29,439 nt of DNA from Candidatus Thorarchaeota archaeon (GTDB lineage Archaea; Asgardarchaeota; Thorarchaeia; Thorarchaeales; Thorarchaeaceae), in assembly GCA_003345595.1 (NCBI GenBank), contig PRDI01000041.1, positions 1-29,439 on the forward strand. The letters run 5' to 3'. The position numbers and the translations under genes are program-made. Numbering within the stretch: the stretch's first letter is position 1; each line of letters opens with the position of its first letter. The notes below the pieces were generated by a model that did not search any database, had not been told where the DNA came from, and worked only from the letters and a program-made list of their open reading frames with translations. This document shows, piece by piece, positions 1 to 29,439 of the stretch.

Positions 1-206
1 TGGAAGAAGTCACCACTGAAGCGCAAGCGAGTGGAGCCGTAGAGGCGGAGTTGTTGGAGGCAATCGCAATTGGGAAGATGGTCCGAAACCATTCACTGGC
101 CAAAATGGACAGATTCGCTCCAACTCTGTTTGAAGATCCAGAATCTCTTGCACGTGCGGACAAAGATCTGGCCGCCTTTGTGGAGGATTACGATCACAGC
201 AAGTGA
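1..206 (+). CDS. Partial (5'-truncated by window edge) carboxymuconolactone decarboxylase/AhpD-like protein, paralogue of the next gene
   Basis: Not in the ORF track. Frame 3 is open from 3 to TGA at 204-206 and reads EEVTTEAQASGAVEAELLEAIAIGKMVRNHSLAKMDRFAPTLF... This aligns with ESAVTVARDNGLEETEILEAIGVAKMVRRGAIGNMDEFASAL of the downstream protein. Confidence 0.8.
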   Translation, partial: EEVTTEAQASGAVEAELLEAIAIGKMVRNHSLAKMDRFAPTLFEDPESLARADKDLAAFVEDYDHSK

Positions 207-233
207 CGGATGCGGAACAACGAGGTGTTAGCG

Positions 234-485
234 ATGAACTACAAAACAAAGATGCTGATAGCAGTTGGAGCCGCCGTTACAGCGAACTGCCAGCCTTGTC
301 TGGAGTCCGCGGTGACTGTGGCGCGAGACAATGGGCTTGAGGAAACGGAGATCCTGGAGGCAATCGGAGTAGCGAAGATGGTCAGAAGAGGAGCGATCGG
401 CAACATGGACGAGTTTGCTTCCGCTCTGACCGGTACCGCAGGCGGGGATGCTGAAACTCCTGGTCACGGATGCGGCTGTCACTGA
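234..485 (+). CDS. Carboxymuconolactone decarboxylase (CMD)/AhpD-like protein with CxxC
   Basis: LIAVGAAVTANCQPCL...A...G....EILEAI pattern typical of CMD/AhpD. ATG at 234 is preceded by GAGGTG. The C-terminal tail is HGCGCH. Confidence 0.85.
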   Translation: MNYKTKMLIAVGAAVTANCQPCLESAVTVARDNGLEETEILEAIGVAKMVRRGAIGNMDEFASALTGTAGGDAETPGHGCGCH

Positions 486-696
486 ACCCATAAGCCTGTT
501 TGAGCATGGTTGACCGAAATACTGGAGTCGGGCGGTCATAGAGCGGCGGCACACAGGATGTCGGCCGCCTAGCACCCATAAGAACCGCATCTAATGAGGC
601 AGCACTGTCCCTTTTGCGAAGCCTTATCGGGCCCGATGGCTAGCGAGTTACCATCGGGCTAAAGGCTCCCTTGTGGTGGCCTTGGCGGTGCAGAAG

Positions 697-1644
697 ATGA
701 GCAAGAGCATCTCTGTGAAGTTCGATGGCGTGTCAAAAAGATACGGAGATGTGGTTGCTCTTGACCAAGTGTCGTTTGAGATAGGGGCAGGTGAGGTCTT
801 CGGTTACATAGGTCCGAATGGTGCAGGCAAGACGACAACCATGAAGATCCTTGTCGGGCTCATTCCTAGTTTTGGAGGCTCAGTCTTCGTTAATGGTCAT
901 GATGTGAGGGCGAAGGAAAGCGGCTTGCACAGAGTGTTGGGATACCTCCCTCAGGAGGCGGGCTTTCAGGAGTGGCGCACCGTTGACAGTGTTCTAAGAA
1001 CCCTTGGCAGACTGTCGGGACTTTCTCAACAGGAACTGAACGAGAGGATTCCGCAGGTTCTAGATTTGACCAGGCTGAGTGATGTCCGGTACAAGCGGGT
1101 GGTCCATCTATCAGGTGGCACGATTCAGAAAGTGAGACTTGCTCAAGCGATACTGCATGACCCCGGTCTTATCGTGCTTGACGAACCGATGTCGGAACTC
1201 GACCCGGAAACCCGTCACCAAGTCAGGGTGATGATTAGGGACATGGCCAACAAGGGAACAACCGTGTTTCTTTCTTCTCACATCCTGAGTGATGTTCAGG
1301 ACATAGCGGACCGCATTGGAGTCCTAAACCATGGCCACATGCTCAAAGTGGGCACACCAGACGAACTGCAGAGCCATTTTCAGGTCGGCAACGTGGTTGA
1401 GGTGATACTAAACAGAGGTTCCCACCCTCTGCCAAGCTTTGAATCGGTTGACGGCATCGAGAGAGTCGAGGAGATGGCTTCAAACAGGACTCTGATTCAC
1501 ATGACTCATCAATCGAACGTGGATGCGACCATGGGCCTGATTCTTCGCATGCTCGTTCAGTCGGGCTGTCAGGTCAGGAACCTCAATCTCATTAGACCCA
1601 GTCTTGAGGAAGTCTATCTGAGATTCGTGGGAGGCGAGCCTTAG
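697..1644 (+). CDS. ABC-2 type exporter ATP-binding subunit
   Basis: Walker A GPNGAGKTT, signature LSGG, Walker B IVLDEP, H-loop SSH and C-terminal SLEEVYL. Start taken at ATG 697; the ORF is open from 673. Confidence 0.95.
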   Translation: MSKSISVKFDGVSKRYGDVVALDQVSFEIGAGEVFGYIGPNGAGKTTTMKILVGLIPSFGGSVFVNGHDVRAKESGLHRVLGYLPQEAGFQEWRTVDSVLRTLGRLSGLSQQELNERIPQVLDLTRLSDVRYKRVVHLSGGTIQKVRLAQAILHDPGLIVLDEPMSELDPETRHQVRVMIRDMANKGTTVFLSSHILSDVQDIADRIGVLNHGHMLKVGTPDELQSHFQVGNVVEVILNRGSHPLPSFESVDGIERVEEMASNRTLIHMTHQSNVDATMGLILRMLVQSGCQVRNLNLIRPSLEEVYLRFVGGEP

Positions 1645-2315
1645 TGACCGTAGGTTTGTTGTACGCTGACGAGATGAGAGGGTTCTACAAGTCCTACGTG
1701 ATGCTTGCGCTGTGGGTCGGACTGCCAGCCTTGACCATTGCGATACATTTCCTCCAACCTCTCATAGAACCCGCGATGCGAGACTGGTCTCTGTCCTACG
1801 TAGTGAGTATTACAATCGCCGGAATAGGTGGACCATTGGCCTCAGTTAGTCTCAGTGCGTCAATTGTCAGTGAGAGGAATCAGAAGGTCTACGAACTGTT
1901 TCTGATAAGGCCCGTCAGGCGTAGTAGTCTGATTCTTGCCAAATTCGCGGCAACTTACACATGTCTTGTTGTAGCGACCGTCATCTCACTCGCCTCAGGC
2001 ATGGTCATCGATTCTTGGCTTGGCGCCCCTTTCGAATCGCTATGGAATGAGATTGTAACGTCTGTGGTCGTCACATTGTCTGCCATGGCGATGGCGTGCG
2101 CCGGTGCTGTCCTGATTGGCATGTTTGTTTCATCTGTTGCTCTCGCGTCTATAGTGTCCATTTTCGGCGGCGAAATCCTCATTCTGGTTCCAATGCTTCC
2201 AAACTATTTCGACCCGTCTGCTGATCCGGTGCCCCTAGCAATCGTATCAGGTCTGGTCATAACATCTCTTTTTCTGGTCTTGACGATCTATCTGTTCAAC
2301 CATAGGCAAATCTAG
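1644..2315 (+). CDS. ABC-2 type transporter permease
   Basis: About 6 TM segments and the SIVSER...YELFLIRPVRRSSLILAKF motif of ABC-2 permeases. The GTG start overlaps the ATPase stop (TAGTG). Confidence 0.9.
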   Translation: MTVGLLYADEMRGFYKSYVMLALWVGLPALTIAIHFLQPLIEPAMRDWSLSYVVSITIAGIGGPLASVSLSASIVSERNQKVYELFLIRPVRRSSLILAKFAATYTCLVVATVISLASGMVIDSWLGAPFESLWNEIVTSVVVTLSAMAMACAGAVLIGMFVSSVALASIVSIFGGEILILVPMLPNYFDPSADPVPLAIVSGLVITSLFLVLTIYLFNHRQI

Positions 2316-2351
2316 AGGCAACACAAGACACAAGAGCAGACGTCTAGACGC

Positions 2352-2396
2352 TCCTCATTCCTCAGGTGAGATGGGACTCGATGAGGAGAATGAGGA
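2352..2396 (+). other. Imperfect inverted repeat / stem-loop downstream of the ABC operon, overlapping the start region of the next ORF
   Basis: TCCTCATTCCTCA (2352-2364) pairs with TGAGGA[GA]ATGAGGA (2382-2396) with a 2-nt bulge. Confidence 0.5.
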
Positions 2397-2641
2397 AGTA
2401 CGGCTGGGTTCGGATCCTTGACCTGAGTACAGGCGTGGTTCATCATGCCTACCCCGACGACAACCACAAGGACCACTATGTGACAGAGTGTGGTCTTTTA
2501 GTAACCACCACAGATTCGAGTCTGTGCACGAAGCTGTCAGGCCACTTCAAGGAAATCGATGCGTCCATTCAGCCGTCGTATGAGGAGTGCATAGCCCGGA
2601 CCAGTGTCAGGCCTCTTTGCGATGAGCGGCCGCCTCTATGA
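2366..2641 (+). CDS. Small hypothetical protein, possible degenerate His/Cys zinc finger
   Basis: Fills the gap between two clear genes. VHH...TECG...PSYEEC pattern. Start is uncertain (GTG 2366, ATG 2381 or ATG 2390). Confidence 0.5.
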   Translation: MRWDSMRRMRKYGWVRILDLSTGVVHHAYPDDNHKDHYVTECGLLVTTTDSSLCTKLSGHFKEIDASIQPSYEECIARTSVRPLCDERPPL

Positions 2642-2684
2642 CGAGATGTGATTGTGCCACTCAATGTATCCAGAATGACGCATC

Positions 2685-3755
2685 TCATGCCGCGCCGCGG
2701 TCACCGATTCTGAACCTGAGAAGAGTCCGGTGATAGTAGGTTTCATCGGGTCTTAGAATGACTGTTTCAGAGAAGTGAGGGTCATTGATTGCATTCGGGG
2801 GTCTCTGGTCTTCCAGGCACACGGCCGAGTGTTTCCGACAAGCCTTTCCAAACGATTTCAGTGAACCCATGGAGTTGCCCGTATATACCACAAGACAAGG
2901 TTCAGTCGTGTATATCTCCATTCTTCTTCCGGTGTCTGGCGAAGATAGCTCGCCGGCGTAGAACATACCCTCTGGCTTTGTCTTCCTGCCAAACCCGTCC
3001 AAAAGGAAGATGTCATCGACATCGCCGTATTCAGAGAAGATCCGCGAGAAAGATTTCTGAACGCGTAGGTCGAGAGGAGTGCCGACAACAGGCTTGATCT
3101 CTCCAGTGGGAATCCTGTTCTGGTCAGCAGGCATGTAGCGGGAAGACTCGAGCCTGATTTGCATGCCATCAACAAGACTGTCGAGTCCGTCGAGATTCCA
3201 GTAGCTATGGTTAGTCAGATTCACGATTGTAGGCTTGTCGGTCTTTGCGATGAACTCCCAACCGAGTTCCATAGGAGTTGCTCTGTATGTAAGAAGTACA
3301 CTCAGCCTGCCAGGATAACCTTCCTCACCATCATGGCTTGCGTGCTCGAAAACCAAGGCTGCACTGTCTTCCTGACGAAGTGCTTTCTTCAGCTTCAAGG
3401 TCCAGATCTTCCTGTCAAACCCCTCGTTTCCGCCGTGTAGCGAATGGCCGCCAGAGGTGTTGGCTGACAGGTGATGCTCGGTGCCATCCAGTATGAATTT
3501 GGCGTCTGCAATGCGGCCTGCTACTCGGCCAATTGTAGCCCCAAGATGGCCGCCTTGTCTGAGGAGCTCCTCTGCGGAATCCTGTCCAAAAGCTACGTCA
3601 GACGCGTTTCCTTTCCGATCAGGCATGGTGACCCTGACTATGGATGCGCCTAGGTCAGATATGGACACCCGAAACCCTGATTCTTTATCTTTCATGGTGT
3701 AGAGTCTTGATGGTTGTGGTCCAATGTGACCCCAATCGGACGCGAGAATCTCCAT
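2685..3755 (-). CDS. galM: Aldose 1-epimerase (galactose mutarotase)
   Basis: GATIGRVAGRI, HSLHGG, EEGYPG, NLTNHSYWNL and CLE motifs of the GalM family. Confidence 0.95.
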   Translation of the reverse strand: MEILASDWGHIGPQPSRLYTMKDKESGFRVSISDLGASIVRVTMPDRKGNASDVAFGQDSAEELLRQGGHLGATIGRVAGRIADAKFILDGTEHHLSANTSGGHSLHGGNEGFDRKIWTLKLKKALRQEDSAALVFEHASHDGEEGYPGRLSVLLTYRATPMELGWEFIAKTDKPTIVNLTNHSYWNLDGLDSLVDGMQIRLESSRYMPADQNRIPTGEIKPVVGTPLDLRVQKSFSRIFSEYGDVDDIFLLDGFGRKTKPEGMFYAGELSSPDTGRRMEIYTTEPCLVVYTGNSMGSLKSFGKACRKHSAVCLEDQRPPNAINDPHFSETVILRPDETYYHRTLLRFRIGDRGAA

Positions 3756-4008
3756 GGCTGGCCAAGTTGTACAAGAACACTTAAAGAAGACTGGATTTCG
3801 TCGGGATTGCGAATGCTGGCCGCCGAGTGTAGGCGAACACTCCCAATGTCCAATAGGCGGGTCACTAGGATGTATTCTACAAGATGCCCAAGGCAGGGAA
3901 CGGCGTTTTGTTTGGGAGTCATTGATTCCAACAAGAGATAAATGTCCTCATGCCAAGCTTACGGCCATTAGGGTTCTCTGAGAAACAGATCTAGGTGGTG
4001 CTCGGGAA

Positions 4009-4698
4009 ATGCTGGGACCTATACACTACTTCTACCTCGCGGCATTTGCAGTGACGGCGGTCTGCACTCTGCTTCTAGTTCGAAGGTATCTGGAACAAAG
4101 AAACACGTTGTCCTTGGCGTTCACCTTTGTCATAGGTGCGTCAACCGTGTTTTGTCTGTTGATGTTTGGCAGAGGATTCTTCGATGCTGGCTCCGATGGC
4201 AGCATTCTGATGTACCGTGCAGCCATGGTAGCCACCACTGTGATCCCTGCATTGCTGTCCATCTTCCTCTTCTATCCCCTGATTCTCGAGCGCAAACAGA
4301 CGGGCAAGGATATGCTCGTGAGGGTAGTATTGTTGTTCATCTGGGTGTTCGCTATAGTTGGCATGCTCCTGATTTCGGTGTTGCCTTCGACACATCTGTA
4401 CGCGATGTATGAATTCGATGTTTACTCCGTTTCGTACGGGCCGATCAGCTATACGATGGTACTCGCAATCCCCGTGCTAACCGTGCTGATAGACGCCTTG
4501 GTGATCATGATGATGGTGATCAGGGAGAACGAGAAGTTCTACAAGATGAGAGCGCTGCTCCTAATGCTTGGTTGGCTTCTAGTGCTGGCGGGCGAGCTTG
4601 TGCTTCTAGTACCAATCCTATTGATTCTGAACCCGCTACTGTTTGTCACAGGTACCGTAATAATGGCGCTGGCAATTCTTCGGAAAGCCCCGACATAG
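4009..4698 (+). CDS. Stand-alone seven-transmembrane membrane protein (HisKA_7TM/receptor-like)
   Basis: Seven hydrophobic segments (approx. aa 5-24, 33-53, 66-92, 103-125, 146-171, 182-201, 203-224). Basic loops after TM1, TM3 and TM5 and at the C-terminus imply N-out/C-in. GGTGGTG lies upstream of the ATG. The gene call is secure; the family call is inference. Confidence 0.75.
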   Translation: MLGPIHYFYLAAFAVTAVCTLLLVRRYLEQRNTLSLAFTFVIGASTVFCLLMFGRGFFDAGSDGSILMYRAAMVATTVIPALLSIFLFYPLILERKQTGKDMLVRVVLLFIWVFAIVGMLLISVLPSTHLYAMYEFDVYSVSYGPISYTMVLAIPVLTVLIDALVIMMMVIRENEKFYKMRALLLMLGWLLVLAGELVLLVPILLILNPLLFVTGTVIMALAILRKAPT

Positions 4699-4825
4699 GC
4701 AATCGCGAGAAGATATCCCCGCAAGACAAATAGAGCCCAATGTGGGTGCAACTCAGTCACAAGAGCCCCTTGATGCCCCCAGATTTGCAGCGTCGGACCC
4801 ACCAATCTGGTGACGGGTGAAGCTA

Positions 4826-5335
4826 ATGCCAACTGTCAGGTCAAAGACGAAGAAGATTGTCATGGTCGGCGCAGGCGGCGCCGGTAAGAGCACAATAGCG
4901 TCTCGCCTCGTTACCGGCACGTTTGTAAATCGCACCATGACGATTGGCTTGGACATAGAATCATGGGCACTCGTGGATGAGGAAGGACAGGTTTCAGCAA
5001 GAGCCGCTATCTTCGATCTGGGTGGACAGGAGCACTTTCGATTCTTTCAGGAGAGATTCGTTTCTGGTGCAAGCATTGTGCTCATAGTCTTCGACATCAC
5101 TCGTTTCAAGACAATCATCGATATTGACGAATGGGTTCCAATTATTGAAGGCTTGCCGCGTCAGAAGTGGCTTCTGGTTGGTAATAAAACTGATGAAGGT
5201 CAGGTCATACCCACGGAGGAGATTGAGAGTAAGGCCAAAGAACTGGGAATTCCGTTCGTTCTCGTTTCGGCAAAGACCGGAGAGAACTTCGATAAGCTGG
5301 CCGACATGGTGCAGCACCTGTTGCGATCTGCCTAG
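4826..5335 (+). CDS. Ras-superfamily small GTPase, Rab-like
   Basis: G1 GAGGAGKS, G2 T(IG), G3 DLGGQ, G4 NKTD, G5 SAK. RabF-like segments IGLD, HFRF, FVSGA and IVFDIT. No C-terminal Cys motif. GGTGA precedes ATG 4826 (alternative GTG 4817). Confidence 0.95.
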   Translation: MPTVRSKTKKIVMVGAGGAGKSTIASRLVTGTFVNRTMTIGLDIESWALVDEEGQVSARAAIFDLGGQEHFRFFQERFVSGASIVLIVFDITRFKTIIDIDEWVPIIEGLPRQKWLLVGNKTDEGQVIPTEEIESKAKELGIPFVLVSAKTGENFDKLADMVQHLLRSA

Positions 5336-5399
5336 AGCAGTCGAATGCGAGACCAGCCTGAATAATAGGTTGTCTTCGCTGTCCTCGGCCACTAGCAGG

Positions 5400-5408
5400 C
5401 TTTAATAG
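5400..5408 (+). promoter_or_regulatory. Putative archaeal TATA box
   Basis: CTTTAATAG about 45 nt upstream of ATG 5451. Confidence 0.4.
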
Positions 5409-5450
5409 CGGTGATGAGCAGAATCAGGTAATGTCGGTTGTGCATGAGGG

Positions 5451-6302
5451 ATGGCGATGCAGTCCAGCGAAACGAAGCAGGTATTCGTCTTCTGCGACAA
5501 GTGCAAGCAGAATGTTGCCCTAGATGTGCGACCTGATGAGATACAGGGTAACACCACAGGCATCGCGGGTGTCCTGTCTGTTCACGGGTCTCCCCAGCAC
5601 GCGATTCTGGTCTACCTCGATAAGCAACTAAGGGTCAGGGGCTGCGAGTATCCTTCTGCTGTGCAGGTGAGGGAAGCACCGACGGTGTCAGCCAAGCCTG
5701 AGTCTGTCGTCGGCGAGCTGGGCAAGGATGGTGCTCTGACTCTTGACTCTCTCGTTGATTCCTTTGGGAAAGGACGCAAGAACGGGACCGACGCTCTAGG
5801 CGATGTTGTGGCCCAGATCATGATTAAGAACCCTGTGTATTTGGTCCATGACAATCCCACTACAGGAGGGCTCGTTCTCAACAACCTAAAACAGCTATTC
5901 GCTGAACAGGAAACTTCAATCAGCCTAATCAAACATGAGCGGATAAAGAGTGTCGTCGGGCTGAAGCCGCTCGTTTTCGACCTTCAGCTGGTGAAGTTCC
6001 TCACTGAAGGAGTAAAGATGGACAGCCGATTCTTCCGCCTGCTGATCAGAGACTGCTTAGATGAGGCCAACAGCTATTATAGGCTGAGAAACGAAGTCTC
6101 CAAGATTCTTTTCGCCTACGGTGTACTGAGGCAACGCCTTTCCACCAGCGGCGTGAAGATACTCGACACTCAGCTCGCGAGAGAGTCTTCCATAGATTTC
6201 TCGTTGATGCCTGTACTGCTGAATATGGCAGAGACTGAAGGTATCGACGTGAAATCGAAGGTGGAGCTAGATGGCCTTGGCAGGGCAATAAGGAGTTTCT
6301 AG
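5451..6302 (+). CDS. Hypothetical protein: N-terminal CxxC/H/H metal-binding domain plus putative DENN/folliculin-like C-terminal region
   Basis: CDKC...HGSPQHAILVYLDKQLRVRG N-domain, then a linker, then LDSLVDSFG..DVVAQIMIKNPVYLVHDN...LVLNNLKQLF...LVFDL resembling the cDENN core. The gene is secure; the domain call is by eye. Confidence 0.65.
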   Translation: MAMQSSETKQVFVFCDKCKQNVALDVRPDEIQGNTTGIAGVLSVHGSPQHAILVYLDKQLRVRGCEYPSAVQVREAPTVSAKPESVVGELGKDGALTLDSLVDSFGKGRKNGTDALGDVVAQIMIKNPVYLVHDNPTTGGLVLNNLKQLFAEQETSISLIKHERIKSVVGLKPLVFDLQLVKFLTEGVKMDSRFFRLLIRDCLDEANSYYRLRNEVSKILFAYGVLRQRLSTSGVKILDTQLARESSIDFSLMPVLLNMAETEGIDVKSKVELDGLGRAIRSF

Positions 6303-6320
6303 GTGGTAAGGGACTCTTGA

Positions 6321-8531
6321 TTACTTGAGCCGCCGGCGGAATAAGACAGTGCCGATGATTACAACTGCAAGAACCGCAAGTGCTCCGGCTATGAAGTAAT
6401 CAGAGACCAGGTACCCAACGGCTACGGTTACTTCATCAGACGCACTGCGATTTGCCCAATCGAAGACTGTCACGTTGAGCAAATGTGTACCGGGGCTGAG
6501 ATTCTCAATTTGCAGTAAATGGCTTAGGCCGCCAAACGAACCCACAAGGGAACTGTCGATTCGGACTTCTACGAGATGGCAGCCGGACCCCATGTCAGAC
6601 ATAGTCCAGTGCAGCACAAGTGTAGAATCAACTGAGCTTCCCTCAGCGGGGTATGTTATGGTCACGGTTGGGTCCAGAAGATCAACCATGAAGCTGATTT
6701 GCTCGGTCGCGCTGTTGCCCGCACAGTCCAGTACAGTAACGTTGACTATGTGCATACCGTGGAAAAGGCCAATCAGGGTTGTGTTGGTGATTGGTCCTGT
6801 GTAGACGGTTGAGTTCGTATTGTCAAGCCACACTTGTGAGAAGGAATAGCCGCTGCCTGAGTCCCAAGCATTCCAGCTGCACCCTACATGATCAGTCGAA
6901 ATGTTGGACAGGGCCACAGGAGAAACCATGGTGACGGTAGGGCTTTCAGTGTCGATTCTCACTCTGTAATGAGCGGCTGTCTTTCCGACGTTTCCCACAG
7001 AGTCTCTTGCTACCACGTGAATGTACCAGGTTCCGTCACTCAAGTTCGTACTCACGTAGGTACCATTCACTGTTGTGTACGCGAATCCACCAGGAGTGGG
7101 TACTGTTCGAGGACTCTGGTCGACCACGTAGTAGAAGCCCGAGATGCCATTAACGTCAGCTGGTAGCGACCAGTTGAAATGAGGCTTGGGGTTGCTGGAC
7201 CAGCTGTTCGGGTCGGGATGGGTTATAGAGCCAATGTTCGGCGACAGCACTGTGCAGTCGTAGATAATGGTCAGAACCGGGTCTCCAATGATTGCCATTC
7301 CGTAGTACCACTGCAGATACTCGGGCCCCGCGGTGCTGCTGGGCGAAAGAGCATTTGAAAACCACTCGACGAGGCCATCTCCAAGGGTCGCATTGCTATG
7401 CAATGCAGAGTAGAAGTAGTTGCAGTCCATCATGCCGCCTGTCTTTGTGCTTCCTATGGCGGCCAGGCTGTAATCGCCCGAGAAGGTGTATGTTACAGCC
7501 AGATCATCTATAGCTGTCCATTCGGCCCCGGAGCATGCGAAGAGATTGTAGAAATTCGACGCAGGCCCGGCAGCCCGGATGTCTGACGAGCTCGCTGTGC
7601 CCTCGCCATCACCATATGGACCAAAGTAGTGCATAGTGGCTGAGCTGTGCACACAGATGTGTGTCCACTGGTTATCCTGTGGAACCCTGTTGTTGAGCCA
7701 GTCCTCTGCTGTAGTCAGAAGTGGTTCCTGAATGAGTGTTCGAGTTGGATATGCCAGCCCCACATCATCACTCCATAGTGTCCCCCATATTCCCGACCAG
7801 TCATCGTCCACATAGACCAATGCGCGGTTGGTTCGTTGGAGGTTTCCAGTGCGATACGCATGAAGCCGGGCAAGGTACTCTTTGATGTGGGTAGCAGTTC
7901 CTGAGCCCCACGACAAGCAGGTTGGATCAATGCGGCCGACGAAGATTTCAGGATAGATGTCGCCTAGCGCAGACCCAGAGTGGCCATCATAGATTCCATC
8001 TTGGGGCACGGTATCAGACCATGTGCCGTCAAGATCCATTAGGTAGAGATCACAGATGAAGGTTTCAGCATCAAATTGCACTGACGCAGGGTGGTGAAAC
8101 CGAGCATACGGAAGCCGTCCAATCAAAACTGCACCGACGAGACTACTACTATCATACCATTGGAAAAGCATGTCCTTCAGATCTTGGTGACTGTTGACTT
8201 GCCCTGTGTACAGGATTGTATTGTACCCGGAGTCTTCAAGGTCTCTGCAATACTGAGTGACCTCTGATGAAACGTTCGAGTACAATGAGTCCTGAACGAT
8301 GACGGCGACAGACTTGCCGCCTGCAGGCTCTTCTGTCACAAAGTACGCATCGTACGGTATCAAGCTAGGGGACTCCGTTCTGACTGGGCCGTTCTTGTCC
8401 GCACCCTTGTTGAGCAGTCCGAGCGGTGTGTCATCAGGAGCAGGTGTAACAAGTGTGGTTACTATCAGAGCAAGACAGCAGAGAATCGCCAACAAACATT
8501 CCGGTTGGACAGACCTTACATACCTATCCAT
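6321..8531 (-). CDS. Secreted, membrane-anchored gingipain-like cysteine peptidase (C25/clan CD) with Ig-like domains
   Basis: Hydrophobic N-terminal signal. VGAVLIGRLP, DLYLMDLDG, PEIFVGRI, putative catalytic His (VHSS) and Cys (LFACS), and IIGDP. Ig-like repeats ending D..GN / D.ANR. C-terminal TM helix followed by RRRLK. Confidence 0.8.
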   Translation of the reverse strand: MDRYVRSVQPECLLAILCCLALIVTTLVTPAPDDTPLGLLNKGADKNGPVRTESPSLIPYDAYFVTEEPAGGKSVAVIVQDSLYSNVSSEVTQYCRDLEDSGYNTILYTGQVNSHQDLKDMLFQWYDSSSLVGAVLIGRLPYARFHHPASVQFDAETFICDLYLMDLDGTWSDTVPQDGIYDGHSGSALGDIYPEIFVGRIDPTCLSWGSGTATHIKEYLARLHAYRTGNLQRTNRALVYVDDDWSGIWGTLWSDDVGLAYPTRTLIQEPLLTTAEDWLNNRVPQDNQWTHICVHSSATMHYFGPYGDGEGTASSSDIRAAGPASNFYNLFACSGAEWTAIDDLAVTYTFSGDYSLAAIGSTKTGGMMDCNYFYSALHSNATLGDGLVEWFSNALSPSSTAGPEYLQWYYGMAIIGDPVLTIIYDCTVLSPNIGSITHPDPNSWSSNPKPHFNWSLPADVNGISGFYYVVDQSPRTVPTPGGFAYTTVNGTYVSTNLSDGTWYIHVVARDSVGNVGKTAAHYRVRIDTESPTVTMVSPVALSNISTDHVGCSWNAWDSGSGYSFSQVWLDNTNSTVYTGPITNTTLIGLFHGMHIVNVTVLDCAGNSATEQISFMVDLLDPTVTITYPAEGSSVDSTLVLHWTMSDMGSGCHLVEVRIDSSLVGSFGGLSHLLQIENLSPGTHLLNVTVFDWANRSASDEVTVAVGYLVSDYFIAGALAVLAVVIIGTVLFRRRLK

Positions 8532-8642
8532 GAGTTGAATCAGACCAAGGCTCTAGCAGTCTACATATCAATGTGTTGCCGTTATTTCATCGTGGGGTTA
8601 CTCTTTTTACTCGGTGAGCTTGCCTGTCAGCATGTGTCTGCG

Positions 8643-9437
8643 ATGCCGCTGGAGAAACTCGTTATCACTGCAACAACAGCGAACTCTTGGATTCATCCTG
8701 ACGTGAAGAACTGGGCCGAAACGACTGAGGCACTGGTTGCTGATGTAGTCAAGTGCACAGAGGCCGGCGCGGCCATCGCGCACGTACACCTGCCCACAGG
8801 TAAGGAAGTGGAGACAGTCAAGATGATCCGCGAGCGGTGTGATGTCATCGTTCAGGCGGGTATGTCCAGCTATCCAATCGATCAGCGTGAGAGCATGTTC
8901 AAGGCAAAGCCCGACATGCTTAGCATCATTCTCAATCATCATGACGAACACTTCACGAAGCTGTCTGTGAACCAGCTTCATCCTCTCGAAGAGTTGGAGC
9001 GCTACTGCAAGCGCTGTTCCCAGTTCCACATCAAACCGGAGTGGGAGGTGTGGCATTTGGGTTCGTACTGGAATCTACAATACCTGATTGACAAAGGGCT
9101 CATCAAACCGCCTCATGTTCTCACTCTATTCTTCAATTGGCCAGGCGGTACCTGGTCTCCACCGACCCCCGATGAATACCTACATCGAGTGAGGTACATG
9201 CCCCCTGATTGTATCCACACGGTCAGCGTGATGGGTGACGAGCAAATGAAGATAGTCAGTCTGGCCATCGGAGTAGGTGGCAATGTCAGAGTTGGCACTG
9301 AGGACAATCCTTTCATCACACCGGGAGCCCCGGCGAGAAACAACTCGGAAATTGTGTCTCAGACAGCCCGCCTTTCTCGTGAGATGGGACGCGAGGTTGC
9401 CACTCCTTCTGAGGCTCGGAAACTGATTGGGCTTTGA
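8643..9437 (+). CDS. Beta-keto acid cleavage enzyme (BKACE / 3-keto-5-aminohexanoate cleavage family)
   Basis: AGAAIAHVH metal motif, KPEWE, GGNVRVGTEDN and GREVATPSEARKLIGL. The family-like sequence begins at ATG 8643; the extension to 8505 overlaps the divergent gene and is unlikely. Confidence 0.92.
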   Translation: MPLEKLVITATTANSWIHPDVKNWAETTEALVADVVKCTEAGAAIAHVHLPTGKEVETVKMIRERCDVIVQAGMSSYPIDQRESMFKAKPDMLSIILNHHDEHFTKLSVNQLHPLEELERYCKRCSQFHIKPEWEVWHLGSYWNLQYLIDKGLIKPPHVLTLFFNWPGGTWSPPTPDEYLHRVRYMPPDCIHTVSVMGDEQMKIVSLAIGVGGNVRVGTEDNPFITPGAPARNNSEIVSQTARLSREMGREVATPSEARKLIGL

Positions 9438-9464
9438 ACGAAGTACACAAGAAGAGGATAATGT

Positions 9465-10211
9465 ATGAAGCTGAAAGGGAAAGTTGCGATTGTCACTGGC
9501 TCAGGCGCAGGCATAGGTGAAGCGACAGCAAAGCTGCTAGCCAGGGAAGGCGCCAAGGTTGCGTGCAATGATATACTGGAAGCCGCATCAAGGGTTCCGA
9601 AGGAGATCAAACAGGGAGGCGGTGAGGCGATGTTCATCCAGGGGGACGTTGCGGTAGCCGACGACGCAAAGAGAATCGTAGGCAAGACCATTGATGCATA
9701 CGGACGTCTTGACATACTCTGCAATATAGCTGGTATCGTTGTTCCCGGTCGGGTGGACAATGCCAATGACTCTGACTGGGACAAGACGATGGCTGTCAAT
9801 GTTCGGGGCACCTATCTTCTCTCCAAGTTCGCCATTCCTCATCTCAAGAAGACACAGGGCACAATAGTCAACACCGGGTCGTCAGTCGCAATAAAAGGAG
9901 TGAAGGACAGAGCAGCATATTCGGCGTCGAAGGGAGCGGTTGTATCACTCACCCGTGCGATGGCTGCAGACTACGTCGAAGATCGGATACGAGTCAACTG
10001 CATATGCCCCGGAACAACTGACACGCCATCCCTATCACAGCGGATTGCACAGCTTCCAGATCCCGAGGCGGCGCGCAAGCAGTTCATAAGCCGCCAGCCT
10101 CTCGGGCGGTTTGGCAAACCCGAGGAGATAGCCGAAGGCATTCTGTTCCTGATCTTGAATGATTTCTGCACGGGCACTACCCTCTCGGTCGATGGGGGTA
10201 TGACCGTCTAG
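9465..10211 (+). CDS. Short-chain dehydrogenase/reductase (BDH2 / 2-keto-3-deoxy-L-fuconate dehydrogenase-like)
   Basis: TGSGAGIG, YSASK and CPGTTDTPSLSQRI...RQPLGRFG. GAGGA RBS. Confidence 0.92.
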   Translation: MKLKGKVAIVTGSGAGIGEATAKLLAREGAKVACNDILEAASRVPKEIKQGGGEAMFIQGDVAVADDAKRIVGKTIDAYGRLDILCNIAGIVVPGRVDNANDSDWDKTMAVNVRGTYLLSKFAIPHLKKTQGTIVNTGSSVAIKGVKDRAAYSASKGAVVSLTRAMAADYVEDRIRVNCICPGTTDTPSLSQRIAQLPDPEAARKQFISRQPLGRFGKPEEIAEGILFLILNDFCTGTTLSVDGGMTV

Positions 10212-10303
10212 AGATTTCTGTGGGCCAACTCCCAGTGTGGGCTCTAACCATCCTTTGAAGAGGAGAGTATGAGTTCCGTCCCAGGTGGCAGACAGCTCTG
10301 CAG

Positions 10304-11080
10304 TTATCTAGCAGTCCAACCTCCATCAATCCTGAGGTCTGACCCTGTCATATAAGACGACTCATCACTCGCCAAGAATAGTATCCCGTAGGCCACCTCT
10401 TCGGCTGATGCCCAACGGCCCATGACGCCTTCAGACTCGAACTCTTTCTTCACGACAGCGTAGTCGACGCCGCGCTCACGAGCCTGCTTTGTCACATCAC
10501 TCACAAGCATCGGAGTATCCGTTGCGCCAGGCGAAACACTATTCACTCGTACGCCATAGGGTGCAAGGTCCAAGGCGAGCGCACGAGTGAACCCGAGTAT
10601 TCCTGCCTTGGTCGAGCAGTAGTTGGCATGATTGACTTGCCCGATGTGAGCCGCCACTGAAGCAAGAGTGATGATCGAACCATGACGCTGTTTCTTGAAG
10701 TATGGCACTGCGAACTTGCATGTGTAGAATGTTCCCCTCAGGTTAACGTCGATCAGCAGGCTGTAGTCCTGATCTGAGAAGTCTTCGATTGGACCTACTC
10801 TCACGACACCTGCGTTTGCAACCAAGACATCAATGCGCTTGTGCTTCGCGATTGTGCTGTCAATCATCCGCCTGACTTCGTCGGACTTGGTGACATCACA
10901 CTTCTGAGCGGTTGCGCGCTCTTTTCCCTCTCGAATCAATGACAGGGTATCTTTCAGCCCCTGTTCATTGACATCAGAGAGGACTTGGATAGCTCCCTCC
11001 TTTGCCAGAAGCATCGCGGCAGCTCTGCCTATGCCAGATGCAGCTCCCGTCATCACAACTACTTTGTCTTTGACTCTCAT
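10304..11080 (-). CDS. Short-chain dehydrogenase/reductase
   Basis: TGAASGIG, NAG, YCSTK, VSPG and IDGG. GAGGTGA upstream, overlapping the preceding stop. Confidence 0.95.
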   Translation of the reverse strand: MRVKDKVVVMTGAASGIGRAAAMLLAKEGAIQVLSDVNEQGLKDTLSLIREGKERATAQKCDVTKSDEVRRMIDSTIAKHKRIDVLVANAGVVRVGPIEDFSDQDYSLLIDVNLRGTFYTCKFAVPYFKKQRHGSIITLASVAAHIGQVNHANYCSTKAGILGFTRALALDLAPYGVRVNSVSPGATDTPMLVSDVTKQARERGVDYAVVKKEFESEGVMGRWASAEEVAYGILFLASDESSYMTGSDLRIDGGWTAR

Positions 11081-11090
11081 CCCGTCCCGA

Positions 11091-12218
11091 TCACCTCACG
11101 AAGATACTCTTCTCCAGACCGGAGATCCTCTCACATCCGGATGTTGTGACGCGATAGCAGTCTTCGATGCCTACGAGACCGTAATCCCTGAAGGGTTGCC
11201 ATACTTCGATATCGACAACCATGTTCTCACGAAATGGAATGCCTGCTGTTCTCATAGGCGAGAACATCTGCAGTTCCTCACATTCGAGGCCCAGACTGTG
11301 GCAGGTGATGAACGGCCGAACCCCTTTTTTCAAGGTCTTATGAAAGTCTGTCGCAGCCTTGAGAATGTCGCTCGGCATGGCTCCTGCCTTGAGTTCATCA
11401 ACACAGAACTCCTGAACCCTGATCATTCGATCCATGACTTCCTGCGCACCATCAGGAATGGTGCCAAGCACGAACTCGCGGCTCACGTCTGAAACATATC
11501 CCTGCCAGACTGCCCCCACATCTATACGACTTAGGTCTCCTTTCGTCAGCTTGGTTCCTATTCCAGGTGCCTCAGGGTCTGACGATCCGATTCCGAGTGT
11601 CAGATGATCCCAACCGGCTGCTCCTAGCTCAATCATCTTCTCTCGAGCAATCTCGAGTATCTCATTGTCAGTGATCCTCTCATGAACTTCGTCTATGACC
11701 GCATGAATTGCAGACTCGGCCACTTCGGTTGATCTCTTGATGCGGCGTAACTCTTCTTGGGATTTGACCAAACGCATCTGAAGGAAAGCGTCGTCGCCTT
11801 CAACAAACATCGCGCCAGGAAACTTCGACCTGAGAAACTCTGACTGGTATCTGGGCATGTGGCTCTCGAGGCCGATCACCTTGCCACTTGCGGCTCCCCA
11901 TTCCGTTATCTTATCGAAGATTCCTTGAAGCGCTTGCTGCGGTGAAACGATTCCGTTCGCGTCCTTCACCCATGATGATTTGGCGATGCTTGCGTATACC
12001 ATCCAGTAGAAGAGGCTCAGCTCACCATCCTTACGGACGAGCGACAAGAAGGGGAACTGGTTCTTCAGGACCCACAGAATGGGGTTTTCAGCCACTCGCA
12101 GAGTCGGCAAGCCTGTCGTGTAGAATACATTCACGTCAGTGGATGCGACCAAAACATCAATGCCCAGGCGATCGAGGATCTCGCTAGCCCTTTTCCTATC
12201 GTAGCCCACTGGTTCCAT
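11091..12218 (-). CDS. M24 (Xaa-Pro peptidase/creatinase fold) family protein
   Basis: Creatinase-type N-domain, MRLVKSQEE, and metal ligands in IDVG, SDVSR, CHSLG, IEV and GIED. Confidence 0.88.
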   Translation of the reverse strand: MEPVGYDRKRASEILDRLGIDVLVASTDVNVFYTTGLPTLRVAENPILWVLKNQFPFLSLVRKDGELSLFYWMVYASIAKSSWVKDANGIVSPQQALQGIFDKITEWGAASGKVIGLESHMPRYQSEFLRSKFPGAMFVEGDDAFLQMRLVKSQEELRRIKRSTEVAESAIHAVIDEVHERITDNEILEIAREKMIELGAAGWDHLTLGIGSSDPEAPGIGTKLTKGDLSRIDVGAVWQGYVSDVSREFVLGTIPDGAQEVMDRMIRVQEFCVDELKAGAMPSDILKAATDFHKTLKKGVRPFITCHSLGLECEELQMFSPMRTAGIPFRENMVVDIEVWQPFRDYGLVGIEDCYRVTTSGCERISGLEKSIFVR

Positions 12219-12238
12219 TCAAACCACTCCGCAGTATT

Positions 12239-12592
12239 TCATGTTTCGAAGAGATCCATGAACACCTCAAGCTTCTGAAGGTCCGCCATGTTACCTTTGG
12301 GCTTGAGTTGGCCATTCATGAAAGCTTCCATGGGGTCGGTCTCTCCTGAAGAGATGCTGGTGAAGAGACCTGAGTCAACTGTCAAGCTCATGTCAGGATT
12401 GGCCACCGTGCCATCCACGAGTCGAGCTTTGCCAGTTCCGTCAAAGACCATATGCACTGAGTACTTCAGGTCTGGGAAGGTCAGCAGGAAGGTCTTCTTG
12501 TATCCAACAAACTGCTGTGAAACATCAGGAGTGTTCTGGAGCAGCTCTATCCATTTCTCCAACGCGTCTCTGACTTCCTTCTTTCCTGGCAT
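12239..12592 (-). CDS. SCP2 sterol/lipid-binding domain protein
   Basis: PDMSLTVDS..F..I.SG..DPMEAFMNGQLK.KGNM..LQKL, the SCP2 signature. GAGGT RBS. Confidence 0.9.
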   Translation of the reverse strand: MPGKKEVRDALEKWIELLQNTPDVSQQFVGYKKTFLLTFPDLKYSVHMVFDGTGKARLVDGTVANPDMSLTVDSGLFTSISSGETDPMEAFMNGQLKPKGNMADLQKLEVFMDLFET

Positions 12593-12747
12593 CTTCCATA
12601 CCTCATCCTGTGAAGTTATTGACGGCCTAGCTTATTCCGAATGCCGCTAATTAGACTTGTGCCGCGGGGTCGTCGATGCTCTCACAGAAGCAACGTAGCA
12701 CCAGAGCCTCAGGCTTTCCGAACGCGCTAGGAGCCATGAAGTACGTC

Positions 12748-13638
12748 CTATTTGATGGCTTCCAGCAACACCTGCCTTCGACCGAGGAAGAAGGAACTGA
12801 TGATGATGAGCCCTATTCCAGCGAGTAGGAGCAGGATTGATTCAACACTTGGTGGCAAGAGAGCGAACACGACCAGGTAGACGAGGGCAGGCACGACTTG
12901 GATTGGTATCTGCTGAATTGGCACTAGAAGGTTAGCCTGGCCCGTTTTGAAAGCGGTCTGAAGTGTTCCGAGTCCGAATACGTTTGTCATGACAAGAGTG
13001 ATGCAGGCCACGGCAAAGAGGACAAGCTCAGGTAGTACAAACGTACCATCGAAGACATGCGCTATCGTTCCCATCATGGGTGCGATCCAGTAGTTCGACA
13101 GAGCGAATAGCACCCCGGATATCAAAGCCAAGGAGGTGGCTCGAAACCTTGTTGACCGGCGGTTGACGATGACAAGTCCCACCATGATCAGAACCAATAT
13201 CAGGGAAAACAGAGTGATTCGTACGAGGAATCCCATCTCGAGAAAGTAAAACGTTTCAACTGGAATGACCAGGTTGCTTGCCCCTAACAGTACAATAGCC
13301 AGAATCATGATGATGATACCGGTAATCTCGGGTGCTTTGAGAGACTCGCCAATGAGTTTCACAGACCCTACGGCCAGGAATATGAGACCTGCAGCCATCA
13401 ACCCCGGGACAAGTGCCGGACCTATCATCAGCTGGGCGATCATGAACATGGCTGTCCCGACTCCGAGCTGCAAGATTAGTCCGAAGAGCCAGAGAGGGTT
13501 CTTGATGAGAGTACGGAAGAATCTCTGTTCCCTTGCTTCCTGTGGTATGTCGTTGACTACCTTCTTCTGAGCAAGCGTTCCCAGATTGTTGCTTATGCCA
13601 GACAGAACGGCTAGTGTGACTCCAAGCGGATAAGACAG
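12748..13638 (-). CDS. DMT-superfamily transporter, NIPA (Mg2+ transporter)-like, with apparent CTG start
   Basis: The frame is open 55 codons beyond the ORF-track start (13473), back to CTG at 13638, directly after an in-frame TGA. The extension LSYPLGVTLAVLSG...LAQKK...LIKNPLWLFGL supplies the NIPA-like TM1, QKK and NPLW..G motifs. About 9 TM segments. Confidence 0.8.
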   Translation of the reverse strand: MSYPLGVTLAVLSGISNNLGTLAQKKVVNDIPQEAREQRFFRTLIKNPLWLFGLILQLGVGTAMFMIAQLMIGPALVPGLMAAGLIFLAVGSVKLIGESLKAPEITGIIIMILAIVLLGASNLVIPVETFYFLEMGFLVRITLFSLILVLIMVGLVIVNRRSTRFRATSLALISGVLFALSNYWIAPMMGTIAHVFDGTFVLPELVLFAVACITLVMTNVFGLGTLQTAFKTGQANLLVPIQQIPIQVVPALVYLVVFALLPPSVESILLLLAGIGLIIISSFFLGRRQVLLEAIK

Positions 13639-13670
13639 TCAGGATCCCCATCAGAGTCGAGCACAGCCAA

Positions 13671-13680
13671 CCTATAAGTA
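13671..13680. promoter_or_regulatory. Putative shared TATA element in the 66-bp divergent spacer
   Basis: CCTATAAGTA. TATAAG lies about 27 nt before ATG 13705 on +, and TTATAG about 34 nt before CTG 13638 on -. Confidence 0.45.
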
Positions 13681-13704
13681 TCCGCCCTGATTCATCCTCA
13701 GATA

Positions 13705-14502
13705 ATGACAAGGTTTGTCTTCTTCCAAGCACATCCTGACGATCTTGAAGTCAACTGTGCTCATCTCCTCCATTACCTAGCTGCGCACTCTGAGAAGCAT
13801 GACGTCAGAATCGTGTCCGTTACCAAGGGCGAGTTCGGTCTGCCAGGAGCACGGTATGACAGATACAAGGGTGATTTCCTTGCCGGTATTCGGACCAAGG
13901 AGCTGTTCAATGCTGCGGCCCTGCATGGAATCCAACCGAGCAGCATCGATTTCCTCGGTTACGTGGACGGATTTGTCGAGTTCAACGAGCGATTTGTTAA
14001 TCACATTGTGAGATATCTCCAGGATCACAGACCGGATGTCATAATCGCGCCTGAAGCATTGCACACATGGTACTATCACATGGACCACGTCAATACAGGA
14101 AGAGCCGTGTTCTATGCTCTATACCATCATCTCGTGGACTTCAGTCCCCGGCTTTACTTCTATACATCTCTCAACCCCAACTCGTTCTTGAAGGTCCCGA
14201 AAGAGCAAGTGGGCTTGACAGACCAGCTGATAGCCTGTCACAAGACACAGTGGTGGCTCATGAAGTGGATGAGGTACATAGTCAAACCGATGGAAATGGT
14301 CTCAGGATTGACAGCAAGAGGCTGGCGATATGCTGAACCATACAGAAGAGTCTTCTACGCTAAGCACAGCCGGGAGAAGAACAGAGCGGGGTTGCTTGTG
14401 CGCGTCTTCACTCACTTCTTCTCTGGTCTTCCCTATTTCCAGGCCAAGTATCCGCAAGATATCTTGGAAAAGATGCGAAGAGAGAAAGCAGTATCCGAAT
14501 GA
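13705..14502 (+). CDS. PIG-L/LmbE family zinc N-deacetylase
   Basis: AHPDD, TKGEFG, IRTKE, DG and HMDH motifs. Confidence 0.92.
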   Translation: MTRFVFFQAHPDDLEVNCAHLLHYLAAHSEKHDVRIVSVTKGEFGLPGARYDRYKGDFLAGIRTKELFNAAALHGIQPSSIDFLGYVDGFVEFNERFVNHIVRYLQDHRPDVIIAPEALHTWYYHMDHVNTGRAVFYALYHHLVDFSPRLYFYTSLNPNSFLKVPKEQVGLTDQLIACHKTQWWLMKWMRYIVKPMEMVSGLTARGWRYAEPYRRVFYAKHSREKNRAGLLVRVFTHFFSGLPYFQAKYPQDILEKMRREKAVSE

Positions 14503-14609
14503 CCTGTCGCATTGTACACGCTATGTGCCCTGATGGAGGAGCTGAAACTGGTCTCGCTTCTTCAACAAGGCGGGAACCTTTATGCTGAGGTCTGCATTGA
14601 GATTCTCCT

Positions 14610-15749
14610 ATGACCTTCGTCAGGTTCGGTGTGATAGGTTGTGGAAATGCCGGTAGTTTCCACGTGATATCCTGCAAGGACAGCCCGGAGTCACCCGTCA
14701 GATTCGTGGCAGCTCACGATGCCAACGAGAAGACGTTGGCCAGGTTCTCGAAGGTGCATAAGCTGAATCCCTACACTGACCTAGACAAGTTCCTTGGCAG
14801 CGATATTGACGCAGTATTGCTGTCCGTGCCCCACTACTTGCATGCGACTTTAGCAGAAAGGGTTGCAGCGGCGGGCAAGCACATCCTTTGTGAAAAGCCA
14901 ATGGCCACGACATTGGAAGAATGTGACCGCATGGTTGCTGCCGCCAAGAGAGCCTCTGTCAAGTTCATGATTGCAGAGAATCACCGATTCCTCCCTGCAC
15001 ACAGACTGATCAAGGATGTTGTTCAGAGGGGACTCATAGGCGATGTGTTCTTGGGACGTGCATATGAGGGGGCATTTGTTCCATCAAGAGTCTTCTTGGA
15101 CCCAGACAACTGGCAGTTCACTTATGACAAGGGCGGAGGAGGGGTTGTTGCTGATCAGGGCTGTCACAAGTTTGCCACTCTGAACTGGATGCTTGGTGAA
15201 GTTGACAAGGCAGAGTGTTGGCTCGGGAAAGCGCTCAACTCTCCTGCGACCAAGGGAGAGGACTGCGCAATAGTGCTCTTGAGGTACAAGAGTGGAGCAC
15301 TAATCACTGTCGATGTATCATCGGTCACTGTGCACCCATTGACGAACAGATTGGAGCTGCACGGGACAAAGGGTACGATTCTAGAAGACCATGCATGGGA
15401 GAGTCCTGTCAGCATCTTCTCCTCGCATGAACAAGCAGAGAAGAAAGGTGAGTTCTATTCTCCCAAGGTTGAGCACGGAGTGTATCCAAAGTACTACCTG
15501 ATTTCAGCAAGAGAGGAGGACACACACTTCGCAGACTGCATACTGAATGATCGCACTCCTGACTTCACTCCAGAACAGGCGAAACAGGCAGTGGCAGTCA
15601 CGCTGCTCTCCTACTTGTCTGCGAAGAAGGGGTCTGCTGCAGCGATGAGTGAGCTTGAAGCCATAGCAAAGACGAAGGGCACAAAGAGCGTCCTTGCTGG
15701 GCTTGAGAACGCAGTTCAGAGAAACTATGATGGAATGCGGTGGAGCTAG
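14610..15749 (+). CDS. Gfo/Idh/MocA family oxidoreductase
   Basis: GVIGCG, GKHILCEKP, RF.P and GGG...DQGCH motifs. Confidence 0.93.
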   Translation: MTFVRFGVIGCGNAGSFHVISCKDSPESPVRFVAAHDANEKTLARFSKVHKLNPYTDLDKFLGSDIDAVLLSVPHYLHATLAERVAAAGKHILCEKPMATTLEECDRMVAAAKRASVKFMIAENHRFLPAHRLIKDVVQRGLIGDVFLGRAYEGAFVPSRVFLDPDNWQFTYDKGGGGVVADQGCHKFATLNWMLGEVDKAECWLGKALNSPATKGEDCAIVLLRYKSGALITVDVSSVTVHPLTNRLELHGTKGTILEDHAWESPVSIFSSHEQAEKKGEFYSPKVEHGVYPKYYLISAREEDTHFADCILNDRTPDFTPEQAKQAVAVTLLSYLSAKKGSAAAMSELEAIAKTKGTKSVLAGLENAVQRNYDGMRWS

Positions 15750-15773
15750 TACGCCAGGAGGCTGACACTGGGA

Positions 15774-17744
15774 ATGTCTTCACGATTGAGCGTGTCTAAT
15801 GGATGGCTAGTGAACGAAGAGGGCTGCCGCGTTCTTCTACGCGGCGTCAATCTTGGCGGCAGTTCGAAGGTGCCTGCTATACCAGATGGTGCCACTCACA
15901 TCAGGACTGACTTCCACGACCACAGAGATGTTTCATTCGTGGGCAGACCCTTTCCTTTGATTGAGGCAGCAGAACACTTCAAGAGAATCAAACACTGGGG
16001 CTTCAACTGCCTTCGCTTGGTTATACCCTGGGAGGCCATCGAACACAGGGGTCCTAGGTTGTATGACAAGGAGTTCCTCAACTACTTGGAAGAGCTGGTC
16101 AAGACAGCTGAGTCATATGATCAGTATGTCATAATTGACCCCCACCAAGACGTGTGGAGTCGGATGACTGGAGGGGATGGTGCTCCTGGTTGGACATTCG
16201 AGAAGGTTGGAATGGATTTCAGCAAGTTCGATGCGGCTGAGGCCGCGTATGTGATGCAGTACCGGTACGATCCACGAGATTCTAAGACATACCCCCCCAT
16301 GAGCTGGTCGCAGAACAAGCTTAGGTTCGCTTGTGCTACCATGTGGACGCTTTTCTTTGGAGGAAAGGACTTTGCACCTTCCTGCCTCATTGACGGTCAG
16401 AATGCACAAGGGTTTCTGCAGGGTCATTTCTACGGTGCGTTCAGGCAGGTCGCAAATGCGCTCAAGGGCATGAAGCACGTAATCGGTTTTGAATCACTGA
16501 ACGAACCAGAACCCGGCTGGATCGGAGCGAAAGTTGACGGGTCGAATGTCGACGTCAGCACCACGATTGGCTACTCCTTCACCCCGCTCGATGCTATGGC
16601 CACCGCGTCCGGCTTCCCGAGGACAGTAGGCTATAGAGAGGTCAAGCGCTTCGGCGTCAAAGAAACGCGCAAGGATGTGATGAATGCGGGACGAATTGCG
16701 GTTTGGCTGGAGGGACGTCCAGACATATGGAAATCGGAGCATGTCTGGGACGTTGAAAAGGGCGAGCCGCATATTCTTGACAACGATCATTTCATGAAGA
16801 AAGGCGGCGCCCCTGTAAACTTCGTCATTAACTACCTGTCACCATTCGTCAATCGCTTCGCCGAGGAGATGAGGAGCATAGTGCCGGATGCCGTCATATT
16901 CTATGAAGGTTCGAGTGAGGAGGCCACCACAGGCAAGGCCCTCCAGATAGACGTTCCTCCGAACTCCGTTCATGCAGCTCACTGGTATGATGTCGCCACA
17001 ATCGGCACGAAACGATTCATGGAGAAAGCAAGCTTCGACATTGCGAAGGGAGGCACAGTCATTGGGGCTGGAAATGTCGAGCAGATGTTCGTGAGGCAGC
17101 TGAAGGCAATTGCCGACGCTACCGCTGAGGTCTCCAAAGGCACGCCAACTCTGATTGGAGAGTTTGGTATCTGCTACGACTTGGATCAGAAGGGCGCCTA
17201 TGCGAAAGCCAAGACACAGCCAATTGATGCATGGAAGACTCACGTCAGAGCTCTCTCGAAGTACTATCGCGCCCTCGATGCAAGTCTGCTTCATAGTACT
17301 CAGTGGAACTACACTGCAGACAATACAAATGAGTGGGGCGACCAATGGAATCAAGAGGACTTCTCGATGTTCAGCCGCGACCAACAGACGAAGACTGATG
17401 ACATCGACAGTGGGGGGAGGGCGATTCATGGATTCTGCCGTCCTCATTTCGTACGTGTCAGAGGCGTACCGAGGCGAATGGAGTTTGACATGAAGAGTGG
17501 GCTCTTCACGTTCGAGTTCGATGCCGACCCGGGTGTTGAGGAATCTGCGGTTCTCTACATTCCGAAGGCACAGTATCCGGAGGGCTTCAGCGTGCAACTC
17601 AGCGAAGGAAAACACGAGTACAATGAGGAAACAGAAGAGATACTAGTGTTCACTCAAAGGGGAGGACCTAACACTGTGAAGGTTTCAAGAGAGGGTCATG
17701 CGCTTGCAGCGTGGGTAGAAGAAGAAGGCACCACAGATGAGTGA
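15774..17744 (+). CDS. Glycoside hydrolase family 5, endoglycoceramidase-related (GH5_12-like; steryl-beta-glucosidase/glucosylceramidase type)
   Basis: LRGVNLGGSSKVP, VSFVGRPFPL.EA.EHF, WEAIEH.GP, DPHQDVWSR..GGDGAPGWT, TMWTLFFGG..FAP, acid/base NEP, nucleophile IGEFG, and WNY...GDQWNQEDFS. C-terminal beta-sandwich. Confidence 0.9.
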   Translation: MSSRLSVSNGWLVNEEGCRVLLRGVNLGGSSKVPAIPDGATHIRTDFHDHRDVSFVGRPFPLIEAAEHFKRIKHWGFNCLRLVIPWEAIEHRGPRLYDKEFLNYLEELVKTAESYDQYVIIDPHQDVWSRMTGGDGAPGWTFEKVGMDFSKFDAAEAAYVMQYRYDPRDSKTYPPMSWSQNKLRFACATMWTLFFGGKDFAPSCLIDGQNAQGFLQGHFYGAFRQVANALKGMKHVIGFESLNEPEPGWIGAKVDGSNVDVSTTIGYSFTPLDAMATASGFPRTVGYREVKRFGVKETRKDVMNAGRIAVWLEGRPDIWKSEHVWDVEKGEPHILDNDHFMKKGGAPVNFVINYLSPFVNRFAEEMRSIVPDAVIFYEGSSEEATTGKALQIDVPPNSVHAAHWYDVATIGTKRFMEKASFDIAKGGTVIGAGNVEQMFVRQLKAIADATAEVSKGTPTLIGEFGICYDLDQKGAYAKAKTQPIDAWKTHVRALSKYYRALDASLLHSTQWNYTADNTNEWGDQWNQEDFSMFSRDQQTKTDDIDSGGRAIHGFCRPHFVRVRGVPRRMEFDMKSGLFTFEFDADPGVEESAVLYIPKAQYPEGFSVQLSEGKHEYNEETEEILVFTQRGGPNTVKVSREGHALAAWVEEEGTTDE

Positions 17745-17898
17745 GAATCGCCTAAGAAAGCCGCACGACGACGTCGCCCAGGAAACAAGGGGGCTGGGGG
17801 ACAACGCTTATGCCTAGCCCTATTCGCAGCGAATAGGACCCCGATTCCAGCTACCACTGAACTACTCGTGATAGCCGATGCGACAGTTGTGCGGTGTT

Positions 17899-18096
17899 TC
17901 ACAAGTCAGCTTGGCCAGACTCTGCTCTCCTGAGTGTTTCTGTCTTTTTTCGTTCTCGCTTCTTGCTGACCGGCAATGGTCCTGAAGCAGCAGTGAAGGT
18001 CACGCCGCTGGAGTAGGTTTCGGATAGGTGATCAGGAGCCTTGAATGTCCTCGTTGATTCTGCTTTTCCCACATGCTTCTTCTCTTTCATACCCAT
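17899..18096 (-). CDS. Small basic hypothetical protein (65 aa)
   Basis: Strong RBS AGGAGGT 4 nt before ATG 18096. Lies in an otherwise empty interval. Lys/Arg-rich. Confidence 0.55.
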   Translation of the reverse strand: MGMKEKKHVGKAESTRTFKAPDHLSETYSSGVTFTAASGPLPVSKKRERKKTETLRRAESGQADL

Positions 18097-18347
18097 GGTT
18101 ACCTCCTATATGGTCCTCAGGAATGATGTGGGCATGCGAACTTATGAGGGTTCTGAGAGGTCTGCGGCGCCAAAGCAGACGTTTCTTGGATATCACCCGA
18201 TATGCAGGGATTCAAACAGTGAAGGTTCCACGAGAGAGCCCCGACATCCGTGGTGTGGGAAGAGCATACAAGATCGGTTTCAACGGGTGACCTTCAGACC
18301 CTACGCCGTCCAGTGCTCTTCGTCAGGGCACAGTTACTTAGAAACCG

Positions 18348-20210
18348 CTACTGTTGTCCAAATCTCTTCGAGAGGACAAGCACTCCAACTATGACAATCA
18401 GTGAGCCACTTGTCACAACCACAGTCAGCGGCTGTATTCCCAGCAAATCTGGCTGTGAATCGGAAGTGGTTGTGCTAATGTTGTTCGGCACAGAGCGATT
18501 GGGCCTGTAGAAGTAGCGTGGGTTTGCCTTCATCTCCGTGATATTGTCGTTGATGGTGGCGCTCCAGTTGAAAGCTCCGGAGGTTGCCATTGGTTCTTCA
18601 AACGGATTGGGCATCCACGTTTGCCAGCCATCAGGTCCAAGCTCATCAAGGAGTTGCTTGGGCAGTATCGGTTTGTAGCCAACTGTGTGAAGAAGCCAGT
18701 AGGATTCTGACGAGAACTCCACAATGACCTTGTAGGGGTTCTGGCCGTATGCGGCGGTCAAGTCACCGAAATCCAGTCGAAAGGGGTTGCCAGGAGCTTC
18801 TCTGTAGTAGTTGATTGTGCAAGCGACATCTTCTGCTGTGAGCGGCGTCCCATCACTCCAAGATGCATTGCGAACAAGGTTGAACGTGAATCTGGTCCTG
18901 TCTGGCAAGACCGACTCATTGTCTTCATGAGTCTCTATGGTGTATGACTCTGCTAGCCAAGGTACATCTCGTCCATCGGGGCCCTGGCGTATCAACGTGT
19001 CCCAAGGCAGATTGTTCAGCACGTGAGGATAGCAGGAACAAGAGCTCATGGGATTGTACTTGTTATGTGTACTGACTCCCCACTTGATGGTCCCACCGAA
19101 TGGGCCGCCGAGAGAGGTTCTGAGTCGTACCTTTTGAGCACTCCAACATCCCCCTACTCCATCAACGCAGTCGTCCACAAAACCTGTGAATCTGTCGGTC
19201 CTGTGGGCGGTCAAGAGCGTGTTCTCGTAACAGACAATCATCGGGCACTCATAGACCCAGACCTTCTGCATCTCTATTGCGGCTTCGTAGACTTCGTCAT
19301 AGTCAGTTGAATGAAGCAATTGGTTTCTCCACTGGTCGTAGCTCTGGTTTGCCCATGATGGGAAGTTGCAGTACGGTTGATTTACATATTCTCCACAGAA
19401 ATCATATGCAAGCCAATCGACATCGAAGTCGGACCAGCTTTTGCCTATGAAAACGATGTCATAATCGCCATGGAAGTATAACCTGTTGAGATATTCATAG
19501 AAGTCCACGGGCTCTGACGTAGCGTTTACATGCAATGCCTGAAGAGATTGAGCGCATTCTTCGCCAATCTGAACGGCAGTGTCCGAAGATGAGGCGCATT
19601 CGATCAGAACGTCGAAGGAGTCCCCGTGAGGTGATTCGCGAAACGTGTCGTTGTTTGCATCCAAGAAGCCGGCGGAATCGAGAATCTCATTTCCAAGCGC
19701 CACGTTCGCATCATAGTAGCTGTAGGGCAGTCTGCCTTCGATCGAAAACGGATTCACTTTCGGGACGCATGAGTCAAGCGGCTCAGACATGCCAGCAAAC
19801 ACTTGTTCGGAGATGGCTCGCTTGTCGAACGCAAAGGCGAGTGCTCTTCTGAAGGCTGTGTAGTTCAATGGGTTCTTCCTCGTATTGATGGATAGACACC
19901 CATAGCCGTTCCTTAGTATGCGGCCAACATCGACATACTCGACTTCTAGAAGCTCGGAAAGGTATTCAGGTGGAACCTCACTATCCATGACATCGATCTC
20001 GCCCGAAACCAGAGCTTGAACGGCTTCTTCACCATCAATCCAGTTTCTTATCCAGATACTGTCCACGAAGGGACCTGTCTGGATGAGCTCTTCCTGAGAA
20101 TAAGCTTCAGCTGGACTAGAACCTGACATTCCTGCAGAAAACAGAAGCAATGGCAACAGGATGAAGACTCCAAGTGTCCTCCTGCTTGTTACCATCCAGT
20201 TGGCCCCCAC
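18348..20210 (-). CDS. ABC transporter substrate-binding protein, family 5 (oligopeptide-type), C-terminally membrane anchored
   Basis: Signal peptide, FRRALAFAFDK, PWLAESY, FTFNL...ASWSDGTPLTAEDV and NPRYF. Ser/Thr-rich linker and C-terminal TM. Alternative start ATG 20195. Confidence 0.92.
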   Translation of the reverse strand: MGANWMVTSRRTLGVFILLPLLLFSAGMSGSSPAEAYSQEELIQTGPFVDSIWIRNWIDGEEAVQALVSGEIDVMDSEVPPEYLSELLEVEYVDVGRILRNGYGCLSINTRKNPLNYTAFRRALAFAFDKRAISEQVFAGMSEPLDSCVPKVNPFSIEGRLPYSYYDANVALGNEILDSAGFLDANNDTFRESPHGDSFDVLIECASSSDTAVQIGEECAQSLQALHVNATSEPVDFYEYLNRLYFHGDYDIVFIGKSWSDFDVDWLAYDFCGEYVNQPYCNFPSWANQSYDQWRNQLLHSTDYDEVYEAAIEMQKVWVYECPMIVCYENTLLTAHRTDRFTGFVDDCVDGVGGCWSAQKVRLRTSLGGPFGGTIKWGVSTHNKYNPMSSCSCYPHVLNNLPWDTLIRQGPDGRDVPWLAESYTIETHEDNESVLPDRTRFTFNLVRNASWSDGTPLTAEDVACTINYYREAPGNPFRLDFGDLTAAYGQNPYKVIVEFSSESYWLLHTVGYKPILPKQLLDELGPDGWQTWMPNPFEEPMATSGAFNWSATINDNITEMKANPRYFYRPNRSVPNNISTTTSDSQPDLLGIQPLTVVVTSGSLIVIVGVLVLSKRFGQQ

Positions 20211-20475
20211 TGTATGAGCAAAGAACAGCCATTAGTATTACGCGATTTATGTGTTCTTGTGCGCATGGATGCACTATCATAATGCGCGTGTGCTAGAACG
20301 ATGCGACCTTGTCATTATGAAACTGTAGAAGACGAGGCCGAAACAAAATGGGTCACCTTCAGCGATGGTGCTGAACGCGCGCTGACGGGTAAATCCTTCA
20401 CTCAATCATATGTGGTTCGATAGTTTTATCTTCAGTCAATGCCTGATTAAAGGCGAACCGTGGAGCTGGAGTCTG

Positions 20476-20985
20476 ATGACCGGTATCTCGGCTGCGTCTA
20501 AGACCGCTATCATTCTGTGCATTGTGATAGGCAGTTCGTTCGTTTCAGTTGTTTGGCTCGGTTCTGTTATCGGTGGGAACTCGCAGATTCCCTTTGAGGA
20601 CGTTGATCGGGGATGGTCATGCGGGAGGAGCATCAGGGAGAATCTGCTGATTACCGACGCCCAGACCTGGCAGGATTTGTGGACTTCCATGAAGAGCGGA
20701 GAAAGTGATCCTCCGTCCTTACCATACGTGAACTTCACGACGGAACTGCTAATAGCAGTCTTCCTAGGGGAGTTTGGCAGTTCGGGATACTTTGCGAATA
20801 TTACTGGGGTGTTCCTGCTACTGACTGGCTATCGAATCTTCGTAGTCGAGGTCCATCCTGACCCGAACTGCGGAGTACTTGCAGTAATGACACAGCCATA
20901 CCATATCATCAGCATACCTAGAGCTCAGCAGGACTTCTCTGCAACCTTCGTATACAGTGTTCATGTAAGGAGTTGCATGCCTTAG
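20476..20985 (+). CDS. Membrane-anchored PrcB C-terminal domain family protein
   Basis: N-terminal TM, then W..LW...P.VNFT.E.LIAVFLGE..SSGY...I and P..C....VMTQPYHII, matching PrcB_C. Start taken at ATG 20476; the ORF is open from 20410. Confidence 0.8.
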   Translation: MTGISAASKTAIILCIVIGSSFVSVVWLGSVIGGNSQIPFEDVDRGWSCGRSIRENLLITDAQTWQDLWTSMKSGESDPPSLPYVNFTTELLIAVFLGEFGSSGYFANITGVFLLLTGYRIFVVEVHPDPNCGVLAVMTQPYHIISIPRAQQDFSATFVYSVHVRSCMP

Positions 20986-21400
20986 TTGTCTTGCCAATAC
21001 GAATGCAATGTATCCTGCTATACGTTTCTGAAACATCTAATCGCTATGCACTGAAACGTCGCCCAGGGAACAACAGGCTTCCCTGACAATGACTATGTGT
21101 CGAGTTCAGGGGGAAGGGGAAGATGGTAAAGCTCTGATGAGACTGAAAAAAAGAGAATGGCCCAGTCACTGCAACAAGGGCCGCATGCTTATGCTCTTGG
21201 AGGAGGGAGACGAGTGAAGAAGCAGGTAATGCTCTCAATCATCGTTCTTGACTCACCAATCATACGAGTATGCGTGAAAGCTTTTCAAGCTTCAGAGGCG
21301 GCAGGAAGTGGAATCGACTGCAGCTTGAAGGATTACTTACTGTGCAAGAAGGAGACAATGCCATGGGCTTTCTGTCACAGTATCTTACTGGAGGCGGCTT

Positions 21401-22279
21401 CTAACACGTTGGCACGTCTTTTGCATAGACGAACCTCCGAATCGAGTTCACATTGCCCACAATGACTACTGTTGGCATAGCTTTTGTATTCATGGCCAGT
21501 CCGTACCGACCGTTTGGATCTGCAACCACAACACCTGCTTGGCTACCCGTCTTGGACTGCAGAAGACCTATGCCCCTCTCAGCTGCGGCCTGAGGGTCGG
21601 CTCCCTCTTCGACGTATGATACCACGGTTCTGCACAAAAGGACGCGGATGATGTGTTCTCCCCATCCAGTAGCTGTTGCTCCACAGATGTCATCTGCATA
21701 TGCCCCTGCACCGAAGATGGACGAGTCCCCCACACGGCCTGCCATCTTGTCCGGAATACCGCCAGTTGATGAAGTGGCTGCGATGTGACTGTTCAAGTCT
21801 ATGGTCACGCAGCCAACAGTGTCACCGGCTTGCGCGTTGAACGAAGAGGCGGTCACCCCGGGGCTGATCTCTCTACGATAGCCCTCACTAAGCATCTTCT
21901 CGTACAGCTTCTTGACGCCATCACCTGCGAACTGTGAGTGGGAAGTCTTCTCCATCGCAAACCTTGCCAGCGATATCGGATGTTGGATTCCAGTGACTGC
22001 CATCACTGCTCCAGACCTCAGATTGGCTCCATCGATGATCATAGCATCGAGTTCCTGCACTCCGTCCCTATTTGGTCGAGCACCGAGCCCTGCGTTTAGC
22101 TTTCCACATCCTTCCATGTGAAACGTGCAAGCTTCAGCTGCGTCAAGGGCAGAGCCACCATTCTTGAGAATCCGGAAACCAATCTTGGCTGCCTTCTCGA
22201 CTTCCTCAAGAGCAGGAGGCAGCCTGTCTTCTTTCCAGTCTCCGGCTCCACCATGTACAATGATTGCTGGCAGGTTCAA
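21401..22279 (-). CDS. iaaA: Isoaspartyl peptidase / L-asparaginase (Ntn hydrolase)
   Basis: IVHGGAG, NAGLG, ELDA.I.DG, autocleavage site GD/TVG, STGG, GRVGDS and TGWGE. Confidence 0.95.
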   Translation of the reverse strand: MNLPAIIVHGGAGDWKEDRLPPALEEVEKAAKIGFRILKNGGSALDAAEACTFHMEGCGKLNAGLGARPNRDGVQELDAMIIDGANLRSGAVMAVTGIQHPISLARFAMEKTSHSQFAGDGVKKLYEKMLSEGYRREISPGVTASSFNAQAGDTVGCVTIDLNSHIAATSSTGGIPDKMAGRVGDSSIFGAGAYADDICGATATGWGEHIIRVLLCRTVVSYVEEGADPQAAAERGIGLLQSKTGSQAGVVVADPNGRYGLAMNTKAMPTVVIVGNVNSIRRFVYAKDVPTC

Positions 22280-22339
22280 CAGGCGCTACCTTCTGACAAT
22301 GCAGGAACGAACCAGCCCTACAAAGGCATTGCTGTTCGC
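21956..22339. repeat. Copy 1 of a diverged direct repeat of about 384 bp (5' part and upstream region of iaaA)
   Basis: Aligns by eye with 23304-23686, including the upstream motif AGCCCTACAAAGG.ATTGC.GTT.GC. Confidence 0.9.
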
Positions 22340-22508
22340 CCAGGCGACAAGGGCGTTGTTCTCAGAGGATTCTTCCAAGAGTGACTTGTCTGTAGTCATC
22401 CTTGAGGCCGGATCCTACATACACTGCTATTGCAGCGAAGTCCGCAGCGGGAGCGTACGGGGCATTCACCATGAAGAACCTTTACACAGATTGATCGGTG
22501 CCTGAGAG

Positions 22509-23183
22509 CTATGATTGATTCTGATAGTAGGGTTCGAGGTTTCCTTTCCATCCCTTGAACTCGTGTTCAGGGAGTTTTGTCACTCGACACTGCGGCTTGG
22601 CCACTATCTCAACCACTTCGAACTTGGTGAGAAAGTTCATTGCGTATGTCGGCCTCACGACCAGCGCCGTGTCGAGCCCCTTGAAAGTCCCTCCACACGA
22701 AATGACAGCTTCGCCCTCTGTTACCTCGCCAGCGTCGGTCGCCATTACTGACACCTCAACCGCGATCTTGGTGCCCGCGCCGAACAGCTCGAGCGTCTTG
22801 TCGATCATCGCCTCGGGTGTCGGATTGGCCCAGCCCAAAGATCTAGAAGGCGGGGCAAAAGGTCGCGTTCCTTGGACCACGTGCACGTTGTTCTTCCTGA
22901 GGATTTCGAGCGTCCCAGAATACTCTTTCCTCATCAGTCCTATCAGTATATCACCCTTGGGACCCCAAGTCGTAGCTGGGCAGTGCGTGACAACGATCAT
23001 CTCGACGCCGGAACCTTTGAAGACATCGAGGGCCTTCAAAGCACTTCTGCCGGTTTCAGATGCTATTATCACCTTTTTCAGATTGAGTTCCGTAGTCCTG
23101 TTCTTTGCTGCTTTCAGCAGTGCTTCAGTGTTGATCTCACCACAGTGTCCGAAGTAGATCGTGCCTCGCTGATAGTCGGCCAT
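22509..23183 (-). CDS. Stand-alone pyruvate kinase alpha/beta (PK_C-like) domain protein
   Basis: YF...G..NT..LL.AA..R..EL....VIIASETG.SA, G.GTKIAVE...MATDAG and GG...GLDTALV motifs of this conserved archaeal family. Confidence 0.85.
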   Translation of the reverse strand: MADYQRGTIYFGHCGEINTEALLKAAKNRTTELNLKKVIIASETGRSALKALDVFKGSGVEMIVVTHCPATTWGPKGDILIGLMRKEYSGTLEILRKNNVHVVQGTRPFAPPSRSLGWANPTPEAMIDKTLELFGAGTKIAVEVSVMATDAGEVTEGEAVISCGGTFKGLDTALVVRPTYAMNFLTKFEVVEIVAKPQCRVTKLPEHEFKGWKGNLEPYYQNQS

Positions 23184-23267
23184 GTTCTCATGTCCCCATT
23201 CTGGCTACAGATGCAGTGACCCGGTATAAGCCAAGGTACGCACCAATCTTCCTTATCATGTCTTCCT

Positions 23268-23634
23268 TCAGCATTCCAGTGGGCCCATTCTGTGACTGAC
23301 TTGCGCGAACCTTGCCAATGAAACCGGATGTTGGGTCCCAGTAGCTGCCATCATTGCTCCGGACCTCATAATGGCGGCGTCAATGATTATCACATCGAGT
23401 TCCTGCACTTCGTCCCGATTCGGTCGATCACCGACACCTGCGTTGAGCTTTCCACATGCTTCCATGTGAAATGTGCAGGCTTCAGCTGCGTCTAGAGCAG
23501 AGTTTCTGTTCTTGAGGATCCTGAAGCCAACCCTAGCTTCCTTGTCCACTTTCTGGAGAGCAGGAACCAGCTTGTCTTCTTTCCATCTCCGGCTCCGCCG
23601 TGTACGATAATCACTCGCAGCCTCGGTCGCACCA
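23268..23634 (-). pseudogene. iaaA: Truncated, frameshifted copy of the isoaspartyl peptidase gene
   Basis: IIVHGGAG in one frame, a 1-nt deletion near 23586, then WKEDKLVPALQKVDKEARVGF...HPVSLARFA. Homology stops at about 23304, well before the catalytic Thr. Confidence 0.9.
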
Positions 23635-23686
23635 CTTCTGACCTTGCATGGACCAATTGAAGCCCTACAAAGGGATTGCCGTTTGC
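23304..23686. repeat. Copy 2 of the diverged direct repeat
   Basis: Homologous to 21956-22339. Confidence 0.9.
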
Positions 23687-23803
23687 TCTGGAAATGAGAG
23701 TGATGGGCTTAGAGGTTTCGTATAAGATGACGGAGAAAAATAGGGAGGGTTCCAGGCGCATTGCGGCCTAGAACTCCTCTGGGCAATAGCCCTGAGAACT
23801 CAA

Positions 23804-24154
23804 CTACTTCTTGAATGCTGCCCTTGTGCTGGGTACCAAGAGATACACAACGATGATGACTGGGAGAATAAGCCCTATCCAGTTGAAGGGATAGAGGTTC
23901 AAGAGTATGCTGAGGATGTTGATTATCAACGTCCAGAGCCATGCCCAGCCCTTCAGAGACCAGAGACCATAGAACAGAATCAGCCCTATGATCCCGAAGA
24001 TCAACAAGATAGCAGCTAGCCCCACAAAGAGTATTCCTAGGGGCCCAAGAAGGAGCGCCGCCATTAGTGCTACATATCCAGAGTAGATTATCAAGAGGGC
24101 GCTCAGCAACTGCAGAACTGCTAGTATTACGATACCTATGGGTTTTGCAGCCAT
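23804..24154 (-). CDS. Small multi-pass membrane protein (116 aa, about 4 TM)
   Basis: GGAGGT RBS before ATG 24154. KPIGIVILA...GLW..K.WAW...YLL.P..RAAF pattern seen in small archaeal membrane proteins. Confidence 0.85.
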   Translation of the reverse strand: MAAKPIGIVILAVLQLLSALLIIYSGYVALMAALLLGPLGILFVGLAAILLIFGIIGLILFYGLWSLKGWAWLWTLIINILSILLNLYPFNWIGLILPVIIVVYLLVPSTRAAFKK

Positions 24155-24610
24155 TCGTATTACCTCCGTATCACAACGCGAGTTGTGTGACACTGGATTC
24201 GGCGCATCTTTCCTATAAGGCAATCGCGACTGTCTGCCATTCGGTGAAATCGCCATCCAAGAGGCGCCATTTCGACATCGACTATTTCCGAACTTATCAC
24301 CCATACTTCGAACGGATTAGCTGACGGTTTCACCAATCCCAAACTTGCAGTTCCAAGTGAACTGTGGGCGTGTGTAATTGGCCATTGCGCAGACTGGACG
24401 TCTGCAATTGACTGTTTGCTGTTCGCCGCGAACCAGCTGTCAGATAGGACTCGATATTCGCTTTCCATCAGTTGAATTCATTCTTGGGGAGTTGCATGAA
24501 TGGAACCTGTGGCTTGCAGGTACAGCCCTCGTTAAGTAAGTTGATCATAAGGCGTCATAGGTCAAGGTTAATAGTCAGCCAGCATTTTCGTCCTTTGAAG
24601 TGCATGTGCC

Positions 24611-25303
24611 ATGACCCGAATGCTTGCTGCGAGCATTCTCATCTTCCTCGTGGTCGTGCCATGTTCCGCCGCCGACTACGGGCCCGCTTCATTCACCAGT
24701 GACGGCGTTACTATCATAGCAGGAGTGACAGCCGGCACTCCGTGGGAGAGTCCCTTTGCGAAAGAAGTGGTTCTGACTGTGGGGGTTACGCCGCAGTTGT
24801 TTGGTGTCACGCAAGTGAACGTGACCGAAGTGAGCATTTCGATAAACAGGTACGACTCGAGCAGTGCGACCTTCATCCTAGTTGCCGCCAGAAGCAAGGC
24901 CTTCCCCTCTCCAGTAACCGGTTCTGATCACGCGAACTTCACGAGCAGTCTACTTCTGTCTGGGACGACATCCGGCGCAGAGTGTTACTTCGCTTTGGCT
25001 GTGTCTGGCGATTATACCAACGGAACAGATGTCATACATTTCCTCTCGACATCTTCGGAGAACCTCATCGGGCCGTTTGTCATCTCGGTCGGGGCAGCCT
25101 CTCCTTTGTTCATTGTCGGTCTAGCTATGATGGGGCTCTTCTCCGCCGTGATGGTTCTCGGTGTACTTGCAGTGAAGAAGTCACAAGGTTTGGCACATCA
25201 GAAACGACGTCTTGATGAACGAGGTGGGCTAGGGGATCGTCTGCTCTCGCAAAAGACGAGGTCTTCTGGGAATTGCCTAGAAGGAGAATGGCTTGGTTCA
25301 TAG
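24611..25303 (+). CDS. Secreted/surface hypothetical protein with C-terminal TM anchor
   Basis: Signal peptide, Ser/Thr-rich beta-type ectodomain with N-x-S/T sequons (NVT, NFT, NGT), then a TM helix and basic tail. Confidence 0.8.
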   Translation: MTRMLAASILIFLVVVPCSAADYGPASFTSDGVTIIAGVTAGTPWESPFAKEVVLTVGVTPQLFGVTQVNVTEVSISINRYDSSSATFILVAARSKAFPSPVTGSDHANFTSSLLLSGTTSGAECYFALAVSGDYTNGTDVIHFLSTSSENLIGPFVISVGAASPLFIVGLAMMGLFSAVMVLGVLAVKKSQGLAHQKRRLDERGGLGDRLLSQKTRSSGNCLEGEWLGS

Positions 25304-25345
25304 GTCTCATAAGGGGGTTCAGGTTGTAGCCCGGTCGGATTCTCA

Positions 25346-27127
25346 ATGACTCAGAGAGAGATGGTCTGGGATTTATCCCAGCTCGTGAAAAGCAGTGAGA
25401 CCTCCGCTGTGCAAAAGGAGATGGAGGGTTCTGTCACTGATGCTGAAGCGTTTCGTAAGAAGTACCAAGGCAAGATTGCGAAGCTCGACGCGAAAGGTCT
25501 GCTAAAGATGATTGAGGAGAAGGATGAGCTCGATCTGAAGTATGAAGGTGCCTTTACCTTTGCATATCTGACATACAACGCAGACTCGACCAGTCTGGTT
25601 TCCAAGGCACTGCTGGACTCATTTCGCAAGAACTCATCCAAGTTTGGGCAGCTTCTTGCATTCATCGACGTGGAACTCGGGAAGCTGCTCACTGCGAAGC
25701 CATCACTTGTCAACGACCCGGCACTAGCAGAGTACAAGCACAAGCTAGAACGGGTGGTCAGGAGAATCCCTCACATGCTCTCTGAAGCCGAGGAGAGTCT
25801 AGTGATCGCAAAAGACACCAATGGGATAGGTGCATGGCAGCAGCTCCAGAGCGACTGGCTCTCCACACGCATGTTCACTATTGAGCTAGATGGACAGATG
25901 AAGACTCTGCCATATGGCGAGATAATCGGTCTCTATGAACACGGTGACAGAGACGTGAGGCGTAGGGCCAATCAGACTGTCTATGAGAATCTTGGGAAGG
26001 ACGACATAGTCTGGGCTAGCGCGATACGAGCGGTCTGCGCAGACCATTTAGAGATGTGCAAACTGAGGAAGTACCCCTCCACGATGACTCCGAGTCTGAT
26101 TGACAATGATGTCGATCAGAGAACCGTCGACAGTCTGATGAAGACAATCGAGGCAAACGTCGCTGTCTACCGTAAGTACCTGCAGTCGAAAGCCAAGATG
26201 ATGGGACTCAAGAAGCTTGCCAACTACGACATTGTCGCTCCCCTGCCAAAGGTCCCTGAGAAGGAGTATACTTGGGAAGAGGCTCGTAAAGAAACGATCG
26301 GCGCTTACACTGGCTTCGACGAGCAGATCGGCAAATGGGTCACGGAGATGTTCGACAGGCTTCACATAGACGCAGAGGTCAGGAAGGGCAAGACCTCTGG
26401 TGCATGGTGCAATACATTTTTCGCAGGAAAGACGGGATATGTCCTCCTGAGCTTCAACAAGAAGTTGGGAGATGTGTTCACTCTAGCTCACGAGAACGGT
26501 CATGCAGTCCATGCATATCTGGGATCAAGGGCCCAGAAACTGAGCAACTACGATATCGGTTCATGCGTTGCTGAGTGTGGATCCATATTCGGAGAACTGC
26601 TGCTGACCGAGCGGCTTCTCTCTTCTGCAAAAACCAAGCAGGAGAAGCAGGCGGTACTGACCAAAGTCCTGGATGAGTTCGGCATGACTGTCTTTCAGGT
26701 TTCGGGGCGAGTCTTCTTCGAAAGGAGTCTGTATGAGGCGATCGAGCGCGGCGAATTCCTCGATGGTGAAACCGTGGCGAAATACTGGACCGCAAGTCGC
26801 GACAGAATCTACGGGGATACGATCGAGTGGCTGGATGTCATGAAGTGGGAATGGACGATGAAGGTCCATTACTACCTCGCCAACCGCAGATTCTACAATT
26901 ACCCGTATGTCTTCGCCCAGCTGTTCGTCTTCGCACTGTACAAGCTGTACAAGGAACAGGGCAAGGCCTTCGTGCCCGAGCTCAAGGCTCTCCTCAGTGC
27001 AGGGTCAAGCAAGTCTCCCTTTGAACTCGGCAAGGAGCTAGGGTTTGACATAAGCTCCGAAGCCTTCTGGCAGAAAGGTATGGATCAGGCTTTGGAGTTC
27101 GTGAAGATGCTTGAGGCCACTATCTAG
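25346..27127 (+). CDS. pepF: Oligoendopeptidase F (M3B)
   Basis: WDLS N-terminus, R.GK.SGA.C, TLAHENGHAVH zinc motif, AE..S.FGE and HYY....FYNYPY.FAQL. Confidence 0.95.
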   Translation: MTQREMVWDLSQLVKSSETSAVQKEMEGSVTDAEAFRKKYQGKIAKLDAKGLLKMIEEKDELDLKYEGAFTFAYLTYNADSTSLVSKALLDSFRKNSSKFGQLLAFIDVELGKLLTAKPSLVNDPALAEYKHKLERVVRRIPHMLSEAEESLVIAKDTNGIGAWQQLQSDWLSTRMFTIELDGQMKTLPYGEIIGLYEHGDRDVRRRANQTVYENLGKDDIVWASAIRAVCADHLEMCKLRKYPSTMTPSLIDNDVDQRTVDSLMKTIEANVAVYRKYLQSKAKMMGLKKLANYDIVAPLPKVPEKEYTWEEARKETIGAYTGFDEQIGKWVTEMFDRLHIDAEVRKGKTSGAWCNTFFAGKTGYVLLSFNKKLGDVFTLAHENGHAVHAYLGSRAQKLSNYDIGSCVAECGSIFGELLLTERLLSSAKTKQEKQAVLTKVLDEFGMTVFQVSGRVFFERSLYEAIERGEFLDGETVAKYWTASRDRIYGDTIEWLDVMKWEWTMKVHYYLANRRFYNYPYVFAQLFVFALYKLYKEQGKAFVPELKALLSAGSSKSPFELGKELGFDISSEAFWQKGMDQALEFVKMLEATI

Positions 27128-27338
27128 CCTAGATGAACTTAGAGCAGAATCATGGGTCAGGAGAAGATGGCTCCCGTAACACGTCGGAAGCCCATCTATC
27201 TGACTCCCCGATTGCACGCACGAAGTAGGCCGCGCTGTGTGGGAGTTGGGGAGATGCCTCCCCTTAGGAAACGCCCTAAGCCACTTTCTTGCACCAGTCC
27301 TCTTGTCCGGGCCACTTGTTGACAGAGTTGTCAGTCAG

Positions 27339-28127
27339 CTATGGCTGGAAAGTGTGGGAAGCGAAGTACTCCAATATGATTAACTCGCAGTTTGCCGCCT
27401 CTACTTGGTCGCCGTGCAGCAATGAAAACACGGATTCTTCTGGAGGTACATAATGTATTGGCACGAAGTACTTTGGAGAGATGATCTCGACGGCATCTAC
27501 GACCTCAGCTCTGTACATTGTTTGACAACCCGGACCCAAGGGAAGCAACGCGACATCGATTGTGCCCGTCAGTTCTTCATACTCATCAATTACCTTGGAG
27601 TCTCCAGCATGGAACACGGTGAACTCTCCAATCTCAATGATGTAGCTTGTGTAGTTCTCCTCTATTGGATGGCTTGCATTGTAGCCTTCGGGCGCGAAGG
27701 TGTACATGTAGAACGCAGTGATGTTGATTGACCCAACTTGTACATGGTCGCGTGGACTGACACCAACGCCATCAAACTCAGTGATTGCGTCTGCCATGGT
27801 CTTTGGAAACACGTTTACAGTGCCATCCTTCTGGAGCATTTGGACGATTGTGCTGTTGTAGTGGTCTCCATGCGGATGGGTGATGAGGATCGCATCAGCA
27901 GGATAGCTAGAGTAGTTGTCCGGGAGACTCACTGGATCGATGTACACCCTTAATCCGTCTGCTTCAATCATGGCGCCTGCATTGTATAGCAGAGTGAGTT
28001 CGACCTGATTCGCAGCTGGGTTCTGTGGATTCAGATTCATCATGGTGAACACTGCGACTGGGGTCCCAACACCAACAAGAAGAATGAGCACACCCAGCGC
28101 AACCTTAGAATGACCCGCGAGTGTCAT
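27339..28127 (-). CDS. Membrane-anchored metallo-beta-lactamase fold hydrolase
   Basis: N-terminal TM, IDP, ITHPHGDH, FHAGD, DVALLP and VPIHY. TATA-like CTTATA about 25 nt upstream of the ATG. Confidence 0.92.
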   Translation of the reverse strand: MTLAGHSKVALGVLILLVGVGTPVAVFTMMNLNPQNPAANQVELTLLYNAGAMIEADGLRVYIDPVSLPDNYSSYPADAILITHPHGDHYNSTIVQMLQKDGTVNVFPKTMADAITEFDGVGVSPRDHVQVGSINITAFYMYTFAPEGYNASHPIEENYTSYIIEIGEFTVFHAGDSKVIDEYEELTGTIDVALLPLGPGCQTMYRAEVVDAVEIISPKYFVPIHYVPPEESVFSLLHGDQVEAANCELIILEYFASHTFQP

Positions 28128-28405
28128 ATTATATTGGTCGTTCGCGTGGCGAATATAAGAGGTGGCTTCGGCGCAGTTGGAGCGAATGATGTGTTATTTG
28201 GATGGGGCAACCTCTGACGTGCTTCAGGAGCTCTCCATCACCGGGTCCAGAAGGGCGCATAGTGACTGAAAAGGTGACGAAACGGGGAACCCAGAGTGCC
28301 AGGCAGAGGACTAGGAATATAACCGGCGAAGATTCAGGGGACCATGTTCTCGATACAATAAACACTTCGATGGTGCTGCGAATGGGCAACGGTCGGGTGT
28401 AGTCA

Positions 28406-28813
28406 ATGGACAAGCAACAGCTGTTTGACTTTGCCAAAGAATGGCTCGCGACTTGGACTGGCAACAGACCTCAAGATCTCATAGAGTTCTACGATGACCA
28501 GGCAACGTACTATGATCCTGCGCACAAAAACGGTCTTCAGGGGAGAGATGCCATACTCGACTACTTCACTGAACTGCTGGAGGTCTACCACGACTGGGAG
28601 TGGGAACCGCTTGAGGTCTTCCCGACAGAAGGAGGTATGACTCTAAAGTGGAAGTGCGCCATTCCTGTCGCAGGTGAGGTCATTCGGGAAATCGGTCTTG
28701 ACATAGTCATGCTGAAAGGCCGAAAGATTACTCGCAACGAGGTCTACTTCGACCGCACTCGGCTCGTTGCGGCAGTGCAGGCAAAGAAGCGTCAGCACCG
28801 ACTCATTCACTGA
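28406..28813 (+). CDS. SnoaL/NTF2-like family protein
   Basis: W...W......L..FY...A.Y.DP......GR..I..YF and GLD......GRKITRNEVYFD. Confidence 0.88.
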   Translation: MDKQQLFDFAKEWLATWTGNRPQDLIEFYDDQATYYDPAHKNGLQGRDAILDYFTELLEVYHDWEWEPLEVFPTEGGMTLKWKCAIPVAGEVIREIGLDIVMLKGRKITRNEVYFDRTRLVAAVQAKKRQHRLIH

Positions 28814-28832
28814 CGTTCTCTGTATCGTTCCC

Positions 28833-29438
28833 TCAGACGCCAAGCCATCTCACTACAGCCTCGTTGAACTCAGTCGCTCTTTCAAGCATCACTCCGTGTC
28901 CTGCTTGAGGGAGTACTTGCAGATCTGAATTGGCTATGTTATCGTGCAGATAAGTCGCATACTTGATTGGAGTCATGACATCGTTTTCACCGACAATGAC
29001 GAGGGTGGGTACGGAGATCTGGCTTACTCTCTGCATCACGTCAAAGGTGTTGCAGAGCTCAAAATCGCGGCGTATGATTGGCACTGGACACTTGCGCGCT
29101 TCGGCTTGTGAGGCTTGAACCATTGGCTTTGGGGCGCTCTCATGAAACATGAACTCTCCCAGGGCATCGAAGTAGCCTTCTGGGTTGTTGTCAAGCAGGT
29201 TGAATATCATAGGAGCGACTTTCAGACGTGCGCCAGTCCCAACCAGGACCAGTCCACCCAAGTCTTCAGACCGGTCCAGGGCATATAACTGTGCCAAGGC
29301 GCCTCCCATGGAATGACCGACAAGTACGGGTTCGTCATATTGGCGCACTACAGACTCGACGTCGTCTAGGTATGATTTGAGTACATCTGTCGGCCGTCTG
29401 TCTGGGGTCCTTCCATGCCCGTTTAGGTCGATGGCCAT
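28833..29438 (-). CDS. Alpha/beta hydrolase (5' end beyond window)
   Basis: IDLNGHG, nucleophile elbow GHSMGG, VGEND and AGH, giving a Ser-Asp-His triad. Confidence 0.92.
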   Translation of the reverse strand: MAIDLNGHGRTPDRRPTDVLKSYLDDVESVVRQYDEPVLVGHSMGGALAQLYALDRSEDLGGLVLVGTGARLKVAPMIFNLLDNNPEGYFDALGEFMFHESAPKPMVQASQAEARKCPVPIIRRDFELCNTFDVMQRVSQISVPTLVIVGENDVMTPIKYATYLHDNIANSDLQVLPQAGHGVMLERATEFNEAVVRWLGV

Positions 29439-29439
29439 C

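Follow-up and report, generated by a model that had tools for sequence, protein, structure and literature searches.

Asgard archaea encode dozens of GTPases of the Ras superfamily, which lack the lipid anchors of the eukaryotic type. To our knowledge the native regulators and membrane partners of these archaeal GTPases are essentially unknown. Eukaryotes have regulation of Rab and Rag GTPases that is controlled by membrane receptors, exemplified by PQLC2 with C9orf72-SMCR8 and by lysosomal folliculin.

An operon encoding a LAMTOR1-like Roadblock protein, a Rab-like GTPase and a DENN-domain protein has been described in Asgard archaea, and the DENN protein was proposed to be the regulator of the GTPase (Liu et al., 2020, bioRxiv 10.1101/2020.10.19.343400). 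Work on Asgard GTPases by Tran et al. (2024) makes no mention of membrane partners or of DENN. In actinobacteria, the literature on the CvnA-D conservons (Komatsu 2006, via PMC4316618; PMC12236503; PMC13621833) describes operons in which a membrane sensor is encoded together with a small Ras-type GTPase and its regulators, an arrangement that has been likened to GPCR signalling. In those accounts the sensor is histidine-kinase-like and includes a kinase module, the regulators are Roadblock/MglB and CvnC proteins, and the GTPase is of the MglA type. Histidine kinases of both archaea and bacteria use HisKA_7TM (PF16927) as a sensor domain (PMC5847659).

The window analysed here is a stretch of 29,439 nucleotides from a Candidatus Thorarchaeota archaeon (contig PRDI01000041.1). 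Between positions 4009 and 6302 its list of open reading frames has three consecutive genes, all on the + strand, that encode a seven-helix membrane (7TM) protein, a Rab-like GTPase and a protein of predicted DENN fold. The locus resembles the Roadblock operon in lying in an Asgard-type genome and in having a Rab-like GTPase (not a Rag) side by side with a DENN-fold protein. It differs in having no Roadblock; the Roadblock profile matched none of the three genes between the opposite-strand flanks, and the third place is taken by the 7TM protein, with which the DENN-like gene is more constantly paired than with the GTPase. The DENN-like protein differs from that of the operon in having a β domain with a Cys2-His2 site and no recognisable longin. 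Its sequence family occurs in a single taxonomic family, and the comparison with published DENN proteins is by description. The similarity to the conservons is an analogy of layout only, i.e. a sensor-type membrane protein, a small Ras-type GTPase and a regulator joined in a prokaryote. Unlike the conservons, the cassette has a sensor-type domain without a kinase, a regulator of predicted DENN fold and a Rab-like GTPase; profiles for kinases, Roadblock and DUF742 gave no match in the three cassette proteins. The sequence-only reading of this DNA had suggested a GPCR-like or trafficking-like system in a prokaryote. To call it the first of a kind is too strong, because Asgard DENN proteins and the operon of Roadblock, Rab-like GTPase and DENN genes were already published in 2020 and the actinobacterial systems are known. 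What is new is that a 7TM partner replaces Roadblock.

The locus and its three proteins

The cassette lies between genes on the opposite strand. On the 5′ side galM (2685-3755, − strand; Aldose_epim, 7.5e-70) diverges from the 7TM gene across an intergenic region (3756..4008) that presumably contains the cassette promoter. On the 3′ side there is a gene for a C25-like peptidase with Ig-like domains (6321-8531, − strand). The 7TM gene (4009-4698, + strand) encodes 229 amino acids, the GTPase gene (4817-5335, + strand) 172 from a GTG at 4817 or 169 from an ATG at 4826, and the third gene (5451-6302, + strand) 283. The ATG is more likely to be the start of the GTPase, judging from a Shine-Dalgarno-like box GGTGA (4809-4813) that lies 12 nt upstream of it in spacer 1 (4699..4825). 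The spacers are 118 nt (127 nt to the ATG at 4826) and 115 nt (5336..5450) in length; the equivalent of spacer 1 is 23-44 nt in relatives, where cassette spacers are 8-90 nt or the genes overlap. Spacer 2 contains an A/T-rich box, TTTAATAG, at 5402-5409, which might be an internal promoter for the third gene. It had been described as TATA-like from the sequence; an A/T-rich box is indeed present, but the consensus TTTAWAW has zero occurrences anywhere in the window. A scan of the locus for promoters and terminators gave matches at chance level.

The 7TM protein has seven hydrophobic helices, which are also present in its AF2 model (pLDDT 92.6). There are about 13 lysine and arginine residues in the predicted cytoplasmic loops versus 2 outside, so that the protein is oriented N-out/C-in with a tail of 5 residues after helix 7, and no output domain is fused to it. 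All of the 20 family members have lengths of 209-264 amino acids, and no longer or fused homolog was found, although this is weak evidence. Conserved motifs RRYxxQRN, YP and RExExFYKxRA lie at the cytoplasmic face. The extracellular side has a conserved RGFF(D/E) motif, and the model places a β hairpin at residues 127-141. The PF16927 profile matches 5 of the 20 aligned family members (best 3.7e-7) and one homolog carries a precomputed HisKA_7TM annotation, whereas the protein of the window itself has no match in Pfam at E up to 1 (PF16927 included) or in NCBIfam. We regard it as a probable relative of the HisKA_7TM sensor type. It is like HisKA_7TM in being a seven-helix N-out/C-in membrane module, and unlike it in being fused to no kinase or other output.

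Structural comparison of the 7TM model using VIA-align gave Z scores of 15-17 to the class C GPCRs GABA-B, GPR156 and mGlu5 and to designed GPCR-like folds, and GPCRs fill the whole of the top 50 matches in Foldseek, at E values of 1e-3 or weaker. However, the adiponectin receptor, ceramidase and rhodopsins score almost as well, at the helical-bundle baseline of Z about 13-14, so the GPCR match reflects a common arrangement of helices only. A microbial rhodopsin was considered and rejected, as helix 7 has no lysine.

The second gene encodes a small GTPase that matches the Ras profile of Pfam (PF00071, 3.3e-27) and TIGR00231 (7.3e-21). Its motifs are intact (G1 GAGGAGKS, the switch I T, G3 DLGGQ, G4 NKTD and G5 SAK), the catalytic Gln is present, and alignment reveals a family signature common to the cassette GTPases. 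The solved structures closest to it are Sec4, Rab6, Rab1 and a Thorarchaeota Rab (7ezb), and it is called Rab-like here on the ranking of these pairwise matches. The C-terminus reads LLRSA, with no cysteine and hence none of the prenylation cysteines of Rab proteins; a CAAX-type or other C-terminal cysteine for lipidation is likewise missing from all 10 cassette-type GTPases that were aligned. The protein is a single-domain Ras-type GTPase and not heterotrimeric, the Gα profile giving an E value of only 0.28, over the P-loop.

The AF2 model of the third protein (pLDDT 85) begins with a five-stranded β domain (residues 9-66; 5475..5648, + strand), followed by a low-confidence linker (residues 67-97; 5649..5741, + strand; pLDDT below 50 at residues 74-93), an α/β core resembling cDENN (residues 98-190; 5742..6020, + strand) with VYLVHDD and VFDL motifs, and a helical part resembling dDENN (residues 193-283; 6027..6299, + strand). 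When the model was compared with 48,161 chains using VIA-align the top six matches were all DENN proteins, with Z from 11.6 to 7.9 and 156-175 residues aligned within model residues 91-272. The scores were 11.6 for DENND10 (rmsd 5.1 over 163 residues), 10.6 for DENND1A, 9.4 for folliculin, 8.6 for SMCR8 and 7.9 for C9orf72, and the top Foldseek matches were DENND1B/1A-Rab35. At residues 91-270 the modelled protein has the DENN fold, i.e. a cDENN core and then a helical dDENN part, in common with DENND1A/B-Rab35 (PDB 3tw8 and 6ekk), DENND10, folliculin-FNIP and C9orf72-SMCR8 (Z 7.9-11.6). As in the eukaryotic proteins a β-rich N-terminal lobe precedes the core, and a Rab-like GTPase is associated, here genomically. 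Unlike them the protein has no profile match, is about 280 residues in length compared with 400-1000, and has an N-lobe that is predicted to bind zinc and is without longin helices. The partners of eukaryotic DENN proteins are lipidated Rabs, or Rag and Arf GTPases on lysosomes, whereas the GTPase of the window is lipid-free.

Sequence searches failed to detect this relationship. Searches of Pfam and NCBIfam at E up to 1 gave no family for the third protein; the Pfam DENN, folliculin, longin and SMCR8 profiles matched none of 23 members of the DENN-like family; and the family profile found only chance-level matches, to Bloom helicase, among PDB sequences. No longer or fused form of the protein was found, which is weak evidence. 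The N-terminal domain is located where uDENN or longin lies in eukaryotic DENN proteins. In the full-length model it has the order β-β-α-β-β-β, with five strands and one 5-residue helix; this would fit a longin core that has been stripped down, yet the flanking helices are missing and there is a Cys2-His2 site, with C17, C20, H45 and H50 the likely Zn ligands. The motif HGxPxH...D57...R63 is near-invariant in this Zn-β domain, which is widespread across the phylum. Within the dDENN-like part a sub-fold at residues 217-274 matches winged-helix DNA-binding domains at Z 5-6.7. The α/β core was also compared with P-loop NTPases, and GspE/FlaI ATPases match it at Z 7; this assignment was rejected as the core has no Walker A motif.

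The three proteins are much as the sequence-only reading described them. Open reading frames and profiles agree with three + strand genes set between opposite-strand galM and C25 peptidase, and the analysis bears out its stand-alone 7TM protein, its complete unlipidated GTPase and, from the structural matches, its DENN-like protein.

Linkage of the genes among relatives

The 7TM family was found only in the taxonomic family to which the window belongs, where 86 genomes contain 23 7TM genes or fragments. In 16 of the 23 the 7TM gene adjoins a DENN-like gene, either directly or with just the GTPase gene intervening; one lies 1.2 kb from a DENN-like gene, four are orphans (including a paralog, C120, in the window's own genome) and two are at contig ends. 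The order is 7TM-GTPase-DENN, GTPase-7TM-DENN or 7TM-DENN. The pair has been retained in five deep lineages and in about 12 flank contexts, and it persists at 25-45% protein identity while the flanks differ in almost every genus, those of galM and an ABC transporter being shared with close relatives. Paralogous cassettes, two or more in a genome, are present in G335, G336 and G325.

Of the 16 7TM-DENN loci 7 lack the GTPase gene, and in another genome (G344) it is reduced to a relic of 38 residues, so that it is not an obligatory neighbour. The genomes with 7TM-DENN loci lacking it encode GTPases of 50-58% identity elsewhere. The core conserved pair is the 7TM protein with the DENN-like protein, not the 7TM protein with the GTPase. 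The sequence-only reading had named a gene order not conserved in relatives as a ground for refutation, and the outcome of that comparison favours linkage of the 7TM and DENN genes, through varied flanks and order.

In the tree of DENN-like proteins, 7TM-linked and 7TM-free genes are split at a single branch with support of 100/99. The 7TM-free genes include a well-supported clade of 21 that adjoin msrA, and most of the genomes concerned are without the 7TM family altogether; it follows that the DENN-like protein can work without the 7TM protein. A GTPase-DENN arrangement with no 7TM gene is present in G320, at the base of this clade. When the DENN clades are mapped onto the 7TM tree there are 6 label changes, compared with a minimum of 5 and a mean of 10.7 after shuffling, and 0 of 200 shuffles gave a value as low as 6. 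The trees of the 7TM and DENN-like proteins match each other in this way, and the families have diversified together.

Outside the cassettes, a small GTPase gene directly adjoins a Zn-β gene in 8 of 20 loci sampled from about 14 families across the phylum. In genera without the full cassette (L115 and L116) cassette-family GTPases adjoin Zn-β-domain proteins. A related 7TM gene adjoins the Zn-β gene in 0 of the 20 loci outside the home family. Only one GTPase-Zn-β pair (L107) has a membrane protein upstream of it, and this is a transporter of the VIT1 type.

A candidate membrane-docked module

We lean towards reading the three genes as a module, docked at the membrane, for the regulation of a small GTPase. 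It would be a lineage-specific variant of the Asgard operon of Roadblock, Rab-like GTPase and DENN genes in which the 7TM protein replaces Roadblock. Soluble parts are nearly absent from the 7TM protein, whose most conserved residues face the cytoplasm, and we infer that it would anchor the Zn-β/DENN protein to the membrane. Through its Zn-β domain and cDENN core the DENN-fold protein would bind a dedicated GTPase, Rab-like and lipid-free, and set the nucleotide state of that GTPase. By analogy with DENND1-Rab35, nucleotide exchange is the first guess for its activity; alternatively, like folliculin-type longins, it might act as a GAP, through the near-invariant Arg63 beside the HGxP motif. 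Active GTPase would thereby be restricted to the place in the membrane that the 7TM protein marks.

The sequence-only reading had proposed the prediction of interfaces, and this was carried out for the 7TM-DENN pair. The complex scored 0.35, compared with 0.01 for the best of three controls. In the benchmark for that mark, 58 of 80 solved complexes attained it, as did 2 of 110 mismatched pairs. However, scores no higher than 0.60 were seen for only 7 of the 80 solved complexes, and for both of the mismatches that passed. Contact agreement between the runs was at least 76%, and partner pLDDT at least 74. The prediction gives weak support to an interface between the two proteins.

We note that the absence of the GTPase from 7 of the 16 loci, the 7TM-free DENN clade and the four lone 7TM genes have been counted against the module. 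So too have the lack of a DENN profile match and of longin helices, the spacers of 115-127 nt and the possible promoter of the third gene.

The cassette might instead be an archaeal pathway from receptor to small GTPase, although we think this unlikely. The 7TM protein would bind an external or membrane ligand, and its change of shape would switch the activity of a DENN exchange factor or GAP, loading the lipid-free Rab-like GTPase to carry the signal. The linkage evidence is identical to that for the membrane-docked module, the sensor family to which the 7TM protein is probably related otherwise provides the input of histidine kinases (PF16927; PMC5847659), and the conservons provide a functional precedent. 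The conserved extracellular RGFF(D/E) motif and the β hairpin at residues 127-141 also speak for it. GPCR transmembrane domains are the nearest matches to the predicted fold, but rhodopsins and adiponectin receptors are nearly as high and the baseline is at Z 13-14, so that the match shows no more than an arrangement in common; moreover the GTPase is a dispensable neighbour, and the complex prediction says nothing on signalling. We consider it improbable that the conserved unit is just the 7TM-DENN pair, with no action on a GTPase whose adjacency would be secondary. The soluble protein could then have a regulatory role, conceivably by binding DNA, and be sequestered or controlled by the membrane sensor, or it could be an accessory subunit of a 7TM protein having its own transport or enzymatic role. 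The loci lacking the GTPase gene, the winged-helix resemblance, the N-terminal Cys2-His2 zinc domain and the weak GspE/FlaI matches would be in keeping with this. However, the best structural matches are all DENN proteins, over 160 residues at Z 8-12 and well above the winged-helix domains, and the α/β core has no Walker A motif. In addition, Zn-β domains are enriched beside small GTPases across the phylum, a GTPase-DENN pair without 7TM stands at the base of the 7TM-free clade, and close GTPases are encoded elsewhere in the genomes with 7TM-DENN loci.

Every cassette-bearing genome belongs to one taxonomic family, so conservation is partly a matter of shared descent, and the galM and ABC-transporter flanks are common to close relatives. 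That the three genes are neighbours by descent with no functional link at all is nevertheless disfavoured, and we regard it as very improbable, given that the pair persists through low protein identity, changed flanks and rearranged internal order, that the cassettes duplicate as units and that the 7TM and DENN trees mirror each other.

The cassette as a membrane-docked module is a candidate answer to how lipid-free archaeal GTPases reach membranes. It names three defined proteins that have stayed together despite deep divergence, i.e. a membrane protein, a DENN-fold regulator and a probable GTPase client. If the proteins do not bind each other, the cassette is one more lineage-specific neighbourhood around the published Asgard DENN proteins. 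If the receptor pathway were true it would be a prokaryotic forerunner of the control of Rab and Rag regulation by membrane receptors. If the proteins bind as proposed, the targeting of GTPases to membranes by a polytopic partner and a DENN regulator would predate eukaryotes, and the widespread Zn-β domain could be a general GTPase-binding module of archaea.

The three genes and their products

The window corresponds to contig C41 in a genome of 129 contigs (2.73 Mb, 83% complete). Exactly three plus-strand genes lie between two on the minus strand, an aldose 1-epimerase gene (2685-3755) and a convergent gene for a C25-like peptidase (6321-8531), confirming the layout described in the sequence-only reading. 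They encode a 7TM protein of 229 residues (P0001; 4009-4698), a small GTPase (P0002; 4817-5335, from a GTG at 4817) and a DENN-fold protein (P0003; 5451-6302), with spacers of 118 and then 115 nt. The ATG at 4826 is a better start for the GTPase than the GTG, and is preceded by GGTGA at 4809-4813. We refer to the three genes as the cassette. The peptidase (736 aa) has Ig-like domains of the Big_7/Big_13 types and a membrane anchor at its C-terminus, and is not kept beside the cassette in other genera.

P0001 comprises seven hydrophobic helices with a tail of five residues, and all members of its family are 209-264 residues in length, which bears out its description as a stand-alone 7TM protein; a search for longer homologs found none, although this is weak evidence. 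About 13 Lys and Arg residues are in loops predicted to lie inside and 2 are outside, indicating an N-out/C-in topology. The AlphaFold2 model (20-sequence alignment; pLDDT 92.6) shows seven helices together with a short beta hairpin on the outer side (residues 127-141). No Pfam family matched P0001 itself, but HisKA_7TM (PF16927) is matched by 5 of 20 members of its family, at 3.7e-7 for the best; this domain is known as the membrane sensor of histidine kinases in archaea and bacteria (PMC5847659). A VIA structure search with the model placed GPCR transmembrane domains first (Z 15-17), followed by rhodopsins, the adiponectin receptor and ceramidase (Z 13-14), and all the top 50 Foldseek matches are GPCRs (E 1e-3 to 1e-2). 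For helical bundles the VIA aligner is stated to have a baseline close to Z 13-14, so these scores reflect the common 7TM arrangement and not membership of the GPCRs. A retinal protein is excluded by the lack of a lysine in helix 7. The family's most conserved positions gather at the cytoplasmic side, in the motifs RRYxxQRN (following helix 1), YP (closing helix 3) and RExExFYKxRA (following helix 5). A docking surface for a cytoplasmic partner would be expected to show such a conserved face.

The GTPase is complete, as had been claimed, matching Pfam Ras at 3.3e-27 with G1-G5 motifs intact and the switch II glutamine present. Among relatives of solved structure, Sec4, Rab6, Rab1 and a Thorarchaeota Rab match it best. 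The C-terminus (LLRSA) has no cysteine, and a lipidation motif is absent from all ten cassette-type GTPases aligned. These share a tight signature (VGAGGAGK[ST]TIASRL, MTIG and FDLGGQEQFRFFQ). The genome has about 17 small-GTPase ORFs in all.

P0003 has no match in Pfam, NCBIfam or PDB sequence searches, and only 35 relatives turned up when 1.84 billion representatives were searched exhaustively with HMMER. The AlphaFold2 model (23-row alignment; pLDDT 85, pTM 0.69) has three parts, i.e. a five-stranded beta domain (residues 9-66), a disordered linker (67-97) and an alpha/beta core followed by helices (98-283). The six best of 48,161 chains in VIA-align are all of DENN type, each aligned over residues 91-270: DENND10 (Z 11.6), DENND1A (10.6), the folliculin C-terminal domain (9.4 and 9.3), SMCR8 (8.6) and C9orf72 (7.9). 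Independently, Foldseek placed DENND1B/1A-Rab35 at the top. The proposed DENN-like core is thus supported at the level of the fold. The N-terminal domain carries C17-x2-C20, a near-invariant H45-G-x-P-x-H50, D57 and R63, of which C17, C20, H45 and H50 are most simply read as a putative Cys2-His2 zinc site. This Zn-beta domain occupies the place of the longin (uDENN) lobe of eukaryotic DENN proteins. The order of its strands in the model would fit a pared-down longin, yet the longin helices are missing.

Complex prediction for the 7TM and DENN-like proteins, both supplied as alignments, gave a score of 0.35 compared with 0.01 for the best of three controls. Of 80 solved complexes 58 reached that mark, as did 2 of 110 mismatched pairs; scores of 0.60 or below, however, came from only 7 of the 80 and from both of the mismatches that passed. 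The runs agreed in 76% of contacts or more, and the partner pLDDT was 74 or higher. The prediction lends weak support to a 7TM-DENN interface.

Linkage of the 7TM and DENN-like genes

In a profile search covering 400 genomes of the phylum, high-scoring and full-length relatives of P0003 were confined to the taxonomic family of the window, at about 40 loci; these were taken with 5-kb flanks and all neighbours were clustered. A gene order not kept among relatives was among the conditions that would refute the sequence-only reading. The order is kept for the 7TM and DENN-like genes, the former lying directly upstream of the latter, with at most the GTPase gene between, at 16 loci, while the GTPase is a less constant neighbour. 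The order is 7TM-GTPase-DENN in six, 7TM-DENN in seven and GTPase-7TM-DENN in one genus. Close relatives from metagenomes, at 62-66% identity, also keep the complete triad, in one case followed by another gene downstream. Spacers in relatives are 8-90 nt or the genes overlap, three genomes have two cassettes apiece, and the flanking genes differ in nearly every genus. At one locus (L047, G344:C125) the 237-nt gap between the DENN-like (1619-2464) and 7TM (2701-3396) genes holds a 38-residue remnant with 58% identity to the C-terminus of the cassette GTPase, a case of decay of the GTPase gene in place.

A further 21 full-length P0003-type genes have no 7TM neighbour. Upstream of these is msrA in 18 and only a GTPase in G320; in G350 msrA is one gene further off, and G322 has neither. 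In a maximum-likelihood tree of the DENN-like proteins a single branch (100/99) separates the 7TM-linked from the 7TM-free genes, and the linked side consists of five deep, long-branched lineages. Within the taxonomic family, 16 of 86 genomes (8 of 16 genera) encode members of the 7TM family; among 150 genomes from other families, each at least 90% complete, none does. The 7TM genes or fragments number 23, of which 16 lie beside a DENN-like gene, 1 is 1.2 kb away from one, 2 are at contig ends and 4 are orphans, the orphans falling inside one cassette clade. The DENN clades recur in the 7TM tree, where the label changes number 6 (minimum 5; shuffled mean 10.7; 0 of 200 shuffles were as low), and the pair has therefore been duplicated and inherited as a unit. 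The linkage is real, and the turnover of flanks together with the rearrangements inside the cassette speaks for selection on it; since all these data come from one taxonomic family, the lineages are not fully independent.

We note some individual loci. On contig C120 (5148-5822, minus strand; locus L006) the window's genome has an orphan 7TM paralog of 31% identity, beside which there is neither a GTPase nor a DENN-like gene and which has orthologs in G332 and G324; it nests inside a cassette clade and so has probably lost its partners. In a sister genome whose DENN-like protein is 91% identical (L037, G334:C51, 3397-4241) the 7TM gene is split into ORFs of 129 and 157 aa, by either a frameshift or an assembly error. 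A short metagenome contig (L003) has tandem 7TM copies at 17-709 and 1002-1652, with 44% identity to P0001 and no GTPase between them.

The Zn-beta domain and GTPases

Genomes having 7TM-DENN pairs encode GTPases 50-58% identical to P0002 elsewhere, several of which adjoin small Zn-beta-domain proteins. G335 has three tandem P0002-type genes (C1:529272-531245; 47-51% identity) away from both of its cassettes. The Zn-beta domain, of roughly 70 residues, is phylum-wide and multi-copy, genomes of some families having at least six matches each. A small GTPase directly adjoins the Zn-beta gene at 8 of 20 loci sampled from about 14 families (e.g. L097, L101, L107, L109, L114, L115 and L116), compared with a few per cent expected from GTPase density by our own rough estimate. 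One distant member fuses the domain to V4R (PF02830, 1e-13), with no DENN-like part. V4R is a prokaryotic relative of TRAPP Bet3, so the same N-terminal domain is combined with different modules of GTPase-regulator type. A second membrane and GTPase cluster in the window's genome (contig C68, locus L076:2623-5307) encodes a 105-aa Zn-beta protein with CxxC...H...D..R as in P0003, an overlapping 138-aa protein that is roadblock/longin-like by eye with no Pfam match, and a 487-aa polytopic membrane protein preceding a Ras-family GTPase (PF00071, 3.3e-39). Taken with the adjacency and the fusion, this points to the Zn-beta domain as a general GTPase-associated module, which supports the idea that P0003 acts on P0002. 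The domain may represent a GTPase partner not described so far.

Relation to known systems

DENN-domain proteins are already known in Asgard archaea, most of which have a putative operon that combines a LAMTOR1-like Roadblock protein with a Rab-like GTPase and a DENN protein and has been proposed to be a folliculin-like GEF module (Liu et al., bioRxiv 2020, 10.1101/2020.10.19.343400); prokaryotic DENN folds are also on record (PMC13392464). Full-text literature searches found no mention of a 7TM partner in the Asgard DENN/GTPase operon. Actinobacterial conservons share with the cassette the layout of a membrane sensor, a small GTPase and regulators, and have been likened to G-protein-coupled systems since 2006 (PMC4316618). 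Receptor signalling by the cassette, as the sequence-only reading had proposed, has no direct support and we consider it unlikely. We lean modestly towards a membrane-docked GTPase-regulator module. The cassette would then be a variation on the Asgard Rab-like GTPase/DENN operon already described, a sensor-type 7TM protein replacing Roadblock and a zinc beta domain standing in for a canonical longin.
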